A stretch of DNA of 64,000 nucleotides, from assembly GCA_048940925.1 (NCBI GenBank), contig JBHLOC010000018.1, forward strand, positions 8,415 to 72,414, written 5' to 3'. The position numbers and the translations under genes are program-made. Every line of letters starts with the position of its first letter. Positions within the stretch are counted from its first letter, which is position 1. This stretch comes from Promethearchaeota archaeon. Lineage in GTDB: Archaea > Asgardarchaeota > Lokiarchaeia > Sigyniarchaeales > SOKP01. This document shows, in pieces, positions 1 through 64,000 of this stretch. The notes under the pieces were generated by a model. The model made no database searches. It saw nothing but the letters and a program-made list of their open reading frames with translations, and was not told where the DNA came from.

Positions 1-900
1 ATTTCTTTCCGTCTTTCGTCTTGTTCTCTTCGTTTTTCTATCATAAAAGCTTTCTCACCAATCGATTTTTCAATTTGCTTTGCAGGACTTTCAAGATCTG
101 GATGTATTTCTTTCCGTCTTTCGTCTTGTTCTCTTCGTTTTTCTATCATAAAAGCTTTCTCACCAATCGATTTTTCAATTTGTTTCGCAGAACTTTCAAG
201 ATCTGGATGTATTTCTTTCCGTCTTTCGTCTTGTTCTCTTCGTTTTTCCATCAGAAAAGCTTTTTCTTCGATCGACTTTTCAATTTTTTCACCTGTACTT
301 CCAATATCAGGATGTAATACACTTTTTTGAATTGCGATTTGCTTTTGTCTCTCTACCATAAATACCTTATCTCCAAGAGCTTTCCCAATTTTCTCTGCAG
401 TACCTTTAATGTCTGGATGCAAATTTTTTATCTGAGCGGCACTATCTTTTTGTCGATCAATTATGAAAGCTTTTTCTCCAACAGATTTCTCTATCTTTTC
501 AGCCGTCCCTTTCATATCAGGACGAATTTCAGCACGCTGAGCGGCACTCTCTTTTTGTCGATCAATCATAAAAGCTTTTTCTCCAACAGATTTCTCTATC
601 TTTTCAGCCATCCCTTTCATATCGGGACGAATTTCAGCACGTTGAAGAGCACTTTCTTTTTGTCGATCAATCAAAAAAGCTTTTTCTCCAACAGATTTTT
701 CTATCTTTTCAGCCGTCCCCTTCATATCAGGGTGAATTTCAGCACGTTGAAGAGCACTTTCTTTTTGCCGATTAATCATAAATGCTTTTTCTCCAATAGA
801 TTTCTCTATTATCTTAGCAGTACCTATAATATCTGGTTGTAATTCTTTTAACTGTGATGTAACTTCTTTTTTTCGATCAATAAGAAAAGCTTTTTCATCT
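1..900. repeat. 105-bp coding tandem repeat, about 9 degenerate units
   Basis: atttctttccgtctttcgtcttgttctcttcg recurs at 1, 106 and 211. The aaagc anchor (EKAF) recurs every 105 nt up to about 886. Confidence 0.9.
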
Positions 901-1070
901 ATTAAACTAGAAATTTCTCCTTTACCCTGTTCAAATGATTTTTTCCTTTCAGTTTTTATGCTTTTTAAATAAGTAGCTCTTTCTTTTTTTTCTTTTTTAT
1001 AAAGTTTATCAACAAGTTTCTTCTGTTTCTTTATTTCTTCACTCGTTAAAGGTTTTTCATTCTCTCCCAC
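1..1070 (-). CDS. Highly charged protein with 35-aa tandem repeats (partial, runs off the left edge)
   Basis: Manual minus-strand translation from GTG at 1070: MGENEKPLTSEEIKKQKK..., then repeats like GEKAFLIDRQKESALQRAEIRPDMKGTAEKIEKSV. Absent from the ORF track, presumably because no stop falls inside the window. Confidence 0.8.
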   Translation of the reverse strand, partial: MGENEKPLTSEEIKKQKKLVDKLYKKEKKERATYLKSIKTERKKSFEQGKGEISSLIDEKAFLIDRKKEVTSQLKELQPDIIGTAKIIEKSIGEKAFMINRQKESALQRAEIHPDMKGTAEKIEKSVGEKAFLIDRQKESALQRAEIRPDMKGMAEKIEKSVGEKAFMIDRQKESAAQRAEIRPDMKGTAEKIEKSVGEKAFIIDRQKDSAAQIKNLHPDIKGTAEKIGKALGDKVFMVERQKQIAIQKSVLHPDIGSTGEKIEKSIEEKAFLMEKRREQDERRKEIHPDLESSAKQIEKSIGEKAFMIEKRREQDERRKEIHPDLESPAKQIEKSIGEKAFMIEKRREQDERRKE

Positions 1071-1217
1071 TATTCTCACATCAAGATGGTTAAAAAAATT
1101 TTTGTAATTATAATAGTAAATTTATTATTTAACTATTGTTAGATTTTAATTTAACCTAAGTTTTCAGTTTAAAGATATATAAAAATATTCAATATTGATT
1201 TTTCAATCTTTTCATAT

Positions 1218-1967
1218 TTACTTTATAGGAATAGGATCAAAAGAATCATCTTGAATGTGATCCATTAAGCTAATAACTGTTAATTGCATTATCAGCATCT
1301 CATCTACTTCTATAAGTAATTTTTTATATTTCTCTGAATCCTTCAATATGTTATATTTCGAAATTAATTCTTCAAACTTAAATCTTAAATTCTCTTTTAA
1401 TTTCTCTTGTTGATCTAAGTCGAGATTTTGAGATTTAAGCCACATATCTATTTCATTTTTGACTTGAAATTCAACATTGTTAGCTATATCATAGGAGACT
1501 TCAACTTCTTTAAAATTGTTTATTAGATTAAGATAATTCTTATCCTTATACAATGGTTTAAGTAATAGGCAAAGATTTGTAACTAAAGGTTGAAGTTCGA
1601 GTCTTTCAAGAGATTCTGCTAATAAATTTAAAACTTGTTTCTTCTGGTCAATTTTCACATAATTTATATACTCTTGAATAAAATGCATAACTGAATTTTT
1701 TATCAATAATTCCTCAAAATCGTAAATTGAATCTAATGAAATTTCTAAGGTATTATTGATACAGTAATATAAAGAATTCATAAGTGGTGTATTATCATGA
1801 AACATAGAGAATTTATTAATAAAACCTAAAATATCTCCTAAAATTTCTAACTTGTCCTCTTCAGGCTTAGTCTTGAAGTATAGATTAATAGATTGTTCTA
1901 AGTTATTATTTTCATCAGGGATAGATAAAAGTTCCTTTATTTCAGAATAAACTGAACTTAAATTCAC
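1218..1967 (-). CDS. Hypothetical helical protein
   Basis: 249-aa ORF, no recognised motif. Confidence 0.7.
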   Translation of the reverse strand: MNLSSVYSEIKELLSIPDENNNLEQSINLYFKTKPEEDKLEILGDILGFINKFSMFHDNTPLMNSLYYCINNTLEISLDSIYDFEELLIKNSVMHFIQEYINYVKIDQKKQVLNLLAESLERLELQPLVTNLCLLLKPLYKDKNYLNLINNFKEVEVSYDIANNVEFQVKNEIDMWLKSQNLDLDQQEKLKENLRFKFEELISKYNILKDSEKYKKLLIEVDEMLIMQLTVISLMDHIQDDSFDPIPIK

Positions 1968-2036
1968 AATAATTTTATTTGTTAATATTCTTTAAAAAAA
2001 TTTATTTTATGTTAAGAGAGAAAAAAAATTAAAGAT

Positions 2037-3374
2037 TTAAAATGCTGTTGTAATTAATGATGTAGTACCATTTTTTTGAGCTTTTTGAAGATATTTCATT
2101 GCTTCTTCAAATGTTAATCCCGCTAAATCTAATGCTGTCATATTTGCAAGTTTAAGTTCAGCAGTTACTGTTTCAGCTAGATTGTTACAATCGCCCGAAA
2201 AATAAACTTTTTTCCTTCCAAATTCTTTTCGAAGATCTTTACCAACTTCTTCAATTGCACAATATCCTGCTACTAATCCTTTAGTGTATCCTTCTGATTT
2301 CAATTGATTAATTAAATCATCATCATGGCCTTTTCCCATTACTATAAACCATCCTCCTTTAAACTTTCTTTGATGATCAAAAGCCAAAGTTTGTAATACT
2401 GTTAAGGGGTTGTCTTGACACCCTTCTCTGCATAATAAATCTTTACCTTTCACAATTTTCACATTTTCGGGATATTTTTGAAGTAATTTCCACTCATATT
2501 TTTCTTTATATTCTTCTAAATCCTTTCCTACAACTTTAATTTTGCTTAAATCGCCTTCTCCTAATCCCCGTTCATAAGCTAATTTTAGATGTGGAATTTC
2601 ATCAATTTTTAAGCCAAAGATTCTTGCTCCTACGACATCAACAGCTAAAGTGTCTCTACCACCAATCAAAATATTAAACGGGATTATGACCTTATCCTCC
2701 CAAGCAATAGGAGGCCAATGTCCATGGATTGTTCCTTCTGTTCCATCTATAATTGTAATATCTGGCTTTATCCGTTCATAGACTTCTACTAATTTTGAAT
2801 GTAAATTGTAATTATGATCTTTTCCACGGTCTGCATGTTGAGGAAACCCCCATTGATTTTTAATACCCAATGTAACTACTGCCATAGAATGAGTTTTAAG
2901 TTTTGGAACATTAATATATGTAACTGAATCTCTGTTTTCCATAATCTTTACGACCGTTTTTGGCAATCTGAAAGTCATCAAATTATATCCTTTAGAGTCT
3001 TCTTTTATTGGAGGTTTATTTCTGAATTCAAATTGCTCTGTATCTTCTTCATCCAAATATATAATTTTTGCTCCAGTTCTTTCACAAACTTCTTTATAAC
3101 CATTGATAGCAAAGACAATCCTAGTGAAATTCGCCTGTGTGGAATTTTCCATAACATAAACTTCAGCTCCAATTTCTTTTAAATACAGAATGATGGCTTC
3201 TAACACTTCTGGAGATGTATATGCGTGTTTTTTAAAATCAATACCATTTACTTTTATATAGACTTCATTGGATCTTTTAACAATAGGTTGACCACTTTTT
3301 ACAAGTTGTGTAAATATTCGGTTTACAGCAGTTTTAATTCCTTGTTTTGTTTCTTCAATATAAACTTCAGTCAT
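2037..3374 (-). CDS. DUF362-family (Fe-S-associated) protein
   Basis: YINVPKLKTH...TLGIKNQWG and D-x-LAVD motifs, C-terminal Cys residues. Confidence 0.8.
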   Translation of the reverse strand: MTEVYIEETKQGIKTAVNRIFTQLVKSGQPIVKRSNEVYIKVNGIDFKKHAYTSPEVLEAIILYLKEIGAEVYVMENSTQANFTRIVFAINGYKEVCERTGAKIIYLDEEDTEQFEFRNKPPIKEDSKGYNLMTFRLPKTVVKIMENRDSVTYINVPKLKTHSMAVVTLGIKNQWGFPQHADRGKDHNYNLHSKLVEVYERIKPDITIIDGTEGTIHGHWPPIAWEDKVIIPFNILIGGRDTLAVDVVGARIFGLKIDEIPHLKLAYERGLGEGDLSKIKVVGKDLEEYKEKYEWKLLQKYPENVKIVKGKDLLCREGCQDNPLTVLQTLAFDHQRKFKGGWFIVMGKGHDDDLINQLKSEGYTKGLVAGYCAIEEVGKDLRKEFGRKKVYFSGDCNNLAETVTAELKLANMTALDLAGLTFEEAMKYLQKAQKNGTTSLITTAF

Positions 3375-3472
3375 GATTTTTTCATATTTATAATAATATT
3401 GTCTAAGGGATTAATCCTTATAATAATTAAATTTTTTAGTACTATTAATTTAAAAAAATAAAAGAGAATGGT

Positions 3473-3490
3473 ATCTGACATATGTCAGAT
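3473..3490. promoter_or_regulatory. Perfect 18-bp palindrome, candidate operator in a divergent promoter region
   Basis: ATCTGACATATGTCAGAT is its own reverse complement and lies just upstream of a BRE/TATA-like gaaaagtttaaaaa and the PadR gene. Confidence 0.6.
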
Positions 3491-3578
3491 TATCGAAAAG
3501 TTTAAAAAGGAAAACTACTAGTATTCTCTCAACAAGTTACTTTTCTTTAATTTTTCAGGTTTTAATAGTGATGTAAGG

Positions 3579-4313
3579 ATGTTTAAAAGAGATATAGATC
3601 ATTTTAGGTACGGTGATAGTATTCAGAAATTTAAGGGAGAAAATCCCCATGAATATCATGGACCTCCATATCCACCTCCATTTGGAGGTTTTCCACCTTT
3701 TGGACCAATCACACCATTTCAAGGAGCACACTTTAAATTTCCATTACTGATGGGTCGAGAATTTTTTCAAGAGATAAGAGATTATATGATTCTACTAATA
3801 ATCTCAGAGCATCCAGAGGGTATAACTGGGTATAAATTAACGGAGAAATATAACTTTCCAAGAGGCACACTTATAAAAACATTGCAGGATTTGGTAGATA
3901 GAGGTTATTTAGAGACTAAAGAGGAAATTATTGAAGGACGGGTAAATAAGTTTTATACAATAACAGATGAAGGAAGGAAATTTTTAGAAGAATTGAAATT
4001 GAAGTGGGCAAACATTTTTGGTAAAATGGCAGAAATAAATCCTCCTGAGGGATTAAAAACAATGATATTTTCAAAAATAAATGAATTTGAGTCACTAGAT
4101 GATGCTGTAGATTTTTTTAGGGGTATGAGATCGTGGATGAAAGGAATGATTCAACGTATTGAGAGTAGAATAGAGAAATTTAAAAGATCTAAGGTAGATT
4201 TAGACAAATTAATCCAGGATATTGATAAAATGGATTATTTAGACAAAGAGAAGATTAAAGAAATGGTTAATGAATCAATTAAAAAAATGGAAGAAGAAAT
4301 AAAAAATGAATGA
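3579..4313 (+). CDS. PadR-family winged-helix transcriptional regulator
   Basis: ILLII..GITGYKL..L.DRGYL...KFYTITDEGRKFL wHTH pattern; first gene of an ABC operon. Confidence 0.8.
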   Translation: MFKRDIDHFRYGDSIQKFKGENPHEYHGPPYPPPFGGFPPFGPITPFQGAHFKFPLLMGREFFQEIRDYMILLIISEHPEGITGYKLTEKYNFPRGTLIKTLQDLVDRGYLETKEEIIEGRVNKFYTITDEGRKFLEELKLKWANIFGKMAEINPPEGLKTMIFSKINEFESLDDAVDFFRGMRSWMKGMIQRIESRIEKFKRSKVDLDKLIQDIDKMDYLDKEKIKEMVNESIKKMEEEIKNE

Positions 4314-5322
4314 CAAAAATCAAGAAATTTTAATAGAATTTAAAAACTTGACCAAGAAGTTTGGAAATTTTTATGCAGTGAAAGGAGTTAATTTAGAAAT
4401 AAGGCGTGGTGAAATTGTAGGTTTCCTTGGACCTAATGGAGCTGGAAAAACTACTACAATGAAAATGATGGCCCGTTTATTAAAACCTAATGAAGGTGAG
4501 GTATGGATACGGGCAAATGGGGATCTTCAGAAATTGACAAATAGGAATAAGGATTTTCTCTTAGATAATATTGGTTTCCTTATAGAAATACCCGCTTTTT
4601 ATGGAAAAGTTACTCCGAAGGAAATTTTGAAATACTTTGCAAAATTAAAAGGTTATCCACATAAATTGATTAAACAAAGAATTGATAAGGTTCTTAAAAT
4701 GATAGGTATGTTAGAATGGAGAGACAAGAAGATTGGAACTTTTTCTAAAGGAATGCGACAAAAAATTGGGATTGTTTCGGCAATTATTCACAATCCAGAT
4801 ATAGTCGTCTTAGACGAACCTCAAACAGGTTTAGATCCGACAGCGAGGAAGGAAGTTCGTGATTTCATTTTGAACTTAAAAAAAATGGGAAAAACAGTGT
4901 TTCTCAGTAGTCATTTACTTTATGAAATTAGTGAAGTAGCGGATAGAATCGCAATAATTCATCATGGACAAATAATTGCATTTGACACATTAGATAATTT
5001 AGAGAGAAAAGCGATGAAAAGTGTTATTCATTTTGAATTAAAAAATCCACCAGATACCGAGATTGATAAGTTCATTAAGCAACTAAAAACAATAATTATT
5101 CCATTAACAGGTATCGCAGAGGAAGATAGTTGGATTAAATTTGATAACGATTCTAAGATTTTCCAAATTTTTTTCAATGGAAATCCTAAGAATCAGACTG
5201 AAATCCTAAAAAAACTTATTGATAATGGTTATGAAATTTTAGAATATTCAGTGCCTAAAGCTGGGCTTCTTGAGAGTTTATTTATTGAGTTAACTAGAAG
5301 GAATAGTATAGAGGGTGTCTAA
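4306..5322 (+). CDS. ABC-2 type transporter ATP-binding protein
   Basis: Walker A GPNGAGKT, signature FSKGM, Walker B VVLDEP. Confidence 0.92.
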   Translation: [338 protein letters not shown]

Positions 5323-5327
5323 AAATA

Positions 5328-6233
5328 ATGGCATTAGAAAATGAGCAATTTAAAACTGAGATATTGGTTCTCGAAAAAAAAAAATTCGGATTAAGGAGTT
5401 ATTTCACTCAAATTGTGGATACTATTAATTTTGAGCTTAAGAGATTTTTCAAGACTTTTATTCTTATGATTTTTGTATTTCTTGGAATTTTTACTATTTT
5501 CTATGTGGTTCAGGAGCTACAATACTTACAAAATGTTCAATTACCAGAAGATCCTATTGATTATATTAATTCATACATGGGTATGTTCGGTTTTATGGTT
5601 ATACTAAGCGCTGCTGGATTCGCAGGCTCAATTATTGCTGATGATTTTCACAGACAAACTGGTAATTTAATATTCCCTAAGATAAGTAAAACTCGGCTAT
5701 TAATAGGAAGAGTTATTTCGAGATATGCTTTAAATGGGATATGCATTACCTTTTATTATATCTTAGTTGGAGTAATTACTTTTGTAAAGTATGGAGAGAT
5801 TCCACTTGTATTATGGGTGTCAATGGGATGGGCACTCTTATACACTTTTATGATATTTTCATTTGTAACTCTTATGAGTAGTATAATGAAAAGTACGGCA
5901 ATAAGCATTATCGTCAGTATACTTTTTTTGTTAATGGTTTTCAATCTAATCATTATAATTCTACGATTTGTCGGTTTAGAAATTGAACCACTCTTTATAC
6001 CTACTTATTATGAAGGTATTATTACAGGTAGTATGCGTATGCCTAATCCTAGATATACTGAGATTAGAATGCCTACTGGCCCGGGCAATCAAGGAAATGG
6101 ACAATTTGCAACATTTTTACAATGGATCACACCCACTGAAGTTGCGGCGATTATAGGAATTTTGCTTTTTACAGCTATTTTTCTAGGTTTAGCATATTTT
6201 CTATATAAACGACGGCAAAGCAAGAATGAATAA
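5328..6233 (+). CDS. ABC-2 type permease
   Basis: About 6 hydrophobic helices, adjacent to the ATPase gene. Confidence 0.85.
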   Translation: MALENEQFKTEILVLEKKKFGLRSYFTQIVDTINFELKRFFKTFILMIFVFLGIFTIFYVVQELQYLQNVQLPEDPIDYINSYMGMFGFMVILSAAGFAGSIIADDFHRQTGNLIFPKISKTRLLIGRVISRYALNGICITFYYILVGVITFVKYGEIPLVLWVSMGWALLYTFMIFSFVTLMSSIMKSTAISIIVSILFLLMVFNLIIIILRFVGLEIEPLFIPTYYEGIITGSMRMPNPRYTEIRMPTGPGNQGNGQFATFLQWITPTEVAAIIGILLFTAIFLGLAYFLYKRRQSKNE

Positions 6234-6308
6234 ATAAGAGATTAAATAATATTTTTATTTTACAATAAAAAAATATTTTTAGAATTAACAAATTATTTGA
6301 ACAATAAA

Positions 6309-6470
6309 ATGACTGAGAATATAATAAAAGTAAAAGACTTGATAAATATCTGTGAAGATAGTATTGTACTTGCTGTTAATGTTATTAATTTTAGTAACAA
6401 AAAAAGAGAAATATCAGGGTTATTAGGTTCAAATAATCTTGGAAAAATTACTAAAATAAAAAGATAATTA
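6309..6470 (+). pseudogene. Decayed 5' fragment of an ABC ATPase (paralog of the 11347 gene)
   Basis: Translates MTENIIKVKDLINICEDSIVLAVNVINFSNKKREISGLLGSNNLGKITKIKDN*, colinear with [47 protein letters not shown]; Walker A is destroyed. Confidence 0.85.
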
Positions 6471-6490
6471 ATTTGGGTGAATGAAAGAAT

Positions 6491-8278
6491 ATGAATTCGC
6501 TACAAATGATTGTAAAATATTGGCTGAAAAGTAAAGGTATTTTTGCCAAAGCTTTCGTTCTGCAAATAATATCCACAATACTCCAGCTAATCATACCGAT
6601 TTTCATCGGACGACTTGTAGGTCGTTTAGATCCTAACTCACCGAACCCGATGAGTATGACTGAATTATTTTTTAACTTTTTTATGATCATCTTCCTTGGA
6701 CTGGCAGTTTTTCTCATCTTTCGTTATTCACGCATTTTGGGCGCACGAGTTTCAACGAATGCTTTGTATTATGTCAGGAAGGATATATATAATGCGATAA
6801 ATCGCCAATCATATGGTTATTTTGACAAAATGGAAGCGGGGAATTTAGTAGCGCGGGCTACATCAGATGTAGAACAAACAGATATGATCTTCGGGTTCGG
6901 ATTAGCAGTAGGGGTTCAAGGTATCATCCAACTTTTTGGAGTTCTGATTGCCGTGTCAATTCTCAGAACCCAGATGATTTGGATTTTCGCAATCATGATC
7001 CCTTCCTCACTTGCCATCTCGTTAATTATTACGAGCAAACTACGTCCAATTTATTATGAAAGTCGAGAAGCATTTGGTGAACTCACCAACACCATCCGGG
7101 AGAATATTGTAGGATCACAGGTAGTTCGGATGTTCAGTATGCAAGACAAGGAATTTCGGAAATTCAGCATTAATAACGAACGATTTTATAAAGCAAGTGT
7201 GCGTTCAGTAAAAATTAACACCCTCTATATGCCTATCAACCTCATATTGATTGGATTGATGATCGTACTTACACTCTTTGTCGGTGGTAACTTGATCATA
7301 CAAGGTGTTATGTCATTATCCACTCTCATCACTTTTCAATCCTATATTACATTAACTACCTTCCCTCTAATCATTCTCGGGCAGATTATGATCATGTATG
7401 TCCAAGCAGATGCAGCTTTACGCCGAGTACGAGAAGTGATTGAATCAGCTCCAGAGATAGTGGAAAAGACGAATCCCGTTAGTGCAAAGAACCTCCAAGG
7501 AGAGATCGAATTTGAAAACGTTTCCTTTGGGTATACTCCAAGTAATCGTGTACTTAAAAATTTGACATTTAAAGTTTCCTCAGGACGAAAAATTGCTATC
7601 ATTGGAACAACCGGTTCAGGAAAATCCACGATCATTAACCTTATTCCGCGATTTTATGATGTGAGCGAAGGTTCTATTAAGATTGATGGTGTAGATGTCC
7701 AGGACTATAATATCTCAGAGTTACGTGGAAACATAGCCATTGTGTCCCAAGATACATTTCTATTTGACAAAACCATCAAACAAAACATAACCTATGGTAA
7801 GGAAAACGCAACAATGGAAGAAGTGGTAGAAGCAGCAAGTAATGCTAATATTCATGATTTTATCACAAATTTACCGGATGGTTACCAAACCAGGGTGGGA
7901 GAACGTGGTACTCTTCTCTCTGGGGGTCAGAAGCAACGCTTAAGTATTGCTCGTGCGATCATTATTAAACCTAAGATCCTAATCTTCGATGATTCAACCA
8001 GTTCTGTTGATGTCGAGACCGAATACAAGATCCAACGAGCCCTTGAGGATATAATGAAAAATACAACGACATTCATTATTACACAACGGATTTCGACTAT
8101 CCGAAATGCTGATGAGATCCTAGTATTGGATAAAGGTAGGATCGTGGGATATGGAACCCATGATAACTTGATTCATGATAATGTCCTTTACCGGCAGATC
8201 TTCGAAACACTCTATAGGAAGCAAAGAGAGCTCATTGTAAAGCCAGTAATGACCACAAAAGAGGTGATTCATAAATGA
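6491..8278 (+). CDS. ABC exporter TMD-NBD half transporter (MdlA/MsbA-like), subunit A
   Basis: TM domain plus GTTGSGKS, LSGGQ and degenerate Walker B IFDD. Confidence 0.92.
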   Translation: MNSLQMIVKYWLKSKGIFAKAFVLQIISTILQLIIPIFIGRLVGRLDPNSPNPMSMTELFFNFFMIIFLGLAVFLIFRYSRILGARVSTNALYYVRKDIYNAINRQSYGYFDKMEAGNLVARATSDVEQTDMIFGFGLAVGVQGIIQLFGVLIAVSILRTQMIWIFAIMIPSSLAISLIITSKLRPIYYESREAFGELTNTIRENIVGSQVVRMFSMQDKEFRKFSINNERFYKASVRSVKINTLYMPINLILIGLMIVLTLFVGGNLIIQGVMSLSTLITFQSYITLTTFPLIILGQIMIMYVQADAALRRVREVIESAPEIVEKTNPVSAKNLQGEIEFENVSFGYTPSNRVLKNLTFKVSSGRKIAIIGTTGSGKSTIINLIPRFYDVSEGSIKIDGVDVQDYNISELRGNIAIVSQDTFLFDKTIKQNITYGKENATMEEVVEAASNANIHDFITNLPDGYQTRVGERGTLLSGGQKQRLSIARAIIIKPKILIFDDSTSSVDVETEYKIQRALEDIMKNTTTFIITQRISTIRNADEILVLDKGRIVGYGTHDNLIHDNVLYRQIFETLYRKQRELIVKPVMTTKEVIHK

Positions 8279-11049
8279 AAAAAAAAGTCATTCAAGAAAA
8301 AGTAAATCAATCCGAAGAATTAGATCCTGAAGAAGCAAAACGACTTGAGGAAATAGATAAAGAGAGACAACTGAGACCAATAGGTCCTGTAATGGGTCGT
8401 CATCGTGGGCCTATGGCGTTTATGGATGATAAAGTTAAACTTGAACATCCACGAGGCGTTTTATGGCGATGGATCTTCTCATACCTTTTTAGACAAAAAA
8501 AATTGTTTGTTTTCTATGCTATTTTAATTGCTATAGGATCTGTAATAAATATTATTACACCATTACTAACAAGGATTCTAATTGATTCTGGAATTATTGC
8601 AAGAAACACTCAAGTAATCCTAAATATCACTATCCTTTATATATCACTTCTGATAATTATGGCCTTAGGAAATTATATGGGCTCCTCTGGTTTAGGAAAG
8701 ATTGGTCAAAACGTAGTTTTTTCAATGCGAAATGATGTTTTCGAGCAACTCCAGAAGATGTCAATGTCCTACTTCGATAAACATCCTTCGGGTGACGTGA
8801 TTTCTCGGGCAACAAATGATATTGACCAGGTAAATTTATTGTTGGGAGGGCAACTCGTCCAGGTCATCACTAGTATTATCAGCCTCACATTGACTATCAT
8901 TTTTATGTTTGTATTGAGTCCTTTCCTAGCATTATTTGGGTTAATCGTCTTCCCCGTCTTCTTTTTTATGTCTAAATGGTTCAGAAGTCGAGTTATTGGT
9001 GCTTTTAAAGAAACTAGAAGAAAAATTAGTAAAGTCACCTCTTCAATTCAAGAGAATATCGCTGGGGCAAAAACCGTACAAGCATTTGGACAGGAAAAAA
9101 AAGCATTAAATGAATTCGATCAAGCAAATATTGAAAATGCTGAAGCTTCATTTAGAGCACGGCGAATTTTTGCGACTTTCTTTCCTCTTATAACATTCTT
9201 GTCATCGGTTATGACTGCGAGTGTCCTCGTAATCGGAGGGTATGTAAGTTTAATTAATTTTGCACCTTTTGGAATTGCTATCACCGTGGGTACACTCGCA
9301 GCATTCATTCAATATATGTCAACATTCTTCCAACCTTTTATGACTCTCACTCAAATCCAGCAAGTTATTGAAAGCGCAATGGCTTCCGCAGATAGAATAT
9401 ATGCGATATTGGATGAAGAAGTTGATCTTCCTGATCCAGAACATCCTATAGTCATCCAAAACCCTAAAGGGTCGATCGAATTCGAAGATGTGAGCTTCGG
9501 ATATAAATTCAACGGGACTCAAGAATTAGAAGCGCCCTCTAAGAAATCGTTTAAAATCCCAAAACCCATCCATAAATCAGTTGATTCTAAAAAGATTGTT
9601 AACGAAGAGGCCCAAAAAATACCTGTTGCTTTCAATCCCATGCAGATGATGCAACGAGCACAACATTTCTTTTCAACGCTCTCAGAACCCTACAAGACAT
9701 TTTTCGAACAAAATTTTATACAAGTTCCCCCAGAAATCAGACAAGAAATGATGATGGGTTTAACGGGAACTCCTCCTGACGAGATCACTACTAAGATTGA
9801 CTCAATCTTTGCTAAACATGGGTTCGCAATCCCCGAAACTCAACAATCAAAAGAGCATCCAGAATTAAATACAACTTTCCCCGAGGCATTTAAACCTCCA
9901 ATAATAGCGGGAGGAAGACCACTCGTAAAGAATAAAGGTCCTGCTGGAGATTCTGCGAAGATATCTGATAACAGCCAAAAACCTAATGTACAAACAATGC
10001 CCCCGTTTTTCCAAGGAATAATAAACAATCCTAAGGCTATAAATCGAATGATTAAGGGATTGGAAATGTCGCTCAAGGGTCATGCTAGTATACAAAGAAG
10101 CGGTGGAGTTGGGAGTGGAATGGGAGGTGAAACTGGGGGAATGATGGGCAGCGGTGGAGGAATGGGTGGGAGATTTAATCCCACGCAGATTCTTCGAATG
10201 CTAGCCATGATGTCTCTACCTGAGGAAATTACTAAAGATTTCCCTGAAATCGTAAAGAAAGCCATTGAGGAAGAACGAATACTAATAGAACATGAGACAA
10301 TGATAGGATATGTTCTTAAGCATGTAGACTTGAAAGTCGATGAGGGTAAGACCATAGCCATCGTCGGGAGAACTGGTGCTGGTAAAACTACAGTCATCAA
10401 ATTGACTTGTCGGTTTTATGATGTCACTGACGGAGAGGTTTTGATCGATGGAGTGAACGTGAAAGACTTGGATAAAAAAAATCTCCGAAATTTGATCGGC
10501 CTTGTACCCCAAGATTCGTTCCTATTCTCGGGCACCATCCGGGATAATCTATTATATGGATATGATGATGATGAATATCTAGGCCCTGAAATGAAAGACG
10601 TAATAGAAAAGAAGATGATTGATGTTTCTAAATTCTTAGGTCTCCATAATTTTATCGAGACGCTCCCCAAAAAGTACGACACAAAATTAAAAGAAAATGC
10701 GTCAAACATCTCAATCGGACAACGCCAACTTATCGCTTTCGCCCGTGCCTTGATCCAAAATCCGAAAATATTAATTCTTGACGAGGCAACTTCTTCAGTA
10801 GATCCTTACACTGAGTCATTGATTCAAGATGCACTAGATCGGGCGAGAGAGGGACGGACCACCATCATAATCGCACATCGTTTGTCTACGATCAAAAATG
10901 CGGACTGGATCGTGGTACTTGACCAAGATAAGAAAGGTATCGTGGAGCAAGGAACCCATGAGCAGCTGGTTGCCAAAGAGAATGGTGTATACAAGCATCT
11001 CCTCGACATGCAATATAAAGATATTATGGTTGAGAATACTGAATCTTAA
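8275..11049 (+). CDS. ABC exporter TMD-NBD half transporter (MdlB-like), subunit B, with a ~265-aa insertion in the NBD
   Basis: GRTGAGKT, ISIGQ, ILDEAT; long Met/Gly/Pro-rich insert between FEDVSFGY and YVLKHVDL. Confidence 0.9.
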   Translation: MKKKVIQEKVNQSEELDPEEAKRLEEIDKERQLRPIGPVMGRHRGPMAFMDDKVKLEHPRGVLWRWIFSYLFRQKKLFVFYAILIAIGSVINIITPLLTRILIDSGIIARNTQVILNITILYISLLIIMALGNYMGSSGLGKIGQNVVFSMRNDVFEQLQKMSMSYFDKHPSGDVISRATNDIDQVNLLLGGQLVQVITSIISLTLTIIFMFVLSPFLALFGLIVFPVFFFMSKWFRSRVIGAFKETRRKISKVTSSIQENIAGAKTVQAFGQEKKALNEFDQANIENAEASFRARRIFATFFPLITFLSSVMTASVLVIGGYVSLINFAPFGIAITVGTLAAFIQYMSTFFQPFMTLTQIQQVIESAMASADRIYAILDEEVDLPDPEHPIVIQNPKGSIEFEDVSFGYKFNGTQELEAPSKKSFKIPKPIHKSVDSKKIVNEEAQKIPVAFNPMQMMQRAQHFFSTLSEPYKTFFEQNFIQVPPEIRQEMMMGLTGTPPDEITTKIDSIFAKHGFAIPETQQSKEHPELNTTFPEAFKPPIIAGGRPLVKNKGPAGDSAKISDNSQKPNVQTMPPFFQGIINNPKAINRMIKGLEMSLKGHASIQRSGGVGSGMGGETGGMMGSGGGMGGRFNPTQILRMLAMMSLPEEITKDFPEIVKKAIEEERILIEHETMIGYVLKHVDLKVDEGKTIAIVGRTGAGKTTVIKLTCRFYDVTDGEVLIDGVNVKDLDKKNLRNLIGLVPQDSFLFSGTIRDNLLYGYDDDEYLGPEMKDVIEKKMIDVSKFLGLHNFIETLPKKYDTKLKENASNISIGQRQLIAFARALIQNPKILILDEATSSVDPYTESLIQDALDRAREGRTTIIIAHRLSTIKNADWIVVLDQDKKGIVEQGTHEQLVAKENGVYKHLLDMQYKDIMVENTES

Positions 11050-11078
11050 TTCCTTTTTTATAATACTTTATTTTTAAA

Positions 11079-11190
11079 GATCCTAAATTAAATATTTTAG
11101 ATGAGGCAACTCTTTCTATAGATCCATAAACTGAACCTTAAATCAAGACTCATTAATAAAAGTAAATAAGGGGAGAATAATTACCACTAT
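11079..11190 (+). pseudogene. Decayed 3' fragment of an ABC exporter NBD
   Basis: Translates DPKLNILDEATLSIDP*TEP*, colinear with NPKILILDEATSSVDPYTE in both subunit-B genes. Confidence 0.8.
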
Positions 11191-11346
11191 TACTTTACTT
11201 CTACTAATTTTTTAAATTTCACATATTTTCTGTATAGCGAGAGGTAAAGTAAGAACGAATGAATAATAATTTATATTTTTTTTTAAAATTTTTTATTCTT
11301 CAATAAAAAAATATTTTTGGGATTAACATTTTATTTCAGTATTAAA

Positions 11347-12666
11347 ATGACTGAGAACATAATAGAAGTAAAAAACCTGACAAAGATCTATGAAGATGGT
11401 AATGTACTTGCTGTTGATGATATCAATTTTTACATAAAAAAAGGCGAGATACTTGCATTATTAGGACCTAATGGGGCAGGAAAAACAACTACGATAAGTA
11501 TACTTGCTACATTATTGTCGCCGACTAAAGGTGAAGCTTATGTCAATAATTTTGATGTTACAAAAGATCCCGATAAAGTAAGAAAAAGCATTGGAATTGT
11601 GTTTCAAGAACCCTCTTTAGACGGTGATATGAAAGGAAGGGAAAATTTAGAACTACACGCAGTTTTGTATGGAATGCCAAAAAAGGTGAGACAAGTTAAA
11701 ATTATGGAAGTTTTGAAATTAGTAGATCTCGAAGATAAAGCAAATATACTTGTAAATAATTATTCTGGAGGTATGAAAAGGCGTTTAGAAATTGCTCGAG
11801 GATTATTACATGAACCTACAGTTTTGTTTTTAGATGAACCTACACTTGGTTTAGATCCTCAAACTCGTAGGAAGATATGGGATAAAATTAAGGAATTGAA
11901 TAAAGGTGATTCAAATATCTCCATTTTAATAACTACACATTATATGGATGAAGCTGATGAACTTGCTGATAGAATTTGTATTATGGATCACGGGAAAATA
12001 ATTGCTATGGACACTTCTGAAAATCTTAAAAAACAATTATCTGGAGATGTCGTCGATATCCAATTTGAAAATAATGAGGAAAACTTTAAAATTCCTCGAC
12101 TTATGGAGCAGATACAAGAAATACCAAGAGTGAAAAATGTTTCATTTGGGTCAGCTGAAACTCAAGTTAGATTGCCAGAAATTCAACTTCCGAAGGGGAT
12201 GCCAAACATTAATCCTGAAATGATAAAAGCACGAATGCAAGAGATGTTTTCAGACCCTAAAAAGTTAATTATGACTTGGAAACGAATGCCTATGGGAATC
12301 CAAATGTTTTTAGATGCTCCCATAGCAATTAAAAAGAAGATTGCTGACAGGTTTGATGATACTCTTTTAGAAGAGGTTCCTGATAATATAAAAAACGAAA
12401 TCATAAAAATAAAAAAAGGAGAATATGAAGAAGAACAGGTTTCTGAACCATCTATTTCTATCTCCTGTGAGAATGGAGGACAACAACTACCAAAGATTAT
12501 TCAAAAAGTTAATGATAACAATCTAATGATAAAAACAGTAAATATGCATCAACCAACCTTAGAAGATGTGTTCCTTCATTTTGTAGGGAGTGCAATACGA
12601 GAAGAATCTTCGAATCAAACAAAAGATATCAAACAGTTCATACAATTGAGGCAATTAAGGAAGTGA
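11347..12666 (+). CDS. DrrA-like ABC-2 ATP-binding protein with a Met-rich C-terminal insertion
   Basis: GPNGAGKT, YSGGM, LFLDEP, PTLEDVF. ATG at 11347 preferred over TTG at 11317 because it matches the start of the 6309 fragment. Confidence 0.9.
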   Translation: MTENIIEVKNLTKIYEDGNVLAVDDINFYIKKGEILALLGPNGAGKTTTISILATLLSPTKGEAYVNNFDVTKDPDKVRKSIGIVFQEPSLDGDMKGRENLELHAVLYGMPKKVRQVKIMEVLKLVDLEDKANILVNNYSGGMKRRLEIARGLLHEPTVLFLDEPTLGLDPQTRRKIWDKIKELNKGDSNISILITTHYMDEADELADRICIMDHGKIIAMDTSENLKKQLSGDVVDIQFENNEENFKIPRLMEQIQEIPRVKNVSFGSAETQVRLPEIQLPKGMPNINPEMIKARMQEMFSDPKKLIMTWKRMPMGIQMFLDAPIAIKKKIADRFDDTLLEEVPDNIKNEIIKIKKGEYEEEQVSEPSISISCENGGQQLPKIIQKVNDNNLMIKTVNMHQPTLEDVFLHFVGSAIREESSNQTKDIKQFIQLRQLRK

Positions 12667-12672
12667 TTAATT

Positions 12673-13476
12673 ATGGCTGATTTAATTATGTTAAAAACAA
12701 AAACAAATTATAATGCAATATGGATACTAGCTAAAAGGGAGTTAGTAGGTTTCTGGAGGAGTAAATCGAGAGTTATATCGTCATTAGCTCAAGGTTTATT
12801 ATTCTTAGTTATATTTGGTGCGGGATTTTCATCTTTTTCAATAACTATTAAAGGCGCTTCTATTAATCCAAGAGCATTCACAGCTTCTGGAGTTGTAGCA
12901 ATAGTAATTTTATTTACAGGAATATTTGGTGGTATGGCTATTTTTCGGGATAAAATGTTTGGATTTATGAAAGAATTATTAGTTGCTCCTGTAAGTCGTA
13001 GAACACTGATGCTGGGAAGAACTTTAGGTATTGCTTTACAAACTTTAGTACAAGTAATAATCATGATTAGCTTAAGTATAATTATTGGATCTTTTGGATA
13101 TACTCTTGATTTAATTTGGCGAGTATTACTTGTGTTACCAGTAGCTCTATTGGCAAGTATTGGGATAGTGGGAATGGGATTAACTATAAGTACTCGTCTA
13201 AATGACATGCAATCCTTCGGATTAATTCAAACTTTTATTGTGATGCCGATGTTCTGGATTTCAGGTGCCCTATTTGCTTTCAACACAGTGCCACTTTTTA
13301 TGCAAATCGCGATGGTCTGCAATCCATTCACTTATAGTGTAGATTTATTTCGTGCAGTGTTATTAGGTGTATCTTTTTTCCCAATTTGGTTGGATCTTAT
13401 AGTGATGACTTGTTTTGGGGCGTTATTTATTATTATTGGTGCTCGATCATTCAATAAAATGGAGATAAGTGAATAA
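12673..13476 (+). CDS. ABC-2 type permease (DrrB-like)
   Basis: ELLVAPVSR and NPFTYSVD motifs, 6 TM segments. Confidence 0.9.
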   Translation: MADLIMLKTKTNYNAIWILAKRELVGFWRSKSRVISSLAQGLLFLVIFGAGFSSFSITIKGASINPRAFTASGVVAIVILFTGIFGGMAIFRDKMFGFMKELLVAPVSRRTLMLGRTLGIALQTLVQVIIMISLSIIIGSFGYTLDLIWRVLLVLPVALLASIGIVGMGLTISTRLNDMQSFGLIQTFIVMPMFWISGALFAFNTVPLFMQIAMVCNPFTYSVDLFRAVLLGVSFFPIWLDLIVMTCFGALFIIIGARSFNKMEISE

Positions 13477-13591
13477 GTATAAAGTTATTAAAATCTTTTA
13501 ATCATTTTTTTTAATATTTTGTTTTGGAAATTATAAAATACGTTATGTAATAGAAAAGGTAAAGATAGAGGAAAAAGAGTCAATTTTTTTT

Positions 13592-15361
13592 ATGAATTCT
13601 GCTCAAATGATATTCAAATATTGGCTAAAATCGAAGAAATTTTTTATCCTTGAATTCACATTCTTATTGTTATCTACAATTTTCTATATACTTACCCCTA
13701 TATTTATAGGAAGGATGGTTGGCGTATTAGATCCTAATCGTTCAGTAACGGCTAATGCTAGTAATTTGTTAATTAATTTGCTATTTATAATAATATTTGC
13801 AAGCTTAACCTATATTTTTAATAGGGCTGCAAGACTCAGAGGAGCTGAAGTTTCTTCTAGAGCAACATATCATCTTCGCACAGATATTAGTAATGCTATT
13901 TACCGTCAATCATTCTCATATTTTGATAAGACAGAAACAGGGCAATTAATATCTCGAGCAACCAGTGATGTAGAAGAAACACGACAGATATTTGGAATGG
14001 GCTTAACTCTAGGTCTTCAATCATCTCTTCAGATAGGAGGTGTATTTTTTGGGTTCCTTCTCTTTAATATTGAATTATCTTTTGTTTTAATTATAGCAAT
14101 AGTAATCTCTTTAATCCTATCTTATTTTATTGCTAAAAAATTAAAACCTATATTTTTAGAAACAAGAGTAAGTTTTGGTGAAGTAACCAATACTATAAGA
14201 GAAAATATTGTGGGGGCTCAAGTAGTTCGTATGTTTAATACACAAAATAAAGAACATCAAAAATTCCAAAAAAATAATAATAGATTTTATAATGCAAGTG
14301 TAGACTCTGTTAAATATAATTCCTTGTATATGCCTTCTATTTATGTTCTTATTGGAATTTTAACAATTGTTACATTATTTATTGGGGGAATTTGGGTTAT
14401 TAATGGAAGAATGCAGCTTCAAACAATAATTACTTTACTTTCCTACATTGCTTCACTAAGTTTTCCGTTAATGATGTTAGGTCAAATAATGTTGGTATAT
14501 ATTCAAGCAGATGCTGCACTCACCCGAGTAAGGGAAGTTTTGGAATCTACTCCAGATATAAAAGACTTTCCAGATGCTATTCCAATAGTTTCTTTAAAAG
14601 GGGATATTGAATTTGATAATGTTTCTTTTGGATATACTCATGATCGTAGGATTTTAAAAGATGTTTCATTTAAAATACCCGCAAGAAAGACATTGGCAAT
14701 TTTAGGCACTACTGGTTCTGGAAAATCTACAGTAATCAATCTAATTCCCCGTTTCTATGAAGTAAGCGATGGAAATATTAAAATTGATCATAAGGATATA
14801 CGCAATTATAAATTAAAGGATTTAAGGCAAAATATTGGTATTGTATCACAGGAAACTTTCTTATTTAATAAATCTATTGCTAGTAATATTGCTTATGGGA
14901 AAGATGATTCTTCAAGAAATGAAATCATAAAAGCTGCTCAAATTGCTGATTTACATGATTTTATTATTTCTTTACCTAAAGGATATGATACTATTGTTGG
15001 TGAAAGAGGTACAAGACTATCTGGTGGACAAAAACAGCGATTATCAATAGCTCGAGCATTAATAATTAAACCCAAAATCTTAATTTTAGATGATTCAACA
15101 AGTTCTGTCGATGTTGAAACTGAATATAAAATTCAAAAAGCACTAGCGAAAATAACGAACGAGACCACAACTATTATTATAACCCAAAGAATATCTACAA
15201 TCAGAGGAGCAGATAATATTTTAATTCTAGATAGGGGGCGTGTAGTTGGTTTTGGAACTCATGATGATTTGATTAAAAAAAATGTATTATATAAACAAAT
15301 CTACAAAACTCTATACCAAAAACAAAAATCAAAGATTAAGATAGAAGAAGGAAATTACTAA
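13592..15361 (+). CDS. ABC exporter half transporter subunit A (paralog of 6491..8278)
   Basis: GTTGSGKS, LSGGQ, ILDD; colinear with the 6491 protein. Confidence 0.92.
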   Translation: MNSAQMIFKYWLKSKKFFILEFTFLLLSTIFYILTPIFIGRMVGVLDPNRSVTANASNLLINLLFIIIFASLTYIFNRAARLRGAEVSSRATYHLRTDISNAIYRQSFSYFDKTETGQLISRATSDVEETRQIFGMGLTLGLQSSLQIGGVFFGFLLFNIELSFVLIIAIVISLILSYFIAKKLKPIFLETRVSFGEVTNTIRENIVGAQVVRMFNTQNKEHQKFQKNNNRFYNASVDSVKYNSLYMPSIYVLIGILTIVTLFIGGIWVINGRMQLQTIITLLSYIASLSFPLMMLGQIMLVYIQADAALTRVREVLESTPDIKDFPDAIPIVSLKGDIEFDNVSFGYTHDRRILKDVSFKIPARKTLAILGTTGSGKSTVINLIPRFYEVSDGNIKIDHKDIRNYKLKDLRQNIGIVSQETFLFNKSIASNIAYGKDDSSRNEIIKAAQIADLHDFIISLPKGYDTIVGERGTRLSGGQKQRLSIARALIIKPKILILDDSTSSVDVETEYKIQKALAKITNETTTIIITQRISTIRGADNILILDRGRVVGFGTHDDLIKKNVLYKQIYKTLYQKQKSKIKIEEGNY

Positions 15362-15376
15362 AGTGGTGAAACATTA

Positions 15377-17860
15377 GTGTATAACAACCAAGAAGATAAA
15401 GATCAGGAGGAGCAAAAAGAAATAATTCAACCTAGCGCGAGTACTAGACGTCGATTTATGTTTGACGATGAGAAAGCTAAATTAGAGTATCCAAGAAAAA
15501 AATTATGGAAATGGTTATTCTCATATATAAAATCTTCCCAAAGGAAATTTTCGTTATATTTCATATTTTTATTATTAGGCACAGTATTATCATCTGTAAC
15601 CCCATTATTATCAGCAAGCATCATAGATAAAGGAATAGTTGGTAGAAATAGTGATTATATTCTGATAATGAGCACATTTTATTTACTTTTAATGATTTTG
15701 ATGGCGATATCTAATTATATATCTCAATTTGGAATGGGTAAAATTTCTCAGAGAATTACTTTTGAGATTAGAAATGATATTTTCTTCAAATTACAAGAAA
15801 TGTCCTTAAGTTATTTTGATAAAAGATCATCAGGAGAGATTATATCAATAGCAACTAACGATGTTACAATCCTTAATCAATTAGTTGGGGGTCAATTTGT
15901 TCAAATTATAACTAGCTTTGTTTCTATTGTTCTAACAGTGGTGTTTATGTATATTTTAAATCCATTTTTAGCTCTTATTAGTATGATAATTTTTCCCTTG
16001 TTTTTGATTACAACATATATTTTTAGAAAGATTGCAACTAAATTATTTAAAGAATCGAGGAAAGCCATTGGTAAAGTTACTGCTTCGATACAAGAAAATA
16101 TTGAAGGCGCAAAAGTTGTTCAAGCATATGGGCAGGAAACAAGAGCTTCTTCTGAATTTGATAAAGCTAATATAGCAAATTACAATGCAAACGTTAAAAT
16201 TAGAAGATATATGGCAACTATGTTTCCCTTAATTACATTGATTACAACTATCCTCACAGCAGGAATTTTATTAATTGGAGGATTTACAATTCTAGGGAAT
16301 GTCGTTATTTTTGGTGTTCCTGTTTCAGTAGGGGTACTTAGTGCCTATATTAGTATTTTAAGCCAATTCTTCAGACCCTTCATGATGTTAATGCAAACTC
16401 AACAAGTAATTGAAGCAGCTATGGCTGCAAGTGACCGAATATATTCTATATTAGAAGCAGAAGCAGAAATTCCAGAATACAGTTCACCTAAAGTATTTAG
16501 TGATGTGAATGGGAGCATCGAATTTAGAGCTGTAAGTTTTGGTTACAAATTTAAAAATAATAGAATAGTTGATAAAAAACCTCTAGAAACTTCTATGATG
16601 AATCAAGTCATCAAGGCAATAAAATCCTTTCCTGAACCCTATTCATCTTTCATTCTCGATAATATGAAGTTTATGTCTAATAATATTAGACAAAAGCTTT
16701 TTACAAATCTGATGGGAAGTGAACCAACTGAAATTCCAGAAAAAATTGATAAAGTTTTGGCTGAATTTCAATATGCTGTTCCTAATACAGTAATGGCAAG
16801 TAAACATTCTGAATATAAAAATAGTTTTAAACTTAAAACTTTAAAAGAGAATTTTAAAGAAACAAAAGATTTTACATTTGAACAAATAGTATCACCAGAA
16901 ACAGTACTTATGATGGTAAAATTCTTAGAAGAAGCATTACGAACAACAACTGGAATGCAACAGAATAATACTAGAATGGGAGAAAGTAGAAATTTAATTG
17001 GAGGAGATACGAGTCTTATATCATCTAGTACTATTAAAAGGATGCTTGCCAGTATAGAAATTTCTCCAGAAGTCCAAAAAGAGATACCCAAGGTTGTATT
17101 GAACGCTATTAGAGAACAAAAAAAAATTATCCAACACGAACAATCAATGGGTTATGTTTTAAGAAATGTTGATTTAAAATTATCTTCAGGAAAAACATTA
17201 GCTATTGTAGGAGAAACTGGTGCAGGTAAGACTTCTTTAATCAAATTAATTGCACGATTTTATGATATAAATGATGGAAAAATTCTAATTGATGGTATAG
17301 ACATTCGAGAAGTTCGAAAGGAAGATTTAAGAAATTTGATTGGGCTCGTCCCCCAGGATGCATTCATTTTTACGGGAACTATCAAGGAAAACATATTATA
17401 TGCATTTGAAGATATAACTCCAGAATTAGAACAACGAATGATTGAAATCTCGAAATTTCTGGGTTTGCATAATTTCATTGAAACCCTATATAAGGATTAT
17501 AATACAAAATTAAAAGAAAATGGTTCAAACATTTCTATTGGACAAAGGCAACTTATTGCTTTTGCGAGAGCCTTAATAACTAATCCTAAAATCCTAATAT
17601 TGGATGAAGCTACATCCTCAGTTGATCCATATACTGAAACATTAATTCAAGATGCATTAAATAAAGCACGAAAGGGACGAACTACGATTATTATAGCCCA
17701 CCGTTTATCAACAATTAAAAACGCAGATCACATAATTGTTTTAAGTGCTGATAAAAAAGGAATAGTAGAACAAGGAGCTCACGAGACTTTGCTTTCTTTG
17801 AATGGAAAATATAAACGTCTTTTAGAAATGCAACATCGAGATATCGATATAAGTAATTAA
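15377..17860 (+). CDS. ABC exporter half transporter subunit B (paralog of 8275..11049) with a ~200-aa NBD insertion
   Basis: GETGAGKT, ISIGQ, ILDEAT; insertion at the same site as in the paralog. Confidence 0.9.
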   Translation: MYNNQEDKDQEEQKEIIQPSASTRRRFMFDDEKAKLEYPRKKLWKWLFSYIKSSQRKFSLYFIFLLLGTVLSSVTPLLSASIIDKGIVGRNSDYILIMSTFYLLLMILMAISNYISQFGMGKISQRITFEIRNDIFFKLQEMSLSYFDKRSSGEIISIATNDVTILNQLVGGQFVQIITSFVSIVLTVVFMYILNPFLALISMIIFPLFLITTYIFRKIATKLFKESRKAIGKVTASIQENIEGAKVVQAYGQETRASSEFDKANIANYNANVKIRRYMATMFPLITLITTILTAGILLIGGFTILGNVVIFGVPVSVGVLSAYISILSQFFRPFMMLMQTQQVIEAAMAASDRIYSILEAEAEIPEYSSPKVFSDVNGSIEFRAVSFGYKFKNNRIVDKKPLETSMMNQVIKAIKSFPEPYSSFILDNMKFMSNNIRQKLFTNLMGSEPTEIPEKIDKVLAEFQYAVPNTVMASKHSEYKNSFKLKTLKENFKETKDFTFEQIVSPETVLMMVKFLEEALRTTTGMQQNNTRMGESRNLIGGDTSLISSSTIKRMLASIEISPEVQKEIPKVVLNAIREQKKIIQHEQSMGYVLRNVDLKLSSGKTLAIVGETGAGKTSLIKLIARFYDINDGKILIDGIDIREVRKEDLRNLIGLVPQDAFIFTGTIKENILYAFEDITPELEQRMIEISKFLGLHNFIETLYKDYNTKLKENGSNISIGQRQLIAFARALITNPKILILDEATSSVDPYTETLIQDALNKARKGRTTIIIAHRLSTIKNADHIIVLSADKKGIVEQGAHETLLSLNGKYKRLLEMQHRDIDISN

Positions 17861-17896
17861 AATTTATCTTATTTTAATGTTTTTTATCTTATATTT

Positions 17897-18736
17897 ATGA
17901 AAAAGCTAAATTATATTCTAGTTTTAATTTGCATAATTAACTATTTAGATTGGTGTACAATTATTCCATATTTTGATTATTCTGGAAAAAAAATATTCTA
18001 TCAATGTAATGAGAATCATTCTCAAAATGCTATCATTTTTATTCATGGAGCAGGTGGAAATTCAAATATTTGGAAAGATCAACTAAAATTAAAAATAAAT
18101 TATAACTTATATGCACTCGATTTACCTTCTCATAATAAATCAGATAATATCTCTGAGCTCTCTCTTGATATTTACATTAACGCTATTAAAAATCTAATAA
18201 ATTATATTGGAGCTGAAGAAATAATCTTATGTGGTCATTCATTAGGTGGAGCTATTATACAAGAGTTTTATTTTAAGTATCCAAATGACGTCTCAGCTTT
18301 AATTTTATGCGGAACAGGAAGCAGATTACGTGTAGATCCACATATTCTAACCCAAATAAAAAGTAATTATCAAGGATATCTAAATGACTTACAAACTGGT
18401 GCTTTTTATACTAAAACTCCAAAAGAGATAAAATTGAAAAGTATTGAAGAGACAACTAAGACTACCCCAGAAGTTACTTATATTGATTTTGAAATATGTG
18501 ATAATTTTGACACTTTAGATAAAACTAGTTCTATAGAGGTTCCTTGCTTGATTGTTTGTGGTAAACACGATAAATTAACTCCATTAAAATACTCAAAATT
18601 CTTTTACGATAACATTAACAATTCGAATTTAGTAATAATAAAGAAAGCAGGGCATATGGTGATGATTGAACAACCTAAGAAGTTAAATAAAGCGATTGAA
18701 AATTTTATTAAAAATAATTTAAAAAAAAATAATTAG
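17897..18736 (+). CDS. Alpha/beta hydrolase
   Basis: FIHG oxyanion motif, GHSLG nucleophile, D and AGH catalytic residues; the true start may be ATT at 17963. Confidence 0.88.
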   Translation: MKKLNYILVLICIINYLDWCTIIPYFDYSGKKIFYQCNENHSQNAIIFIHGAGGNSNIWKDQLKLKINYNLYALDLPSHNKSDNISELSLDIYINAIKNLINYIGAEEIILCGHSLGGAIIQEFYFKYPNDVSALILCGTGSRLRVDPHILTQIKSNYQGYLNDLQTGAFYTKTPKEIKLKSIEETTKTTPEVTYIDFEICDNFDTLDKTSSIEVPCLIVCGKHDKLTPLKYSKFFYDNINNSNLVIIKKAGHMVMIEQPKKLNKAIENFIKNNLKKNN

Positions 18737-19537
18737 ATGCCAAGAGAATATACGTATGGTCCTTTTCAATCAAGGCGATTAGGGCTCTCATTAGGCGTAA
18801 ATGTTTTGTCAAATTATAAGTTATGCACTTTCAACTGTGTATATTGCGAGATTGGTTTAACATCTCAAGAACATTATGTGTCTCCAGAATTTAGAATAAA
18901 ATTACCACCTTCTTCTAAGTTTAAAAAAGAATTAATTTCAATCTTAAAATATGTGCCTCATATTAATTCAATTACTTTTGGATATAATGGTGAACCTACA
19001 ATAAATGAGAATTTATTAGATTTCTTAGAAATAGCTTCACAGGTAAGAGAAGATTCAAATTGGATAAAAAAGAGACCTATTTTTACCTTATTTACTAATT
19101 CTAGTACTTTGCATTTCAAAGATATAAGAGAAAGAGTCAAAGAATTTGAACTTGTGTTAGCAAAATTAGATGGCGCAACTAAAGAGGATTTTAGAAGGAC
19201 TAATAGACCCCACAGTAAATCACCTGATATTGAAATTATTATTGAATCACTCATTAAACTAAGGCAAAAAATGCCTAAAGGACATAAATTAGCCATTCAA
19301 ACTCTAATTTATAATTCCTATAGAGAAGATTTTATTCCAAATAATAATTATTTAAATTTGAACAAGTTAGCTCAAGCTTTAAAGAAGATTAGGCCTGATT
19401 TTATACAGATTTATTCAATAGCAAGAATTCCAGCAGAATATTTTGTCTACGCAATAGATGAAGAGAGAAAAAAAGAAATAGTAAATGAATTAAAACTTAA
19501 AATTAATGATGAAGATATTAAAATAAATTATTATTAG
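18737..19537 (+). CDS. Radical SAM protein (COG0731-like)
   Basis: YGPFQSRRLGLSLG, CTFNCVYC (CxxxCxxC), GEPT. Confidence 0.88.
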   Translation: MPREYTYGPFQSRRLGLSLGVNVLSNYKLCTFNCVYCEIGLTSQEHYVSPEFRIKLPPSSKFKKELISILKYVPHINSITFGYNGEPTINENLLDFLEIASQVREDSNWIKKRPIFTLFTNSSTLHFKDIRERVKEFELVLAKLDGATKEDFRRTNRPHSKSPDIEIIIESLIKLRQKMPKGHKLAIQTLIYNSYREDFIPNNNYLNLNKLAQALKKIRPDFIQIYSIARIPAEYFVYAIDEERKKEIVNELKLKINDEDIKINYY

Positions 19538-19600
19538 TAGGTTAAATAAAAAAATTAATTATAAATTACGTGTGTATAAGAGTAGATTTATTAAGATTTT

Positions 19601-20617
19601 TTGGTGATAAAAATCGACGAGAAATATATAGCAGGGGTGGATATTGGAGGTACATGGGTTAGAGTTGCTATAAGCAAAGTAGACTTAAAAGAAGAAGAAA
19701 TTAGATCGAAACTTATAAGAACACCTAAAGATCATAAATATTCCATTGCTAATTCTGTGTGTGAAGTTTTTTCAGGACTCATATCAGAAAATTCTATTCA
19801 GAGTAGACAAATTTTAGGTATTGGAATAGCTTCTGCTGGTCCATTAAACACTGAAACTGGAATAGTCTTTAATAATGCTAATTTAGGATTTAGAGAAATT
19901 CATTTAAAAGATCCAATAAAAAAGAAATTTCCAGACATACCATTATATTTCATAAATGATTGTAATGGAGCTGTATTAGGGATACATTATTTTGAGGCAG
20001 AAGAGAGGGAAAGAGATAACCTCGTTTATATCACCATATCTACAGGCGTTGGAGGAGGTGTTATTTGTAATGGTCATTTATTACTAGGAAAAGAAGGGAA
20101 TGCAGCAGAAATAGGACATACAATAGTAGAACCAAGAAGTAGAGCCCAGTGTAATTGTGGGGCGTATGGATGTTGGGAAGCTTATAGTTCTGGAACAGGT
20201 GTTCGAAACAGGGCATTAGACGCATTAAAAAAAGGAAAATTTAACGCAGAAATATTAATGCAAATTGTAAAAGAAGATAGATCTAAAATCACAGCTAAAG
20301 AAGTTTTTCAAGCAGCAAGAGAAGGTGATGAATTATCCAAGAAGATAGTTGATGATTGTGTTTTCTATACCAAAATAGGTATTGGTATTGTTAATAATTA
20401 TTATGATTGTACTTCAATTTATTTTGGAGGAGCAATGATGAACGATAATGAACAGATTATTCCTCATTTAATTAAACAGTTTAAGAGGGATCCTATTAAA
20501 TTCACTACGAATCATCCTCCAAAAATAAAATTAACAAAATATAGAGATGAAATAGGTTTACGAGGGGCATTAGCACTTGTAAAATATAAAATTGAGAATC
20601 ACCAAGTTATTTCTTAA
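19601..20617 (+). CDS. ROK-family sugar kinase (glucokinase-like)
   Basis: GVDIGGT, ND, STGVGGG, EIGH, CNCGAYGCWE zinc motif. Confidence 0.9.
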   Translation: MVIKIDEKYIAGVDIGGTWVRVAISKVDLKEEEIRSKLIRTPKDHKYSIANSVCEVFSGLISENSIQSRQILGIGIASAGPLNTETGIVFNNANLGFREIHLKDPIKKKFPDIPLYFINDCNGAVLGIHYFEAEERERDNLVYITISTGVGGGVICNGHLLLGKEGNAAEIGHTIVEPRSRAQCNCGAYGCWEAYSSGTGVRNRALDALKKGKFNAEILMQIVKEDRSKITAKEVFQAAREGDELSKKIVDDCVFYTKIGIGIVNNYYDCTSIYFGGAMMNDNEQIIPHLIKQFKRDPIKFTTNHPPKIKLTKYRDEIGLRGALALVKYKIENHQVIS

Positions 20618-20644
20618 AATTGAATCAAAAAATAAGAAATTCTA

Positions 20645-22084
20645 ATGAAGCAGGAAAATTTGATATTCACATTGAGTGGAATACGAGGAATAGCAGAAAA
20701 AGATTTTGATTTCAATATCGTAAAAAAGATCAGTATTGCCTATGGATCATGGCTTGAAAGTACAACTAATCAAGTTATTGTAGGGAGAGATACCAGACCA
20801 AGTAGTAAATTCATTGAAAAAGCTGTTATTGAGGGATTAATCGCAGTTGGTTTAAATATTACCAATGTAGGAGTTTGTCCTACTCCGATCATTATCCATG
20901 CTAAAAAGAGCCTGAATATTCCTGGAGGTATTATTATCACGGGCTCCCATAACCCACAGCAGTGGAATGGACTAAAACTCTTATCAGCTAATACCTTTTT
21001 AAACAATGATGATATAAAAGAAATCTCAGCAAAAATAAATAAGGTTGATCTAAATCTTTATCCTTCAACTAAACATGAAGTAAATCAACATACCAAAAAT
21101 TTGAATCCCATCCAGAATTATATTCAAGATTTAACTACTTATATTGATTATGAAAAAATTAAAAAGCGAAATGATCTTAGTGTTGTTATTGATACAGGAG
21201 CAGGCGCAGGTAAAATCGCAACACCTCAAGTTCTAAATAAAATAGGATGTAAAGTAAAAGTGATTAACAATGATTTACTCGTCAATGACGTATTTCCAAG
21301 AGAAATTGAACCTATTGAAGAAAATTTAAAAGATTTAATAATGGAAGTATGGCAAGGTAACCATGATATTGGATTTGCACACGATTCTGATGCCGATAGA
21401 TTAGCTATAATCGGAGAAAGTGGAATATATTATCCTGAAGATATTGGTTTGGCACTCATTACAGATTTTTATTTAAAAAAATTTTTTAACTCTGATAAAG
21501 AAATTATATTTATTACAAATTTAGCGTCTTCCTTAAGGTTTGAAGTGCTTGCTAAAAAATATAACGCGGAAGTCATCAGAACCCGAGTAGGAGAGAGATT
21601 TTTAGCAGAAAAAATGGAAATTTTAATTAAGGAAGAAAGTATAAAGTCGACAAATCGGTTAGTTTTTGGAGGAGAAGGTTCATGTGGGGGCTTTATGTTT
21701 CCTTATTTTAATAATACTAGAGATGGAATTTTTGCAGCTGTAAAAATAGTTGAAATTCTTGTTAGGTCTGAAAAAAAAATCTCAGATCTAATAGCGAGGT
21801 TACCAAAATTTTATTCACAAAGAGAAAAAGTCAATATCGAGAATAAAGATACTAAACAGATAATCGATTTAGTAAAACACGAACTTATTGAAGAAGGAGA
21901 ACACATAATACAATATGATCTTGATCTCCGATTTGGTAAAGGGATGGAGTGGTTTGTTTTAATACACCCCTCCAATACTGAACAAGTTATTAGAATTATA
22001 AGTGAGGCTAAGCGAGAGTCATTAGCAAGAATATATTGTGAAGCTACAGCTGAATTAGTACGGCTAGTAATAAAAACGATTTAG
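20645..22084 (+). CDS. Phosphohexomutase (phosphomannomutase/phosphoglucosamine mutase family)
   Basis: SGIRG, GRDTR, ITGSHNP phosphoserine loop, DSDADR metal loop. Confidence 0.9.
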   Translation: MKQENLIFTLSGIRGIAEKDFDFNIVKKISIAYGSWLESTTNQVIVGRDTRPSSKFIEKAVIEGLIAVGLNITNVGVCPTPIIIHAKKSLNIPGGIIITGSHNPQQWNGLKLLSANTFLNNDDIKEISAKINKVDLNLYPSTKHEVNQHTKNLNPIQNYIQDLTTYIDYEKIKKRNDLSVVIDTGAGAGKIATPQVLNKIGCKVKVINNDLLVNDVFPREIEPIEENLKDLIMEVWQGNHDIGFAHDSDADRLAIIGESGIYYPEDIGLALITDFYLKKFFNSDKEIIFITNLASSLRFEVLAKKYNAEVIRTRVGERFLAEKMEILIKEESIKSTNRLVFGGEGSCGGFMFPYFNNTRDGIFAAVKIVEILVRSEKKISDLIARLPKFYSQREKVNIENKDTKQIIDLVKHELIEEGEHIIQYDLDLRFGKGMEWFVLIHPSNTEQVIRIISEAKRESLARIYCEATAELVRLVIKTI

Positions 22085-22571
22085 CCTTCAATTATGAATT
22101 TTGTAACAGGTAGTCCCATTTATTTCCCACTATTCACTTCAAATATTTATATACTTACGTAAAATTTAAATAATAAAATGTGATATAATTACATTAAACA
22201 TATTTGTTGATTACATCATGGTAATTAAAGATTATTGGTGGATTGGGTTGGATTGTGGAGATGCACTAATCCGTACTCCGTCTATTAGTAAATCAATGAC
22301 CATGACATTAATGTATGTAGGTTTTAATGTACATCCTTAATACATTATCCTAATAAATACATAAAAATCAGCAAAACTTTGACACTCATCCTTTAACTTT
22401 TCATACGTTACTTAAAAAGTAACTTATAACCTTGACCTAAATCTCTGTTTCTTATAAGATTTCTACATAGTATTAGCTTTAGTGCAGAATAATTTCAAAT
22501 TAGGGTAAATAAATATGTTTTTTTCCAATAAATAAATTTATGAAAAAATTTAAATAAATAAATAAAAAGAG

Positions 22572-22826
22572 GTGGAAATTTTGTTAGAATTAAAGGAATT
22601 GGCAGAAGATAGAGAAGCCGCTGAACTTAAGGAAGCTCAGGAATTAGTGAGATTTGAATTACTTGAGCTTAACTATTATAAAAAACAAAAGAAACAAGCG
22701 AGATTAGAAAAAAGAAATTTAGAGTTATTAGACCTTTATGCGAAGCATAATCTAAGATACTTAGAAGAAAAGCAAAATTACTTAAGAAACCTAGAAGCCA
22801 TAAGAGAAAATTATAGGAATTATTAA
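22572..22826 (+). CDS. Small coiled-coil hypothetical protein
   Basis: 84-aa charged ORF; SD-like gaggtgg suggests a start at TTG 22581. Confidence 0.55.
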   Translation: MEILLELKELAEDREAAELKEAQELVRFELLELNYYKKQKKQARLEKRNLELLDLYAKHNLRYLEEKQNYLRNLEAIRENYRNY

Positions 22827-22866
22827 TTCTGCTAACGAAATCGAAAATAAAGAAAGGTGAATCCTA

Positions 22867-24135
22867 ATATCAGCAAGTAATAGAGAAATAGATAAAGAAG
22901 TAATAGATCTTGAGACTGTATATGATAAAGTAGAGAAATTTGGTTTTAAAATTCAGTTAAATAAATGGGAATCAAATTTGAGGAAATCGTATTTATTTCA
23001 TTTTTTCATGGGTCTTCACTTGATTTCAGGAGTGTTAATACCGTTTTTCCTCACTTGGGGAAAATTAACATTCATTGAAGTAATGCTCTTACAAAGCTAC
23101 TTTACAATAATGATTTTAACATTTGAGATTCCTTGCGGAGCTATAGCTGATTATATCAGTAGAAAGGTTTCTTTAATACTCGGGGCTTTCATCACCGCAC
23201 TTGCAGCTCTTATCTATGGAAGTTATCCAAGCATAATAATTTTCATTATTGGTGAGACATTATGGGCTTTTGCTAGTGCTTTAACAACTGGTACTGATCA
23301 AGCGTTTATCTTTGATACGTTGCGAAAGCTTGAAAGAGAGGATGATATTTCAAAAGTGATAGCTAGAAATAGGAGCTTTATGTTGTGTGGTATAATAATT
23401 TCAGCTCCAATCGGTTCAATCATCGGTGCTAATATATCATTAAATTTAGTAATGACTTTTATGTTTATCCCATTTTTCGTTGCAACATTAATATCTCTAA
23501 CATTAGAAGAACCAAATCATGATTTAGAGAAAAAGAAATCTGAGAAATATATCACTATAGTAAAATCTGGCTTTAATGAACTCAAGAAAAACAGCGTTCT
23601 AAGAGTTTTATCATTTGAAATGATAATAACAGAGGTAGCAGTATCCTTTATAATTTGGCTGTATCAGCTTTATCTTGAAGCATTACAGTTACAACTGATA
23701 TTCTTTGGACTCGTAAGTGCAACAATGACTTTAATACAAATAATTTTTAACAATCTAGGAATAAAACTTCAAAATAGATATAATAATAAGAAACAATTCC
23801 TACAATTTTATTCAATAATACCAGGAATAGGATTTATTCTTATGTCAATGATATTCTTTATACCAGTGAGTATTCCTTTAATTCTTATAGTAATTGGATT
23901 TGGTTTTTCACGGAGTCTATTATTTACTAAGGGAATAAATAAACAAATTAAGACTCAGAATAGAGCTACGGTGATAAGCACAATAAGTATGATAGCAAGT
24001 CTGTTAAGAGTAATTCTTTATCCCCTCATTGGATTTCTTGGAATGATGAATTTAAATATAACATTTTTATTTCTTGGAGCTGTGATAATCGTTTTTGCAT
24101 TGATCTCAAGAATTAAGACCGAATATTTAGAATAA
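22867..24135 (+). CDS. MFS transporter
   Basis: EIPCGAIADYISRK motif A and about 12 TM segments. The frame stays open 37 codons upstream of the TTG at 22978 to an ATA placed 6 nt after AGGTGA; the start is inferred. Confidence 0.85.
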   Translation: MSASNREIDKEVIDLETVYDKVEKFGFKIQLNKWESNLRKSYLFHFFMGLHLISGVLIPFFLTWGKLTFIEVMLLQSYFTIMILTFEIPCGAIADYISRKVSLILGAFITALAALIYGSYPSIIIFIIGETLWAFASALTTGTDQAFIFDTLRKLEREDDISKVIARNRSFMLCGIIISAPIGSIIGANISLNLVMTFMFIPFFVATLISLTLEEPNHDLEKKKSEKYITIVKSGFNELKKNSVLRVLSFEMIITEVAVSFIIWLYQLYLEALQLQLIFFGLVSATMTLIQIIFNNLGIKLQNRYNNKKQFLQFYSIIPGIGFILMSMIFFIPVSIPLILIVIGFGFSRSLLFTKGINKQIKTQNRATVISTISMIASLLRVILYPLIGFLGMMNLNITFLFLGAVIIVFALISRIKTEYLE

Positions 24136-24240
24136 AATTATTTTTTTTTTAAAATTTAAAAATTCAAAAAATAAAGAATGGAAAAAAATTAGAAAAATTA
24201 ATAAGGATAAATTAGAAAGATCTGCAGGAGGGACTCAAAT

Positions 24241-25776
24241 ATGAAAAAAGTGTATATTACTACTCCTATTTATTATATAAATGCCGATCCTCATATTGGA
24301 CACGCCCATACTTCAATTATGGGTGATATTTTAAAACGATTTTTAAAAATGCGGGGGATTGATGTTTTCTATACAACAGGTGTTGATGAGCATGGACAAA
24401 AAAACCAAGCTAGTACCCTTATGAGTGGTCTTCCCCAAGCAGAATATTTAGATCAACAATCGACAATCTATAGGTCCTTATTTGAAAAATTAAATATTTC
24501 CTTTGATTTTTTTGTCCGAACTTCGCATATAGGTCATAAAGATTATGTAAAGCAGGTTTTGAATGAACTTTTTAGGAAGAAATTGATTTATAAAAAATAT
24601 TATGAAGGTCTATATTGTCTTGGATGCGAACAATTTAAGAAACCCTCAGATTTGGATAAAAATGGTTTATGCACTGATCATAAAAAAATTCCAGAACTAC
24701 AAAAAGAAATGAATTATTTTTTAAAGATTAGTGAATATCAATCTTGGTTAACGAATTACATAGAGGAAAATAAATACTTTATTCAACCTCCTGTCTTCAA
24801 AAAAGAAGTATTAGCTATGCTAGAGGATCCATTAGAGGACTTATGTATTTCTCGTCCTAAAAGTAGAGTAACATTAGGAATTGATTTCCCTTTTGACGAT
24901 GATTTTGTTACCTATGTATGGTTTGACGCCCTTTTAAATTATATCTCTAATCTTAAATTAAATTTTAAGGAAGAATCTGAATTTAATGAATATTGGAGTA
25001 ATAGCATACATTTATTGGCCAAAGATATTATTAAAACTCATTGTATCTATTGGCCTATACTGCTTAAACTTCTTGATATAGATCCACCAAAATCTTTTCA
25101 GATTCATGGATTTTGGGTTGGTGAAGGAGGAATAAAAATGTCAAAATCATTAGGAAATATCATAGATCCAAAAAAACTCCAACAGGAAATTGGGACAGAT
25201 GCAATGCGATACTATTTATGTAGCAAAATGACATATAAAGACTCACAGATTAGTATTTCGCTGATAAAATCTAATTATGAAGCTGATTTAGCAAATAATA
25301 TAGGAAATCTTCTATATCGTGCTTGTAAATTTACATTTAAGAATTTTAATGGGAAAATCCCTAAACCAGGAAAATTTGACCAAAGAGAAAAGGATATACA
25401 CCTATTTTTAAGCAATCACATAAAATTAGATTTTAAGCAATTAAGTTTAAAAGTAGCTCATGACATAACCAAAAGAATTATCATAATTGGAAATAGGCTT
25501 AATAAATATTTTAATGATGTGACTCCCTGGGAACTAGTAAAAGATAGAGATAGAATAGAGGAGTTGAAAGCAATATTATATACTGTATTAGATGGGATTA
25601 AAATTCTTTTTGAACTTGCATATCCTATAATGCCGAATATTGCGAATGAGGTTTTAAAGATTATTGGAGCCAGTAAAATACCTGATAAGATTATTAATTA
25701 CGAGATAAAAGTAGGAAAACTCAAACCAGATTCAAAAATGTTAAAGCCTAAAATAATTTTTCCAAAATTAAATTGA
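24241..25776 (+). CDS. metG: Methionyl-tRNA synthetase, short MetRS1 (bacterial/organellar) type
   Basis: YITTPIYYINADPHIGH, DEHGQK, single knuckle CLGCE, YVWFDALLNY, KMSKS; no C-terminal OB domain. Confidence 0.92.
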   Translation: MKKVYITTPIYYINADPHIGHAHTSIMGDILKRFLKMRGIDVFYTTGVDEHGQKNQASTLMSGLPQAEYLDQQSTIYRSLFEKLNISFDFFVRTSHIGHKDYVKQVLNELFRKKLIYKKYYEGLYCLGCEQFKKPSDLDKNGLCTDHKKIPELQKEMNYFLKISEYQSWLTNYIEENKYFIQPPVFKKEVLAMLEDPLEDLCISRPKSRVTLGIDFPFDDDFVTYVWFDALLNYISNLKLNFKEESEFNEYWSNSIHLLAKDIIKTHCIYWPILLKLLDIDPPKSFQIHGFWVGEGGIKMSKSLGNIIDPKKLQQEIGTDAMRYYLCSKMTYKDSQISISLIKSNYEADLANNIGNLLYRACKFTFKNFNGKIPKPGKFDQREKDIHLFLSNHIKLDFKQLSLKVAHDITKRIIIIGNRLNKYFNDVTPWELVKDRDRIEELKAILYTVLDGIKILFELAYPIMPNIANEVLKIIGASKIPDKIINYEIKVGKLKPDSKMLKPKIIFPKLN

Positions 25777-25781
25777 ACTGA

Positions 25782-27608
25782 TTAAAGATTTAGGTTTTCT
25801 AAAATCTTTTCTGCTAATTTTTTTCCTATAATCTGAGACATTTCTTCAATAGATGCCTTTTTGATATTATCTACACTCCCAAAGTGATTTAATAGCTTAT
25901 TTCTTGTAACTGGACCAACTCCTTCAATATCATCCAAAATTGAGCCGATAATTCTTTTTTTCCTTTGTTTTTTATGAAGCCTCACAGCAAATCTATGGGC
26001 CTCATCACGAATTCTTTGAAATAACTTTAAAATTGGTGAGGTTCTTGGTAGAATAACAGGTTCATATTTATTAGGCATATAAATTTCTTCATACTTTTTA
26101 GCTAAGCCTATAATAGGAATTTCAAGACCTAATTCTTGTAACACAGAAATACCTGCATTTAATTGTCCTTTTCCGCCATCAACCACAATTAAATCGGGAA
26201 GTTCTAAGTTACGTTTCAATAGCATGGAATACCTTCTTTTTAATACTTCTTTCATCATTGCTACATCATCAGGTGTCGATTTGGTTTTAATTTTAAAATG
26301 CCTATAATTTTTGTTATATGGCTTTCCATCTAAAAAGTAAACCATCGAACCTGTTGCGTCTCTTCCTTCTATATTTGATATATCAAAACCTTCAATGATC
26401 CTCGGCTTTTTTGGTAAACTTAAAATTTTTTTAGCTTCTTTTAATACTTCTTCTCTAAAATCCTTTTCATCCAATTTAATCTGTTCCATTTGAACTTGTT
26501 GATTGACAATAACCTTAGCATTTTTATTAGCGATTCTCATTAAGCTTTCTTCATATTCATCTTTAGGAGTCCTTATTATTATCTCCTTTTTCATATCTTT
26601 TAAATAGTCAATTAGAAGATGAAACTTTTTATTTACTTCAGCAATAACTATTGCTTCAGGTAATTGTGTTTTAAAGTCTTGGTAATACTGCTCTAAGATA
26701 GAAGAGAGCAATTCATTTTTTTGAATAAGCTTTTTTCTTAAATCGAAATTGAAGGAATTTTTATTTATAATTCTATTTTCTCTAATTTGGATTATCACCA
26801 TAGCCATATAATTATCCTCAGAGTAATATCCAATTATATCCTTGTTTACATCGGGGGTCAATAAAACATGCTGCTTATCTGTTGCATGCTCAATATCATT
26901 TAATTTATCCCTCCAGAAAGCAGCTAATTCAAATTCTTGGGCTTTTGAAGCATTTTGCATTTTTTCCTCAATTTGTTTTTTTAAGTCACTTGTTTCTCCT
27001 TTTAAAAACATTTCGATTCTTTTGACATTATCAAGATATTCTTGTTTTGTTATTTTAGTAAAACATGGACCCGGGCAGAGTTTTAATTGAAAATATAAAC
27101 AGGGTCTCTTCTTTTTTTTAACAGGTTTTTTACATGAACAATAGGGAAAAATTTTTCTTAAATCTCTTAACACTCTTATAATTTCTTTTTTATCTGTATA
27201 GGGTCCTAAAAATAAGTTATCTTGAGAAAATTTTTCTGGATTCCTAATTACACGAATTCTAGGAAAAGCCTCAGCATAATAAATTGCTACCCATGGATAA
27301 GACTTAGAATCCCTCATAATTACATTAAATGGAGGGAGGTGTTTTTTGATTTGGATATTTTCTAAAAGGAGTGCTTCTTTTTCATTTTCTGTTATAATAT
27401 ATTCAATAGAATGAATTTTGCTTACTAATTCCTTGATTTTTTCCTCGTAATAAGGGTCATTATAACTAGTTTTCAAAAAATATTGATTTACTCTTTTTTT
27501 AAGATTTATGGCTTTTCCAATATATAGTATTGAACCTTTCTTATCAATAAATAAATAAACTCCAGTTTCATTAGGGAGACTTTTTCTTTGTAATTCTATT
27601 TCATTCAT
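25782..27608 (-). CDS. uvrC: Excinuclease ABC subunit C
   Basis: GIY-YIG (GVYLF...YIGKA), Cys cluster, UVR domain, IEGFDIS, DGGKGQL, RDEAHRFA, HhH. Confidence 0.96.
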   Translation of the reverse strand: MNEIELQRKSLPNETGVYLFIDKKGSILYIGKAINLKKRVNQYFLKTSYNDPYYEEKIKELVSKIHSIEYIITENEKEALLLENIQIKKHLPPFNVIMRDSKSYPWVAIYYAEAFPRIRVIRNPEKFSQDNLFLGPYTDKKEIIRVLRDLRKIFPYCSCKKPVKKKKRPCLYFQLKLCPGPCFTKITKQEYLDNVKRIEMFLKGETSDLKKQIEEKMQNASKAQEFELAAFWRDKLNDIEHATDKQHVLLTPDVNKDIIGYYSEDNYMAMVIIQIRENRIINKNSFNFDLRKKLIQKNELLSSILEQYYQDFKTQLPEAIVIAEVNKKFHLLIDYLKDMKKEIIIRTPKDEYEESLMRIANKNAKVIVNQQVQMEQIKLDEKDFREEVLKEAKKILSLPKKPRIIEGFDISNIEGRDATGSMVYFLDGKPYNKNYRHFKIKTKSTPDDVAMMKEVLKRRYSMLLKRNLELPDLIVVDGGKGQLNAGISVLQELGLEIPIIGLAKKYEEIYMPNKYEPVILPRTSPILKLFQRIRDEAHRFAVRLHKKQRKKRIIGSILDDIEGVGPVTRNKLLNHFGSVDNIKKASIEEMSQIIGKKLAEKILENLNL

Positions 27609-27818
27609 GGATAAATTGAAAGTTATCAGAATATATGATATGATAGTCGATTAAATTTTTTTATTTTTATTAATAAAGGGTTCAAGATATAATTAATAAT
27701 TAAAGAGATTAAATTTTATTAATTATTATTAAATATAAGAAACTCATAATGAGATTTAATTTTCAAGAAATTTTGAGTTTCCTATTTATAACCTATAAAA
27801 TCTTCCTTACAAATAAAT

Positions 27819-28025
27819 ATGGTAAAAATAAGATTATGTCCAAAATGTAAAAAGCCAAAATTGAAAATGGCTGTTAATGTTTCGGGTTGGTTAGCACCTG
27901 ATATGTATGAATGCACTGCTTGTGGTTATATTGGACTCTTTTATATTGAAGTTGATTCAGAAGATTATCAATTGGATCAAGAAGAAAGCTCTGTTAATTT
28001 AAAGGAAAAAGACAATAATGTGTGA
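27819..28025 (+). CDS. Small zinc-ribbon protein
   Basis: CPKC...CTACG; overlaps the start of the next gene. Confidence 0.75.
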   Translation: MVKIRLCPKCKKPKLKMAVNVSGWLAPDMYECTACGYIGLFYIEVDSEDYQLDQEESSVNLKEKDNNV

Positions 28026-28963
28026 TATTGATGGAACAACTACTAAAAGATGCTGAAAGAATTAGATCCCTTGAAATTCAAGGCGCTACTAATGTAGCTA
28101 TTAGTGCGATTGATTTTTTAAGTAATTATGCGAAAAGATTAAAATGTGAAAACTTAGAGAGCGGTTTTGAGCATCTTTATAATGCAAGAGATATTTTAAT
28201 TGAAACAAGACCAACTGAGCCAGCTATGAAAAATGGTTTAAAATTTATAATAAATAAATTAGAAGAAGAAAAAGATCATTGTGATGCGGAGTACATTTCT
28301 GATATTATTGAAAAGTATAAAAATCAATATTATGATATGCTCCAAAATTCAAAGAAAAAAATTGCTCAAATTGGTGCTCGGCGAATCCCCGCTGCCAGTA
28401 AGAAATATATTGTAATGACTCACTGTCATTCATCTTTAGTTGTTGCTATTTTATTAGAAGCTAAAAAACAGGGAAAAAATTTCAAGGTAATAAATACTGA
28501 AACCCAACCGAGATTACAAGGTCGCAAGACAGCAGAAAAGCTATTAGATGCTGGAATTGAAGTTACTCACATTGTTGATAGCGCCATGCGATGGGCTGTT
28601 AGACATTTTCAAGTAGATCTAATTATAATAGGGGCAGATAGCATAACTTCTGAGGGGACAATAATCAACAAAATAGGATCACGATTGTTGGCATTAGTAG
28701 CTCATGAAGAACACGTTCCTTTTTATGTTGCATCTCCCTTATTGAAATATAATCCAGAAACCAATCTGGGTATTTTAGAAACTATCGAAATGAGAGATCC
28801 AAACGAAATATGGGAAAATCCTCCTAAAGGGATTAAGATTCTAAATCCTGCATTCGAAACTGTAAGCAGAAGATATATTGATGGGTTAATTACAGAAGCG
28901 GGAATATTTGCTACGAGTCATGTACCAAATTATTTCGTTAAATTATATCCAGAAATGGCATAA
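28022..28963 (+). CDS. Ribose-1,5-bisphosphate isomerase (eIF2B-like family)
   Basis: EIQGA, RPTEP, THCHS, GAD, NKIGS, NPAF; adjacent to RuBisCO. Confidence 0.85.
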   Translation: MILMEQLLKDAERIRSLEIQGATNVAISAIDFLSNYAKRLKCENLESGFEHLYNARDILIETRPTEPAMKNGLKFIINKLEEEKDHCDAEYISDIIEKYKNQYYDMLQNSKKKIAQIGARRIPAASKKYIVMTHCHSSLVVAILLEAKKQGKNFKVINTETQPRLQGRKTAEKLLDAGIEVTHIVDSAMRWAVRHFQVDLIIIGADSITSEGTIINKIGSRLLALVAHEEHVPFYVASPLLKYNPETNLGILETIEMRDPNEIWENPPKGIKILNPAFETVSRRYIDGLITEAGIFATSHVPNYFVKLYPEMA

Positions 28964-28973
28964 TTTTCTTTAT

Positions 28974-30254
28974 TTAAGACGTACCCCATTTTTCAATTGC
29001 TCTAGCTAATTCAATATTGTTTTTAGCATATTCTTTTAACTCATAACCTTCTAAAACAGCATTAATTGCTTGTCTAATTGCTTTTGCTCCAGCTTCAGTA
29101 CCATCCGGATGTCCATGACACCCTCCTCCAAATTGAAATACCATATCCTTGCCTAAAATTTCGACTAATTCAGGAATATGCAATGGACTTAAACCTCCCG
29201 AAGCAACCGGTAGAGTGGGTTTGATTGTTCCCCACTCTTGATTAAGAACTGTTTGATTATTGTCTTCAATTTTGGATTTTGTAATTACTTGATTAATTTC
29301 TAATACTTCTTTTTTAGCACCTTCCATTTTTCCTACTACCGTTCCTGTATGTAATTGATCCATACCAATTAATCTCATTAGTTTTGCTAAAGCTAGCATT
29401 GTCACTCCATGCTTTTTATTTCTAGTAAAAGCGGCATGCATTGCTCTGTGAGCATGAAGTACTAGGTCTTTATCATCGAGATATTCTCTAATTTCTTGTA
29501 GGGCTGAAAAACCTATGGTTACTATATCTACCATTACATATTCTCCCCCATTATCAAAAACATAATCTGCTCGTTTTTTCATAGTGCTAAGAGGAGATGT
29601 TATATTCGGCATATAGAATTTCCTTTCTCCTATTTCTGTTTCAATTCTATCACGGATTTTCAATGTTTCTGTAATTCTTGTCTCAAATTTATTAAAAACC
29701 ATACTTGTTAAGTTTTCATCATCTTTAACAATGTCTAGTCCCCCTCTCCAAGCTTCTCCACACACTTTTGCATGCTCGATTTCATTCAATCCTACCTTGG
29801 GCTTTACAATTGTTCCTACAAGTGGACGATCTCTAACTTTGGTCAATTTTCTAATACCTTGAATTCCGAATTTTGGTCCCTTATATGACTTTATAATATT
29901 TTGAGGAAAACTTATATCTAATAATCTCAAATATTTTAGAGCTTTCATTCCAAAAATATTTCCTGCAACAGCACTTAATATTTGAGGTATATTTTCAATT
30001 TCGAAAAGTTCTTGAGTATAAGCAATTTTTACAATATTTTTTTCAGGATTAATATAAAAAACCGCTGGCTTGAGTCTTCTAGCAATATCTGCAGATAAGG
30101 TAGCAATCTCTGTCCACGTTCCTATTGAGCTTTCTTTCGCAATTTCTTCACACGCTTGTTCAATATTTTTACAATCTGGTGCTTTTTCTACATAATACAT
30201 TGCAATGAGATCATTCTCATTTGGTTTATAGCTTAAATTTATATAGTCTACCAA
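28974..30254 (-). CDS. rbcL: Form III RuBisCO large subunit
   Basis: ESSIGTW, GTIVKPKVGL, KDDEN carbamylation motif, HAHRAMH, GKMEG, SGG, GGGCHGHP. Confidence 0.95.
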   Translation of the reverse strand: MVDYINLSYKPNENDLIAMYYVEKAPDCKNIEQACEEIAKESSIGTWTEIATLSADIARRLKPAVFYINPEKNIVKIAYTQELFEIENIPQILSAVAGNIFGMKALKYLRLLDISFPQNIIKSYKGPKFGIQGIRKLTKVRDRPLVGTIVKPKVGLNEIEHAKVCGEAWRGGLDIVKDDENLTSMVFNKFETRITETLKIRDRIETEIGERKFYMPNITSPLSTMKKRADYVFDNGGEYVMVDIVTIGFSALQEIREYLDDKDLVLHAHRAMHAAFTRNKKHGVTMLALAKLMRLIGMDQLHTGTVVGKMEGAKKEVLEINQVITKSKIEDNNQTVLNQEWGTIKPTLPVASGGLSPLHIPELVEILGKDMVFQFGGGCHGHPDGTEAGAKAIRQAINAVLEGYELKEYAKNNIELARAIEKWGTS

Positions 30255-30387
30255 TTAGTTTCACCAAACTTGATTTTATTTGCAACATAAATAAATGTAT
30301 AAATATTTCTCAATAAGAAATGAGTTATAATTATAAAATCATAAAAAATTAATAATATTTTTAATTATCTTACAGAGTGAAGAATCT

Positions 30388-30699
30388 ATGAGTGAAGAAA
30401 AAAGCAAGATTATGACTATAAACGTTAAAGATCTTAGTTTTAAAAGTGAACAGTATGTTCTTGATTTGATAAGATTCTTATCAGAGGCACTACCTCAAAT
30501 AAATCTTGATCGTGAAGCGAATGATATTAGTGTTGAAATGCCAATTGAATTATCTAAGAGAGCTTTAAAATTAAGAATTAAGAAATTTTTGTATAAAAAA
30601 GGTTTAAACAAAGATTTTAGACCCATTTCACATAAATCAATAGATTCAGAAGGATATATTGTAAAAGAAAAGAAAATAGCAGAATTAAGTTATTATTAA
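30388..30699 (+). CDS. Ribosomal protein eL22 (L22e)-like
   Basis: LSKRALKLRIKKFLYKKGL resembles the eukaryotic L22e segment FSKRYLKYLTKKYLKK; size fits. Confidence 0.7.
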   Translation: MSEEKSKIMTINVKDLSFKSEQYVLDLIRFLSEALPQINLDREANDISVEMPIELSKRALKLRIKKFLYKKGLNKDFRPISHKSIDSEGYIVKEKKIAELSYY

Positions 30700-30749
30700 A
30701 CCTTATTCTCTTTAATTATAATTATATAGTTAAAAACCTATACTTAGTT

Positions 30750-31724
30750 GTGTCTTTGAATATTATAAATCTCAATTTATCAATCAATTCTATTGATGAC
30801 TTGATAAGATGTGTTAATTTAGCAAGTCTCTTAGAATTATCAGGGTGGCCAAAACCTGGAAATGTACATCGCACTAAAAATTTTGAACGTACTAAATATG
30901 AACATTTTTTGGCAGGAATTACCGCTATTCAACCAAATTTTGGAGATTTTTGTAAAAGAATCTTCCAATATTCATTTGAAAATAAAAAAGATTTTAAAGA
31001 AATAAAAATGGGTCTCTTCTTTAAAAAAGCTGCACATGAAATGATGAGATGGCAAAGCGGAGGAAATGTATTATTAGGACATATTTTGATATTAAGTCCC
31101 CTTGTAGCTGCTGCTACAATTTGCTTAAAAAAAGGGAAAACTAACTTTTCAGATTTTAAATTCTATTTAACTAAAATTGTTGAAGAAGCTACTGTTGATG
31201 ATACAATTTATTTATATAAGACAATAAAGCAATGCAACCCTGGAGGATTAGGGAAGATTGATAAATATGATATTTATGATGAAAATGCATTAAGGGATAT
31301 AAGATCAGATAAAATTAAATTAAAAAGAATTTTTGAATTATCCAAAGATTATGATTTAATTAGTTTAGAGTATTCTACTAGTTTTAAGATAATTCTAAGT
31401 GAAGGTCTTCCATATTTTTTAGAAGTATACAATAATTTTGGGGATCTAAATATAGCAATCGTAAATACATTTTTAAAGATACTTTCAGTACATCCAGATA
31501 CCCTTATAATTAGAAAATCAGGATTAGATGCTGCCTTATATGTTTCAAAATCAGCATCAGAAATTTTGGAATTCGGAGGAATTTCTTCAGAAAAAGGTTT
31601 TAAACTGTCTTACCAATTAGATAAAGAATTACAAGAAAAAAAAGGGAAAATGAATCCAGGAACTACTGCTGATCTTCTTGCAGGAATAATATTATGTGCT
31701 CTGCTTTTTGGTTTAAGATTTTAA
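30750..31724 (+). CDS. citG: Triphosphoribosyl-dephospho-CoA synthase (CitG) family protein
   Basis: E..PKPGNVH, DTLI, NPGTTADL. Confidence 0.85.
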   Translation: MSLNIINLNLSINSIDDLIRCVNLASLLELSGWPKPGNVHRTKNFERTKYEHFLAGITAIQPNFGDFCKRIFQYSFENKKDFKEIKMGLFFKKAAHEMMRWQSGGNVLLGHILILSPLVAAATICLKKGKTNFSDFKFYLTKIVEEATVDDTIYLYKTIKQCNPGGLGKIDKYDIYDENALRDIRSDKIKLKRIFELSKDYDLISLEYSTSFKIILSEGLPYFLEVYNNFGDLNIAIVNTFLKILSVHPDTLIIRKSGLDAALYVSKSASEILEFGGISSEKGFKLSYQLDKELQEKKGKMNPGTTADLLAGIILCALLFGLRF

Positions 31725-31798
31725 ATTCCAAAAAATTATTTGGTAGAATTAATTATTTTTATTTAGTTTAAACTCAACACATATAGGATTAGAACTTT

Positions 31799-32149
31799 AT
31801 GGAATTCTGTGATGAATGTGGCAGTATGATGCTCCCTTCTAAGATAAATGGTAAAAAAGTATTTAAGTGTAAATGTGGTGCAATAAAAGATTTTTCTGAG
31901 GAAAAATCAGGATCTTACAAATTGACTACTAAGATTGAGCACTCTATCAGAAATGAGGTCACAAACTTAGCTGAAGTATTAGATTGGAAAGAAGAAAACT
32001 TACGGAGTACAATTAAGAACTTTAAATGTCCTCGGTGTGGGTATGACAAGGCACATCTAGAAACACGCCAAACAAGAAGTGCGGATGAAGGAATGACCCA
32101 TTTTATTGTGTGTCTAAAATGTGGTCGTCATATAAAAATAAGAAGTTAA
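31799..32149 (+). CDS. tfs: Transcription factor S (RpoM/TFIIS-like)
   Basis: FCDECGSMM, CPRCG, QTRSADEG, CLKCG. Confidence 0.9.
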   Translation: MEFCDECGSMMLPSKINGKKVFKCKCGAIKDFSEEKSGSYKLTTKIEHSIRNEVTNLAEVLDWKEENLRSTIKNFKCPRCGYDKAHLETRQTRSADEGMTHFIVCLKCGRHIKIRS

Positions 32150-32161
32150 AACAAGAATTTA

Positions 32162-32458
32162 TTAATCAAAAAGCATTTTTAGCAACTCTATTTTATCCAT
32201 ATCGATTAGTAAATCAATTTGTATAATCTTATTAGAATTTCTTATACCCGCGATAATTTTTATTTGTTTTGAAGAGATATCAAGCTTTTTTTTCAAAAAG
32301 TGTATTAATTCTTTATTCGCTTTATTTTGAACAGGTTTTGAACGAAGAAAAATTGTTAAATATTCATTATTATCAACTAGACGTTGATTTTTTGAATTTG
32401 GTCTAATATTCAATTTTAGTATAAAAGTCTTATCTGATTTCTTTATAAGAAATGAAAT
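32162..32458 (-). CDS. DUF167/UPF0235 family protein
   Basis: IRPNSK...KPVQNKANKELIHFL...IIAG..NSNK. The frame extends upstream to an ATT at 32458, 7 nt after GAGGA; the start is inferred. Confidence 0.8.
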   Translation of the reverse strand: MSFLIKKSDKTFILKLNIRPNSKNQRLVDNNEYLTIFLRSKPVQNKANKELIHFLKKKLDISSKQIKIIAGIRNSNKIIQIDLLIDMDKIELLKMLFD

Positions 32459-32478
32459 TGTAAATTCCTCATATGTTT

Positions 32479-33867
32479 TTATATTAAATCGTCTATACTA
32501 GTTTTCAATCTAATATAAGAAGGTTTTGACAATCGAATACCACCCGCTAATTTGTGTCCCCCACCTAATCCTCCTAATTCATTTTTTATTTTAGAGATAA
32601 TTTTATTTACACCATTCTCTGAATTATTTTCAAGGAATTTTCTTGAGCATCTGATACTTAGCTTAATTGTCCCTGATTTCTTTTCAAGACCACCTAATAA
32701 TAAAATTTTATCAGAATCAAAAAGCCCATTTACAGTACTAAAACTTGCTGTATCCGACCAGTTACTTGGTGGAATTTTCCCTTTCACTTCTACAAAAATT
32801 GCTTTCTCTGTTTCATAGCGAGGTAATTCATTAGCAATAATTTTCAAATTCTCTGAGAGATGTTCAATATATTCAGAATAAATAGTTTTTGCATAACGTG
32901 TTATGTTCCTCAACTGTATAATCGAAATAGCCGCACTGATATTTTTGAAGCATAAAATATTTAATAAAAGTGCATGTTCAAAAGCAAAGTTTAATAAGCC
33001 TGATTTATACGGGATAAGCGCATAATGACCAGTATTGTTCATATTTAATTCTTTTTGAATTTTATAAATTTCATTCTTGTTTAATTCAATAACTTTTTTT
33101 TTTGGATTTATTTGTAGATTATTTAAAAATATATTAATTTTTTGATCTGATTCTCCACCTAATCCCTCAATAAATGGTAAAATACTGTATTTTAGACCAT
33201 TTTTTATAGAATTGTACATACTTCCAAAAAGAATAAGTCCATCTTTGTCTTCAATGAGCTCTTCATCTATCAATTCTTGATATACCTCACGATTATATGA
33301 TTTAAGTTTATCCATCGATTTTAAAGAATCTCCAGCAATACCTATAACTGCTAACCATCCTTGCTTTATTATTTTTGGAGTTACTTCTTTAGCAAACATA
33401 TATGCTAAAGTGGCTCCTGCTATATGTTCAAGTCCATCGTACCCATGCATAGTGGGGTTGACGAAAAATAAATTTTCAGGGAATTTAAAAATTTTAAAAT
33501 CATCATCTACTTCATGGTGATCGAGAATAAAAAAAGTCTCTTTTCTGTTTCTTATTATTGGTATTAGTTCTGAGAGATTAGATCCCACATCAGTAAAAAA
33601 AAAGGCAGTTTTAGGATTCTGTCTGCTAGATAAAATACCTTTTAAATAATTTGCCCAAGAAACAGATCTATTATAAATAAAATAATCATAATTTAAATTT
33701 AACTTATATAATAAATTTTGGATTATATGAAGGCTACTAATTCCATCAGCATCATTATGGGATATAGTGATAACTTTTGAATAATCTCCATCTATAAAAT
33801 GATCTACAGCGTTACCAAAATCTTCCATAAATTTTGATTTATCTGGCTTTTTGACCATTTTAATCAT
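32479..33867 (-). CDS. DHH/DHHA1 phosphoesterase (archaeal RecJ-like)
   Basis: HNDADG, TDVG, ILDHH, GD, SIR, GGGHKLAGG. Confidence 0.85.
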   Translation of the reverse strand: MIKMVKKPDKSKFMEDFGNAVDHFIDGDYSKVITISHNDADGISSLHIIQNLLYKLNLNYDYFIYNRSVSWANYLKGILSSRQNPKTAFFFTDVGSNLSELIPIIRNRKETFFILDHHEVDDDFKIFKFPENLFFVNPTMHGYDGLEHIAGATLAYMFAKEVTPKIIKQGWLAVIGIAGDSLKSMDKLKSYNREVYQELIDEELIEDKDGLILFGSMYNSIKNGLKYSILPFIEGLGGESDQKINIFLNNLQINPKKKVIELNKNEIYKIQKELNMNNTGHYALIPYKSGLLNFAFEHALLLNILCFKNISAAISIIQLRNITRYAKTIYSEYIEHLSENLKIIANELPRYETEKAIFVEVKGKIPPSNWSDTASFSTVNGLFDSDKILLLGGLEKKSGTIKLSIRCSRKFLENNSENGVNKIISKIKNELGGLGGGHKLAGGIRLSKPSYIRLKTSIDDLI

Positions 33868-34156
33868 TTTAAACCTAAATTTAATAATCTATAATGTGTT
33901 CATTTTGTTAAATTGATCTAAATAAACTATAGTCAATTTAAAATTAGTAAAGCGCCAAAACTTCAAATTTAATTATACTAGATATACTTTTTTTCATTAA
34001 AAATCTTATAAATTCCAAATAAATTTAATGGTTATAAATATTCCGATTTGTTTAGAGATTATAAGCGAAAAGTTGATAAAAATTAAAATCTGTAGAAAAA
34101 TTATTTAAATTTAGTTAATTTTTTGTTGTAAATATCTTTGAACCAAACAACTAAAT

Positions 34157-35872
34157 ATGATTATTAATAATCAATCAAGAAAGATAAAATGGATAAGTAT
34201 TTTTGCTGTAATTTTCATAATATTTGCTATTTGCCTTCCAGGAGCATTAAAATATGGGAACAGCAAATCTAACTCTGTTTTTAATCCAAATGATTCTATT
34301 AGAGATTCTAACAATACAAATTATTTTTCAAAGGAAAATTATAGTGAAATTCTTTCAACTGAAAAACATGGTTTAGGAAATATAACTATAACTGACTTGA
34401 TTTTTAATAGATTAGAATTAGGTATCTGTAGCAATAATGATACCTATCCTCTTCTTGCCAAAGATTTTAATTCTACTGCGATAAATATGACTATTGAAGG
34501 TTTTAAATTTATAAAAGTTGTCACACCAGCTAGGAATGACAATCTTGATGATTCTTTCCCCAATAAAAATAATATTACTGTACTTTTGAATGAATCTCTT
34601 TACTTTAAGTATAATAATTCAAAAACAGGCTATTTAATTTATCTTTCTCGTTTAGCAAAAACTCGTCTTATTGATTTCTATATACAGAATGGAACAAATA
34701 AAGTGAAACTTGAAGAAAAAACAGATTATCATTTTGATAAACATAATTTTATTGTATTTCACTATAAGGATTTTTTCCGCGAAGATCCAACATTTAATTT
34801 TTCTGGCAAGATTTTTAATTTTTCAATGTATCTTATATGGGAATGGGATATATTTATAGAAAATTGGGATCTAGTCCAAACTAATGATCTAATGGTAGGA
34901 AAAGCATTAGAAAATTACTCAGTTGATTATACATACAGTTTCAATTTAGTAGGAAAAAAGCATAACCAAAGCAATTTAGCTCCTTTTATTGATACAGATA
35001 ATTTGTATGGTGCCTTGAGGATTGATTTATTTGATAAAGAGCTATTAAATGACCACATTTTAGAATTAAATAATGAGATAGTGGATATTAACACTCATTT
35101 AAATCCAAATAAAACTATAAATGTTTTACCATCTGATTTTTTTTTATTGAATTCTAGCAGTTTTAGATTAAATTTTACTACAATATTCACCTTGAGATTT
35201 GTGGATCCTGTTGGAAGATTTTGGTCTATCGATAGACTTGTAGCAAAGCGGGATGTACGAGAAAGGATTTATTTTCCTTCCTTAATTGCAGGACCAAAGC
35301 ATTTTTATCTAAAATCTTTAACTTTTTATGAGCCTAGTATTCTTTTTGAAAATATGATTAGTGCTTATCCATTGTTCGAAAGAGAGATGGATTATTATTA
35401 TATAAATACATCTATACCGGGAGAAACGAAGTTGATGGTGAATATGCCTTTTCTGATTTTTGGAGAAACATGCCCTTTTAGCCTTAAGTATAATACTTCA
35501 ACAACTTTGAAAATTATTATTACCGATACCATCCGTATGCCCTTAATAGGAGCAAAAGTTGAACTTTTTTATAATGGAGTAGAATATGGAACATACATTT
35601 CAAATAATGAAGATCAACCAATACCGCTTGGAAACACAAATGAGAATGGTGAAATCATTCTAAATAACGTTATTATTGGAAATTACACTGTGAGAGTGTA
35701 TTACAGAAATTCATTTATTAAGGAAGCCTCAGTCAATACTTACAAGGCAAGTAATTATGTGCGCACTAACATACTCCATTTTCCTGTCTGGATAGTGGTT
35801 TTTGGAGCCTTAAGTGGGACTTTTATAGCTATAGGTATGATATATTATCTAAAAAATAAAAAATTACGATAA
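34157..35872 (+). CDS. Cell-surface protein with N- and C-terminal TM segments
   Basis: Hydrophobic termini, many N-x-S/T sequons, TNENG prealbumin-like beta domain near the C-terminus. Confidence 0.7.
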   Translation: MIINNQSRKIKWISIFAVIFIIFAICLPGALKYGNSKSNSVFNPNDSIRDSNNTNYFSKENYSEILSTEKHGLGNITITDLIFNRLELGICSNNDTYPLLAKDFNSTAINMTIEGFKFIKVVTPARNDNLDDSFPNKNNITVLLNESLYFKYNNSKTGYLIYLSRLAKTRLIDFYIQNGTNKVKLEEKTDYHFDKHNFIVFHYKDFFREDPTFNFSGKIFNFSMYLIWEWDIFIENWDLVQTNDLMVGKALENYSVDYTYSFNLVGKKHNQSNLAPFIDTDNLYGALRIDLFDKELLNDHILELNNEIVDINTHLNPNKTINVLPSDFFLLNSSSFRLNFTTIFTLRFVDPVGRFWSIDRLVAKRDVRERIYFPSLIAGPKHFYLKSLTFYEPSILFENMISAYPLFEREMDYYYINTSIPGETKLMVNMPFLIFGETCPFSLKYNTSTTLKIIITDTIRMPLIGAKVELFYNGVEYGTYISNNEDQPIPLGNTNENGEIILNNVIIGNYTVRVYYRNSFIKEASVNTYKASNYVRTNILHFPVWIVVFGALSGTFIAIGMIYYLKNKKLR

Positions 35873-35878
35873 ATTACT

Positions 35879-36205
35879 TTGATTGTTATTTTCTGTGATA
35901 ATATAGAAGATTTTATTTTATTTTTAAAGAAACGAATAATGGATGAGATCTTTTATGAATTCAAAGAAATTACAAGTGATTCATTGTCAATTAAAGGAAC
36001 TATTGAAATTGTGCTTCATTTTTTAGCTAAAATTGAAGAAATTATTGTACTTTATGAGACTAAGCAAATAATAGTGAAATCTAGTGATTCTAATATTGAT
36101 AAACAAGTAATTAACGCTTTAAAAAATATTTTTCAAGGAGTTGATGCCTCATTATCACTTGTAAAGGGAAAAATAAGAGAGATATTCCTAAGCTATTCTT
36201 CATAA
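35879..36205 (+). CDS. Hypothetical protein
   Basis: 108-aa ORF directly downstream of the previous gene. Confidence 0.65.
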   Translation: MIVIFCDNIEDFILFLKKRIMDEIFYEFKEITSDSLSIKGTIEIVLHFLAKIEEIIVLYETKQIIVKSSDSNIDKQVINALKNIFQGVDASLSLVKGKIREIFLSYSS

Positions 36206-36244
36206 ATTTGAGGTAAAATAAGAGGAATATTTAATATTTTCATT

Positions 36245-37834
36245 TTATTTATGGTTGATTTGTTCCCCATATCCTATTAGTCGATAACGCCTATTAATTA
36301 TACGAGAAATAGCATATATGAAATCTTCAGGGGGACAAATAGGAGGTGTAAGTTTTATAATAACACTATTTTTTAAAATTTTCGTAACAGTCCCACCTGT
36401 TTTTTCCGTTCCTACTACAAGTAATAATTTCTCTCCATGTTTGAGAGGTTGAACTTTCATTTGAACTTCAGATCCAATAACTCTATCTAAAAGATTTACA
36501 TTCAGCTCAACTTCGCTAAGAATTTTAGGTAATGTTCCTATTTTTCCAACTAAATGGCCAATTAGATGATCTCCTTTTGTTAACGCGGGATCTAATTTTG
36601 TACCTAACCCTATGAGACCTCCAGGTTTAGCATTTTCCAAAGGATTATTTCCTTGGCTTATACTTACAACCGTAGATTTTAATGGTACATACTGATCTTT
36701 AACTCGTATCCCCGGGCTAATTTCGATTTGGTCTCCAACTATTATTTTTCCTTTTAAAACAGAGCCCCCTATTACACCACCTTTTAAATCCTTAATTTCT
36801 TTACCTGGACGATTGATATCAAAGGATCTCGCAATTAAAAATTGAAATGACTCCTCCTCTTTAAATTTTGGAGTAGGAATAACCTCTTCAAAAGCTCTTA
36901 TTACAAGATTTATATTCGCCCCAAAAACTGCCGATAAGGGTATAATTGGAGCATTTTCAGCAACAGTTCCTTTTATAAATTCTTTTATTTGTTGAAAGTT
37001 CTCTAAGGCTTGTTCTCGAGAAACAGCATCAATTTTATTTTGTAATATAATAATATTTTTTATGCCCGCAATATTTAAAGCCGCTAAGTGTTCCCGTGTT
37101 TGAGGTTGAGGGCATTGCTCATCAGCTGCAATTAAAAGGCAAGCCCCATTCATTAATGATGCACCACTTAACATAGTTGCCATTAATATCTCATGACCAG
37201 GCGCATCAACAAATGAGATATTTCTTCTAAATTCTAGATTTCCTTTACATTTTGGGCAAGAGAATCGAGCTTGTCCTTTTTCTCTATCTTTTTCTGCAAG
37301 ATAAGCCGTTGTATATTCATTACATTCGGAACAATAAAGAATTGAGGCATTAGAATACCCTAACTTTATTGAAATTCCTCTTTCTTGCTCTTCTGAGTGG
37401 CGATCAGTCCAATCTCCAGTTAGGGCTTTTACTAGGGTTGTCTATATGTTTCATGAAGGATTCCTTCAAAAAATTCCATGATCAACATGCCCTACAAGCC
37501 CTATATTACATTCTGCTTGTTGTTTGATTAATTCTTTTATCTTCTTAGCTTTCTCTTTCGAAACTGGCTTTGCTTTAGGTTTAGATATCGTTTCTTCTTT
37601 AATTATTTCTTTCACTTCATCAGATTGTTCTATTTTTTGACTTTTCTTTAGAATTTTTTTAGCATTTGTAATATACTTCTCTGCTGTTGCTTTTCCAACA
37701 CCTTTTATTTTTAGCTTTAATAAATCCTTGGGTTCAGCATTTGCAAGTTTTTCAACAGAATCAATATTAGCAGCCTTTAATCTTTCTGCTGTTGCTTTTC
37801 CAATTCCACTTACATCTTCCAATTTATATGACAT
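36245..37834 (-). CDS. eif2g: Translation initiation factor 2 gamma subunit with N-terminal HhH domain; join(37474..37834, 36245..37443), 519 aa after removing a 30-nt insert
   Basis: Exon 1 ends NIGLVGHVDHG. Exon 2 continues in the same frame TTLVKALTGDWTDRHSEEQERGISIKLGY, CxxC/CxxC knuckle, FVDAPGHEILMATMLSGA, PQPQTREH, QNKID, RSFDINRPG, RLIGYG. Confidence 0.95.
37444..37473 (-). other. Candidate bulge-helix-bulge intron in aIF2-gamma mRNA (30 nt)
   Basis: Removing UUUUUUGAAGGAAUCCUUCAUGAAACAUAU restores AAG (Lys of GHVDHGKTT); both junctions fall after nt 2 of 3-nt bulges flanking a 4-bp helix. Confidence 0.8.
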
Positions 37835-37963
37835 TATAGTTTTATTTTATATTATTTAGGTCCTATATATCTAGTTTCCTAAGAACAATTAAGCTAGTAT
37901 TTTTTATTAAATTATTCAATATATTGACTACTTTAAAAAGAATTAACTTTAAGATCAATTAAA

Positions 37964-38188
37964 TTATTTTGTTTTAATTGTTTTAATCCCACCAGGTTTT
38001 TTTTCCATCTCTTTATAGGACACTCTTAAAAGGCTATCTACATAAAAAGTCGATAGTTTTTTACAGTGATTACACATAATATAGACAGGTGCTGGATATT
38101 GAGTAGGATCTATATCATCCATCTCAATCTTAAATGTAATTTTAGCTTCACAGTGTGGACAAAAATTAAATCGGAGAGGCATATTCAT
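37964..38188 (-). CDS. Small zinc-ribbon protein
   Basis: CPHC...CNHC. Confidence 0.7.
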   Translation of the reverse strand: MNMPLRFNFCPHCEAKITFKIEMDDIDPTQYPAPVYIMCNHCKKLSTFYVDSLLRVSYKEMEKKPGGIKTIKTK

Positions 38189-38280
38189 TTAATTTAATTT
38201 TATAATAAATAGATTCTTATTTCTATTATATTTATTTTAATATAAAATTAATAGTAAAAATTACCTGTTACTGATTCTAA

Positions 38281-40407
38281 ATGGCTAAAGTATTATTAAA
38301 AATAATTATTTGTTCATTTCTTATACTTCTGATTTCCTTTCCATTTTTAAACTTATTATTAGTTTATTATGTGGATAATTCAAATAATTTAGAGTTTCCA
38401 GGAACAGATATTGATCTTAGTAATAACTCTAAAGTCGATTTATCCTTATTACCAAAAATTGATTATGAAGTATTAAATAACCTTTGGTATAATCCAAAGA
38501 TCGAAATGTTGATTATAACACCCAATAGATCCGATTTCATAAATACTATTAAACCATTGGCAGATTGGAAAAATGAAAAAGGTGTAAAGACGATTATCTT
38601 AAGTAATTATTCATTATATAATGGTGTGGATGATGCTAATTCTATTAGAAATATGATAAAAACTTACTATGAAAAAGAAAATATTAAATGGGTTCTTTTA
38701 GCTGGTGATGCCCAAGATGATTTGATCCCTATTAGAAAGGTTTATAATCCCGATGTATTAAGATGGGGTGAGGGAGCTAAAGAATCGATTCCAGGTGATT
38801 ATTATAAACCAACTGATTTTTATTATGCGGATCTCACAGGCAGTTGGGATAGTGATGGTGATGGAAACTGGGGAGAGGCTCCTCAAGATAATACTTATGG
38901 TTTAGATGAGATCTCATGGATTCCTGAAGTCTATGTTGGTCGCTTTCCAGCTGATACAGCTAATGAACTTGAAATTTTGGTAAACAAAACATTAAATTAT
39001 GAAGTGGATCCTAATATTGGTAATTGGATGAATAGAATGCTTTTAGCGGGCGGGATATCTAGTTATGTTCCCCAAGAATATGAAAGCCGCTTAACAGATT
39101 ACATTATCCAAAATTATGCTAAATCTGAAATGAATTATACTCATTTAGTAGAAGAAGATGGTAACCTTACACAATCAAGTCTCAAAAATTATTTTAATCA
39201 GGGATACTCAACAGTAATAATGGCAGGTCATGGAAGCCCTACAGCTTTCTATCGAAATCCTAGTCGAGTAGGTTATTCATCTTCAGATGCAAACTCAAGC
39301 TTGAATGCCTATATGCCGTCTTTAGTGTATCTCGATGCCTGTTCCACCTCTAGCTATGATTATAATGATAATAATTTAGGAGAAGTTTTAATAAATAGAT
39401 TAAATGGTGGTGCTATTGGTACAATTGGAGCCCTAAGATTTAGTTATTATTTCGAAAATGATGATAATCTTGAAAAATTAAATCGTGGGAATGCGAAATT
39501 ATTTTGGGAAGAATTTTTTCTTAATAAAAAATTTCAACAAGGTAAAGCATTGTATGATTCTAAGGTTTCTTACATAAATAGTGATTATTATAAGAGAGGG
39601 GACGGATCTACTGATTATGATTTTGAACGTAAAAATATCTTAACTTATTGTCTTTTAGGTGATCCTGAAGTTGATATCTTTACTGATCAACCAAGAAAAG
39701 CATTAGATCCATTTAGTGAAGATATTTATGCAGGTCAATTAGTTAGTCTTGTTATTAAAGATAAATATAATCAGATAGTTCCAAATGCAAGAGTTCACTT
39801 TAAAACTGTAGATAACATATATTATACTGTATATGCGGATGCTAATGGAGTAGTAGAGTTTAGAGTTCCCGCACAAACCACTCAAATATATAATGTGACA
39901 ATTACGGGACATAATTTGATACCTTCCAATTTTAGTTTTTTAACATTAAGAGATAATACAATGCCAGAATTAAGCAGTGTAGATATTGTTCCTCAAAACC
40001 CAAATACAGCAGATACTCTTTATTTCAATATCACAGCTTTTGATAATCTTTCGGGGTTAGAAAGTGTCTATCTATTCATTTCTAAAGATAATTTCAAACA
40101 TTATTCCAATTATAGCGGGTCAAATGGAATCTTAGATAATGAACGCAGGTTTATGCTCGATATTGGTAAATTAAAACCTGGAAAATATTCGTACCTTATC
40201 ACTTTAAGAGATTATGCTAATAATACAAAAATTTTTTATGATAACAGTTTTAAATTTACAATACCTAGACCTTTGATGGATTATATACTTCCTATTTCTT
40301 TAATGATAATAATAGGAGCTGCAGGAATTTCAATTTTTATCTTTTATGAGGGATTCCTAACCTATTTCAAAAAAATAAGAAATTTTGAAAAAAATTTATC
40401 ATCATAG
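38281..40407 (+). CDS. Peptidase C25 (gingipain-like) membrane-anchored protease
   Basis: VLLAGD, TDFYYADL, VGRFP, AGHG...DAC His/Cys dyad, LLGDP; N- and C-terminal TM. Confidence 0.88.
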   Translation: MAKVLLKIIICSFLILLISFPFLNLLLVYYVDNSNNLEFPGTDIDLSNNSKVDLSLLPKIDYEVLNNLWYNPKIEMLIITPNRSDFINTIKPLADWKNEKGVKTIILSNYSLYNGVDDANSIRNMIKTYYEKENIKWVLLAGDAQDDLIPIRKVYNPDVLRWGEGAKESIPGDYYKPTDFYYADLTGSWDSDGDGNWGEAPQDNTYGLDEISWIPEVYVGRFPADTANELEILVNKTLNYEVDPNIGNWMNRMLLAGGISSYVPQEYESRLTDYIIQNYAKSEMNYTHLVEEDGNLTQSSLKNYFNQGYSTVIMAGHGSPTAFYRNPSRVGYSSSDANSSLNAYMPSLVYLDACSTSSYDYNDNNLGEVLINRLNGGAIGTIGALRFSYYFENDDNLEKLNRGNAKLFWEEFFLNKKFQQGKALYDSKVSYINSDYYKRGDGSTDYDFERKNILTYCLLGDPEVDIFTDQPRKALDPFSEDIYAGQLVSLVIKDKYNQIVPNARVHFKTVDNIYYTVYADANGVVEFRVPAQTTQIYNVTITGHNLIPSNFSFLTLRDNTMPELSSVDIVPQNPNTADTLYFNITAFDNLSGLESVYLFISKDNFKHYSNYSGSNGILDNERRFMLDIGKLKPGKYSYLITLRDYANNTKIFYDNSFKFTIPRPLMDYILPISLMIIIGAAGISIFIFYEGFLTYFKKIRNFEKNLSS

Positions 40408-40408
40408 T

Positions 40409-40966
40409 TTAGTGTTCTTGCTTTTCGATTTTATCTTTCTTCATTCTTAATAAGTATAAAATTGAACTCACACTCCCGAAAATACCTTGGATAATTAAGG
40501 CTAAAGATATTAATAAAACAGCTAGTAAATCCTTAAAAACAAATAGAAATATAATAATAAAAATTCCAGCTACTGTAAATTTCAAAATAGAGGAAAGTTC
40601 GCTGAATACAATTTTCCAGCTTTTAGATTCCTTTACTCTCATTTCTAACTCTTCATGATATTTTTCTTCTCCAATTTCTTTTATATACCAGCTCCCTTCT
40701 ATGTTATTTGCAAAAATTAAAATACTCCACCATAATATAAAGAAACTAAAATAAAAATCTAATGACCCTAATATTATAATAGGTATTTGCATTAGAATCA
40801 TTCCTTTCCAACCTACACGTCTAGCTATTTTGTTTGTTTCTAATTTCAATTCTTTAGAAACATATCTAGTGCTAAGTATATCAAGTAATCTTCCTATAAA
40901 TGTTAAAAATGCATTTATCAAATATTGATACCAGTGTACATCACGTATAATTAATTGAAATATCAT
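40409..40966 (-). CDS. Hypothetical membrane protein
   Basis: 4-5 TM segments, D..ST...LE.N motif. Confidence 0.7.
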   Translation of the reverse strand: MIFQLIIRDVHWYQYLINAFLTFIGRLLDILSTRYVSKELKLETNKIARRVGWKGMILMQIPIIILGSLDFYFSFFILWWSILIFANNIEGSWYIKEIGEEKYHEELEMRVKESKSWKIVFSELSSILKFTVAGIFIIIFLFVFKDLLAVLLISLALIIQGIFGSVSSILYLLRMKKDKIEKQEH

Positions 40967-41121
40967 ATTCTTCAGCTCTCCTTGCGATCTTCCTTTTGAA
41001 TTTAATCTTTTTAATGAAAAACTTTTTTTATTACTCTTTATTCTTCTAACTACACTTTACCAAATAAGTAAAGATTTACATTGTAAATAATAGTACTTAT
41101 TAGATGGTAAAATGTGGTTTT

Positions 41122-41302
41122 ATAACCACATAAATATATAGCATTTTGCTAAGCGCCGGATGTTAAACTTATAAGTGTTGCAGGATAGTACTGCAGTTGC
41201 GATCTGTGGGAAACCTCAAACTGTGAGTTCGCTCACGGTCATGGCTTTAAAGGATAATACCCGGTCCCATCCGAACCCGGAAACGCTTATTTATGTGGTT
41301 AT
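41122..41302 (+). other. Processing stem with a BHB/BHL motif flanking the permuted 5S rRNA
   Basis: ATAACCACATAAAT (41122-41135) pairs with ATTTATGTGGTTAT (41289-41302); AAGCG (41151-41155) with CGCTT (41284-41288); CCGG (41156-41159) with CCGG (41277-41280); bulges AAA and ATG. Confidence 0.8.
41162..41282 (+). rRNA. rrf: 5S rRNA gene, circularly permuted (3' half 41162-41227, UUCG linker 41228-41231, 5' half 41232-41282)
   Basis: Helix III/loop C signature CCCGGTCCCATCCGAACCCGGAA at 41260-41282. GTTAA plus loop E AGTA...GGGAAAC lie upstream of it instead of downstream. Helix I CTGTGAG/CTCACGG is closed by TTCG. Confidence 0.9.
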
Positions 41303-41398
41303 TAATGACATTAACCTTTTGTTTCTCTAAAAATAAATTTTTATACGATTAATTATAAATCTAATTAATATTTCATAATAAATTAGCTGAAAACACAT

Positions 41399-41950
41399 AT
41401 GCCAAAAAAGTATATAGTTTTCTTTAAAACTATCGGTAGAAAATGGTTTCTATTTCTTATTATTATAATAATTATCGTGGCAATTTATAACCCCATAGCT
41501 GCAATTTGGATGACTGGCATCACTTTAATATTATTCTTTTTATCTTATATTCCAGGAATATTATTTAAGAAGAAATTGCTCAAATTTATGAATAAATTTT
41601 TTAAAATTGAAGATGAATTAATAGCTCGAACATTAAAGAAACCCTTGAAAAGAATTCAAGAATATATGTTTGATTTTTCTCAAAAACAAGATAAAAAGAA
41701 ATGGTTGATTGTATTTCTAAATAAACAATATATATTTTACCATCAAAAAACCATTCAGGCATTTATGGATCTTTTCAAAAAAGGTTATAGTGAGAAAGAA
41801 ATTCTTGATAATCTAACTGATTACAAAATCGACATTAGAGCTGAGGTTAAAGCAATAAAAGATACTTTAATTAAACTTAAAAGAATAAGTGAAAGAGAGA
41901 TTTCTGTAAAAGAACGTTATGAAAAACAAAGATTTAAATCATCACTTTAG
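41399..41950 (+). CDS. Hypothetical membrane protein (2 N-terminal TM segments)
   Basis: Hydrophobic N-terminal hairpin followed by a basic soluble domain. Confidence 0.7.
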   Translation: MPKKYIVFFKTIGRKWFLFLIIIIIIVAIYNPIAAIWMTGITLILFFLSYIPGILFKKKLLKFMNKFFKIEDELIARTLKKPLKRIQEYMFDFSQKQDKKKWLIVFLNKQYIFYHQKTIQAFMDLFKKGYSEKEILDNLTDYKIDIRAEVKAIKDTLIKLKRISEREISVKERYEKQRFKSSL

Positions 41951-41985
41951 AAAAGAATTAATTATAAAAAAGAAAAAAATAATAT

Positions 41986-42279
41986 TTAATCTATAGCTCC
42001 GAATTTTAGATCAAAACTATAATATTTTCGAACTGGTTTTTTAACATTCCAAACACAATTTAAACCTTTCTCGAACTGAACAAGATCACCTTTCTTGAAT
42101 TCTATTTTCTCTCCTGTATTTGGATCTGTTACTTCTACTTCTCCCTCAAGAACATAGCAAGTTTCAGTATCTCCATAAGACCAATCAAATTCACTTACTT
42201 CTTTACTCCACGTTCCCCAGGATTTAACATTTAATTTATCTAATTGCTCTTCGGACGGTACATTCTTTTTCATTTTCAT
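41986..42279 (-). CDS. Cupin_3 (DUF861) family protein
   Basis: WGTW..F.WSY...ETCYVLEGEVEV...GDLV.F..G..C.W.V. Confidence 0.88.
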   Translation of the reverse strand: MKMKKNVPSEEQLDKLNVKSWGTWSKEVSEFDWSYGDTETCYVLEGEVEVTDPNTGEKIEFKKGDLVQFEKGLNCVWNVKKPVRKYYSFDLKFGAID

Positions 42280-42633
42280 TTTTAACGCACTTAAAATAAA
42301 ATTTCAATTATGTTTTATTAAATATTTTTTAAACAATGAATTGAGAGAAAATATTGTTCCTAGATTAATAAAATTTATTTTGAAAATCAATATTAATGAA
42401 TTATATTATCAAAAAAGAATAAAAAACAAAAAGAAAAAATTATTCTCATAAATATTAATTTAAGTTTAAAATTCTGATTAAGTAAACAATATTAAATCAA
42501 AAAAAGATTATAATTATAACATAAAATTATTAATCTATTTTAAAAGCCTTTACATCTAATAATTAAGATAGCTCGGTCAAAAGTCAAAACAAGATTAGAA
42601 GATTATCCAAAAAAATAAAATGAGATAATTTCC

Positions 42634-43155
42634 ATGCCTAAGAAATTTATACTCAAGATCCTTACAGCGGGAGAAGGGGGTGTTGGCAAAACTACGCTCT
42701 TACATAGATACGTAGAAGGTAAATTCTCATCAGAAACGAAAATGACTATTGGAGTAGAGTTTTTTCTGAAAGAAGTCGAAATTGATCAAAAACAATGCAC
42801 CCTCCAACTCTGGGATTTTGGAGGACAAGAGAGATTTCGTTTTTTACTTGAAAGTTATGTATTAGGAGCGAAAGGTGCATTACTAATGTTCGATTTGACT
42901 AGGATCTCAAGCCTTGAAAATCTAAATCAATGGATAAGGATCGTTCGAAAGGGAGATCCAAACCTCCCAGTCCTCTTTCTTGGTACTAAATTGGATTTGG
43001 AAAATGAGATTCAGGTTGATGATGATTATGCAAAATCTTTTTTAAATGAATTTAATTTAATGGGCTTTTTAAAAATCTCTTCAAAAACTGGTGAAAATGT
43101 TAGTGAGGCTTTTAGTATATTAACAAAAAAAATATTAGAGCGACAGACTTATTGA
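42634..43155 (+). CDS. Rab-like small GTPase
   Basis: GEGGVGKT, TIGVEF, WDFGGQERF, TKLD, SSK. Confidence 0.93.
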   Translation: MPKKFILKILTAGEGGVGKTTLLHRYVEGKFSSETKMTIGVEFFLKEVEIDQKQCTLQLWDFGGQERFRFLLESYVLGAKGALLMFDLTRISSLENLNQWIRIVRKGDPNLPVLFLGTKLDLENEIQVDDDYAKSFLNEFNLMGFLKISSKTGENVSEAFSILTKKILERQTY

Positions 43156-43158
43156 AAA

Positions 43159-43596
43159 TTGAGCCTCAATTTAATCATTATTGATTCTAATTTTATTCTT
43201 CTTCCTTTTCAATTTAAAGTGGATTATTTACATGAAATAAGGCACATTATAGAGGGTAAACTTAAGTTCATTATATACCAACAAGTTTTGAATGAACTTG
43301 AATCAAAGAAAAAAAGAGAATCTCGTGCTACTAAATTTATCAGGCTTCTTGAGTCAGGTTTATCATATTTAGACAAGCATAAAAGTGATTATGATTTTAA
43401 TTTTTTGGATGATGTTAAAAACTCTGATGAGACCACAGATGATTTTCTATTGAGAAAACTAACAGGCTTAAAAAAGGAAGGTAATATCCTTTATCTTGCT
43501 TCAAATGATTCAGAATTACGTAAAAAAGCAAGAGAACGAGAAATAAATACAATTTTCCTTAGGAAAAAAAAATATTTGTTTATAGAGAGAGTTTAA
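43159..43596 (+). CDS. PIN-domain protein (Fcf1/Utp24-like)
   Basis: IIDSNF...VLNEL...TDD...ASNDSELRKKA. Confidence 0.8.
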   Translation: MSLNLIIIDSNFILLPFQFKVDYLHEIRHIIEGKLKFIIYQQVLNELESKKKRESRATKFIRLLESGLSYLDKHKSDYDFNFLDDVKNSDETTDDFLLRKLTGLKKEGNILYLASNDSELRKKAREREINTIFLRKKKYLFIERV

Positions 43597-43752
43597 AAAA
43601 TTATTAATAGGACTATAAAATCATATTATATATTAGAATATAAATTAGTAATTGCATTTAAAAGATTCAATAAAGAATTGTTATACTTTAGTTATTCCAA
43701 GGTTTATCTAAAATCGAGATTTATCGCACAATTATAAATAGGAGGGAAAAGG

Positions 43753-44268
43753 TTGTCCAAACCAATGATTATAAAGTGTATTACAGCAGGAGATGGTGGT
43801 GTGGGTAAAACAACACTCCTTTATCGATATGTGGAGGGAAGATTTTTAGCAGACACACGTATGACCTTAGGTGTAGAGTTTTTCATAAAAGAAGTAGATG
43901 TTGGAAGGAAAAAGATAAATTTACAGGTGTGGGATTTTGGAGGTCAGGAGCATTTTCGACCATTATTAAAAAATTATGCATTGGGGGCAAGGGGAGCATT
44001 ATTACTTTTTGATCTTACTAGACCATCAAGCTTAGACAAAATTGACCAATGGGTTAATATCTGTAGAGAAGATAACCCCAATATACCTATTATTTTTTTG
44101 GGTACAAAACTAGATTTAACTGATTTAATATCTGTTGATGACAGTTATGCATTGAGATTTAAAACTAAGTATAATTTTCTTGATTATTTAAAAATCTCCT
44201 CGAAAACTGGTGAAAATGTGAATTTAGCATTTAAGATGTTAGCAAAAGAAATCATAAGGAATTTATAA
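43753..44268 (+). CDS. Rab-like small GTPase
   Basis: GDGGVGKT, TLGVEF, WDFGGQEHF, TKLD, SSK; TTG start after GGAGG. Confidence 0.93.
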   Translation: MSKPMIIKCITAGDGGVGKTTLLYRYVEGRFLADTRMTLGVEFFIKEVDVGRKKINLQVWDFGGQEHFRPLLKNYALGARGALLLFDLTRPSSLDKIDQWVNICREDNPNIPIIFLGTKLDLTDLISVDDSYALRFKTKYNFLDYLKISSKTGENVNLAFKMLAKEIIRNL

Positions 44269-44284
44269 GATTGTACTCTTAATA

Positions 44285-45484
44285 TTAAATCCTGTTCATC
44301 AGAATATTTGTAATAGCTTTTTTATTTAAATTAACAGGATTATTCTTTAATCCAGTCTTTTCTAAAATTTTATTAATATCATCTTCTTTTATGCCATATT
44401 TAGCTAGCTTATCAATTTTTAAATCTTCTGTCCATTTTTCAAGAGTTTTTATTAATATTGTAGTATAGTGGTCTATTTCATCGTTGTCTATCTCTTCTTT
44501 ACCTATTAATAAAGCACCAATTTTAGCATGTTTTCTCAACCCTACTTTACCTGATGGTCCAGATTCCAGCAAAATTTTAATATTCATCTTAGTAGCTTCA
44601 GCTAGAAGTGTACCACATATTACACCATGAGGAACATCAAAAAATCCTCCAATTGAAGAAGCTAATCCATGAACTATTCCTAAACCTGCATTTGCTAATG
44701 AAATTCCGGACATAAGTGAGCCATATGCCATTGCTGCTCGAACATTGATATTTGATGCTCCAGTTGAACACGCTAAGATTAAATTTTCACTCATATATTT
44801 CATCCCACTTAAAGCTAAAGCATCAGTTATAGGATTAGCTTTTGGAGAGACATAAGCTTCAAGTAATTGTGTAAAGGCATCCATTCCACACGCGGCAGAA
44901 ATAGCTGGTGGACAAGAAATCATTAACTCAGGATCGATTATTGCTACATTTGGTATTAAATTATCGTGACGAAGGGATTTCTTAAACCCATTTGGACCTA
45001 TCTCACTAATAACTGCATTTTTAGTAGCTTCACTTCCTGTACCTGATGTAGTTGGAATCGCTATATATGGAATTTTCTGACCATCATGAACTTTGTCGCC
45101 TACTCCTTCTAAGTAATTCTTAATTGAATCTCTTTTTGGAATCATTGCGGAAATTGCTTTACCTGCATCTGTAACACTTCCTCCTCCTATACCAACGACT
45201 AAATCAGGTTTATTATCTCTATATTGTCTTGCTACGTTATCAACTATATTAGGAGAAGGTTCACCCGAAATTGAAACAACTGAATAGTTGTATGATGCAT
45301 TTTCTAATTTGTTTATTATCTCATCCCACTTTCCAGATCTTTTAAGTGATTTTTCACCTATTACAAACAACATATTCTTTCCATACATAGGCAATATATC
45401 AAAAAGTTGAGTTAATTTACCAGAACCAAAAATTATATGAGGGATACTAGCAAAATTAAAAGAAAAAACCATGTTATTCATCAT
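44285..45484 (-). CDS. Iron-containing alcohol dehydrogenase
   Basis: GGGS..DAGK, PTTSGTGSE, DAFTQ, HG...HG. Confidence 0.92.
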   Translation of the reverse strand: MMNNMVFSFNFASIPHIIFGSGKLTQLFDILPMYGKNMLFVIGEKSLKRSGKWDEIINKLENASYNYSVVSISGEPSPNIVDNVARQYRDNKPDLVVGIGGGSVTDAGKAISAMIPKRDSIKNYLEGVGDKVHDGQKIPYIAIPTTSGTGSEATKNAVISEIGPNGFKKSLRHDNLIPNVAIIDPELMISCPPAISAACGMDAFTQLLEAYVSPKANPITDALALSGMKYMSENLILACSTGASNINVRAAMAYGSLMSGISLANAGLGIVHGLASSIGGFFDVPHGVICGTLLAEATKMNIKILLESGPSGKVGLRKHAKIGALLIGKEEIDNDEIDHYTTILIKTLEKWTEDLKIDKLAKYGIKEDDINKILEKTGLKNNPVNLNKKAITNILMNRI

Positions 45485-45639
45485 ATTTGATTTTACTTTT
45501 ACCTTAATTATAATATTTTCAAACTAAAATAAAATTTTAATGCATGTAACATTAAATCATTAATATTGCTATAATAAGATTTTTAACTTAGCTTAGATAA
45601 TTTGTTTTATAATACGAGATGAAGGAATACTGATTTAAA

Positions 45640-45978
45640 ATGAAAAAAGTCAATGAAAATGAATTTGAATACAGAAAAGGAGAAAGTGGCGTAAAATATT
45701 TAATGCGAGGACCAAGTATAGATTGGGGATTAATATTACTGAAACCAGGTGAAATGATGGGTGATAAAGCCCATGGACATAATTTCATTGATGAAACATT
45801 CTATTTTGTAGAGGGTAATGGTGTTATGATTGTTAATGATAAAGAATTTCCAGCACCTCAAGGTAGTGTATTTCTTTGTGAACCCAAAGAAATGCATAAT
45901 ATCAGGAATGATTCTGATAAATCCATCAAAATTGTATTTATTAAGGGAGAATACAAGCCGGATGATAAGATTGAATAA
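45640..45978 (+). CDS. Cupin domain protein
   Basis: HGH...E.FYFVEG...H metal motif. Confidence 0.85.
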   Translation: MKKVNENEFEYRKGESGVKYLMRGPSIDWGLILLKPGEMMGDKAHGHNFIDETFYFVEGNGVMIVNDKEFPAPQGSVFLCEPKEMHNIRNDSDKSIKIVFIKGEYKPDDKIE

Positions 45979-46011
45979 TAAATTTTAGATAAAAAATAAT
46001 TGAGAGATAAT

Positions 46012-46389
46012 ATGGCTAAAAAAAAAGGAAAAAAAGGAAAGAAAGGAAGATCATCTGATCAACCAGTAATTACTAGGGTTAAATTCCCGAATAAAGAACT
46101 GGGAGAAATGTTCGCAATTGTGATTGATATTTTAGGAGGAGATAGGATGCGAGTATTCTGTGAGGATGGTAAACACCGAATAGGAAGAATTCGTGGTAAA
46201 ATAAAGAAGAGGGTATGGATAAGGCGCGGAGATCTGACGATAGTGAATCCATGGGACTGGGAAACTGAAACTAAAGATGGATTAGGGAAATGCGAGATCA
46301 CATGGAGATATACACGCGCTGAAATCTCATGGCTTGAGCGTAAAAATAGAATTCCAGATATATTAGATATAAATAATATCCCTTTTTAA
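46012..46389 (+). CDS. eif1a: Translation initiation factor aIF-1A
   Basis: LGGDRMRVFCEDG..RIGRIRGKIKKRVWIRRGD...PWDW...WRY. Confidence 0.95.
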   Translation: MAKKKGKKGKKGRSSDQPVITRVKFPNKELGEMFAIVIDILGGDRMRVFCEDGKHRIGRIRGKIKKRVWIRRGDLTIVNPWDWETETKDGLGKCEITWRYTRAEISWLERKNRIPDILDINNIPF

Positions 46390-46513
46390 TTCAGATAATA
46401 GGCGAAGTTTTCTCACAGATATAACAAGATTTAAATTGAACTATCTATCACTATAATGTAAATCATAATAACTCATCTAAATTTTACAAATTTTGGATTG
46501 AAAAAGTGTCAAT

Positions 46514-46795
46514 ATGCGTGATAAAAGGAAAATTATAATAAAAGATCCTAAATTATGGAATCTTTGAAATTCATTAAGAGGAATTATTTTTTTAGCCTAT
46601 CAAAAAGAGCTTGAAGAGACTGAGGAGGATAGGCTCAATTGGTCACGTAGGAGATCATTAAGAAAATCAATTTGCTTATGCCAAATATGTGGGCAGATTG
46701 ATAAAGATATGATCTATATTTCAAATTTAGACTAATGGCTTTGTATTGATTGTCAATCTCTCAGAGAGAAAGCAGATTCTCAAAGAGTCGAATAA
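46514..46795 (+). pseudogene. Pseudogene of a small CxxC/CxxC zinc-finger protein
   Basis: Single frame MRDKRKIIIKDPKLWNL*NSLRG...CQICGQIDKDMIYISNLD*WLCIDCQ...* with two internal stops. Confidence 0.65.
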
Positions 46796-46877
46796 AGCTT
46801 AAAAGAATAATATATCTAGGGGAATTAATAATTCCTTAAAATTCATTTTATTTAAAATAATTAAAAGTTTAATAGTA

Positions 46878-46935
46878 GCTTGAGCGTAAAAATAGAATTC
46901 CAGAGATATTAGATATTAATAATATCCCATTTTAT
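46878..46935 (+). repeat. Direct repeat of the last 58 nt of aIF-1A (46332-46389), att-like
   Basis: 54 of 58 nt identical, first 27 nt identical. Confidence 0.9.
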
Positions 46936-47107
46936 CACATTAAATATAATAGGCTCTCTACTCTAGTATTTAAACCTTTTTAACACAATTGACATTTAGA
47001 ATCACAAAAAAGCAAAATTTTATAACGTAGTAATACCTAGTAAGCTTATACTTATTTTTCTTTTTATATTTTTAAAACCCAAATTCAAATGAGATTCGTG
47101 ATAAAAC

Positions 47108-47860
47108 TTGTCTGAAAAAGAAGAAAATTTAAATGAAGGTGAAGAATTTTCGATTGATGAGAGCTCTTTATCGGAATCTGAAGAAGAAAAAGGAGAATTA
47201 ACAACTCTTTTTGCTGTAAGAACAACAATTAATCAAGAGAGTAATATTCTCAAACAAATTTTTTATCGTTTCCGTATATTAGACACTATACCTGATATCC
47301 GCGCTATGCTTGTTTCTCCTCTTCTACCGGGCTATATATTTTTCGAAGCTCCCACTAAGAGAGAGGTTCAAATCGCTGTACAAGGAATACCTCATATCAA
47401 AGGAAGAATTGTCCAAAATATCGAATTAAGTGAATTGAAACATGTTTTACTCCCAAGAAGTGTCACTGAATATTTAGAAGAAGGAGACACGGTTGAAATT
47501 ATTAGTGGTGTGTTTGAAGGTGCAAGAGCTATCGTCATGCGGATGCCTCATGATACATCAAGCAGTGAGGAAGTTGTTGTTCGATTGCTACAAGAAGAAA
47601 CTCCTATAACAATTAAAATTCATGGAGATTTTTTAAAGCTAGTTGAAAAGAAGAAACCTGTCGCTGAGATTGTCCCTGAAATTAAAGTTTCAGGAGGTAC
47701 TGTCACAGATATAGAAAAAGCAATATCTTTTGAAGATGAATTTGAAGAGTTTGAAGAGGAATATCCAGAAAGTTTGAGAAGTGAAGAAACTGAAGAATAC
47801 TCTGATGAAGAAGAGGAACTCGAAGAAGAAGATGAATGGGCTAAATTTGATGGTTTCTAA
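47108..47860 (+). CDS. spt5: Transcription elongation factor Spt5 (NGN+KOW) with acidic termini
   Basis: FAVRTTINQE, LPGYIFFEA, EGDTVEIISGVFEG KOW motif. Confidence 0.9.
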   Translation: MSEKEENLNEGEEFSIDESSLSESEEEKGELTTLFAVRTTINQESNILKQIFYRFRILDTIPDIRAMLVSPLLPGYIFFEAPTKREVQIAVQGIPHIKGRIVQNIELSELKHVLLPRSVTEYLEEGDTVEIISGVFEGARAIVMRMPHDTSSSEEVVVRLLQEETPITIKIHGDFLKLVEKKKPVAEIVPEIKVSGGTVTDIEKAISFEDEFEEFEEEYPESLRSEETEEYSDEEEELEEEDEWAKFDGF

Positions 47861-48078
47861 CTCAAATTTATTTACATTCAATTTTTTTATTTCAATAATA
47901 GGGATAAATTGCATTAATTAAACAAATCTTTTGTTCTCATATGAAATAGAATGGAAATATTGCTATTCGTTGCATTAACCTTATGAATCTAATAAATAAG
48001 AGGATTTTTATATTTGAACTTTTTTTAAAGAAATAATAAAAATTTGAAATTTAGAGTAAAAATCATCTATTGAGTTAA

Positions 48079-48828
48079 ATGATTAAAAATATCTTCATCA
48101 TGAAATCCACAGGGGAGTTAATTTTTTATAAAACCTATGAAGATATTTTTAATGTAAAACTTACAAGTAGTTTTTTAAGTGCGATCTTCTCATTTGTAAA
48201 ACAAACATTAAAAACTGAAGAATTATCTGAAATTGAAGTAGGGCTCTTTAGGTTTATATTTGAAATTGAGAAAATGGGGAATGATGAATTACTATTTGCA
48301 TTATTTAGTGATCGAACTGAAAATTTAATCGAGTTAAGAAAACAATTACGAGAAGTAAAAAATCAATTTTTAAATAGATTTGATGTTAACTTATTAACTG
48401 ATCATTATGATGGCGAGATTTCAAAATTTCTCGATTTTGAAAATAATATTAATGACATCATGGAAAGTAGTAAGCCATTGATCTCAAAAGAAATCCATGG
48501 AGATTTAATAAATATTTTTAATGAGCTGCATACATTCTCTTCTTTCGTCGTATCTTCAGCATTATTAACTCAGACAGGAAGAGTAATAGTTTCCTATTTA
48601 GAACATAATGTTCTTACAGAAATCATACGACTTCTAGAGGGTAGATTTCTGGCAGGAAATTATAAAGTTAATGAGCTAATATCATTAGAAAAATTTGGCG
48701 TGCTTTCATTGGTAGGAATCAATGATAGTTATATATCAGTAATTCAATTTAAAAAAAATTGCCCTTTTGAGACAGGGTTAGTCATTTCAAAAAGATTCTC
48801 AAATAGACTGCAAAAACTTATTTGTTAA
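48079..48828 (+). CDS. Longin-like plus roadblock-like domain protein
   Basis: N-terminal IFIMKSTGELIFYK...LTSSFLSAIFSF longin pattern; C-terminal VVSSALLTQTGRVIVS roadblock pattern. Confidence 0.65.
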   Translation: MIKNIFIMKSTGELIFYKTYEDIFNVKLTSSFLSAIFSFVKQTLKTEELSEIEVGLFRFIFEIEKMGNDELLFALFSDRTENLIELRKQLREVKNQFLNRFDVNLLTDHYDGEISKFLDFENNINDIMESSKPLISKEIHGDLINIFNELHTFSSFVVSSALLTQTGRVIVSYLEHNVLTEIIRLLEGRFLAGNYKVNELISLEKFGVLSLVGINDSYISVIQFKKNCPFETGLVISKRFSNRLQKLIC

Positions 48829-49019
48829 ATTTTTTGAGATAAATTGACCGAAATATAGTAATTATTATCTATTTCATAAAAAATTTTAAAAAAACAATAA
48901 GCCAATATGTAATATCGTTAATTTGATTTCCAAAAATTAAAAAGTCATTTTACATTTTACACTAGTGTAATTACTTATCTAATAAACATAAAATAAATAA
49001 GAATTAGGGGTAAAAATAA

Positions 49020-50303
49020 ATGTCAAGATTTGTTGATCAGGTTATCAATGATGAGATTTTAGATAAACTAAGCCTAAAGAATCGATATTCCTTTTTAAAT
49101 AATAATCTAATGGCAATTTTAACTGCAGACCAATTTAATTTCCTGAAAAGAGTTCAAAAGTTTTGTATGAGATTTGAAAAGAAAAATGGGATCACTCACG
49201 GTCCAAATGAAGATATATACGAATGGATACCAACTTTTGGAGCTGAGGGTTATATTACAAGAGCACATAATTTTGAAATGATTGATGTCAATTATGAATA
49301 CTATGGGGCTGTGCCTGATTTTCTGCGCTATTTAGCCATTGATATGTTTGATACTCAATTCGCAATGGGAAGTGGTGCTACAGTATTAGCAATTAATCCT
49401 ATTTATGAGCACCATGAAAATATTCCTGAGAGGCTAGATGCGATAAAAGATCTTGTGACAGGCAAAGGATCAGGCTGCATATGTATCACGGAACCTGAAA
49501 GAGGTTCTGATGCAGTCCACCAATTAAGCACTTGTGACGAGCAGGAAGATGGCAGCTTTTTACTCAATGGTGAAAAGGTTTTTAATACTAATGCCCCAAA
49601 AGCAAAATGGGCTGTTGCTTATGCTACTGCAGAAAAGAACAATGGAAATTTAATGGCACAGTTCTTGATCAATACAAACTGGGAAGGGTGGAAGTGTGAA
49701 AGAGTGAACATTCCCTGGGTTCCAAAACTATATTTAGGTCATGAATGGTTTGAAAATCTTAGAGTTCCAAAAGAATATATCTTAGGACCTGTCGGTAAAG
49801 GAAGAGAACATCTCTTTGAAGGCTTAGTCCCTGAGCGAATTGGTATTGCATGTGGAGCCATTTCTCAATGTTGGGGAGCAATATCTCACGCTGCAATTTA
49901 TGCTAATTTAAGAAAACAATTTGATCAAGAAATCCTTAAATTTCAAGGGGTTGGATTTCTTTTAACAGATTTATGGGCAAAAACTACGAATTTAACCCTG
50001 GGACTATTAAAATTCTGTGAAGCTTACGACGATAAGATGGAAAAATTCGAAGGAAAAATACCTGGAAATATTTCACGAGCAATGGTTGCAAGTGCCTCTC
50101 AATTTAAGTATCATTGTACTAATCTTTCTAAACGAATCTGTTATGAAGCTGCCAATTTAATGGGTGGCGCAGGATTATCAGATAATACCATGATGCAAGA
50201 TTATGTAAATATTTCCAGAATTCAAGAAATTGTAGGAGGAAGCAGACAAATTCAACAATACATTATGAGTATGGCACTCCGCCAACTATTTAAAATGATA
50301 TAA
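49020..50303 (+). CDS. Acyl-CoA dehydrogenase family protein
   Basis: ITEPERGSDA, LNGEKVFNTN, RKQF, MGGAG, EIVGGS. Confidence 0.9.
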   Translation: MSRFVDQVINDEILDKLSLKNRYSFLNNNLMAILTADQFNFLKRVQKFCMRFEKKNGITHGPNEDIYEWIPTFGAEGYITRAHNFEMIDVNYEYYGAVPDFLRYLAIDMFDTQFAMGSGATVLAINPIYEHHENIPERLDAIKDLVTGKGSGCICITEPERGSDAVHQLSTCDEQEDGSFLLNGEKVFNTNAPKAKWAVAYATAEKNNGNLMAQFLINTNWEGWKCERVNIPWVPKLYLGHEWFENLRVPKEYILGPVGKGREHLFEGLVPERIGIACGAISQCWGAISHAAIYANLRKQFDQEILKFQGVGFLLTDLWAKTTNLTLGLLKFCEAYDDKMEKFEGKIPGNISRAMVASASQFKYHCTNLSKRICYEAANLMGGAGLSDNTMMQDYVNISRIQEIVGGSRQIQQYIMSMALRQLFKMI

Positions 50304-50617
50304 ACTCTTTTTTTTTTTATTAGATATTTCTTTTTACTTATTCTATATTAATAATTCCTAACTAACTAATCTCAGAAGAGAGAAACATGGAAGAATTACT
50401 TAATATTGCGAAAAATGCCTTTCCACCAGTATCAGGAAGGACTTGAAAAACATTATAAACAGTTTTTTATCCAATTTTATTCATACCTTCTTTTGATCAA
50501 ATCAATTTAATTTAACGTATAATTTTAAAATTAGAATTTCTTTTTGAAGATATTGTTTTATTATTGAAAAATTGATATAAATTATATCATAATTAAAAAT
50601 TATGAGAGTTAAGTACT

Positions 50618-51910
50618 ATGAGTGAAAATAAGCGATATAAAACTCAGGTTATTAATGATGAGATCCTTGAAAAATTAAGTCTTGAACACCGTTATAATTT
50701 TGTAAAAGATAATCTAAGAGTAATTTTAACTGAGGCTCAATTTAATTTTCTTACAAAAGTTCAGGATTTCTGCTTAAACTATGAATCTAAAAATAAAATA
50801 ACCCATGGTCCTAATGAGGACGTTTATGAGTGGTATGCTGATTTTGGAAAAGAGGGTTATATCACCCGACAAACGCCATATGAATGCATAGACTTGAATT
50901 ATGAAGAATACGGAATGGCTTTTGAATTTATGAGAATTCTCGCTCTTGATAACTTCGATCCTCAATTTGCAATGGGTTCGGGAGCAACTGTTATTTGTCT
51001 TAACCCGATTTATGCCCACCATGAAAACATTCCCGAAAGACTAGAAGCTTTGAAAGAGCTTGTCACGGGTCAAGCAGTGGGGTGCTTGTTAATGACTGAA
51101 CCAGAAAGAGGATCTGATGCAGTTCATCAATTAACGACTTGTGATGAACAGGAAGACGGGAGCTTTTTGCTTAACGGAACCAAGATTTTTAATACCAATG
51201 CGCCCAAATCAAAATGGGCTGTTGCATATGCCACAGCAGAAGAAAATCAAGGTAATTTAATGGGACAGTTTTTAATTAATACTTCTTGGGAGGGGTGGAA
51301 CTGTGAACGTGTAGGAATACCCTGGGTGCCAAAACTGTTTATAGGAAAGGAACTCCTTGAGAATCTGAGAGTACCAAAAGAGTACGTCTTGGGAGGAATT
51401 GGTAAAGGAAGAGAGCATCTTTTTGAAGGGTTGATTCCCGAGAGAATAGCTATCGCAGTGAGGTGTATAAGTGCGTGTTGGGGCGCGTTAGCTCATGCTG
51501 TTATTTATGCCAATATGAGAAAGCAATTCGATCAACAAATTTTGCTGTTTCAAGGAGTTGGTTTTTCATTAGCAGATTTATGGGCTAAAACAACAGCATT
51601 GACTCATGGAGTCCTAAAGTTCGCAGAAATTTACGATGAGAAACACGAAAAATATGGTGACAACTTACCAGATCCGATAGCTCAGTCAATGGTTAACTCA
51701 GCAAGTCAATATAAATATATATGTGCCAATTTAGCTAAAGAAGTATGCTTTGAAGCGGCTAATTTAATGGGAGGAGCTGGTGTATGTGATAATACTTTAA
51801 TGCATGATTATATTAGTGTTTCACGGATCTTAGAAGTAGTAGGAGGTACAAAACAGATCCAGCAATTTATAATGAGCAGAGGCCTGAAAAGACTATTTAA
51901 AACCCTTTAA
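50618..51910 (+). CDS. Acyl-CoA dehydrogenase family protein (tandem paralog)
   Basis: MTEPERGSDA, LNGTKIFNTN, RKQF, MGGAG, EVVGGT. Confidence 0.9.
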   Translation: MSENKRYKTQVINDEILEKLSLEHRYNFVKDNLRVILTEAQFNFLTKVQDFCLNYESKNKITHGPNEDVYEWYADFGKEGYITRQTPYECIDLNYEEYGMAFEFMRILALDNFDPQFAMGSGATVICLNPIYAHHENIPERLEALKELVTGQAVGCLLMTEPERGSDAVHQLTTCDEQEDGSFLLNGTKIFNTNAPKSKWAVAYATAEENQGNLMGQFLINTSWEGWNCERVGIPWVPKLFIGKELLENLRVPKEYVLGGIGKGREHLFEGLIPERIAIAVRCISACWGALAHAVIYANMRKQFDQQILLFQGVGFSLADLWAKTTALTHGVLKFAEIYDEKHEKYGDNLPDPIAQSMVNSASQYKYICANLAKEVCFEAANLMGGAGVCDNTLMHDYISVSRILEVVGGTKQIQQFIMSRGLKRLFKTL

Positions 51911-51975
51911 ATTAATTTTTTTTCAAAGAAAGAAATAGAAAGAAAACAAAAGTTAATTTTTTTATTTATTATAGG

Positions 51976-52185
51976 TTATTCCTCTTCTTCTTCTTCCAAT
52001 AGTTCTTCTATTTTATCTTCTAATTCTTCAATTTTATCGTCGATTTCAGCGATTTTATTATATGTTTCACATGTCTCGCACGCATCGGGTTCCTCGCATT
52101 TTGGGAGAGTATCACAAATTTCCTCTAATTTATCTCTCTCATCTAATAGTTTTTCAATTTCCTCTTCTAGTTTTTCAATACTCAT
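51976..52185 (-). CDS. Small acidic coiled-coil protein with a central Cys cluster
   Basis: Heptads flanking C-x5-C-x5-C-x2-C; SD AGGTG upstream. Confidence 0.75.
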   Translation of the reverse strand: MSIEKLEEEIEKLLDERDKLEEICDTLPKCEEPDACETCETYNKIAEIDDKIEELEDKIEELLEEEEEE

Positions 52186-52254
52186 ATTTCACACCTATTT
52201 TTGTTAAGGTAATTAAGAAGTGATAATTTAATTTTTTTTCTTTGCAAATTTTTT

Positions 52255-53085
52255 TTATCTAAAAAAAGTCAAATACACATATGTAACTATCAATATCGCT
52301 ATGATGATCAAGAAAAGAATAATAAAACATTTCCTTGATTTCTTACTTTTTATAAATTCTTTCCCTTCTAAGATAAGAGTTTCTTGATCACCATTATCCA
52401 GTGTTGTATCTTTAATTAAAAACTGCCCAGTATCAGTTTGAATTATCTCTAATTCTTCCCTTTTTTGCAATTTTTTAGTTAATTTTCTGAATTCCTTTAC
52501 TGATTTCTTAATTAAATCTTGAGTTTCTTTGGGTAAATCATCATCCCGAATTTCAAGATCTTGTGTCATAAAATCTAAACCAACAGTTAACTTGTAATCT
52601 GCTTCAAACTCTTTATTAACAAAAGATTTGATTAATGAAGACTTCCCTACAGCAGCTTCCCCAACAAGCAATATTTTAAACCTAAAATGATCAGAATTGA
52701 TAATTTCACCTAACCTTGCTTTAAAATCTAGCAATGAGATTAATGCTAACCTATAAAATAACTTATCTACGTTATTTTTTTCTAAGGCTGATGTTTCTAT
52801 AAACTCAAATAGATTGTATTGATTTAATTTTTGAAGTATTTTATCTTTTGGAACTGCTTCTCCGATATCTTTCTTTAAATCATTTTTATTTCCAACTAAG
52901 ATAATTGGGATGTTTCCTGAATGTTCACGTAAATCTTTAAAATATTCGTCAATATTTTCGAGGGTATCAGGTCTAGAAAGATCAAATACTAATGCAACTG
53001 TAGCAACTCCGTTAAAAAAATCAGTTTTAAAGAAGCTAAACCGCTCTTGACCTGCGATATCCCAAAGACTTAGAGTTACTCTCAT
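52255..53085 (-). CDS. Circularly permuted Rab-like GTPase with a C-terminal TM anchor
   Basis: Motif order WDIAGQE (G3), NKND (G4), ETSAL (G5), GEAAVGKS (G1), LTVGLDF (G2); hydrophobic C-terminus. Confidence 0.88.
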   Translation of the reverse strand: MRVTLSLWDIAGQERFSFFKTDFFNGVATVALVFDLSRPDTLENIDEYFKDLREHSGNIPIILVGNKNDLKKDIGEAVPKDKILQKLNQYNLFEFIETSALEKNNVDKLFYRLALISLLDFKARLGEIINSDHFRFKILLVGEAAVGKSSLIKSFVNKEFEADYKLTVGLDFMTQDLEIRDDDLPKETQDLIKKSVKEFRKLTKKLQKREELEIIQTDTGQFLIKDTTLDNGDQETLILEGKEFIKSKKSRKCFIILFLIIIAILIVTYVYLTFFR

Positions 53086-53222
53086 TAAAGGTTCAGACCT
53101 CTACTTTTGGTTCAATAAGATAATTTTAATTGTCATTATTATAAAATATTAAAAATTGATATAATTTAAAATTAAAAAAGCGATTTCAATTTATTGAATA
53201 AATAATTAGAATTCTATATTTA

Positions 53223-53735
53223 CTATAATTTTTTCTCTAAAATTTCTAGCATGTCTTCTTCGAGAGTAGGATGCCATTTTGGATTTTCAACTATAGTGCC
53301 TATAAGATCACCAGTTTTGTTAAAGAAATAGAATGTTGGGATTGCTTTTAAGTCAAATTTTGGATCAACAGCTTCAGGTGGAGAACGTTTTTTATGCCAT
53401 CTAGGCTCTCCGGGTTTATCTATAGCGTTTACCATAATGCCATACAAAATTTGTAATGTTACATCATCTGAACTTATGGTTTTCATTATTTTTATCATAT
53501 AAGGCACATTCTTAGTGCAATCAGGGCACCAATCTGCACCCAATACAACTATTTTTAACTTTTGATTTTTTTCTTTCAATATATTTTGGATTTTTTCAAT
53601 AATTTCTGACTTTGGTGTATAATTTTCAAGATTGCTGTTGATTATTGGCTTATCTTTATTGAGATTTATATACTCATCAGGAGTTAAAGTTGGAGATATT
53701 AGATCGTAATATTTTAATTCACTCATATTTAACAT
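53223..53735 (-). CDS. Thioredoxin-family protein
   Basis: WCPDC active site and IPTF cis-Pro. Confidence 0.88.
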   Translation of the reverse strand: MLNMSELKYYDLISPTLTPDEYINLNKDKPIINSNLENYTPKSEIIEKIQNILKEKNQKLKIVVLGADWCPDCTKNVPYMIKIMKTISSDDVTLQILYGIMVNAIDKPGEPRWHKKRSPPEAVDPKFDLKAIPTFYFFNKTGDLIGTIVENPKWHPTLEEDMLEILEKKL

Positions 53736-53878
53736 AAGAGAAATCTTTTTTAAAAAAATTATTTTAATAACTAATAAAAATTCATCAGATAAACATTATT
53801 AGGAAGAAATTATAAAAATTGTTGGAAATTTACTTTTACCTCCTATTCACTGAAAAAAATGAAAAAGGTGTAGTTTAA

Positions 53879-55717
53879 ATGATAAAAGGATTTAGAGGAA
53901 GTTTGTTATCAATAGATTTAACAAAATCTAAAGTAAGTAAAATACCATTAGACAATGAAATTGCTAAAACTTATCTTGGAGGTGCAGGTTATGCTTGTCG
54001 TTATTTATATGATAAATTGGATAAAAATACAGATCCTCTTTCTCCTGAAAATATCTTAATAATAATGAATGGCCCCTTAAATGGTACTTTTGCACCTAAT
54101 ACAGGAAGATGGGTTGTATGTTCAAAATCTCCTTATACGGACATATGGGGGGAATCTAATTGTGGTAGTTGGTTTGGAGCAGAAATAAAAAAAGCAGGAT
54201 ATGATGGGATAATAATTTCTGGAGCTTCAGACGTTCCAGTTTATATAGAAATTAATGATGAGGAAGTAAATATAAAAGATGCAGGTTTCTTATGGGGAAA
54301 AGGTACTTATTTTACTACCAAGAAACTCAAAGAAGTTTTTGGGAACCCTAAAGCTAAAGTTGCTTGTATAGGTCAGGCTGGCGAAAATCTTGTTAAATAT
54401 GCTAATATAATCTCTGAAGAAAGAGCGGCAGGAAGAACGGGTATGGGAGCTATTTTAGGAGCGAAAAATTTAAAAGGAATTATTGTTAAAGGTAGTAAAA
54501 CTCACTTAGACGTAGCCAATGAAGAAAATCTAAAAGTAGCAATTAAAAATGCAAGAGATTATGTACGATCCGCTATTACTACTGAAGCTCTACGTTTATT
54601 TGGCACATCAGCTTTATTAGATACATATAATATTACAGGAGAATTAGACATTAAATATTTTAATCAATCACCATGGAAAAACGCTTATAAGATTTCTGGT
54701 ATCACTATGGCACAAGATCTACTGGTTAAAAATAGATATTGTCATTCATGTGTGATAGGATGTGGTCGTAGAGTCGCTATTAAAGAAGGTGTATATAAAA
54801 CAGAAGAAATAGAAGGGCCTGAATATGAAACGATTGTAAGTTATGGGAGTTTATTTTTAAATGATAATCTAGAATCAATTGTATATATGAATAAAAAATG
54901 TTTTGACTATGGAATAGATACTATAAGTTCTGGAGGAGTAATTTGCTGTTTAACCCATCATTTTCTTTTAAATAATATTTCTTCCAAAGAAATTGATGGA
55001 ATAAAACCTGAATGGGGTAATATTAATATTGCTGAAAAACTTTTAGAAAAAGTTGTTTATCGAGAGGGGATAGGTAATGTCTTAGCAGAAGGATCTAACG
55101 CTCTTGCCAGAAAATTTAATTTTTCTCAAGATGAGATTGCTACAGTAAATGGATTAGAAGTTACTTACCATGATATACGATCTAATTATGGGATGGCAAT
55201 TGCTTATGGTCTTGGAGGGGCACATAAAGGACCTTCACATAATCTCTGTGATATGTATTATGTGTTAATGGGGATACCATTCGAAGAGATAAATGCTCCA
55301 ACACTGACACTTGATAATTTTTCAGACGATGAAGATATGGCAAAAACTTGTTCAAAAATTATGGATTATCGGGCGCTATATAGTTCTATTATAATGTGTT
55401 CTTTTTGTAATCCGTTACCCTCTCAAGTTGCAGCTTTAATAGAACATACTACTGGTTTGAAATTTGGTTTAGATGAAATTAAATTATATGGAGAAAGGAT
55501 TTTGAATCTTAAAAGAATGTTTAATATTAAAATGGGTTTGACTCCTGCCGATGACAGATTACCACAAATTCTTTTAAGACCTTTTTCAAATGGTGGATCT
55601 GCTGGAAAGTCGCCGAATTTTGAAAAGTTAAAGAAATTATTTTATCAATATCGTGAGTGGGACCTAGTAACTGGAAAACCAAGTGAAAAAAAGTTAAAAA
55701 CATTGAATATAAAATAA
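53879..55717 (+). CDS. aor: Aldehyde:ferredoxin oxidoreductase (tungsten AOR family)
   Basis: KSPYT, AGRTGMGA, CHSCVIGC, GPEYET, GIDTIS, C-terminal DDRLP. Confidence 0.92.
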   Translation: MIKGFRGSLLSIDLTKSKVSKIPLDNEIAKTYLGGAGYACRYLYDKLDKNTDPLSPENILIIMNGPLNGTFAPNTGRWVVCSKSPYTDIWGESNCGSWFGAEIKKAGYDGIIISGASDVPVYIEINDEEVNIKDAGFLWGKGTYFTTKKLKEVFGNPKAKVACIGQAGENLVKYANIISEERAAGRTGMGAILGAKNLKGIIVKGSKTHLDVANEENLKVAIKNARDYVRSAITTEALRLFGTSALLDTYNITGELDIKYFNQSPWKNAYKISGITMAQDLLVKNRYCHSCVIGCGRRVAIKEGVYKTEEIEGPEYETIVSYGSLFLNDNLESIVYMNKKCFDYGIDTISSGGVICCLTHHFLLNNISSKEIDGIKPEWGNINIAEKLLEKVVYREGIGNVLAEGSNALARKFNFSQDEIATVNGLEVTYHDIRSNYGMAIAYGLGGAHKGPSHNLCDMYYVLMGIPFEEINAPTLTLDNFSDDEDMAKTCSKIMDYRALYSSIIMCSFCNPLPSQVAALIEHTTGLKFGLDEIKLYGERILNLKRMFNIKMGLTPADDRLPQILLRPFSNGGSAGKSPNFEKLKKLFYQYREWDLVTGKPSEKKLKTLNIK

Positions 55718-55739
55718 GATCCTCATGGAATTACTGTAT

Positions 55740-56270
55740 TTATTCTCTTTTTTTACTTTTTAAGATTAATTTTGTTAATAAATTGAATATTTTGTGGACA
55801 TTTTCTCCAGTTTTAGAGCTACATTCTATAAAACCATCAGCATCTTTGAGGTTTGCTATCTCCATTGCCTTTCTAGTTGAGATCTCTTTAAGATGCATTA
55901 AATCAGTTTTTCCACCAACAAAGATGATAGGTATATCATATTCAATTTCTTTTTTAACAATCTCAAACCAATCATCTACATGAGCTAATGATCCATAATT
56001 AGTAATATCATACATAAAAATAGCTCCACTTGCGCCTCGGATGTAAGAAGGAAAAAGAAATCTGAATCTTTCCTCTCCAGCAAAATCCCAAATTTGAAGT
56101 TTTACCATTTCATCATCTACTTCAATTGCTTTCAATAAAAAGTCTACACCTAATGTCATTTGAATGTTTTCCTTAAATAGATTCGTTAAGAATCTGTGAG
56201 CTAAAGTAGTCTTTCCGGTTTTACTATCTCCAAATAGTACTATTTTGAAAGTTGAAGTATAAGATGCCAA
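55740..56270 (-). CDS. Rab-like small GTPase
   Basis: GDSKTGKT, TLGVDF, WDFAGEERF, GKTD, CSSK. Confidence 0.9.
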   Translation of the reverse strand: MASYTSTFKIVLFGDSKTGKTTLAHRFLTNLFKENIQMTLGVDFLLKAIEVDDEMVKLQIWDFAGEERFRFLFPSYIRGASGAIFMYDITNYGSLAHVDDWFEIVKKEIEYDIPIIFVGGKTDLMHLKEISTRKAMEIANLKDADGFIECSSKTGENVHKIFNLLTKLILKSKKRE

Positions 56271-56382
56271 CCCACTAGACCCAAACTAATTATTTAACCT
56301 AACTTTATAGGTATCTAGTTGATAACATGATTAATATAGGTTTGTCATTTAAAAATTTATTTTTGAGTTGTGAAAAATCCGA

Positions 56383-58710
56383 TTAATTTTTGAGCAATTC
56401 TTTTTTATTATTTTCTATTAGTATATTTAAAAGCTTACGAGCTCCCTCTTTTGATAAATGCTGATTTTGATTTCCACACTTTGGAGAGTATATACAACCT
56501 CCACAACCTTCAGAACAGTTACAGGAATTTAATAGTTCATACGTCAAAAAAAATAACTTTTCTAATTTTTGATATAATAATTCTGAAATTCCTATACCTC
56601 CTCTATATGCATCATAAATATAGATTATTGGTTGTTGTTTCACGGGGTCAAAATCTATTGAAACACCGCCCAAATCCCATCGGGAAATTTGAGCTAATGT
56701 TGGCGCTATTGCTATCATAGCATGTTCAATAGCATGGATACAATCACCTATTAAATACCCTTTTGCCTCAATTTCTTTTTGATAATCAAAAGGTATTAGG
56801 AACCAAAGTGCCTGACTCTCAAATTCAATAAGAGGGATATCTTCTAATGGGTGTCGTGACCGAATTTCTTGAGTTACGGTATCAATAACTTTATAGGAGT
56901 AATATTGATGTTCTACTTTTACATTGCCGAAAAAGGCTTCAATTTCGTTATTTGGGCCGATTTTACTTTCAGATATTATTTCGAGGGGAGTAATATCTGT
57001 ATGTTTTAAAGATTGAGTATAATAATCAACATTTGCTTTTTTCAAATATATTAGCCTCTTAATTAAATCGAGTTCTTCCACTATATACATCTCTGCTTCG
57101 TATAAATAAACAGCTCCCTCATGTAGATCGCGAAAAACATAACTTTCATCCTCAACAGTTAAGAGTTCTTCACTTGAATCAGTTCTAAGTAAAATTTTAT
57201 AACTCTTAGTCGAGAGATCATTTAGTCCAAATCTCTCATTGGGAAAGAAATCACTATTCCAATAATACTTATCACCTCTATGCATAATAAAAGATTCTGA
57301 AACCAATTCTTCCAAACATTCTATAAATAAATCTTTATTATTAATACCAAATTTCTCAAAATCACCGATTTTAATGGGAATTTCTTTAGATCCACAACAT
57401 AAGTGATTTTTTATAAGATATTTATTGTTTAATGTAATAAGAATATCTTCTTTAATAGGTCCAAATAACTGATCAGGATTATGAATATAAAATAAATCTA
57501 ATGGATTAGTCATAGGAATGAGTGTTGATATAGAGAGATCAGTTCCTCTTCCAGAACGTCCAATTTGTTGTTTAAAACTTGAAATAGTTCCTGGAAAACC
57601 CGAAGTAATTGTAGCGTTTAAATCGCCTATATCAATTCCTAATTCAAGAGCATTAGTAGAACTTATACCTAAAATCTTTTTATTTTTAAAATTTTGCTCT
57701 ATTTCCCTTCTTTTTGTCTTACTTATTCCTGCTCGATAACTATATATTTTATCTTTTAACCTAGGAATAGCATTTCGAGTCCAAATTGCCTGTAATTCAG
57801 CCATTTTTCTTGAAAGTGTAAAAGTCAGCGTTTGAATTCCATTCTTAAATTTTAAATGACTTACAAATAAATTCTTAGTTTCTTGATGAGCTGATCGATA
57901 TTTATTAGAAACTTCATCATATGGTAAATCCCATAGTATCACTTTTTTAGTACCTGAAGGAGAATCATCTTTCTCAATAATAACAAATTCTTCACCAACT
58001 AATTTCTCAGAAAATTCTTTTGGATTATGAATTGTAGCACTTGATAAGATCCATTGTGGGTTAATATTATAAGTCTCAAGCATTCGTTTTAATCTTCTAA
58101 GTAATAATGCAAAATTTGAGCCAAAAATCCCCCGATATATATGAATTTCATCCAATACAATATATTTAAGATTTTGACATATTCTCCTCCACTTTTGTTT
58201 AAACCAAGGTAAATAAAAATGAAGTCCATAAGGATTAGTAATGATAATATTAGCGTTAGATAACACAAGTCTTTTTTGGTTAGCCTCTACATCTCCATCG
58301 TAAACACCAACTCTATTTTGTTTAATATTTGTCTCTGATAATAGTTTTGATAAAATTGCATGTTGATCTCTAGCTAATGCTTTAGTTGGGAAGATATAAA
58401 TTGCTGTTGTTTTAGGGTCTTTAAAAATTGATTGTAATACAGGGATATTGTAACAAAGAGATTTTCCAGATGCGGTAGAAGTAACTATAACTGTATTTTT
58501 ACCATTGCCAATCATATTTATTGCTTCTGCTTGGTGTCTCCATAATTTAATATTATTTTCATCAAGCCAGCGTTGGAGTCGTTTTCTAAGAGGTTCTTTC
58601 AGATCACCATATTGAGCTTTCTTTTCAGGAATATGTTCTATATGACATATTTGATTATGATAATAATCTTGAGATTTTATGAACTCTAAAAATTCCTCGA
58701 AATCAACCAT
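56383..58710 (-). CDS. Hrq1/YprA(MrfA)-like SF2 helicase with DUF1998 zinc domain
   Basis: TASGKS, PTKALA, DEIH, SAT, ELGIDIG, QQIGRSGR, C-terminal CNC..GC.GC....KCG. Confidence 0.92.
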   Translation of the reverse strand: MVDFEEFLEFIKSQDYYHNQICHIEHIPEKKAQYGDLKEPLRKRLQRWLDENNIKLWRHQAEAINMIGNGKNTVIVTSTASGKSLCYNIPVLQSIFKDPKTTAIYIFPTKALARDQHAILSKLLSETNIKQNRVGVYDGDVEANQKRLVLSNANIIITNPYGLHFYLPWFKQKWRRICQNLKYIVLDEIHIYRGIFGSNFALLLRRLKRMLETYNINPQWILSSATIHNPKEFSEKLVGEEFVIIEKDDSPSGTKKVILWDLPYDEVSNKYRSAHQETKNLFVSHLKFKNGIQTLTFTLSRKMAELQAIWTRNAIPRLKDKIYSYRAGISKTKRREIEQNFKNKKILGISSTNALELGIDIGDLNATITSGFPGTISSFKQQIGRSGRGTDLSISTLIPMTNPLDLFYIHNPDQLFGPIKEDILITLNNKYLIKNHLCCGSKEIPIKIGDFEKFGINNKDLFIECLEELVSESFIMHRGDKYYWNSDFFPNERFGLNDLSTKSYKILLRTDSSEELLTVEDESYVFRDLHEGAVYLYEAEMYIVEELDLIKRLIYLKKANVDYYTQSLKHTDITPLEIISESKIGPNNEIEAFFGNVKVEHQYYSYKVIDTVTQEIRSRHPLEDIPLIEFESQALWFLIPFDYQKEIEAKGYLIGDCIHAIEHAMIAIAPTLAQISRWDLGGVSIDFDPVKQQPIIYIYDAYRGGIGISELLYQKLEKLFFLTYELLNSCNCSEGCGGCIYSPKCGNQNQHLSKEGARKLLNILIENNKKELLKN

Positions 58711-58948
58711 AAATAGTCTAACTATCTATAATGTTCAATATCAATTAAAAATTATAAAGAGAATAGGATTAATTATTTTCCAAAAAAGTTTCTTAATTTA
58801 CCATAATTGAAAAAATAATTCAGGTTCTTTTTGATATAGCTTTTGGAAATAGAATATATTGCTATTTATCTACTACAATTTTAAAAATACTAACATTTTA
58901 ATGAAATCGTATCAAATTTATATAAACAACTATCTATTTTTGTATAAA

Positions 58949-59947
58949 ATGACTGACATTGACTGGGAAAAAATCGAATTTTTACAATTTTTAAATGAAT
59001 ATGATAAAGATATTATTATTCAAAATGCTCCAGAATTATTATATTCAAAAAAAGATAAAGAACATGAAGCATTCAATTCTTTAATTGCATTTTTTTTCCT
59101 TTCTGGGGCATTACTGATTTATATTGCTCTTAGTTATTTTCTAGCATCTGTCTATTTCAATTTAATTTTATTAATTGTTGTAATAATTATAGCAGGGATT
59201 ATTGACGTTTTATTATTTATTAATTATATTAAATCTAATGTATATATTAAACCATTAGAATGTTGGGTCGAAATTTTCAAAGGTAAAGAACAAGATGATT
59301 TTAATTTTTATTGTTTTGTTTATTATCCCGTGTTTTCTGGAAAATGTCATCCCAATGAAGCTAAGAATGCTATTTTGAAACTCTATCAAGAACAAATCTT
59401 AAGGAGTAAAATTGATATTACTCAAATTGAAGTTTATTTAAAGATAAGTAAACAAAGTCATAAAAAAATTGGTTATTTTTTTCAATATGCTGAAGGGAAA
59501 TCTTTTATTTATGAGGAAGTAAATCGCAATTCTTGGAAATTTTTTTCATCTGATATATCAGGAGATGATAATTTTATTGCAATAGCAAATTGGTATCACC
59601 AGTTTGAATGGCGTAATGATCTTGAATTCGATTTTGACAAATTACATGAATATGCTCCTTGGGTTATTCAAAGATGGGATGCTGACAATTTAAAACCCTT
59701 AAATGATGATTTTAAAAAAAAAATTAATTGGGATTTGAGAGATATTAACTCAAGCCCAAAATTAAAACCATGGTTAGATAATTTTGAAGATCAAGCTTAT
59801 GAAAATCCAAAGCCTGATAGAGAAATGAGAATAATTAATGAAGCTATTGATAAAATTATAGGATATGAAAAAGAAATAAAAAAAGCAAGAGATATAAAAG
59901 AAGAACTTCCGATGTTTAAATCATATTTTAGGGATTTAAATTTCTAA
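58949..59947 (+). CDS. Hypothetical membrane protein (2 TM segments)
   Basis: ORF 58859..59947; likely ATG start at 58949. Confidence 0.7.
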   Translation: MTDIDWEKIEFLQFLNEYDKDIIIQNAPELLYSKKDKEHEAFNSLIAFFFLSGALLIYIALSYFLASVYFNLILLIVVIIIAGIIDVLLFINYIKSNVYIKPLECWVEIFKGKEQDDFNFYCFVYYPVFSGKCHPNEAKNAILKLYQEQILRSKIDITQIEVYLKISKQSHKKIGYFFQYAEGKSFIYEEVNRNSWKFFSSDISGDDNFIAIANWYHQFEWRNDLEFDFDKLHEYAPWVIQRWDADNLKPLNDDFKKKINWDLRDINSSPKLKPWLDNFEDQAYENPKPDREMRIINEAIDKIIGYEKEIKKARDIKEELPMFKSYFRDLNF

Positions 59948-61490
59948 ACATCTCTTTATTCCTTTTATAAATCTTCAAATACTCACTAAATAACTTCTCA
60001 TAAATTCTTTTGTTTTTAGAATTAGGAGCATATTTATTCTTAATTTTAATCAAGGGAATCGCATCTGAAAAATTGTTTAGCATCCCTAAACCAACCATAG
60101 AGATAATTGCAGAACCTTTAGCAGCAGATAGATCGGGATCTTCCATTTGTATAATATCTCGTCCTAAAATGTCTGCTAAAATTTGACACCACAAATCCGA
60201 CTTAGCACCACCTCCGATAAAATTGATTTCTTTAGTTTTTCCAACTAGTTTTTCTATATAAATCAATGCCCATTTGATATTATATGCAACACCCTCATAT
60301 ACTGCCCTTAATAGGTCTTCTCTTTTATGATTTAGTCCTAAATTGTAAAATCCACCTCGAACATTAGGATTATTTAAAGGACTTCGTTCTCCAAACATCC
60401 ACGGTGTAAATATTAGATTCTTAGCTCCAATTTCTGTTTTTGCAACAATAGAATCCAAATATGCATAAAAGTCATTTTTATTTTCTTTAAATTTTTCTAT
60501 ATCTGCATTAAACGTTTGATTTATAATCCAATCGAGACAAGCTCCTCCTGTTTCTTGTTTTGAAATACATAAGTAATTATCTTGCGAAGAGCATATACTA
60601 CCTGTATAGTGGAGAAGATCTTTCAATCGTTCTGAGGTGTGAGCTGCAACCCAGTCAGCAGTTCCTAAACATATAATTGGTCGATTATTCAAAATTGCTC
60701 CTGAACCTATTGCAGCAGAAGTTAAATCACCAGAGCCAACTAAAACAGGAATTCCTGGTTTTAACCCTAACTCTTCTGAAGCATTGGGTGTCAGTTCTCC
60801 CGCAATTTCTACAGCTTTTTTTATCTGAGGTAATTTTTCTTTATCTATTTTAAACTTAGTTAATATCTTTTCTGACCATATAAATTTATCAATATTACTA
60901 TCCATCATCCAAGAGGTATTACCTAAGTCTCTTGAAGTAACAACATTATTAGTACATCGATAGATAATAAAATCCTTAACACTTAGAAATTTAAAGGTTT
61001 TTTCATATAATTCTGGATAATTTTCTTTTATCCATAAAATATGAGATATGGGATCTTTTCCGTTATGTCCAGGAGCACCACCTGTGATTTTAAGAAACAT
61101 GAGTAATTTCCTTAATCCAAAACCTGAAATTTTTATAATGCCCTTTGAAAATTTTCGTGTTGTAATAGCGGCACGTGTATCTAACCAACTAATACAGCTC
61201 ATTAAGGGGTAACCATTTTTGTCTATAGGTACAGTACAATTCATTTGACAATCGAATATTAAAGCTATTATTTGCTCTGAGTTTATATTACTCTTTTGAA
61301 TTAAATTTTGAGTTGCTCTTTTTACCGCTTTCCAAAAATCTTCTGTATTTTGTTCTGCCCATCCCGGTTTAGGATATTCTAATGGATAATCTTCTTTAAT
61401 TTGAGCTACTAAATTTAGTTTCAAATCAAATAATGCCCCTTTATTTCCAGATGTTCCTAAATCATGAGTTAATATATATTTTTGTTCCAA
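59928..61490 (-). CDS. FGGY-family carbohydrate kinase (xylulokinase-like)
   Basis: HDLGTSG, PGWAEQ, WLDTR, GERSP, EGVA, GGGAKS. Confidence 0.9.
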   Translation of the reverse strand: MEQKYILTHDLGTSGNKGALFDLKLNLVAQIKEDYPLEYPKPGWAEQNTEDFWKAVKRATQNLIQKSNINSEQIIALIFDCQMNCTVPIDKNGYPLMSCISWLDTRAAITTRKFSKGIIKISGFGLRKLLMFLKITGGAPGHNGKDPISHILWIKENYPELYEKTFKFLSVKDFIIYRCTNNVVTSRDLGNTSWMMDSNIDKFIWSEKILTKFKIDKEKLPQIKKAVEIAGELTPNASEELGLKPGIPVLVGSGDLTSAAIGSGAILNNRPIICLGTADWVAAHTSERLKDLLHYTGSICSSQDNYLCISKQETGGACLDWIINQTFNADIEKFKENKNDFYAYLDSIVAKTEIGAKNLIFTPWMFGERSPLNNPNVRGGFYNLGLNHKREDLLRAVYEGVAYNIKWALIYIEKLVGKTKEINFIGGGAKSDLWCQILADILGRDIIQMEDPDLSAAKGSAIISMVGLGMLNNFSDAIPLIKIKNKYAPNSKNKRIYEKLFSEYLKIYKRNKEMFRNLNP

Positions 61491-61716
61491 ATTTATCCCC
61501 TTATTTTTTGAATATTAATAATATGTATTGAATTTGAATTATTAATAATTTCTAAATTTTTGCCAGTTTTTTGAAAGGAGGTCTTTTTCTTCTATTCTTA
61601 ATAATATAAATAGCGGGTAACTATATTATTTATAATTTCATAATAAAAACTTATAGCAAGTTATATAAAAAGATAAAAAAGAATCAAAATAATAGGAAGA
61701 AAAAAAGGTAAATACT

Positions 61717-63141
61717 ATGGAATACATAAGCGATATTTCGAGTCTTGAAATTCCAACAAACAAAATTTCTTATAATAAAAAATCTCATGTGTTATCAGTA
61801 GAAATTTTGGAATTCATGTTTGTAGGGATTTATAAAAAATCTACAAGGATTAGTAAAATTTTAGATGATATCTACGCCTCTTTAGGTGAAATTCATATTA
61901 ACCGCAACGATATAAGTTTTGTCGATTATTATACTAATATCAAAATCTCTGAAACTGATAAACTAAAACATTTAAAATTAGTAGAAAAAGAGAAAATAGA
62001 AAAAGAAGACAAAAAATTAGTTGATAAACGTAAGTTTGAGGAAGAAGAAATAGAAGATTTATTTGAAGTTGAAGAAGAACTCATTGATGAAGATAGAGCA
62101 AGGATGACTTCTGCAGTCGACGATGCTGAATTTACGGCAATAAAATATGAAGAGGAAAAAGTAGTGAAAAGAGATGAGATGGAAAAGAAAGAAATAGTAA
62201 GAGAAAAGGAAGTTACAAAAGCTAAAAAAAAAAGAGCTGAGATACCTCCCCCAGCACCTCCCGCAGGTGGTGCAGCTCCAGCAAGAAAGGCACCCTTTCC
62301 ACCTAGTGAAGCTCCAAAAGCTGAACCCACAACTACAGAGGCTCCTCCTCCACCTCCTTCTGATATATTAGCAGGACCAAAAGCTCCTGCTGCTTCAGAA
62401 CCTGTATCATCAATAATTGCTCCAGAAGAAGAACCTCAACTAAGTGTTTATGAGATTAATATGGGACTTCAATATTATTCTGTAATGATGGAACAAAGGA
62501 GCTATTTGTTTTACGTTTATTTTTCACATAAAGAGTTGAAAATTGTCGATGAAGAAGGGAAAACCATTTATGAGACAACAATTAAAATAGTAACCAAAAA
62601 AGCAGAGCCTCCAGTTTTAGATTTAAAAATCGAAGGGGAAGGTTTTGAGGTGCATCCGATATTTGGGAAAGTAGAAGTGAAGAAAGATGCAGTGAATCCG
62701 CCTGTTATGATTTTTTCAATTATGCCACTAAAGTCGAAGAAAGAGAAAAAGAAAAAAAAAGAAAGCGAAAGGAGATTTTTAAATGTATATATCGAATTTG
62801 AAGAAAAAATCATCAGTCATACAATCCTATCTATAATTGTGCAACCAAAGTATTTCCGACTTGAACTTGGACCAATACATTTAAATCTCAGTAAAAGAAC
62901 AGCAACAATAATTTCTTTTATATCAATATTAATTGCAGGAGTTTCCTTGGTATATACATCATTATCTATTGACCCCTCTTCAACATTCATGGATCTATTA
63001 AGTGGATTCGCACCTGGTTTAGGTTCAATAACATTTATTGCTATTTTCTTAGTAACTTTATTCAAGGAAGGAATTTATCCACTTAAAGAGAAAATTAGTG
63101 CTTTTCTAAATTTTGATCAAGCAGGAGTTCTAATAAAATAA
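61717..63141 (+). CDS. Membrane-anchored protein with charged and Pro/Ala-rich low-complexity linker
   Basis: E/K-rich segment, PPPAPP...APPPPPS, beta-rich domain, 2 C-terminal TM segments. Confidence 0.75.
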   Translation: MEYISDISSLEIPTNKISYNKKSHVLSVEILEFMFVGIYKKSTRISKILDDIYASLGEIHINRNDISFVDYYTNIKISETDKLKHLKLVEKEKIEKEDKKLVDKRKFEEEEIEDLFEVEEELIDEDRARMTSAVDDAEFTAIKYEEEKVVKRDEMEKKEIVREKEVTKAKKKRAEIPPPAPPAGGAAPARKAPFPPSEAPKAEPTTTEAPPPPPSDILAGPKAPAASEPVSSIIAPEEEPQLSVYEINMGLQYYSVMMEQRSYLFYVYFSHKELKIVDEEGKTIYETTIKIVTKKAEPPVLDLKIEGEGFEVHPIFGKVEVKKDAVNPPVMIFSIMPLKSKKEKKKKKESERRFLNVYIEFEEKIISHTILSIIVQPKYFRLELGPIHLNLSKRTATIISFISILIAGVSLVYTSLSIDPSSTFMDLLSGFAPGLGSITFIAIFLVTLFKEGIYPLKEKISAFLNFDQAGVLIK

Positions 63142-63587
63142 CTTTTCTATAATTTTCTTTTAACTTTTTTATTTTTTACACATTTTTATCTTTTACACCT
63201 AGATTTTATTTCATATTAAATATCCAATGATTCAGTTGAGTTTTTACAGTTACAGCTCCTTCCCTCAAAGAACAGTATTTATAAAAAAAATTTATTAAAA
63301 TAACCTTTTATTTAATTAATTAGTTATTTATCTTTTTAATAAAAAGCTAAACCTTTTATAACGTTTAATAATATAATATTTCGATAAAAAAGAGATTTAG
63401 AACTAAAAGAAATTCAAAAAATATTTCTCGAGATATTTTGAAATGAAAAAATTGAATTTTTGCGAATATTTTCAACTAATTATGACAAAAAAGATATTGC
63501 AAAGCAAATAAATTTCTGATACTTTGGTTATATAAACCATTTCCCTTTAAAGATATTTAAAAATATGAATGAAAAAGGTGGATCATA

Positions 63588-64000
63588 ATAATTGATAGGA
63601 ATAAAATAGAAGGTCTAATTCTAGCAGCAGGTAATTCTAGTAGGTTTAATTTTAAAGATAATAGATTTAAAAAGTATTTTTTGAGGTTGAACAATTCTAA
63701 TATTTTAGGGTATATTATTGCTGGAATGATTGAAGCAGGAATCAGAAAAATAAAGATTGTTGCTAGTAAAATTTCTAATAAATTAAGATACAAAAAAAGA
63801 ATTTTAAAATCTATAGTTCCACCATTAATAAATTTACGTAATATTAAATTAGATGTCATTGAAAATAAAATTCTAGAGAGGGAAAATGGATATAGCATGA
63901 TTTTAGGGCTCAATACAATTTCTTCTAAATATATTTTATTATCAATGGCAGATCATATATTTTCAAAAAACGTATTTTCTCAAATGGTAAAGAACTATAA
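63588..64000 (+). CDS. Nucleotidyltransferase (IPCT/LicC-like NTP transferase), partial at the right edge
   Basis: Manual translation ...KIEGLILAAGNSSRF...RENGYS...LSMADHIF. No ATG/GTG/TTG between the upstream in-frame stop and LAAG; ATA and ATT follow AGGTGG. Confidence 0.8.
   Translation, partial: MIDRNKIEGLILAAGNSSRFNFKDNRFKKYFLRLNNSNILGYIIAGMIEAGIRKIKIVASKISNKLRYKKRILKSIVPPLINLRNIKLDVIENKILERENGYSMILGLNTISSKYILLSMADHIFSKNVFSQMVKNY

What the first reader, a model, noticed from the sequence alone, without database searches (positions are those of the whole stretch)
37430..37500. Bulge-helix-bulge intron splitting the P-loop lysine codon of aIF2-gamma
Seen (minus strand): CAU GUU GAU CAU GGA A|UUUUUUGAAGGAAUCCUUCAUGAAACAUAU|AG ACA ACC CUA. 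The unspliced frame has three stops (UGA, UGA, UAG). Exactly one 30-nt excision (37444-37473) restores GHVDHG-K-TT. That excision independently matches hBHBh' geometry: exon helix GUUG(A)UC/GACAAC, central helix AUGG/ACAU (3 Watson-Crick pairs plus one G-A), bulges AA|U and AU|A cut after nt 2, and a 10-bp intron helix UUUUUGAAGG/CCUUCAUGAA (one G-U, one U-U) with an AAU loop. Established: EndA-spliced introns are typical of archaeal tRNA and rRNA; the well-known protein-gene case is crenarchaeal cbf5. Inference: an essential initiation factor in an Asgard archaeon needs tRNA-type mRNA splicing, which is of interest for intron evolution and recalls non-spliceosomal HAC1/XBP1 splicing. Annotation pipelines would call this two ORFs or a pseudogene.
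Basis: partly seen in the sequence, partly recalled or inferred. Interest (0 to 1): 0.92.

Follow-up and report, generated by a model that had tools for sequence, protein, structure and literature searches.

The report
tRNA-type mini-intron in Asgard aIF2-gamma
The only gene for the essential translation initiation factor aIF2-gamma in this Asgard archaeon is broken, inside the codon of its GTP-binding lysine, by a 30-base insert shaped like a tRNA intron. Thirty related species carry such an insert at the same spot with compensating mutations, so the mRNA is almost certainly cut and rejoined by the tRNA-splicing enzymes, which papers confirm for only one archaeal protein gene (cbf5).

Summary
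On the minus strand, 37444-37473 is a 30-nt insert with three in-frame stops between GGA A and AG ACA, and only this excision restores GHVDHG-K-TT.

It is the genome's only aIF2-gamma gene, and independent metagenome contigs carry the same insert. In the GTDB family, 30 of 125 genomes with the gene have a 27-32-nt insert at exactly this site; most are 29 nt and shift the frame. All 30 keep a 3' segment complementary to the exon bases AUGG, 3-nt bulges, and an internal hairpin whose sequence varies while its pairing holds:
- 86-89% of cells are paired, against at most 52% in slid controls.
- There are compensatory changes, including ACGG:CCGU.

dN/dS is 0.09-0.20, the same as in intronless relatives. 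The genome encodes two EndA paralogs and RtcB. No RNA data exist for this gene.

New points:
- The window's intron arrived on a roughly 0.57-kb tract recombined in from another species.
- A Thermoproteales-labelled MAG has a canonical BHB intron one base further on.
- I verified two more such introns in this genome, in purA and an EF-2 paralog.

This scan has noted the same kind of intron before on other DNA. In print I found only cbf5.

The parts
37474..37834 (-). aIF2-gamma exon 1: ATG 37834, helix-hairpin-helix N-terminal domain, linker, and the P-loop up to GHVDHG plus the first base (A) of the lysine codon
   Evidence: ORF list; Pfam HHH_5 E 7e-12. It is continuous with exon 2 in 46 intronless congeners, whose open frames are 513-549 aa.
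37444..37473 (-). 30-nt bulge-helix-bulge mini-intron (type A): U + UUUUUGAAGG + AAU loop + CCUUCAUGAA + ACAU + AU; in-frame UGA, UGA, UAG
   Evidence: Same-site inserts occur in 30 of 125 family genomes. Independent DNA contigs carry it.
36245..37443 (-). aIF2-gamma exon 2: AG of the lysine codon, TTLVKALTGDW... to the stop codon 36245-36247 (GTP_EFTU, domain 2, eIF2_C)
   Evidence: It is 94% identical to the intronless G018 protein. dN/dS is 0.087 against G018.
37476..37479 (-). H helix, 5' strand (exon): AUG G of the His-Gly codons
   Evidence: It pairs with 37446-37449. In relatives the partner is CCAU or CUAU (4 of 4 pairs), and ACGG pairs with CCGU in G075.
37446..37449 (-). H helix, 3' strand (intron): ACAU, giving 3 Watson-Crick pairs plus G.A
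   Evidence: ACAU is kept in all type-A copies.
37473..37475 (-). 5' bulge A A|U; predicted cut between 37474 and 37473
   Evidence: Geometry. The bulge is [A/U]A[U/A/C] in all 24 copies tabulated.
37443..37445 (-). 3' bulge A U|A; predicted cut between 37444 and 37443
   Evidence: The bulge is A-N-A in all copies.
37450..37472 (-). Intron hairpin h': 10 positions on each strand (one G-U, one U.U) closed by an AAU loop
   Evidence: Predicted by MFE folding. The loop-closing G:C becomes A:U in the X9 contig and in L118.
37437..37486 (-). Span that holds the two strands of exon helix h: GUUG(A)UC at 37480-37486 and GACAAC at 37437-37442
   Evidence: The two pairs next to the bulge (C:G, U:A) are present in most relatives: 68% and 86% of 22 distinct sequences.
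37390..37960 (.). Roughly 0.57-kb tract of foreign ancestry carrying the promoter region, exon 1, the intron and about 55 nt of exon 2
   Evidence: Sliding-window identity: 53-75% to the sister genome G018 inside the tract against 82-94% outside it, and 77-88% to the intron-bearing G001 and G003 inside it. The 5' and 3' trees conflict, and AU tests give p 2e-54 and 6e-7.

Best explanation
37444-37473 is a bulge-helix-bulge (tRNA-type) intron in the pre-mRNA of the only aIF2-gamma gene.

Proposed mechanism. In the transcript, the exon bases AUGG (His-Gly codons) pair with ACAU near the 3' end of the intron. A 10-bp intron hairpin and a short exon-exon helix flank this 4-position helix. That leaves two 3-nt bulges on opposite strands (AAU and AUA). 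The splicing endonuclease EndA is inferred to be the two-subunit, broad-specificity type because the genome has two paralogs. It cuts after the second nucleotide of each bulge. RtcB then joins GGA-A to AG-ACA, which recreates the P-loop lysine codon and a 519-aa HhH-aIF2-gamma protein counted from ATG 37834.

Shown: the insert and its geometry, its conservation and covariation across species, purifying selection on both exons, and the presence of the enzymes.

Inferred: cleavage and ligation in vivo.

History. The intron is old and patchy within the family, and alleles that carry it move between species by homologous recombination. The window's copy came in on a roughly 0.57-kb tract.
For: (1) The gene is single-copy and essential. 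The only other hits in the genome are paralogs 25-31% identical.
(2) The break is at the same site in 30 of 125 family genomes across 9 genera. Most inserts are 29 nt, so they cannot be translated through.
(3) In 24 copies tabulated, the 4 nt that sit 2 nt before the 3' junction complement the exon AUGG (CCAU, CUAU or ACAU). The pairing covaries: ACGG:CCGU in G075, and CGGG:CCCG in a Thermoproteales-labelled MAG.
(4) Pair counts. In 16 type-B copies 86% of cells are paired, against at most 52% when the partners are slid, and 4 pairs show changes on both sides. In 22 distinct 29-nt copies H is 96.6% paired and the outer part of h' 84%, with all 4 outer h' pairs showing double changes; slid controls reach at most 49%.
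(5) Type-A variants show G:C to A:U at the loop-closing pair and U-G to U-A.
(6) MFE folds of relatives give the 4-bp helix, a 3-nt bulge and the hairpin directly.
(7) dN/dS is 0.09-0.20 for intron-bearing pairs and 0.15 for an intronless pair. The spliced reading gives full-length 514-525-aa open frames (stop to stop) in all six congeners with an insert.
(8) The genome has two EndA paralogs and RtcB. Asgard EndA is reported to be the (alpha-beta)2 type with the L1 loop associated with relaxed-BHB cleavage (PMC5829648).
(9) The cut position, after the second bulge residue, is the one documented for cbf5 (PMC2738675).
(10) I read two more inserts with the same geometry in this genome: purA (GGGG/CCCC helix) and an EF-2 paralog (UCAG/CUGA helix).
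(11) The insert is present in independent DNA assemblies.
Against: There is no RNA evidence for this gene.

The window's own central helix has only 3 Watson-Crick pairs plus a G.A. MFE folding instead pairs U37473 with A37449. That leaves a 3-bp helix and a GAA bulge, and cutting in that register would shift the frame.

Folding-energy z-scores of the window's segment are unremarkable (-1.4, -0.8).

The exon helix h is short. In G043 and G057 the intron hairpin is degenerate.
Confidence: 0.9

Rival explanations
1. The gene is a pseudogene or a decaying allele, and the insert is a disabling insertion that is never removed.
For: There are three in-frame stops. Annotation pipelines call truncated proteins for such genes.
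Against: It is the only aIF2-gamma gene in a genome estimated 100% complete. Thirty species keep an insert at the same site with both exons intact. dN/dS is 0.09-0.20, the same as intronless genes. Covariation preserves a structure that a dead gene would have no reason to keep.
Confidence: 0.02
2. The ribosome skips the insert during translation (programmed bypassing, as in phage T4 gene 60), or the stops are recoded.
For: The take-off codon would be GGA, as in gene 60. A hairpin lies just downstream and a stop follows within three codons.
Against: No GGA-matching landing codon lies before AAG or AG-ACA in any variant. The lysine codon itself is split, with A in exon 1 and AG in exon 2, and a codon-to-codon hop cannot rebuild it. 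The conserved complementarity between exon AUGG and the 3' end of the insert has no role in bypassing. Most relatives have 29 nt with unrelated interior sequences.
Confidence: 0.02
3. The insert is removed from the RNA, but by some route other than EndA plus RtcB, such as another endonuclease or a self-cleaving element.
For: The window's BHB is relaxed (G.A in H). No enzyme assay exists for this lineage.
Against: Thirty nucleotides is too short for any known self-splicing intron, and no Rfam family matches in the window. The conserved features are exactly those EndA reads: two 3-nt bulges four pairs apart, with cuts after the second bulge base (PMC2738675). Both enzymes are encoded.
Confidence: 0.04
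4. The insert is an assembly or sequencing artefact, or comes from a contaminating contig.
For: The genome is a MAG with 8.4% estimated contamination.
Against: Contigs from three other studies span the insert with no gaps. Five other species of the genus and 24 of the family have the same feature. Three further metagenome contigs carry it.
Confidence: 0.01

Closest known systems
BHB intron in the cbf5 (pseudouridine synthase) pre-mRNA of Crenarchaeota (Desulfurococcales, Sulfolobales; Watanabe 2002, Yoshinari 2006, Yokobori 2009 = PMC2738675)
   Same: Both are short introns inside a coding sequence with a relaxed BHB, cut after the second bulge residue. Both organisms have a hetero-oligomeric EndA. 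[quoted passage not shown] Both show patchy presence and absence among relatives.
   Different: The gene (aIF2-gamma) and the phylum (Asgard/Promethearchaeota) are different. Here the same site holds several unrelated hairpin sequences. There is direct evidence that an intron-bearing allele was passed between species by recombination. Splicing is experimentally shown for cbf5 but not here.
Archaeal tRNA and rRNA BHB introns, including the many introns of Asgard tRNA genes (bioRxiv 10.64898/2026.10.13.758758; Marck and Grosjean 2003)
   Same: They share the hBHBh' architecture, the presumed enzymes (EndA, RtcB) and the size range. [quoted passage not shown]
   Different: The host RNA is an mRNA, so splicing must restore a reading frame and must compete with translation of the unspliced message.
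BHB element in the 5' UTR of a Haloferax volcanii mRNA (PMC7714728; role recalled from the paper's abstract and an earlier scan note, not re-read in detail)
   Same: EndA acts on an mRNA.
   Different: That element lies in an untranslated region of a euryarchaeon. It does not interrupt a codon.
IRE1-dependent HAC1/XBP1 mRNA splicing in eukaryotes
   Same: Both are non-spliceosomal removal of a short intron from an mRNA by a protein endonuclease, followed by a tRNA-type ligase (RtcB in metazoa).
   Different: The nuclease (IRE1) and the RNA signal (paired stem-loops rather than a BHB) are different. HAC1/XBP1 splicing is stress-regulated, and no regulation is shown here.

Membership tests
Archaeal BHB (EndA-spliced) intron | [quoted passage not shown] | tested here: met
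   In the window the motif is relaxed: AUGG/ACAU has 3 Watson-Crick pairs plus G.A, the bulges are AAU and AUA, h' has 10 positions and h has 2 adjacent pairs. In relatives H is a full 4 bp, 96.6% of cells are paired, and MFE folding recovers it.
Archaeal BHB (EndA-spliced) intron | Cuts after the second nucleotide of each bulge give the functional junction | tested here: met
   The predicted cuts at 37474|37473 and 37444|37443 are the only excision that restores GHVDHGKTT. The same holds for the 27-32-nt copies. The cut rule is taken from PMC2738675.
Archaeal BHB (EndA-spliced) intron | Helices are maintained by compensatory substitutions among homologous copies | tested here: met
   (shuffle and slide controls). 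ACGG:CCGU and CGGG:CCCG in H. G:C to A:U in the type-A hairpin.
Archaeal BHB (EndA-spliced) intron | The host encodes the splicing endonuclease and the RtcB ligase | tested here: met
   Two PF01974 genes (102 and 70 bits) and one RtcB (556 bits). The alpha/beta assignment and the L1 loop were not examined.
Archaeal BHB (EndA-spliced) intron | The intron is absent from the mature RNA | not testable with these tools
   No RNA run holds the locus. The spliced junction was not found in the metagenome contigs.
Programmed translational bypass (T4 gene 60 type) | Matching take-off and landing codons flank the skipped gap | tested here: not met
   The take-off codon would be GGA, but no GGA lies 5' of the resuming codon. 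The lysine codon is split 1+2 across the gap.
Self-splicing introns (group I or II) or known ribozymes | A catalytic RNA core recognisable by a covariance model, with a length of hundreds of nucleotides | tested here: not met
   The insert is 30 nt. There are no Rfam matches at gathering score anywhere in the window.

The most novel reading that the evidence does not exclude
Splicing of this intron is not merely housekeeping but a switch. Unspliced mRNA would yield only a free 123-aa helix-hairpin-helix protein, terminating at the UGA three codons into the intron. Spliced mRNA would yield the HhH-aIF2-gamma fusion. Supply of the initiator-tRNA carrier would then be tied to the cell's EndA/RtcB capacity, in a lineage whose tRNA genes are reported to be heavily intron-laden. 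This would be a primitive form of regulated or alternative mRNA splicing in the closest archaeal relatives of eukaryotes.
Probability: 0.1. Interest if true: 0.9.

Novelty: new member of a known kind. Interest (0 to 1): 0.78.

Why it matters
In the papers I could search, splicing of an archaeal protein-coding sequence by the tRNA endonuclease is confirmed only for crenarchaeal cbf5 (PMC2738675).

Here the same mechanism is required for an essential translation factor in Asgard archaea. It holds in a quarter of the species of one family, with strong comparative support. Together with the purA and EF-2-paralog cases in this genome, this indicates that protein-gene introns of this type are a regular feature of these genomes rather than a curiosity.

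Practical consequences: gene callers truncate such genes, so proteomes, marker-gene sets and completeness estimates for Asgard MAGs are affected.

Evolutionary consequences: intron-bearing alleles can be traced moving between species by recombination. The same P-loop site is occupied in both Asgard MAGs and a Thermoproteales-labelled (TACK) MAG. This gives a tractable system for studying how protein-spliced introns are gained, lost and tolerated in the lineage closest to eukaryotes.

Tried and rejected
RNA evidence: no RNA holder is listed for the locus.

Spliced or intronless allele: an exact search of the metagenome contigs for the spliced type-A junction (GAYCATGGAAAGACAACCCTAGTAAAA) found nothing. 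A protein search found no full-length form more than 93% identical to exon 2, so I found neither a spliced cDNA nor an intronless allele of this species.

Genome-wide census: three scripts combined a BHB descriptor with an 'excision joins two open frames' test. One timed out. The others gave the same counts for the true geometry as for controls with the 3' partner slid, because closely spaced co-directional genes pass the frame test millions of times. I therefore give no intron count for the genome, only the two cases I read myself.

Thermodynamics: MFE folding of the window's own segment does not form the central helix, and its z-scores are not significant. I do not use folding energy as support for the window's copy.

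Rfam and ARAGORN found nothing in the window.

A regex scan of the genome for other inserts at a DHG|K P-loop site found only the aIF2-gamma case.

I considered translational bypass, a pseudogene and an artefact, and rejected them for the reasons given under the rivals.

Full report
**1. The observation**

The minus strand reads CAU GUU GAU CAU GGA A / UUUUUUGAAGGAAUCCUUCAUGAAACAUAU / AG ACA ACC CUA. The 30 nt at 37473-37444 are in frame and contain UGA, UGA and UAG.

The upstream open frame (37466-37846) begins with a helix-hairpin-helix domain (Pfam HHH_5) and ends ...NIGLVGHVDHGIF*. The downstream frame (36245-37441) begins TTLVKALTGDW and carries GTP_EFTU, GTP_EFTU_D2 and eIF2_C.

Removing exactly 37444-37473 gives GGA AAG ACA ACC, which is G-K-T-T. 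A shift of one base either way gives GGA UAG or GGA AUG.

Of 650 alternative cut-site and length combinations around the site, the best BHB score belongs to the frame-restoring one. Only 0.4% of a million shuffles of the 30 nt give an equally good central helix plus hairpin.

**2. The insert is real DNA in the only copy of the gene**

The assembly (4.8 Mb, 100% estimated completeness) has one aIF2-gamma gene. The next-best hits are paralogs 25-31% identical.

Logan contigs from three other studies span the insert without gaps: X11 with one 962-nt contig across 37150-37800, X10 and X6. A fourth run (X9) holds a diverged copy.

**3. Relatives**

In the genus, 52 of 54 genomes have the gene. In 46 of them it is uninterrupted, with HhH and GTPase in one frame of 513-549 aa. 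Six carry an insert after GGA-A:
- Type A, 30 nt: G000, G001, G003 and G054.
- Type B, 29 nt, with an unrelated interior and a frame shift: G043 and G057.

In the family, tblastn places a break exactly between residues 129 and 130 (the P-loop lysine) in 24 further genomes from 8 other genera. That makes 30 of the 125 genomes that have the gene.

I then scanned 185,579 species genomes with a pattern made of exon sequence only. It returned 22 Asgard aIF2-gamma genes with 27-32-nt inserts, one from a MAG labelled Thermoproteales, and three chance bacterial hits. Three more type-A copies came from metagenome contigs.

**4. Structure conservation**

I tabulated 24 copies:
- The four intron bases that lie two bases before the 3' junction complement the exon AUGG. 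They read CCAU, CUAU or, in type A, ACAU.
- Where the His codon is CAC, the helix is ACGG:CCGU (G075).
- In the Thermoproteales-labelled copy the helix is CGGG:CCCG and both cuts move by one base. Splicing there still yields GGG AAA ACA.
- The 5' bulge is [A/U]A[U/A/C] and the 3' bulge is A-N-A.

Pair counts on 16 type-B copies: 86% of cells are paired, against at most 52% with slid partners. Four pairs change on both sides, and none of 500 shuffles reaches the observed covariation score.

Pair counts on 22 distinct 29-nt copies: the central helix is 96.6% paired, the outer hairpin pairs 84% (all four with double changes) and the exon helix 85%. Slid controls reach at most 49%.

The hairpin interiors differ completely between subfamilies but all pair: GAAUU-A-GUCG/CGAC-AAUUC, AUUAUUU/AAAUAAU, AAUAAGAC/GUCUUAUU and AGAUUACU/AGUAAUCU.

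Within type A, the loop-closing G:C becomes A:U in two independent contigs, and a U-G becomes U-A.

MFE folding of three relatives gives the 4-bp helix, a 3- or 4-nt bulge and the hairpin outright.

**5. The gene is functional**

Reading each of the six congeneric genes with the insert removed gives an uninterrupted open frame of 514-525 aa, measured stop to stop. dN/dS between intron-bearing genes is 0.09-0.20, against 0.15 for an intronless pair.

A 29-nt insert cannot be translated through. A split lysine codon (A + AG) cannot be rebuilt by ribosomal hopping, and there is no matching landing codon. This excludes the pseudogene and bypass readings for practical purposes.

**6. Machinery**

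The genome encodes two EndA-family genes (PF01974, 102 and 70 bits) and RtcB. Published work assigns Asgard archaea the (alpha-beta)2 endonuclease with the L1 loop linked to cleavage of relaxed motifs (PMC5829648). The cbf5 work links mRNA introns to exactly that enzyme type and places the cuts between the second and third bulge residues (PMC2738675). I did not examine which paralog is catalytic.

**7. Weak points**

No RNA data were available.

The window's own central helix has a G.A at the end next to the hairpin. MFE folding prefers to pair U37473 with A37449, which leaves a 3-bp helix and a GAA bulge. Cutting in that register would shift the frame. The productive fold therefore needs the G.A to stack as a fourth 'pair'. 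All type-A copies in four species and four contigs keep ACAU, so this form is evidently tolerated, but it is the least canonical in the family.

**8. How the window got its intron**

Across 35000-37390 and 37965-38900 the window is 82-94% identical to the intronless genome G018. Between about 37390 and 37960 identity to G018 drops to 53-75%, while identity to the intron-bearing G001 and G003 rises to 77-88%. G054 is 98% identical over the first 90 nt of the coding sequence.

Trees agree with this. On the 5' 495 columns the four type-A holders form one clade (SH-aLRT 99). On the remaining 1,077 columns they fall into separate, well-supported clades among intronless genomes:
- G000 with G018 and G067 (support 100).
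- G054 with G005, G045, G047 and G066 (support 98).
- G003 with G007, G058, G011 and G055 (support 99).

AU tests reject type-A monophyly on the 3' part (p 2e-54) and reject G000+G018+G067 on the 5' part (p 6e-7).

The intron-bearing 5' segment has therefore been passed between species by homologous recombination. The tract is lopsided, with about 55 nt on one side of the intron and about 490 nt on the other. That looks like ordinary recombination rather than endonuclease-driven homing.

**9. Context in this genome**

I read two further cases myself.
- purA: UGG GGA G / 31 nt / AC GAA GGA AAA GGU restores WGDEGKGK. The helix is GGGG/CCCC and the bulges are AG|U and AU|A.
- An EF-2 paralog: the best BHB geometry, UCAG AU|U ... 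CUGA AU|G with 30 nt, gives ...MTDSDDEEQERGITI.

Earlier notes of this scan list about ten such inserts in this genome and many in other archaea, some with RNA support on other genes. I treat those as leads only. My own attempt at a genome-wide count failed.

**10. Comparison and novelty**

Mechanistically this is the cbf5 type of intron in a new gene and a new phylum. [quoted passage not shown]

Searches of the paper library for BHB or splicing-endonuclease introns in Asgard or other archaeal protein genes returned only cbf5 and tRNA/rRNA work. A 2026 preprint on Asgard tRNA introns does not treat mRNAs.

I class the finding as a new member of a known kind, of high interest to people working on archaeal RNA processing and intron evolution. 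Confidence that the mRNA is spliced by EndA and RtcB is about 0.9.

Noticed in passing
window 37475-37834 (minus strand): aIF2-gamma of this whole Asgard family carries an N-terminal extension of about 125 aa with a helix-hairpin-helix domain (HHH_5, E 7e-12). The domain is fused in frame in all intronless relatives and is listed among the precomputed Pfam domains of nearly all full-length homologues. Other families of the same order have a lysine-rich extension instead. Its function is unknown.
   Followed up: partly
L114 about 2750-2790 minus (= G000:C41, 5' end of purA, gene hit 43345-44580): purA is split by a 31-nt insert inside the catalytic Asp codon: UGG GGA G | 31 nt | AC GAA GGA AAA GGU. 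The insert has a perfect GGGG/CCCC central helix and bulges AG|U and AU|A.
   Followed up: partly
L119 (= G000:C32:27300-28250, minus strand): A second-copy EF-2-family GTPase has an in-frame 30-nt insert with a TAA. The best BHB geometry is UCAG AU|U ... CUGA AU|G, and excision gives ...MTDSDDEEQERGITI. In the PF00009 scan, only this gene and aIF2-gamma carry stops inside a GTP_EFTU match in this genome.
   Followed up: partly
L087:2023-2078 (+), contig CAZKAY010000096.1 labelled 'uncultured Thermoproteales archaeon': A TACK-type aIF2-gamma (…[36 protein letters not shown]) has a 27-nt canonical BHB intron one base downstream of the Asgard site. H is CGGG/CCCG, both bulges are AAA, the hairpin is 8 bp, and the folding z-score is -3.3. 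This suggests the P-loop codons CAY-GGN-AAR are a recurrent landing place. The taxonomy label was not checked.
   Followed up: partly
Proteins P0063, P0074, P0095, P0105, P0112, P0114: Public annotations of 403-426 aa named 'translation initiation factor IF-2 subunit gamma' lack the HHH domain. These are probably intron-bearing genes called from an internal or spurious start.
   Followed up: no
L017 and L063 (G014:C211 and G014:C104): One congeneric MAG holds two full-length, intronless aIF2-gamma genes on different contigs, which fall in one clade in both trees. This is probably a strain mixture in the bin rather than a true duplication.
   Followed up: no
L036 and L037 (G043, G057), 29-nt inserts: In these two congeners the central helix is perfect (AUGG/CCAU), but the intron hairpin has decayed to 2 adjacent pairs. 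In the 3' tree they are nearest to the intronless G012. Either the hairpin is dispensable for this EndA or these copies are on the way out.
   Followed up: no

Follow-up and report, generated by a model that had tools for sequence, protein, structure and literature searches.

Putative substrates of the tRNA-splicing enzymes in the aIF2-gamma and permuted 5S rRNA genes of a Lokiarchaeia-type archaeon

Do two neighbouring genes of the translation machinery in an Asgard archaeon yield RNAs that the tRNA-splicing endonuclease (EndA) and ligase (RtcB) have to process? An initial annotation of the window (the whole 64,000-nt stretch analysed here) proposed an insert in the gene for initiation factor aIF2-gamma and a permuted 5S rRNA gene, both cut after the second bulge nucleotide of slightly relaxed BHB motifs. 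Both elements are present where it placed them (Table 1), and sequence and predicted fold bear out the cutting rule and the relaxation of each motif.

Anatomy of the two loci

A genome-wide search located a single aIF2-gamma gene, on the minus strand and split by a 30-nt intron of the tRNA type. The unspliced frame runs from GHVDHG through IF-stop-RNPS-stop-NI-stop into TTLV, the stops being TGA, TGA and TAG, and removal of the 30 nt gives CAT GGA A^AG ACA (^ marks a cut or joint throughout), which reads GHVDHGKTTLV with the P-loop Lys codon restored. This is the sole excision that restores the codon, both of its cuts fall between the second and third bulge bases, and the predicted spliced joint is GGAA^AGACA, that is GAUCAUGGAA^AGACAACCC. 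Exon 1 starts with the ATG at 37834 and encodes an N-terminal HhH domain, a Lys/Glu linker and the beginning of the G domain, which runs to GHVDHG and one base into the Lys codon; exon 2 holds the remaining G domain, domain II and the eIF2-gamma C-terminal domain.

The central helix of the insert, AUGG/ACAU, forms three of four pairs with one G.A opposition, and is flanked by the bulges AAU and AUA (cut AA^U and AU^A), an inner stem with 9 of 10 pairs and an outer helix GUUG(A)UC/GACAAC. Taking the cut sites as fixed by the protein, we calculated the chance of this geometry as ~3e-5 (base-pair probability 0.39); the fold energy alone was not significant (z = -1.35). The intron was also recovered blind by our own genome-wide BHB scan. 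A register with a perfect central helix (CAUG/CAUG, 4/4) was rejected because its product reads HGTYRQ, not HGKTT. The insert therefore combines the geometry of a BHB (EndA-type) intron with restoration of the product, and its removal is predicted. The window also has a 571-aa ORF at 34157-35872; the Pfam search for an HNH or homing-endonuclease domain covered the two small ORFs beside aIF2-gamma, and neither carries one.

The sole 5S rRNA gene of the genome lies ~4 kb away, at 41162-41282, and is circularly permuted: the 3' half of the molecule precedes the 5' half, and between them UUCG caps helix I. No match to the Rfam 5S model (RF00001) reached the gathering score in the 64-kb window or the whole 4.8-Mb genome; the best match (22.1 bits, threshold 38) is local and aligns 41258-41283 to model positions 26-52, a sub-threshold score that is expected because the gene is permuted. 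After rotation, the 121-mer is collinear over its full length with nine canonical sister-family 5S genes and has every helix and conserved loop in the proper order. The 3' part comprises GUUAAAC, the loop E region, GGGAA and lastly the 3' strand of helix I, and the 5' part runs from the 5' strand of helix I through loop A, helix II and helix III into loop C, ending in CCCGGAA.

The gene is enclosed by a BHB motif with a complete central helix (CCGG/CCGG, 4/4) and an outer helix (UAAGCG/CGCUUA), followed by a leader-trailer stem of 12-15 bp. Cuts are predicted at 41161^41162 (bulge AU^G) and 41282^41283, and the precursor fold is more stable than expected (z = -4.4, 0 of 200 shuffles as stable). 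The inner helix at the 5' cut is weak and unconvincing, hence a relaxed-motif enzyme would be required. The joint, CCCGGAA^GUUAAAC or GAACCCGGAA^GUUAAACUU, recreates the canonical 5S sequence. The locus thus has the sequence make-up of a BHB-flanked permuted RNA gene, for which a circular product is predicted.

Table 1. Positions of the aIF2-gamma and 5S features in the window, with the evidence for each or its component parts.
Feature	Position	Strand	Basis or detail
aIF2-gamma exon 1	37474-37834	-	ORF list, translation, Pfam HHH_5 (E=7e-12)
aIF2-gamma BHB mini-intron, 30 nt, phase 1 in P-loop Lys codon	37444-37473	-	Translation, fold, blind recovery
aIF2-gamma exon 2, including stop codon	36245-37443	-	Pfam GTP_EFTU, GTP_EFTU_D2, eIF2_C
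aIF2-gamma intron central helix, 5' strand AUGG	37476-37479	-	Pairs with ACAU 37446-37449; sequence, MFE fold
Distal processing stem, leader strand	41122-41136	+	Pairs with trailer 41288-41302; MFE fold
5S BHB, leader side	41150-41161	+	Outer helix UAAGCG 41150-41155, central CCGG 41156-41159, bulge AU
5S normal 3' part	41162-41227	+	Collinear alignment after rotation
UUCG tetraloop bridging the natural 5S 3' and 5' ends at helix I	41228-41231	+	44-sequence comparison
5S normal 5' part	41232-41282	+	Rfam local match, alignment
5S BHB, 3' side	41277-41289	+	Central CCGG 41277-41280, bulge AA^A, outer helix CGCUUA 41284-41289
Distal processing stem, trailer strand	41290-41302	+	MFE fold, covariation

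Permuted 5S genes, splicing enzymes and the predicted product

Of the 135 family genomes, 100 have a permuted 5S gene, and these represent 11 of 13 genera. A canonical 5S gene is absent from the host genome and from 36 genomes of its genus, two of them single-contig, and is present in 12 of 14 genomes of the sister family (50-68 bits). Candidates in other Lokiarchaeia orders (G038, G043, G056-G060) were rejected, their weak Rfam matches being collinear at the 5' half; the 3' halves of these matches look interrupted or divergent.

Two breakpoints occur, GGAA^GUUAAAC (type A) and GGUC^CCAUCC (type B), which give the same mature 5S under the same cut rule. The central helix is complete (4/4) in every sequence of the genus and covaries between genera (CCGG/CCGG, CUGG/CCAG, CUGG/UCAG), and the outer helix (3-8 bp) changes completely in sequence with pairing kept. 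Across 44 distinct precursors the core pairs of the distal stem hold, with compensatory changes; in the same number of sequences all eight pairs of helix I are always paired, two of them showing G-C/A-U swaps, and its cap is UUCG, UUUG or UUAG. Furthermore, additional 30-nt BHB introns interrupt the 5S gene at three positions in 18 species, all with a 4/4 central helix, and their removal restores the consensus. The 30-mer across the predicted 5S joint is identical to one in canonical crenarchaeal-type 5S genes, and in one metagenome scan it matched only canonical 5S genes on contigs of unrelated crenarchaeal-type archaea; as it also occurs in canonical genes, such matches are no RNA evidence for splicing.

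The genes for both enzymes lie outside the window, as the initial annotation had noted; the genome has genes for a catalytic EndA alpha, a degenerate EndA beta and an intact RtcB. The alpha protein (C58 protein, best PDB match 3p1z_B) retains the Tyr/His/Lys triad, the conserved VVYKKG, LEH and VRKK motifs and a conserved Trp. It also carries an insert resembling the Crenarchaea-specific loop (CSL), in which ISKPR supplies the equivalents of Aeropyrum pernix K44, whose function was described by Hirata 2011 (PMC3241643), and R46; this loop, ISKPRLEYFSKPSE, can be aligned with VEKPRGADFEGPLR of A. pernix and has no counterpart in the beta paralogue (C18 protein), in which Tyr has become Phe and His is lost. 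Such an architecture had been reported for Asgard archaea by Kaneta et al. 2018 (PMC5829648). The enzyme thus looks like the broad-specificity EndA that had been anticipated, an (alpha-beta)2 type with an L1/CSL loop, for which cleavage of relaxed motifs is predicted.

Maturation of both RNAs very probably requires the tRNA-splicing enzymes. We put the probability that the aIF2-gamma transcript and the permuted 5S are substrates of the archaeal tRNA-splicing pathway at about 0.85, and we infer cleavage and ligation in vivo. The (alpha-beta)2 EndA would cleave both precursors and RtcB would ligate them. In the aIF2-gamma pre-mRNA, the exon-intron junctions would fold into a relaxed hBHBh' motif, each 3-nt bulge would be cut by EndA behind its second base, and the exons would be joined by RtcB; the AAG Lys codon of the P-loop would thereby be recreated, and the single aIF2-gamma gene would give a protein of 519 aa. 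The 5S RNA would be transcribed as a permuted precursor whose leader-trailer stem ends in the BHB (bulge-helix-loop on the 5' side), EndA would release the 121-nt body, and joining of its ends would recreate the helix III/loop C sequence GAACCCGGAA^GUUAAAC.

Processing most likely yields a covalently closed circle in which the UUCG loop bridges the natural ends, and this circle would itself be the ribosomal 5S. Cutting by EndA with no ligation would instead leave a linear 5S, permuted and with a hairpin-closed helix I, whose ends lie in helix III/loop C, or the circle may be reopened elsewhere. All the 5S sequence evidence fits a nicked permuted molecule equally, and PMC12918454 describes circular pre-16S and pre-23S RNAs that are reopened in several archaea. 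However, RtcB, which this genome possesses, normally ligates the RNAs that archaea release at BHB motifs, Thermoproteus has a permuted SRP RNA that functions as a circle (Plagens 2015, PMC4731332), and the cut sites restore the loop C/helix III string base for base with both types of breakpoint. A nicked or reopened 5S is therefore unlikely, and we favour the closed circle.

Mini-introns in the genome and the genus

Six further introns of 30-31 nt were verified in other protein genes of the host genome, bringing the protein genes with checked mini-introns to at least seven, aIF2-gamma included. The intron of an EF-2 paralogue has the 30-nt architecture (central helix 4/4, inner helix 8/8) and its removal restores DSD^DEEQERGITI; a Ras-like GTPase gene is interrupted by the same 30-nt architecture (Pfam Ras 1-58 ^ 60-157), and the class recurs in genes for an AMP-binding enzyme and a ThiF-like enzyme. 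Together with the 30-nt introns in the 5S genes of relatives, these agree with the broad use of EndA and RtcB proposed for the lineage. The Rpo10 and mevalonate kinase genes were also located in the host genome.

A genome-wide BHB search, as the initial annotation recommended, recovered the aIF2-gamma intron when combined with ORF joining, and candidates from it were confirmed afterwards by Pfam continuity. Its counts did not rise above slid-register controls, either in full (~14,700 candidates against ~14,800) or after a dominant-frame filter (3,310 against ~3,450), hence the scan provides no census of introns.

At the P-loop site of aIF2-gamma, introns are present in four of 41 genomes of the host genus and comprise two unrelated sequences at the identical position. 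Those of G001 and G003 are related to the host-genome intron, whereas that of G029 is unrelated to them, measures 29 nt and has a perfect central helix (AUGG/CCAU, 4/4). The gene is uninterrupted in the nearest relatives, G018 and G108, and the intron is scattered on the gene tree, where four changes are needed. The aIF2-gamma intron is thus a recent, patchy element that probably spreads laterally.

The initial annotation had also read meaning into the proximity of two translation-related substrates within 4 kb, suggesting that splicing capacity could gate ribosome assembly and initiation jointly. Both products are needed for translation and require the same two enzymes, and the EF-2 paralogue is interrupted too. 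However, the adjacency of the 5S and aIF2-gamma genes is a conserved gene order in the genus, kept with or without the intron and older than it, and the same intron class occurs in metabolic and signalling genes. The presence of the intron in so few congeners and its absence from the nearest relatives argue further against a conserved regulatory gate, so a joint regulatory unit is very unlikely and the aIF2-gamma intron is not a conserved regulator. That the gene is a pseudogene or an artefact of assembly or contamination, its insert never removed, is scarcely credible: contamination of the MAG is listed as 8.4% and the nearest relatives have intact frames, but no second copy exists in a genome rated 100% complete, both exons are intact apart from the insert and encode a protein 94% identical to that of G018, the contig retains the synteny with the 5S gene that is seen across the genus, inserts with BHB geometry occur at the identical position in three independent MAGs, and further genes of the same genome hold inserts of this class.

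Relation to known systems and implications

Full-text literature searches returned no report that aIF2-gamma or 5S depends on the tRNA-splicing enzymes. In the literature consulted, splicing of archaeal coding sequences by protein enzymes is established only for the cbf5 pre-mRNA of Crenarchaeota (Watanabe 2002; Yoshinari 2006; Yokobori 2009, PMC2738675), and PMC5829648 cites just three cbf5 studies. Like cbf5, aIF2-gamma is a protein gene with a BHB-type intron of lineage-specific presence or absence, and the hetero-oligomeric splicing endonuclease that removes the cbf5 intron is of the type predicted here. The present case differs in its host gene, its Asgard (Lokiarchaeia-type) lineage and its minimal 30-nt unit within the P-loop codon; the intron is also far patchier (4/41 congeners) and part of a genome-wide class.

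Permuted tRNA genes are known from Cyanidioschyzon. Organellar permuted 5S rRNAs (Valach 2014, PMC4267664) share with the present gene a permuted order in a small translation RNA, whereas the host here, in contrast to these organellar and algal cases, is an archaeon; no archaeal permuted 5S was found in full-text literature searches. The SRP RNA of Thermoproteus tenax (Plagens et al. 2015, PMC4731332) is likewise permuted, with its natural ends closed and a functional circular RNA. By comparison, the permuted gene described here encodes 5S rRNA, is fixed family-wide (100/135), has two alternative breakpoints and acquires further mini-introns. Archaeal pre-16S and pre-23S circles and the permuted 23S of Pyrococcus (Birkedal 2020, PMC7758197; PMC12918454) involve a leader-trailer stem with a BHB, excision by EndA and circularisation by RtcB, but their genes are collinear and permutation is post-transcriptional, whereas here the 5S gene itself is permuted.

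The permutation explains the report by Wu et al. 2022 (PMC8813620) that 5S genes cannot be detected in Asgard genomes. It would also correct the explicit exclusion of archaeal 5S from the excision and circularisation pathway in PMC12918454. The two breakpoints with one product are a natural experiment on the requirements of the endonuclease. A 2026 preprint on Asgard tRNA introns names the spread of BHB introns as the central open problem, for which the patchy aIF2-gamma intron and its shared flanking exon tract offer a handle.

Tentatively, at slightly less than an even chance, we suggest that the tRNA-splicing enzymes make a closed circular ribosomal 5S throughout the family and also serve mobile ~30-nt introns which invade aIF2-gamma, EF-2 and 5S genes and spread between species with a short tract of flanking exon. 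If the splicing proposed here is true, archaeal mRNA splicing also takes in an initiation factor that is essential, along with several other genes of one genome, and gene callers would therefore mis-annotate such genes. Proteinaceous mRNA splicing with mobile introns would then exist in the closest prokaryotic relatives of eukaryotes.

Permuted 5S genes in the window and in relatives

The initial annotation had proposed that two non-tRNA elements, a 5S rRNA gene in permuted order and an insert in the aIF2-gamma gene, are substrates of the tRNA-splicing endonuclease EndA and the ligase RtcB. Their anatomy under the cut rule and the comparison with relatives support this, and both are very probably genuine substrates. 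At the gathering score, Rfam gave no 5S match in the window or in the whole source genome (G000; AT-rich, 4.8 Mb, 90 contigs), the sole trace being at 41258-41283, where a local match to model positions 26-52 scores 22 bits. Every 5S element is present at 41162-41282, in permuted order, and the 121-mer rotated to begin past the tetraloop aligns unrearranged with nine canonical genes from the sister family. A leader-trailer stem of 12-15 bp extends beyond the outer helix of the BHB (bulge-helix-bulge) motif, and the fold of the complete precursor has z = -4.4. Once the released ends are joined, the sequence reads GAACCCGGAA↓GUUAAAC (arrows mark cuts or joints); unrelated archaea have the 30-mer at this predicted joint, letter for letter, in their canonical 5S genes. 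An A/T-rich block (…AAAATAACCGNNCTTATAWAATGG…) is conserved upstream of the leader stem, at a distance of ~20 nt (window 41040-41120), and CTAAAAATAAGTTTTTA after the trailer (window 41330-41350), both also in the same regions of relatives' loci L005-L034; on visual inspection, they resemble a promoter and an oligo-T terminator belonging to the gene itself.

Canonical 5S genes were found in 0/36 genomes of the genus, including two single-contig ones, and in 12 of 14 genomes of the sister family (50-68 bits). By BLAST, the permuted locus is present in 34/36 genus genomes and family-wide in 100 of 135 genomes, covering 11 of 13 genera. There are two kinds of breakpoint: type A, as in the window (GGAA↓GUUAAAC), and type B (GGUC↓CCAUCC), where a 16-nt segment, CCAUCCGAACCCGGAA, has left the 3' end of the body and stands at the 5' end instead. 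Between the types, homology is kept in the leader (GCGCYGGAA) and the trailer (ACGC...), and a single cut rule yields an identical mature 5S sequence from both. With one genome taken per species, a pattern scan counted 18 genes of type A and 24 of type B; among other genera, eight have type A and two (g21, g26) a type B-like gene.

The BHB central helix is 4/4 in all genus sequences and covaries with helix III between genera (CCGG/CCGG, CUGG/CCAG, CUGG/UCAG), while the outer helix is swapped for unrelated yet complementary sequences, e.g. CCCAU/GUGGG and CACUAGA/UUUAGUGC. Across 44 distinct sequences, helix I is paired at 8/8 positions, with G-C/A-U swaps at two, and its loop reads UUCG, UUUG or UUAG, a pattern which favours a hairpin cap over a processing site.

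GenBank relatives of G000 are MAGs labelled Promethearchaeota or Promethearchaeia (former Lokiarchaeota), such as Loki_b32, CP070831 and CP070805; two single-contig genomes (4.4 and 6.0 Mb) share its order and belong to a different family. Several MAGs with the genus-specific 5S cap (L097, L101, L102, L106, L118, L120, L126, L133, L139) carry Hod-, Hermod-, Odin- or Thorarchaeota labels, which look inconsistent with their 5S sequence. At L109 (CAZRKO010000109.1), in one MAG, the helix I cap and 5' half are followed by a type B trailer and the upstream 3' half is unrecognisable, possibly owing to a large insert, rearrangement or misassembly. In other families or orders of the class (G038, G043, G056-G060; L077-L083), the only 5S matches are sub-threshold (20-38 bits), with collinear 5' halves and 3' halves shortened, lengthened or displaced; these genes may hold introns, not a permutation.

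No publication describing a permuted archaeal 5S gene, or an intron in aIF2-gamma, came up in full-text literature searches. As precedents, the permuted SRP RNA of Thermoproteus (PMC4731332) and, for a protein gene, the cbf5 intron (PMC2738675) come closest. 5S genes were not predictable in the Asgard genomes of Wu et al. 2022 (PMC8813620), and excision with circularisation is said to apply to 16S and 23S, not 5S (2026 paper, PMC12918454).

Mini-introns in 5S and protein genes

The 5S genes of 18 species hold additional inserts at three positions, 30 nt long except for one of 31 nt (loci among L093-L140 and L009-L034). In each, the central helix is 4/4 and the bulges are 3 nt long, and excision with cuts behind the second base of the bulge brings back the consensus. 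Their layout is 1 + 23 + 4 + 2 nt (a single base, the hairpin region, the central-helix bases and a last two), and the aIF2-gamma intron shares it. Some permuted genes contain two mini-introns, giving a 180-nt body.

In a blind BHB and ORF-joining scan of G000, along the lines of the suggested genome-wide search over split coding sequences, signal was inseparable from noise in bulk, but the aIF2-gamma intron was recovered, along with candidates whose joined translation resembles continuous proteins. The insert in one of two aEF-2 paralogues reads as a textbook BHB intron; it lies directly before the EEQERGITI switch region, the TIGR00490 match continues across one TAA, and excision restores ...QMTDSD↓DEEQERGITI. 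Five further inserts are BHB-shaped and 30-31 nt long.

Coordinates and structural elements of the 5S gene, the aIF2-gamma gene and candidate mini-introns (C-numbers, G000 contigs; others, window)
Feature	Position	Strand	Description
5S 3' part	41162-41227	+	first in permuted gene order
UUCG tetraloop	41228-41231	+	between 3' and 5' parts
5S 5' part	41232-41282	+	last in permuted gene order
5S flanks		+	upstream UAAGCG-CCGG-AU↓G opposite downstream CCGG-AA↓A-CGCUUA
aIF2-gamma frame	37834-36245	-	ATG to stop
aIF2-gamma insert	37444-37473	-	30 nt
aIF2-gamma outer exon-exon helix		-	GUUG(A)UC/GACAAC; fold with protein-fixed borders
aIF2-gamma central helix		-	AUGG/ACAU, three pairs plus G.A; fold
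aIF2-gamma bulges		-	AA↓U and AU↓A; fold
aIF2-gamma inner hairpin		-	9/10 pairs, AAU closing loop; fold
5S mini-intron site 1	loop C, near rotated position 43		ten species
5S mini-intron site 2	near rotated position 41		one species
5S mini-intron site 3	near position 93		seven species
EF-2 paralogue intron	C32:27895-27924	-	30 nt; central helix UCAG/CUGA, inner stem 8/8
Ras-like GTPase insert	C78:59767-59796	-	exons = Pfam Ras positions 1-58, 60-157; directly after WDIAGQ
AMP-binding enzyme insert	C17:5106-5135	+	exons = positions 79-208, 222-302
ThiF/E1-like enzyme insert	C87:16432-16461	-	within GxGxxG; consistent, bounds less tight
AIRS-domain protein insert	C30:66095-66124	+	consistent, bounds less tight
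Hexapeptide-repeat protein insert	C18:48863-48893	-	consistent, bounds less tight

The aIF2-gamma insert and the splicing enzymes

In translation, the aIF2-gamma frame reads ...NIGLVGHVDHG IF(stop)RNPS(stop)NI(stop) TTLVKALTGDW..., with a Pfam HhH_5 domain (E = 7e-12) in the N-terminal 120 residues and GTP_EFTU, domain 2 and eIF2_C downstream of the break. Removal of the insert joins GGA A to AG ACA and restores GHVDHGKTTLV, and shifting either border by one base loses the lysine codon. The minimum-energy fold of the region is exactly the tabulated BHB shape; its energy is ordinary (z -1.35), and the weight rests on geometry at protein-fixed positions and on comparison with relatives. With bulges AAU and AUA and a central helix of 3/4 pairs, the motif is relaxed. 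The N-terminal extension of ~120 aa (window 37475-37834, minus strand) combines the HhH_5 domain with a Lys/Glu-rich linker, and the length of the open frames, 513-549 aa within the genus and 477-625 aa within the sister family, suggests that this extension is conserved in the order.

EndA alpha (contig C58, 198 aa; best match A. pernix catalytic subunit 3p1z_B, E = 4e-33) retains Tyr, His and Lys plus the substrate-pocket Trp, and its insert ISKPR... aligns to VEKPR of the Crenarchaea-specific loop. In EndA beta (contig C18, 200 aa) the loop is missing, the His is lost and Phe takes the place of Tyr; the RtcB (556 bits) is intact. In A. pernix, Lys44 of the loop is required for cleavage and broad specificity comes from the loop (Hirata 2011, PMC3241643); an (alpha-beta)2 EndA with this loop was previously inferred for Asgard archaea (Kaneta et al. 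2018, PMC5829648). With a catalytic alpha bearing a loop-like insert and a degenerate beta, the broad-specificity EndA predicted for this lineage stands as its putative type.

Distribution and probable origin of the aIF2-gamma intron

The initial annotation had noted that the two elements lie within 4 kb, both in the translation machinery. Most genus genomes have 5S and aIF2-gamma on one contig at a distance of 3-4 kb, whether the intron is present or not, hence their adjacency is conserved synteny. The proposed joint regulatory gate is not supported by any of the tests made here, because the intron is young and patchy. The gene is single-copy, uninterrupted (513-549 aa) in 32/36 genus genomes and interrupted only in G000, G001, G003 and G029; five additional genus genomes also lack the intron, leaving it in 4/41. 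Among these five, G108 has a 5S region 98% identical to that of the window, yet its aIF2-gamma is intron-less. The inserts of G001 and G003, 30 nt long, are related to that of G000 and sit at the identical position, where G029 has an unrelated 29-nt insert with a perfect AUGG/CCAU central helix and bulges AA↓U and AA↓A.

In a maximum-likelihood tree of the gene, with 120 nt adjoining the intron site excluded, an intron-less sister stands beside every intron-bearing allele at 100% support (G000 with G018, G029 with G012, G003 with G028+G007), and the intron distribution forces four changes. At the start of exon 2 (first 30 nt), G000 shares 97% identity with G001 and 93% with G003, against only 80% with its sister G018; farther downstream it is closer to G018 (90-97%) than to G001 (63-83%). 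Repeated loss plus pairing constraints is a weaker alternative to the reading we take, a probable recent acquisition of the intron in G000, which would have brought along a short exon tract.

What the first reader, a model, noticed from the sequence alone, without database searches (positions are those of the whole stretch)
41122..41302. Circularly permuted 5S rRNA gene with a splice-type (BHB/BHL) processing stem
Seen: the two halves of 5S rRNA are swapped. 41162-41227 is the 3' half (GUUAAAC..., loop E AGUA/GAAA, ...CUGUGAG) and 41232-41282 is the 5' half (CUCACGG...ACCCGGUCCCAUCCGAACCCGGAA). The normal termini are joined by UUCG, which caps helix I. The new ends lie in an inverted repeat: a 14-bp distal stem, AAGCG/CGCUU, a 3-nt AAA bulge, a 4-bp CCGG/CCGG helix and then AUG. 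Established: the archaeal splicing endonuclease (EndA) cuts after nt 2 of each bulge and RtcB ligates; permuted tRNA genes (Thermofilum, red algae) and the permuted SRP RNA of Thermoproteus mature this way. Applying that rule gives cuts at AU|G (41161/41162) and AA|A (41282/41283), and ligation yields CCGAACCCGGAA-GUUAA, the conserved 5S junction, as a 121-nt circle. Inference: this 5S rRNA is made by circularisation and may function as a closed circle. The leader CCGG would also compete with the mature helix III CCGG (41261-41264), implying a folding switch. Caveat: the inner helix is weak, so the motif is relaxed (BHL-like). I am not aware of a described permuted 5S gene but cannot check.
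Basis: partly seen in the sequence, partly recalled or inferred. Interest (0 to 1): 0.95.

Follow-up and report, generated by a model that had tools for sequence, protein, structure and literature searches.

The report
Back-to-front 5S rRNA gene, ring-forming
This Asgard (Loki-type) archaeon encodes its only 5S ribosomal RNA with the back half before the front half, between tRNA-splicing-type cut signals, so a normal 5S can form only if the transcript is cut and its new ends joined, most likely into a 121-base ring; this also explains why 5S genes look "missing" from many Asgard genomes.

Summary
Window 41162-41227 is the 3' half of a 5S rRNA, UUCG caps helix I, and 41232-41282 is the 5' half. 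The new ends lie in a bulge-helix-bulge (BHB) motif under a 14-bp stem.

- **Only 5S in the genome:** Rfam finds just a 22-bit fragment here and nothing else in this complete assembly. The re-permuted sequence gives one full-length hit to an HMM of canonical Asgard 5S (47 bits against 18.6 and -2.9).
- **Not an assembly artefact:** 118 of 131 sampled genomes of the family, two of them closed, carry one such gene. None sampled has a colinear 5S scoring over Rfam's cut-off.
- **The motif is under selection:** the 4-bp central helix is fully paired in 86 of 87 loci, the bulges are always 3 nt, and the outer helix covaries.
- **Break positions differ:** four occur, two of them at one syntenic locus within this genus. 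In each, cutting after bulge nucleotide 2 rebuilds the canonical 5S.
- **Other support:** related 5S genes carry 30-nt BHB mini-introns, and the genome has two EndA paralogs and one RtcB.

No RNA data could be obtained, so cutting, joining and the ring remain inferred. This scan has flagged the same feature in at least 93 other genomes. I found no paper describing it.

The parts
41096..41107 (+). Putative archaeal TATA-like promoter element (CTTATTAGATGG), about 22 nt upstream of the distal stem
   Evidence: Conserved as CTTATATAATGG or CTTATTAAATGG at the same distance in same-genus loci (alignment). Its promoter role is inferred, not tested.
41122..41135 (+). Distal processing stem, 5' strand (AUAACCACAUAAAU)
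   Evidence: Perfect 14-bp complement of 41289-41302. In A1, 83.8% of cells are paired and 9 of 12 pairs change on both sides.
41140..41150 (+). Small leader hairpin (AGCA-UUU-UGCU) between the distal stem and the BHB
   Evidence: Folded. The two central pairs are kept in 26-29 of 30 sequences. A hairpin sits at the same place in distant Asgard loci L140, L141, L157 and L159.
41151..41155 (+). BHB outer helix h, 5' strand (AAGCG)
   Evidence: Pairs with 41284-41288. All 5 pairs change on both sides across 30 sequences and 88.5% of cells are paired. Variants include AACG/CGUU, CCGC/GCGG, AAUG/CAUU and UAGA/UUUA.
41156..41159 (+). BHB central 4-bp helix H, 5' strand (leader CCGG, a decoy of the helix III 5' strand)
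   Evidence: Pairs with 41277-41280. It is fully paired in 86 of 87 loci, with compensatory CUGG/CCAG in 15 (14 type A, 1 type B) and wobble-containing CUGG/UCAG in 4. Distant lineages use CGUG/CACG, CCGU/ACGG or CCGA/UCGG.
41160..41162 (+). 5' bulge AUG; predicted cut between 41161 and 41162, so G41162 is the first retained base
   Evidence: The bulge is A-N-G in 59 of 59 type-A loci. The G is always kept and the middle base varies.
41162..41227 (+). 3' half of 5S rRNA: helix III and helix II 3' strands, helix V, loop E, helix IV, loop D, helix I 3' strand
   Evidence: HMM positions 49-115 of canonical Asgard 5S. Helices II, IV and V covary.
41228..41231 (+). UUCG tetraloop joining the native 3' and 5' ends and capping helix I
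   Evidence: Helix I is 99.6% paired, and the three pairs next to the loop covary. The loop is UUCG, UUAG, UUUG or UACG across loci.
41232..41282 (+). 5' half of 5S rRNA: helix I 5' strand, loop A, helix II 5' strand, loop B, helix III, loop C
   Evidence: Rfam partial hit at 41258-41283. A full-length HMM hit appears after re-permutation.
41277..41280 (+). BHB central helix H, 3' strand; the same bases form the helix III 3' strand in mature 5S
   Evidence: The two pairings exclude each other.
41281..41283 (+). 3' bulge AAA; predicted cut between 41282 and 41283, so A41282 is the last retained base
   Evidence: The bulge is A-A-N in 59 of 59 type-A loci, and the third base varies (A 30, U 24, G 5).
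41284..41288 (+). BHB outer helix h, 3' strand (CGCUU)
41289..41302 (+). Distal processing stem, 3' strand (AUUUAUGUGGUUAU)
41317..41342 (+). T-rich tracts (TTTTGTTT, TTTTT), candidate archaeal transcription stop signals
   Evidence: Read from the sequence. T-runs lie downstream in relatives too. The role is inferred.

Best explanation
This is the organism's single, functional 5S rRNA gene, and it is circularly permuted at the DNA level.

**What is encoded.** A short independent transcript carries leader, 3' half, UUCG, 5' half and trailer. Leader and trailer pair into a long stem. The base of that stem is a bulge-helix-bulge motif: outer helix AAGCG/CGCUU, 3-nt bulge AAA, 4-bp helix CCGG/CCGG, 3-nt bulge AUG.

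**Inferred maturation.** The tRNA-splicing endonuclease EndA cuts after the second nucleotide of each bulge (41161|41162 and 41282|41283). The RNA ligase RtcB then joins A41282 to G41162. This restores the universal CCGGAA-GUUAA sequence at the base of helix III and lets helix III form once the leader decoy is gone. The product is a 121-nt covalently closed 5S whose helix I is capped by a tetraloop.

**Status of each step.**
- Shown: the permuted order, that this is the only 5S detected in the assembly, purifying selection on the BHB geometry, and the presence of the enzymes.
- Inferred: cleavage (my odds about 0.85), ligation into a ring (about 0.75), and that the ring rather than a re-opened form sits in the ribosome (about 0.55).
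For: - **Identity and order:** the native order gives only a 22-bit Rfam fragment. The re-permuted order gives one full-length hit at 47.2 bits, against 18.6 and -2.9 bits for the native order.
- **Sole copy:** there is no other RF00001 match at E<=10 in the 100%-complete assembly, and one match to the permuted model R1.
- **Conservation:** R1 hits one locus in 118 of 131 sampled genomes of the family, in 1 of 1 of family f3 and in 2 of 4 of f4. It hits none of 14 in the sister family f2, which has canonical 5S at 54-68 bits. The hits include closed genomes G006 and G023. A DNA pattern for 'helix I capped by a short loop' found about 90 Asgard records.
- **BHB under selection:** H is fully paired in 86 of 87 loci, bulges are exactly 3 nt, h has at least 3 bp in 83 of 87, and there are many compensatory changes.
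- **The cut rule is predictive:** four break positions exist. These are GGAA|GUUAA (this window), GGA|AGUUAA, within loop C (GGUC|CCAUCC), and within loop B. Each regenerates a canonical 5S of 119-123 nt.
- **Cross-validation within the genus:** two of these types share one syntenic locus. The predicted junction of each type is encoded contiguously in the other (21 of 22 and 19 of 22).
- **Pre-5S is an EndA substrate elsewhere in the clade:** 27 of 34 extra segments in relatives' 5S genes resolve as BHB introns of mostly 30 nt. Removing them restores the intron-less sequence.
- **Enzymes:** there are two EndA-family genes, one nearest the catalytic subunits of crenarchaeal heterotetrameric EndA (3P1Z_B, E 4e-33), and one RtcB.
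- **Precedents:** the permuted SRP RNA gene of Thermoproteus tenax is matured by EndA into a functional circle (PMC4731332). Circular 23S rRNA has been reported in archaeal ribosomes (PMC12918454). An E. coli 5S with its native ends closed by a tetraloop supports viable ribosomes (PMC7283268).
Against:
- The inner helix h' is only two A-U pairs (U41163-A41275, U41164-A41274) and is absent in the other break types. The motif is therefore relaxed and needs a broad-specificity endonuclease.
- The unconstrained minimum-free-energy fold of the precursor (-59.2 kcal/mol) is not exactly the BHB conformer (-52.1 with the 5S helices fixed).
- Current literature states that archaeal 5S, unlike 16S and 23S, is not circularised (PMC12918454). 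That statement rests on other lineages.
- Sequence alone cannot tell a ring from a nicked linear permuted 5S, or from a ring re-opened at the tetraloop.
Confidence: 0.72

Rival explanations
1. The gene is permuted and processed at the same two sites, but the ends are never joined. The ribosome would carry a linear, permuted 5S with a nick at the base of helix III and a tetraloop-capped helix I, like the linear permuted mitochondrial 5S of brown algae.
For: Exact, gap-free boundaries would also be selected for a nicked molecule. Permuted linear 5S exists in brown-algal mitochondria (PMC4267664). The nick in this window's type lies between two helices that could hold the ends together.
Against: Sister genes break inside loop C or loop B or helix II, where a nick would leave a conserved functional loop held by only 4-6 bp. 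The ends carry a complete BHB, whose EndA products are the substrates of RtcB, and RtcB is present. Known BHB-flanked archaeal RNAs (tRNA introns, pre-16S and pre-23S, Thermoproteus SRP RNA) are circularised (PMC4731332; PMC12918454). A break that moves freely within one syntenic locus is easier to tolerate if the final RNA has no break.
Confidence: 0.13
2. The ring is only an intermediate. After ligation it would be re-opened at or near the UUCG loop to give a conventional linear 5S with native ends, as permuted tRNAs are finished by RNase P and tRNase Z.
For: Permuted tRNA genes mature this way (Soma 2007, as cited in PMC4267664). The classical model for archaeal 16S and 23S includes re-linearisation (PMC12918454).
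Against: The linker is only 3-5 nt, typically a UUCG or UACG stable tetraloop. It varies at its third position with no conserved cleavage context. Helix I pairs right up to the loop covary, which suggests a structural cap rather than a spacer. Tetraloop-capped helix I is compatible with ribosome function (PMC7283268).
Confidence: 0.12
3. The locus is a rearranged pseudogene or an assembly artefact, and the real 5S gene simply failed to assemble.
For: The assembly has 90 contigs and 8.4% estimated contamination. rRNA genes are often missing from metagenome bins.
Against: The same arrangement occurs as a single copy in 118 of 131 family genomes, including closed chromosomes, at a syntenic locus. 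Compensatory changes preserve every 5S helix and the BHB. No canonical 5S scores above threshold in any of the 24 same-genus genomes searched.
Confidence: 0.02

Closest known systems
Permuted SRP RNA gene of Thermoproteus tenax / T. uzoniensis (Plagens et al. 2015, eLife, PMC4731332)
   Same: An essential ribonucleoprotein RNA is encoded with its halves swapped. The canonical gene is 'missing' from the genome. [quoted passage not shown]
   Different: The RNA there is SRP RNA, not a ribosomal RNA, and the case is confined to a few Thermoproteus species.
Circularly permuted tRNA genes (Cyanidioschyzon merolae; Thermofilum pendens)
   Same: The 3' half lies upstream of the 5' half, there is a BHB at the junction of leader and trailer, and a circular RNA is formed (as summarised in PMC4267664; the Thermofilum case is from my own knowledge).
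   Different: In tRNAs the circle is an intermediate. The linker between the native ends is a longer spacer that RNase P and tRNase Z remove. Here the linker is a 4-nt stable tetraloop with no sign of a processing site.
BHB-dependent circularisation of archaeal pre-16S/23S rRNA, circular 23S in ribosomes, and RNA-level permuted 23S of Pyrococcus and Thermococcus (PMC12918454, PMC7758197, bioRxiv 10.64898/2026.03.23.713588)
   Same: A processing stem with a BHB flanks an rRNA. EndA and a ligase give a circular rRNA, and circular or permuted large rRNAs are reported in mature ribosomes.
   Different: Those genes are colinear and the circle joins the native ends. Here the gene itself is permuted and the ligation creates an internal 5S bond. 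PMC12918454 explicitly excludes 5S from circularisation.
Permuted mitochondrial 5S rRNA of brown algae (Valach et al. 2014, PMC4267664)
   Same: A natural 5S whose helix I is a closed hairpin rather than the meeting point of the termini.
   Different: It is an organellar RNA in which only the alpha domain is rearranged. The product stays linear with ends in the three-way junction, and there is no BHB, no EndA and no ligation.
Engineered cp5S rRNA in E. coli (Huang et al. 2020, PMC7283268)
   Same: The native 5S ends are linked by a tetraloop and new ends are opened in loop C or loop D. The resulting ribosomes are active.
   Different: It is man-made, the cp5S is fused into 23S rRNA, and it is not circular.

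Membership tests
5S rRNA (Rfam RF00001) | Scores at or above the family's gathering threshold (38 bits) as a colinear molecule | tested here: not met
   The native order gives 22.1 bits over model positions 26-52 only. This is expected for a permuted gene.
5S rRNA (Rfam RF00001) | Full-length sequence similarity to canonical 5S once the halves are put in the normal order | tested here: met
   nhmmer with an HMM of 9 canonical Asgard 5S gives one hit, HMM 3-114, 47.2 bits, E 3.8e-16, with 51-64% identity to individual genes. Infernal could not be run on a rearranged sequence with the tools offered.
5S rRNA (Rfam RF00001) | Three-way junction with helices I-V, loop E (AGUA/GAA) and loop C (CCCAUCCGAAC), kept by covariation | tested here: met
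   Helices I, II, IV and V are 82-99.6% paired, with 2-4 covarying pairs each. The 121-nt sequence folded as a circle recovers helices I, II and III. The loop motifs are read from the sequence.
Archaeal bulge-helix-bulge (hBHBh') splicing motif | Two 3-nt bulges on opposite strands separated by a 4-bp helix | tested here: met
   The bulges are AUG (41160-41162) and AAA (41281-41283), and the helix is CCGG/CCGG. The same geometry occurs in 86 of 87 loci, with compensatory changes.
Archaeal bulge-helix-bulge (hBHBh') splicing motif | Outer helix h flanking one bulge | tested here: met
   AAGCG/CGCUU. All 5 pairs covary. In other Asgard lineages h is 9-14 bp.
Archaeal bulge-helix-bulge (hBHBh') splicing motif | Inner helix h' flanking the other bulge (strict motif) | tested here: not met
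   Only U41163-A41275 and U41164-A41274 can pair, and there is none in break types B and C. The motif is the relaxed form.
Archaeal bulge-helix-bulge (hBHBh') splicing motif | Cleavage by EndA after bulge nucleotide 2, and ligation by RtcB | not testable with these tools
   Two EndA paralogs and one RtcB are encoded. The cut rule predicts canonical 5S in all four break types. No enzymology or RNA data were available.
Permuted non-coding RNA genes matured through a circular RNA (tRNA, SRP RNA) | 3' half upstream of 5' half, with the native ends joined by a short linker | tested here: met
Permuted non-coding RNA genes matured through a circular RNA (tRNA, SRP RNA) | No colinear copy of the gene in the genome | tested here: met
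   for the own genome. No hit exceeds the threshold in 24 same-genus genomes.
Permuted non-coding RNA genes matured through a circular RNA (tRNA, SRP RNA) | RNA molecules spanning the new junction | not testable with these tools
Brown-algal permuted mitochondrial 5S (mtPerm-5S) | Only helix I replaced by a terminal hairpin, ends in the open three-way junction, linear product | tested here: not met
   Here the ends lie at helix III and the loop B side, inside a BHB, far from the junction.

The most novel reading that the evidence does not exclude
The ribosomes of a large part of the Asgard archaea, the closest known prokaryotic relatives of eukaryotes, contain a covalently closed circular 5S rRNA. 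It can be made only by the tRNA-splicing machinery from a back-to-front gene. Because the final molecule has no ends, the gene's break point drifts freely: four positions were seen, two of them at one syntenic locus in one genus. The same genes also collect 30-nt BHB mini-introns. Ribosome production in these lineages would therefore depend strictly on EndA and RtcB.
Probability: 0.5. Interest if true: 0.92.

Novelty: new variant of a known kind. Interest (0 to 1): 0.88.

Why it matters
- **5S rRNA is treated as invariant.** It is among the most conserved RNAs, its gene is assumed to be colinear in all cellular genomes, and one review of Asgard rRNA calls it 'essentially constant' (PMC7594248). 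A gene-level permuted 5S that must be cut and re-joined would be the first ribosomal RNA of a cellular genome known to need RNA ligation to exist at all. It would probably also be the first natural circular 5S.
- **It answers a practical puzzle.** Authors of closed Asgard genomes reported that 5S genes 'could not be predicted' (PMC8813620). Standard Rfam and RNAmmer annotation, and genome-quality criteria that count 5S, fail on these lineages for this reason.
- **It widens the role of EndA and RtcB.** In this clade their substrates would include tRNA, rRNA and apparently mRNA, in the lineage from which eukaryotes arose.
- **It offers a natural experiment.** The moving break points show how permuted RNA genes evolve.

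Tried and rejected
- **Infernal on the re-permuted sequence:** I used nhmmer with an HMM of canonical relatives instead.
- **Blind BHB scan for introns:** a scan of the mature sequences gave many spurious candidates and missed the loop C site near the 3' end. I replaced it with an alignment-anchored search. Seven of 34 inserts were still mis-registered by the aligner. For one of them (L057) I read the insert by eye as a 30-nt BHB intron at the CCGAA|CCCGG site; the other six were not re-examined individually.
- **Insert as expansion segment:** I first read the inserts in loop C and helix IV as possible expansion segments. I rejected this because they obey the BHB rule and their removal restores the relatives' sequence.
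- **Leader CCGG as a relic of a duplicated 3' strand:** rejected, because in non-palindromic variants the leader is complementary to the 3' strand, not identical to it (CUGG with CCAG, CGUG with CACG).
- **Sigma-70 promoter and terminator scan:** not run, since it does not apply to archaea.
- **Pseudogene or misassembly:** rejected (see rival explanations).

Full report
**What is in the window.**
- A perfect 14-bp inverted repeat (41122-41135 with 41289-41302) encloses the locus.
- Inside it lie a small leader hairpin (41140-41150) and the helix AAGCG/CGCUU (41151-41155 with 41284-41288).
- Next come the 4-bp helix CCGG/CCGG (41156-41159 with 41277-41280) and two 3-nt bulges on opposite strands (AUG 41160-41162; AAA 41281-41283).
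- Between the bulges lie the 3' half of a 5S rRNA (41162-41227), UUCG (41228-41231) and the 5' half (41232-41282).
- The locus sits in a 432-nt gap between two protein genes. Only a spurious 51-codon frame overlaps it, and there is no tRNA nearby.
- A TATA-like element upstream (41096-41107) and T-runs downstream (41317-41342) are conserved in position in relatives. This suggests an independent transcription unit, which is an inference.

**It is a 5S, and the order is swapped.**
- Rfam at gathering threshold finds nothing in the 64-kb window. With relaxed thresholds it finds only helix III and loop C (41258-41283, model 26-52, 22.1 bits).
- I built an HMM from nine canonical 5S genes of a sister family in the same order. 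The 117-nt sequence 41232-41282 + 41162-41227 gives one full-length hit (HMM 3-114, 47.2 bits, E 3.8e-16).
- The native order gives HMM 49-115 first (18.6 bits) and HMM 3-18 second (-2.9 bits). Infernal itself could not be run on a rearranged sequence.
- Folded as a circle, the 121-nt segment recovers helices I, II and III of 5S.

**It is the only 5S, and it is not an artefact.**
- The whole assembly (100% complete, 90 contigs) has no other RF00001 match even at E<=10.
- None of the 24 same-genus genomes has a 5S above threshold. Sister family f2 has canonical genes at 54-68 bits.
- A covariance model of the part common to all permuted genes (R1) finds one full-length locus in 118 of 131 sampled genomes of the family (12 of 13 genera). 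It also hits 1 of 1 in f3 and 2 of 4 in f4, but 0 of 14 in f2. The hits include the closed genomes G006 and G023.
- A DNA pattern for 'helix I 3' strand, short loop, helix I 5' strand, CAURG' scanned over one genome per prokaryotic species returned 93 records. About 90 are Asgard (Promethearchaeota) assemblies, including CP070831 and CP070805. Two are chance matches in Alphaproteobacteria.

**The BHB is under selection and the cut rule is predictive.**
- In 87 loci the central helix is fully paired in 86. Variants are CCGG/CCGG, the compensatory CUGG/CCAG, and the wobble-containing CUGG/UCAG and CUGG/CCGG.
- Both bulges are always 3 nt, and the outer helix has at least 3 contiguous pairs in 83.
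- In the 59 genes of the window's type, the bases predicted to be kept never vary (third base of the 5' bulge is G; first two of the 3' bulge are AA). The bases predicted to be discarded do vary.
- On an alignment of 30 intron-less genes of this type, 87.5% of cells are paired against 76.5% in shuffles (0 of 500) and 34-39% for slid partners. All five pairs of the outer helix change on both sides, the central helix is 100% paired, and tetraloop-capped helix I is 99.6% paired with three covarying pairs next to the loop.

**Four break positions, one rule.**
- Within this one genus, at a locus with conserved genes on both sides, five genomes, including this one, break the gene at GGAA|GUUAAAC. 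Fifteen break it 16 nt away, inside loop C, at ACCCGGUC|CCAUCC.
- In the second type the leader carries CUGG, which pairs with the helix III 5' strand. The bulges are AAC and UCA.
- Cutting after bulge nucleotide 2 gives circles of 119-123 nt in both types.
- The predicted ligated junction of each type is written contiguously in the genes of the other (21 of 22 and 19 of 22). This is the strongest internal test available without RNA.
- A third family breaks the gene in loop B (H = CCGA/UCGG, both bulges AAA).
- Several other Asgard families break it at GGA|AGUUAAGC. They have textbook outer helices of 9-14 bp and H = CGUG/CACG.
- Sub-threshold RF00001 hits in further families proved to be permuted genes too.
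- In an even sample of 151 genomes of the phylum, 49 have a canonical 5S. At least 41 have a permuted one: 37 by model R1 and 4 more by inspection.

**Pre-5S is an EndA substrate in other ways in this clade.**
- Thirty-three of the 84 distinct genes carry one extra segment and one carries two, nearly all of 30 nt.
- Anchored on alignments to intron-less relatives, 27 of the 34 segments resolve as BHB introns with a fully paired 4-bp helix, two 3-nt bulges and an intron-internal helix.
- They sit at four sites: two in helix IV and loop D, and two in loop C. Removing them restores the relatives' sequence.
- The remaining seven were mis-registered by the aligner; one of them (L057) reads by eye as a 30-nt intron at a loop C site. 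The window's own gene has no intron.

**Enzymes.**
- The genome encodes one RtcB (556 bits) and two EndA-family proteins of about 200 residues.
- One is closest to the catalytic subunits of the heterotetrameric crenarchaeal enzymes (3P1Z_B, E 4e-33). By my reading it keeps the Tyr/His/Lys catalytic residues.
- The other lacks the Tyr and His (and my reading).
- A two-subunit EndA is the kind known, from my own knowledge, to accept relaxed motifs. That fits the weak inner helix here.

**Mechanism.**
- The leader's CCGG occupies the helix III 3' strand in the precursor. With the other 5S helices fixed, this conformer is computed to be 4.3 kcal/mol more stable than the one with helix III formed.
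- After two EndA cuts the leader and trailer leave. RtcB would then join the 2',3'-cyclic phosphate at A41282 to the 5'-OH of G41162, and helix III can form.
- The cap on helix I is a 4-nt, usually UNCG-type, loop with no conserved processing context, and the adjacent pairs covary. I therefore favour the ring as the final form.
- Tetraloop-capped helix I is known to be compatible with ribosome function (PMC7283268). Circular 23S in archaeal ribosomes has been reported (PMC12918454).
- Cleavage, ligation and the final form are all inferences. No RNA data could be obtained.

**Comparison with what is known.**
- The closest natural case is the permuted SRP RNA gene of Thermoproteus tenax, matured by EndA into a functional circle (PMC4731332). 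Permuted tRNA genes are the next closest.
- Brown-algal mitochondrial 'permuted' 5S is a different thing: a linear RNA with no BHB (PMC4267664).
- Seven full-text searches found no natural circular or gene-level permuted 5S.
- One recent paper states that archaeal 5S is not circularised. The authors of closed Asgard genomes wrote that 5S 'could not be predicted'.
- The library lacks most subscription journals, so prior description cannot be excluded.

**Earlier notes of this scan.** The same feature has been flagged in at least 93 other genomes. Some follow-up notes report the joined RNA in environmental data. I did not test those claims, and they are not counted as evidence here.

**Verdict.** What remains open is the RNA-level proof and whether the ring is the ribosomal form.

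Noticed in passing
L032:2923-3054, L104:3283-3414, L033:2180-2311 and about 30 further loci (relatives' 5S genes): 30-nt BHB mini-introns interrupt permuted 5S genes at four sites: UUGCGA|UCUG and CUGCAA|UUGCG in helix IV and loop D, and CCGAA|CCCGG and CCCAU|CCGAAC in loop C. L033 has two. Removing them restores the intron-less sequence of relatives. I know of no described 5S rRNA introns in archaea.
   Followed up: partly
L012-L030 (same genus) against window 41122-41302: At one syntenic locus, congeneric species differ in where the 5S gene is broken (GGAA|GUUAAAC or GGUC|CCAUCC, 16 nt apart). The difference amounts to moving a 16-nt block from trailer to leader. An intermediate with the block at both ends would have had two alternative BHBs.
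   Followed up: partly
L087 (DATKTW010000142.1, labelled Candidatus Nanopelagicaceae bacterium), 743-900: A contig filed under an actinobacterial MAG carries a typical Loki-type permuted 5S gene with its BHB. It is probably a mis-binned Asgard contig.
   Followed up: no
L125:1453-2049 (-) and L126:1210-1812 (+), own genome contigs C58 and C18: There are two EndA paralogs of about 200 aa. One has the catalytic Tyr/His/Lys and is closest to crenarchaeal catalytic subunits. The other lacks Tyr and His. This suggests a heterotetrameric, broad-specificity splicing endonuclease in this Asgard lineage.
   Followed up: partly
L004 (G032:C1:1399892-1400758): A closed genome of the sister family has three tandem canonical 5S genes about 375 nt apart. 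This is the kind of array from which a permuted gene could arise by duplication and loss.
   Followed up: no
L161:150-305 (G263, family f9): A colinear 5S gene of about 152 nt has a roughly 30-nt extra segment after helix II and III. It scores below the Rfam threshold and may be another 5S intron in a lineage with a normal gene order.
   Followed up: no
L142 (G115:C109:5310-5382): A second, weaker match (44 bits) to the permuted 5S model lies about 700 nt downstream of the main gene on the same contig. It may be a decayed duplicate.
   Followed up: no
window 37436-37486: Earlier notes of this scan describe a 30-nt BHB mini-intron in the aIF2-gamma gene 3.7 kb upstream, the same length as the 5S introns seen in relatives. 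I did not re-examine it.
   Followed up: no

What the first reader, a model, noticed from the sequence alone, without database searches (positions are those of the whole stretch)
52255..53085. Circularly permuted, tail-anchored Rab-like GTPase (G3-G4-G5-G1-G2)
Seen: the protein starts at strand beta3 (MRVTLSLWDIAGQERF, G3 at aa 8-14), then NKND (66-69) and ETSAL (97-101), and only afterwards FKILLVGEAAVGKSS (G1, 142-149) and LTVGLDF (G2, 166-172). A charged linker and a C-terminal TM helix preceded by KSKKSRK follow. The two parts add up to one complete G domain opened at the beta2-beta3 loop. An in-frame TAG lies just upstream of the ATG and only 137 AT-rich nt separate it from the upstream gene, so no N-terminal half is missing. 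Established: YlqF/RsgA-type permuted GTPases use G4-G5-G1-G2-G3, whereas G3-G4-G5-G1-G2 is known from the rare eukaryotic cpRAS domain. Inference: an Asgard Rab-like permutant, probably from tandem duplication and trimming, attached to the membrane by a TM helix rather than prenylation, with the tether leaving right after switch I.
Basis: partly seen in the sequence, partly recalled or inferred. Interest (0 to 1): 0.85.

Follow-up and report, generated by a model that had tools for sequence, protein, structure and literature searches.

The report
Permuted, membrane-anchored Rab-like GTPase
This Lokiarchaeia-type Asgard gene encodes a real, conserved Rab-like GTP switch whose two sequence halves are swapped and which carries its own membrane anchor; the same swap is known only from the eukaryotic cpRAS domain, and no paper I could search describes this archaeal form.

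Summary
ORF 52255-53085 (-) encodes 276 aa with motif order G3-G4-G5-G1-G2, each motif present once and intact. Residues 5-113 align to Rab11 57-163 and residues 133-180 to Rab11 4-51.

It is not a truncation or a misassembly. Collinear orthologues with the same N-terminus occur in 66 further species genomes, two of them closed chromosomes. The G domain has dN/dS of about 0.1.

With a deep alignment, AlphaFold2 gives one compact domain (pLDDT 84, pTM 0.83). Natural permuted GTPases (YqeH, YlqF, RsgA) align through its helix 5-to-strand 1 junction, so both halves sit as in a closed G domain.

New here:
- The family is confined to one order of Asgard archaea. MAG names such as Thor, Odin, Hod and Hermod are misleading.
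- It has two subfamilies, one of them 430-755 aa with a conserved C-terminal membrane domain.
- The membrane anchor is ancestral. The short soluble-looking forms are later tail losses.

The most likely role is a GTP switch held permanently on the cytoplasmic face of the membrane. That function is inferred, not shown.

I found no paper describing this family. This scan had already flagged it in other genomes. I class it as a new variant of a known kind (cpRAS topology, independent Rab-like origin).

The parts
52255..53085 (-). Whole CDS (276 aa plus stop): circularly permuted Rab-like GTPase with stalk helix, spacer and tail anchor
53101..53103 (-). In-frame TAG six codons upstream of the ATG, which excludes a longer N-terminus. 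An SD-like AGAGGT lies at 53097-53102.
   Evidence: read directly from the sequence
52720..53085 (-). First half, aa 1-122: strand 3, switch II, and on through helix 5 (equivalent to Rab11 57-163)
53047..53061 (-). G3 motif DIAGQ (aa 9-13). D9, G12 and Q13 are invariant in 132 family members.
52879..52890 (-). G4 motif NKND (aa 66-69). K67 and D69 are invariant.
52786..52797 (-). G5 motif ETSA (aa 97-100). S99 is invariant.
52690..52728 (-). New linker joining helix 5 to strand 1 (aa 120-132, DFKARLGEIINSD). G126 is invariant and D120, R124 and E127 nearly so. The model places a short extra strand here.
52546..52689 (-). Second half, aa 133-180: strand 1, P-loop, helix 1, switch I, strand 2 (equivalent to Rab11 4-51)
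52639..52662 (-). G1 P-loop GEAAVGKS (aa 142-149). G142, V146, G147 and K148 are invariant.
52570..52596 (-). G2 / switch I YKLTVGLDF (aa 164-172). Y164 and T167 are invariant. The motif is of the Rab TxGxDF type.
52432..52533 (-). Conserved cationic amphipathic helix after strand 2 (aa 185-218). P185 and E187 are nearly invariant. Hydrophobic moment is 0.72-0.75 and net charge +5 to +8 over residues 189-208. dN/dS is 0.14-0.28 against the two closest orthologues.
52351..52431 (-). Variable, probably disordered spacer (aa 219-245). pLDDT is below 50 and dN/dS is about 1 or higher.
52258..52350 (-). Polybasic flank KSKKSRK and C-terminal transmembrane helix (aa 246-276), a tail anchor with about three residues beyond the membrane

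Best explanation
The gene encodes a functional small GTPase of the Ras superfamily, Rab-like in sequence. Its chain is circularly permuted at the beta2/beta3 hairpin: it begins at strand 3 (G3), runs through G4, G5 and helix 5, crosses a conserved 13-residue linker into strand 1 (G1), and ends the domain at strand 2 (G2).

The two parts are predicted to fold into one closed G domain that binds and hydrolyses GTP. After strand 2 come a conserved 35-residue cationic amphipathic helix, a variable spacer and a C-terminal transmembrane helix.

The most likely working model is a nucleotide switch held permanently on the cytoplasmic face of the cell membrane (positive-inside flank KSKKSRK). It would recruit soluble partners through its nearly invariant switch I and switch II surfaces when GTP-bound. 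There would be no lipid anchor and no GDI-type extraction cycle.

Shown here: the motif order, conservation, purifying selection, the predicted closed fold and the predicted tail anchor. Inferred: GTP binding and hydrolysis, membrane topology, effector recruitment, and origin by fusion of tandem genes followed by trimming.
For: - Swapped complementary halves.
- All five G motifs, the catalytic Gln and the switch I Thr are invariant or nearly so in 132 members.
- Collinear orthologues in 66 further species genomes, each with an open frame only a few codons longer than the protein. Two of these are closed chromosomes.
- dN/dS is 0.07-0.12 for the G domain, 0.14-0.28 for the helix and about 1 or more for the spacer.
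- AlphaFold2 with 132 sequences gives pLDDT 84.4 and pTM 0.83 for residues 1-220, with low confidence only in the switch loops.
- Canonical Rab and Rho structures align to model residues 1 to about 120 (Z about 12, rmsd about 2 A). YqeH, YlqF, RsgA and Lsg1-type permuted GTPases align sequentially over model residues 13-179, across the new junction (137-149 residues, Z 11-12.5).
- Tail anchor: hydropathy 3.1 and a helix at 249-275 in the full-length model.
- Every orthologue outside the window's own genus is TM-anchored, and parsimony places the anchor at the root.
- Two ArsA/Get3-family ATPases are encoded in the genome, but that family is found in every control genome, so this shows only plausibility.
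Against: - There is no biochemical or localisation evidence.
- The fold evidence is a prediction, and I could not inspect the coordinates.
- About three quarters of species in the window's genus have lost the TM tail, so membrane insertion is not essential to the family.
- Two sublineages have an altered G3 motif (LEIGGQ in genus g2, WDPPGD/E in genus g13), so GTPase activity may not be universal.
- Gene neighbours give no functional clue.
Confidence: 0.8

Rival explanations
1. Artefact or decay product: a strain-specific truncation, misassembly or chimeric deletion within a tandem array of ordinary small-GTPase genes, with no function.
For: Adjacent tandem canonical GTPase genes, separated by only a few codons, are common in related genomes (L097, L098). 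Fused di-GTPases also exist (P0140, P0144).
Against: The same architecture, the same start and an upstream stop recur in 66 further species genomes, including closed chromosomes. The G domain has dN/dS of about 0.1. This genome has exactly one permuted gene among 103 ORFs with a Ras-like domain.
Confidence: 0.01
2. A pseudo-GTPase: a membrane protein that keeps the fold but no longer cycles nucleotide, and acts as a scaffold.
For: The beta2/beta3 hairpin was argued to be needed for proper folding (Anand et al., as cited in PMC2430557). Some sublineages have a degenerate G3. The genome also encodes a canonical-order, tail-anchored protein with degenerate motifs.
Against: In the window's protein and in the core family, every residue needed for Mg-GTP binding and hydrolysis is invariant or nearly so. 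Such conservation is not expected if nucleotide chemistry were dispensable.
Confidence: 0.07
3. The archaeal counterpart or ancestor of the eukaryotic cpRAS domain, meaning one permutation event shared with eukaryotes.
For: The topology and the break point are the same. CPRas is now considered a possible LECA gene (PMC13393502).
Against: cpRAS belongs to the RAS family proper, with the TIE G2 motif, and sits inside large VWA or COG2373-type proteins. This family is Rab-like (best PDB hits Rab11, Ypt31 and Sec4; G2 TVGLDF) and nests among small GTPases of canonical motif order whose source organisms are not known. It was found only in one order of the phylum and in none of about 250 genomes of other Asgard families. 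A third, Rab7-like permuted sequence from a foraminiferan groups elsewhere, which suggests the event recurs.
Confidence: 0.04
4. Not a membrane switch at all: a soluble regulatory GTPase (for example an assembly factor, like the YlqF/RsgA permuted GTPases) whose hydrophobic tail is incidental.
For: Most species of the window's genus carry a tail-less form. The structural neighbours include ribosome-assembly cpGTPases.
Against: The tail anchor, or a multi-TM C-terminal domain, is present in every other genus and in the sister subfamily, and it is inferred to be ancestral. The tail-less forms keep the cationic amphipathic helix. There are no RNA-binding domains. The match to YlqF-type proteins is at fold level only, with 15-21% identity.
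Confidence: 0.06

Closest known systems
cpRAS domain of eukaryotic CPRas proteins (Elias & Novotny 2008, Biol Direct 3:21, PMC2430557)
   Same: It has the identical motif order G3-G4-G5-G1-G2, the break at the beta2/beta3 turn, and helix 5 joined directly to strand 1. All G motifs are retained.
   Different: cpRAS is a RAS-family domain (TIE G2 motif) embedded in large eukaryotic proteins with a VWA or COG2373-like region. The protein here is Rab-like, stand-alone, archaeal and tail-anchored, and probably of independent origin. I made no direct sequence comparison.
YlqF/YqeH/RsgA (YRG) circularly permuted GTPases
   Same: These are natural permuted G domains. They align structurally with the model across the helix 5-to-strand 1 junction (Z 11-12.5, 137-149 residues).
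   Different: Their order is G4-G5-G1-G2-G3, with the cut between strand 3 and helix 2. They are ribosome-assembly factors with RNA-binding domains and share only 15-21% identity.
Canonical Rab-like small GTPases of Asgard archaea (e.g. Thorarchaeota Rab, PDB 7EZB) and eukaryotic Rab11/Ypt31/Sec4
   Same: These are the best sequence matches (E 1e-23 to 1e-28). They share the Rab-type switch I motif and the catalytic Gln.
   Different: They have the canonical order. Eukaryotic Rabs are prenylated at C-terminal cysteines and cycle through GDI. Here there are no C-terminal cysteines and a TM helix instead.
Protein-anchored small GTPases such as SR-beta (N-terminal TM) and Miro (C-terminal tail anchor) - from general knowledge, not tested here
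   Same: A Ras-superfamily G domain is fixed to a membrane by its own TM helix.
   Different: Both have the canonical motif order, belong to different subfamilies and are eukaryotic.

Membership tests
Ras superfamily small GTPase (P-loop, TRAFAC class) | G1 GxxxxGK[ST], G2 Thr, G3 DxxG, G4 NKxD and G5 [ET]SA are all present | tested here: met
   GEAAVGKS 142-149, T167, DIAGQ 9-13, NKND 66-69, ETSA 97-100. They are invariant or nearly so in 132 members. Pfam Ras matches at E 1.4e-37.
Ras superfamily small GTPase (P-loop, TRAFAC class) | Six-stranded G-domain fold | tested here: met
   Met in a predicted model only. AlphaFold2 gives pLDDT 84.4 and pTM 0.83. VIA-align gives Z about 12 to Rab and Rho over residues 1-120, and to YqeH and YlqF over residues 13-179.
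Rab family (eukaryotic sense) | C-terminal Cys prenylation motif (CC, CXC or CAAX) | tested here: not met
   The chain ends ...TYVYLTFFR. Its only Cys lies at the start of the TM helix.
Rab family (eukaryotic sense) | RabF motifs (IGVDF, KLQIW, RFRSIT, YYRGA, LVYDIT) | tested here: inconclusive
   By eye only: VGLDF, TLSLW, RFSFFKT, FFNGV, LVFDLS. These resemble the RabF motifs in part. The best PDB hits are Rab11, Ypt31 and Sec4.
Rab family (eukaryotic sense) | Canonical order G1-G2-G3-G4-G5 | tested here: not met
cpRAS domain | Order G3-G4-G5-G1-G2 with the break between strands 2 and 3 | tested here: met
cpRAS domain | RAS-family affinity, including the TIE G2 motif | tested here: not met
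   G2 is LTVGLDF. The nearest relatives are Rab-like.
cpRAS domain | Embedded in large proteins with a VWA or COG2373-like region; eukaryotic | tested here: not met
   The protein is a stand-alone 276 aa with a TM tail. The long subfamily has a different C-terminal domain with no Pfam match. All sources are archaeal.
cpRAS domain | Sequence or phylogenetic grouping with the CPRas proteins | not tested
YRG (YlqF/RsgA) cpGTPases | Order G4-G5-G1-G2-G3 | tested here: not met
   G3 is N-terminal here, not C-terminal. The NCBIfam YlqF and RsgA scores are far below their cut-offs.
Tail-anchored membrane proteins | A single TM helix within about 30 residues of the C-terminus, no N-terminal signal, and a cytosolic N-terminal domain | tested here: met
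   By prediction. The hydropathy maximum is 3.1 at 254-272, about three residues follow it, and five basic residues precede it. The full-length model has a helix at 249-275.

The most novel reading that the evidence does not exclude
The permutation is adaptive rather than neutral. By cutting the interswitch hairpin, it makes the membrane-proximal cationic amphipathic helix a direct continuation of strand 2. GTP-dependent movement of switch I and strand 2 would then be passed straight to the membrane-binding element. This would be an Arf-like 'nucleotide state controls membrane engagement' device, reached by a different topological route in archaea that lack protein lipidation. The tail-less forms would then cycle on and off the membrane through this helix alone.
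Probability: 0.15. Interest if true: 0.85.

Novelty: new variant of a known kind. Interest (0 to 1): 0.6.

Why it matters
- The G3-G4-G5-G1-G2 permutation was once argued to be incompatible with folding, and it has been known only from the rare eukaryotic cpRAS domain. A second, independently derived and strongly conserved case shows the Ras fold tolerates opening of the interswitch hairpin. This case is prokaryotic, stand-alone and present in two subfamilies.
- It is also one of the few Asgard small GTPases with an evident, built-in way of attaching to a membrane. That bears on the open question of whether the expanded Asgard GTPase repertoire acts on membranes.
- Automated annotation calls these proteins 'GTP-binding protein' or 'ADP-ribosylation factor-like'. 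Surveys that require an N-terminal P-loop may discard them as incomplete.
- The confinement to one order tempers any link to eukaryote origins.

Tried and rejected
- Homodimer prediction (residues 1-220, two copies) gave no verdict. I do not use it as evidence either way.
- Foldseek against PDB on the first, shallow model (pLDDT 67) aligned only the larger half, so it could not test closure. The deeper model and VIA-align replaced it.
- I considered the acidic Cys4 neighbour as a partner and dropped the idea. It is adjacent in 38 of 45 loci, but most of those are from one genus. An opposite-strand HD gene separates the pair in about half of the loci. The neighbour is missing near the gene in genera g2 and g10 and in one of two g7 loci, and the sister subfamily has other neighbours.
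- Loci L056-L069 from the genome scan turned out to be canonical-order GTPases.
- The 'spanning' hits in G209, G204, G128 and G299 carry in-frame stop codons. The two I inspected (G209, G128) are adjacent canonical genes read through a stop.
- The weak Pfam SNARE hit at residues 246-267 (E 0.011) lies on the TM helix, and I take it as spurious.
- Pfam found nothing in the C-terminal domain of the long subfamily.
- In the careful tree the three genus-g13 long forms fell beside a canonical protein. An AU test does not reject one clade for all 57 permuted sequences (p 0.33), and the g13 forms share the long subfamily's C-terminal domain.
- Seven literature searches and look-ups inside the two main Asgard GTPase surveys found no mention of a permuted Asgard GTPase.
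- I could not obtain cpRAS sequences by reference, so I made no joint tree.

Full report
**1. The observation**

The minus-strand ORF 52255-53085 encodes 276 aa. An in-frame TAG lies six codons upstream of the ATG, an SD-like AGAGGT lies 11 nt upstream, and 137 nt separate the gene from the upstream one.

Three searches agree on the swapped order:
- Pfam Ras matches in two stretches (E 1.4e-37).
- phmmer against PDB aligns residues 133-180 to Rab11 residues 4-51 (strand 1, P-loop, helix 1, switch I, strand 2). It aligns residues 5-113 to Rab11 57-163 (strand 3 to helix 5).
- An HMM built here from 50 canonical small GTPases hits residues 2-114 at model positions 56-165 and residues 131-190 at positions 4-63.

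The two parts are complementary and meet at the beta2/beta3 turn. Each G motif occurs once.

**2. It is a real gene family**

A word-indexed search returned many near-full-length, collinear relatives with 57-83% identity. All begin M-x-x-TLSLWD.

A search of 400 species genomes of the same phylum found the gene in 66 genomes besides the window's own at E <= 1e-35. Each was one collinear hit covering residues 1 to about 213, in an open frame only a few codons longer than the protein. No orthologue is a tandem di-GTPase. Two of the genomes are closed chromosomes.

The window's genome has 103 ORFs with a Ras-like domain, 95 of them with a full domain in canonical order. Exactly one is permuted.

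Against the two closest orthologues, dN/dS by region is:
- G domain: 0.07-0.12
- Post-beta2 helix: 0.14-0.28
- Spacer: 1.4-2.3
- TM helix: 0.28-0.56

More distant pairs are saturated at synonymous sites.

**3. Fold**

With 33 close sequences, the full-length model was mediocre (pLDDT 67). With 132 sequences including the divergent subfamily, residues 1-220 gave pLDDT 84.4 and pTM 0.83. Only switch II (15-19) and switch I (159-168) fell below 50.

The element order in the model is: strand 3, helix 2, strand 4, helix 3, strand 5, helix 4, strand 6, helix 5, a short extra strand, strand 1, helix 1, strand 2, then a long helix at 186-218.

In an all-against-representatives structural search, canonical Rab and Rho chains align to model residues 1 to about 120 (Z about 12, rmsd 1.7-2.3 A). 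The natural permuted GTPases YqeH, YlqF, RsgA/YjeQ and the Lsg1/Nog2-type proteins align sequentially over model residues 13-179, through the new helix 5-to-strand 1 junction (137-149 residues, Z 11-12.5). The strand 1-to-strand 2 segment therefore sits where it does in a closed G domain. This is a prediction, and I could not inspect the coordinates.

**4. Where the family occurs**

By the anonymised GTDB grouping, the hits are confined to the window's order:
- Family f1: 63 of 134 genomes.
- Genera within f1: g1 49/53, g2 5/5, g3 1/1, g7 2/2, g10 1/1, g11 4/10, g12 1/42.
- Sister family f3: 3 of 14.
- All other families of the phylum: 0 of about 250.

A profile search added divergent long forms in genus g13 and nothing collinear without stop codons among the listed matches outside the order.

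By contig coordinates they map to handles of the window's own genus: L019 = G197, L015 = G205, L043 = G199, L031 = G203. The apparent spread across Asgard phyla in the database names is therefore not real. Heimdall-, Hel- and Odin-named genomes from other submissions gave only canonical GTPases.

**5. Two subfamilies and the history of the anchor**

An exhaustive HMMER search also found proteins of 280-755 aa. They have the same permuted N-terminal domain at about 40% identity, an LPEE-type helix, a long Pro- and charge-rich linker, a conserved C-terminal domain with no Pfam match, and two or three TM helices. These proteins are named Promethearchaeota or simply archaeon.

I built a tree from domains re-ordered to canonical order (114 rows, IQ-TREE LG+G4; the ultrafast bootstrap had not fully settled, so its values are rough). 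It unites 54 permuted sequences with support 100/99 and splits them into a core clade (100/97) and the long clade (100/99). The three g13 long forms fall outside this clade, but one clade for all 57 is not rejected (AU p 0.33), and the g13 forms share the C-terminal domain.

Long (TM) and short (214-243 aa) core forms occupy the same syntenic slot, so they are orthologues. Every orthologue examined in the other genera is TM-anchored. The short forms make two nested groups inside genus g1, and parsimony puts the anchor at the root. The window's protein keeps the ancestral architecture.

**6. Mechanism**

All residues for Mg-GTP binding and hydrolysis are invariant or nearly so. The switch II segment (ERFDFFKTDFF) and the new linker (D120, R124, G126, E127) are also nearly invariant.

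Residues 189-208 form a strongly amphipathic cationic helix, with hydrophobic moment 0.72-0.75 and net charge +5 to +8. The tail has five basic residues before a 21-residue hydrophobic helix and about three residues after it, which is a classic tail anchor with the G domain in the cytoplasm.

I therefore favour a permanently membrane-tethered GTP switch that recruits partners through its switch surfaces. The helix would serve as a stalk or as a second membrane contact. In the tail-less forms it would be the only contact.

Origin by fusion of tandem genes and trimming fits the data. Adjacent GTPase genes a few codons apart and fused di-GTPases are common. The linker ends in a Rab N-terminus-like HFRFK. 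No intermediate was found.

**7. Comparison and novelty**

The same order is documented for the eukaryotic cpRAS domain. That domain is RAS-family and embedded in large proteins. The family here is Rab-like, stand-alone, archaeal and restricted to one order, so an independent origin is likely, though I could not test it directly.

A Rab7-like permuted sequence from the foraminiferan Bolivina argentea groups with canonical sequences elsewhere in the tree.

No searchable paper mentions a permuted Asgard GTPase, including the two main Asgard GTPase surveys. Earlier follow-ups in this scan reached the same core reading on other genomes. The points I have not seen noted before are the restricted distribution, the misleading MAG names, the long subfamily, the ancestral anchor and the structural closure test.

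Noticed in passing
window 51976-52185 (-): A 69-aa protein of extreme acidity (net charge -23) with two predicted helices flanking a C-x5-C-x5-C-x2-C knuckle. It lies 70 nt downstream on the same strand. It is present near the GTPase gene in 38 of 45 related loci but lost from the neighbourhood in more distant genera. It has no significant Pfam family.
   Followed up: partly
P0127, P0129, P0130, P0143, P0146; L099:61-2184, L100:503-1828, L094-L096: A sister subfamily of 430-755 aa. It has the same permuted G domain, then a Pro- and charge-rich linker, a conserved domain with no Pfam match (motifs KRKTTVFY..QMNP, FPGC..VP, PLDARKD, TPTKVVKQT) and two or three TM helices. In two loci its neighbours are an Hrq1-like helicase and a JAB+TPR protein. 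The genus g13 members have G3 changed to WDPPGD/E.
   Followed up: partly
P0237 (EukProt EP01084, Bolivina argentea): A 243-aa Rab7-like sequence with the same G3-G4-G5-G1-G2 order, from a foraminiferan transcriptome. It groups with canonical sequences, so it would be a further independent permutation if it is not an assembly artefact.
   Followed up: partly
L015, L019, L031, L043 and others (JBHL... accessions): MAGs deposited as Hod-, Thor-, Hermod- or Odinarchaeota coincide by contig coordinates with genomes that the GTDB-based grouping puts in the window's own genus. The deposited phylum names look wrong.
   Followed up: partly
own genome, contig C11:20447-21157 (-), outside the window: A 236-aa canonical-order Ras-like protein with degenerate P-loop and G3 motifs and a C-terminal TM helix. 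It is a second tail-anchored GTPase-like protein in the same genome.
   Followed up: no
L102:2983-3020 (genus g2 orthologue; also L101): The orthologue reads ITLSVLEIGGQ, with Trp-Asp of G3 replaced by Leu-Glu. It has no ATG, GTG or TTG start upstream of that Leu codon within the open frame, so either an unusual start codon is used or strand 3 is truncated.
   Followed up: partly
window 53223-53735 (-) to 52255: In most relatives a 681-aa protein with no Pfam match and a SAM-methyltransferase gene lie between the thioredoxin-like gene and the GTPase gene. The window and its three closest relatives lack both.
   Followed up: no
L097:497-1591, L098:582-1643: Pairs of canonical small-GTPase genes lie head to tail, separated by one to four codons. 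This is the arrangement from which a fusion-and-trimming permutation could start.
   Followed up: partly
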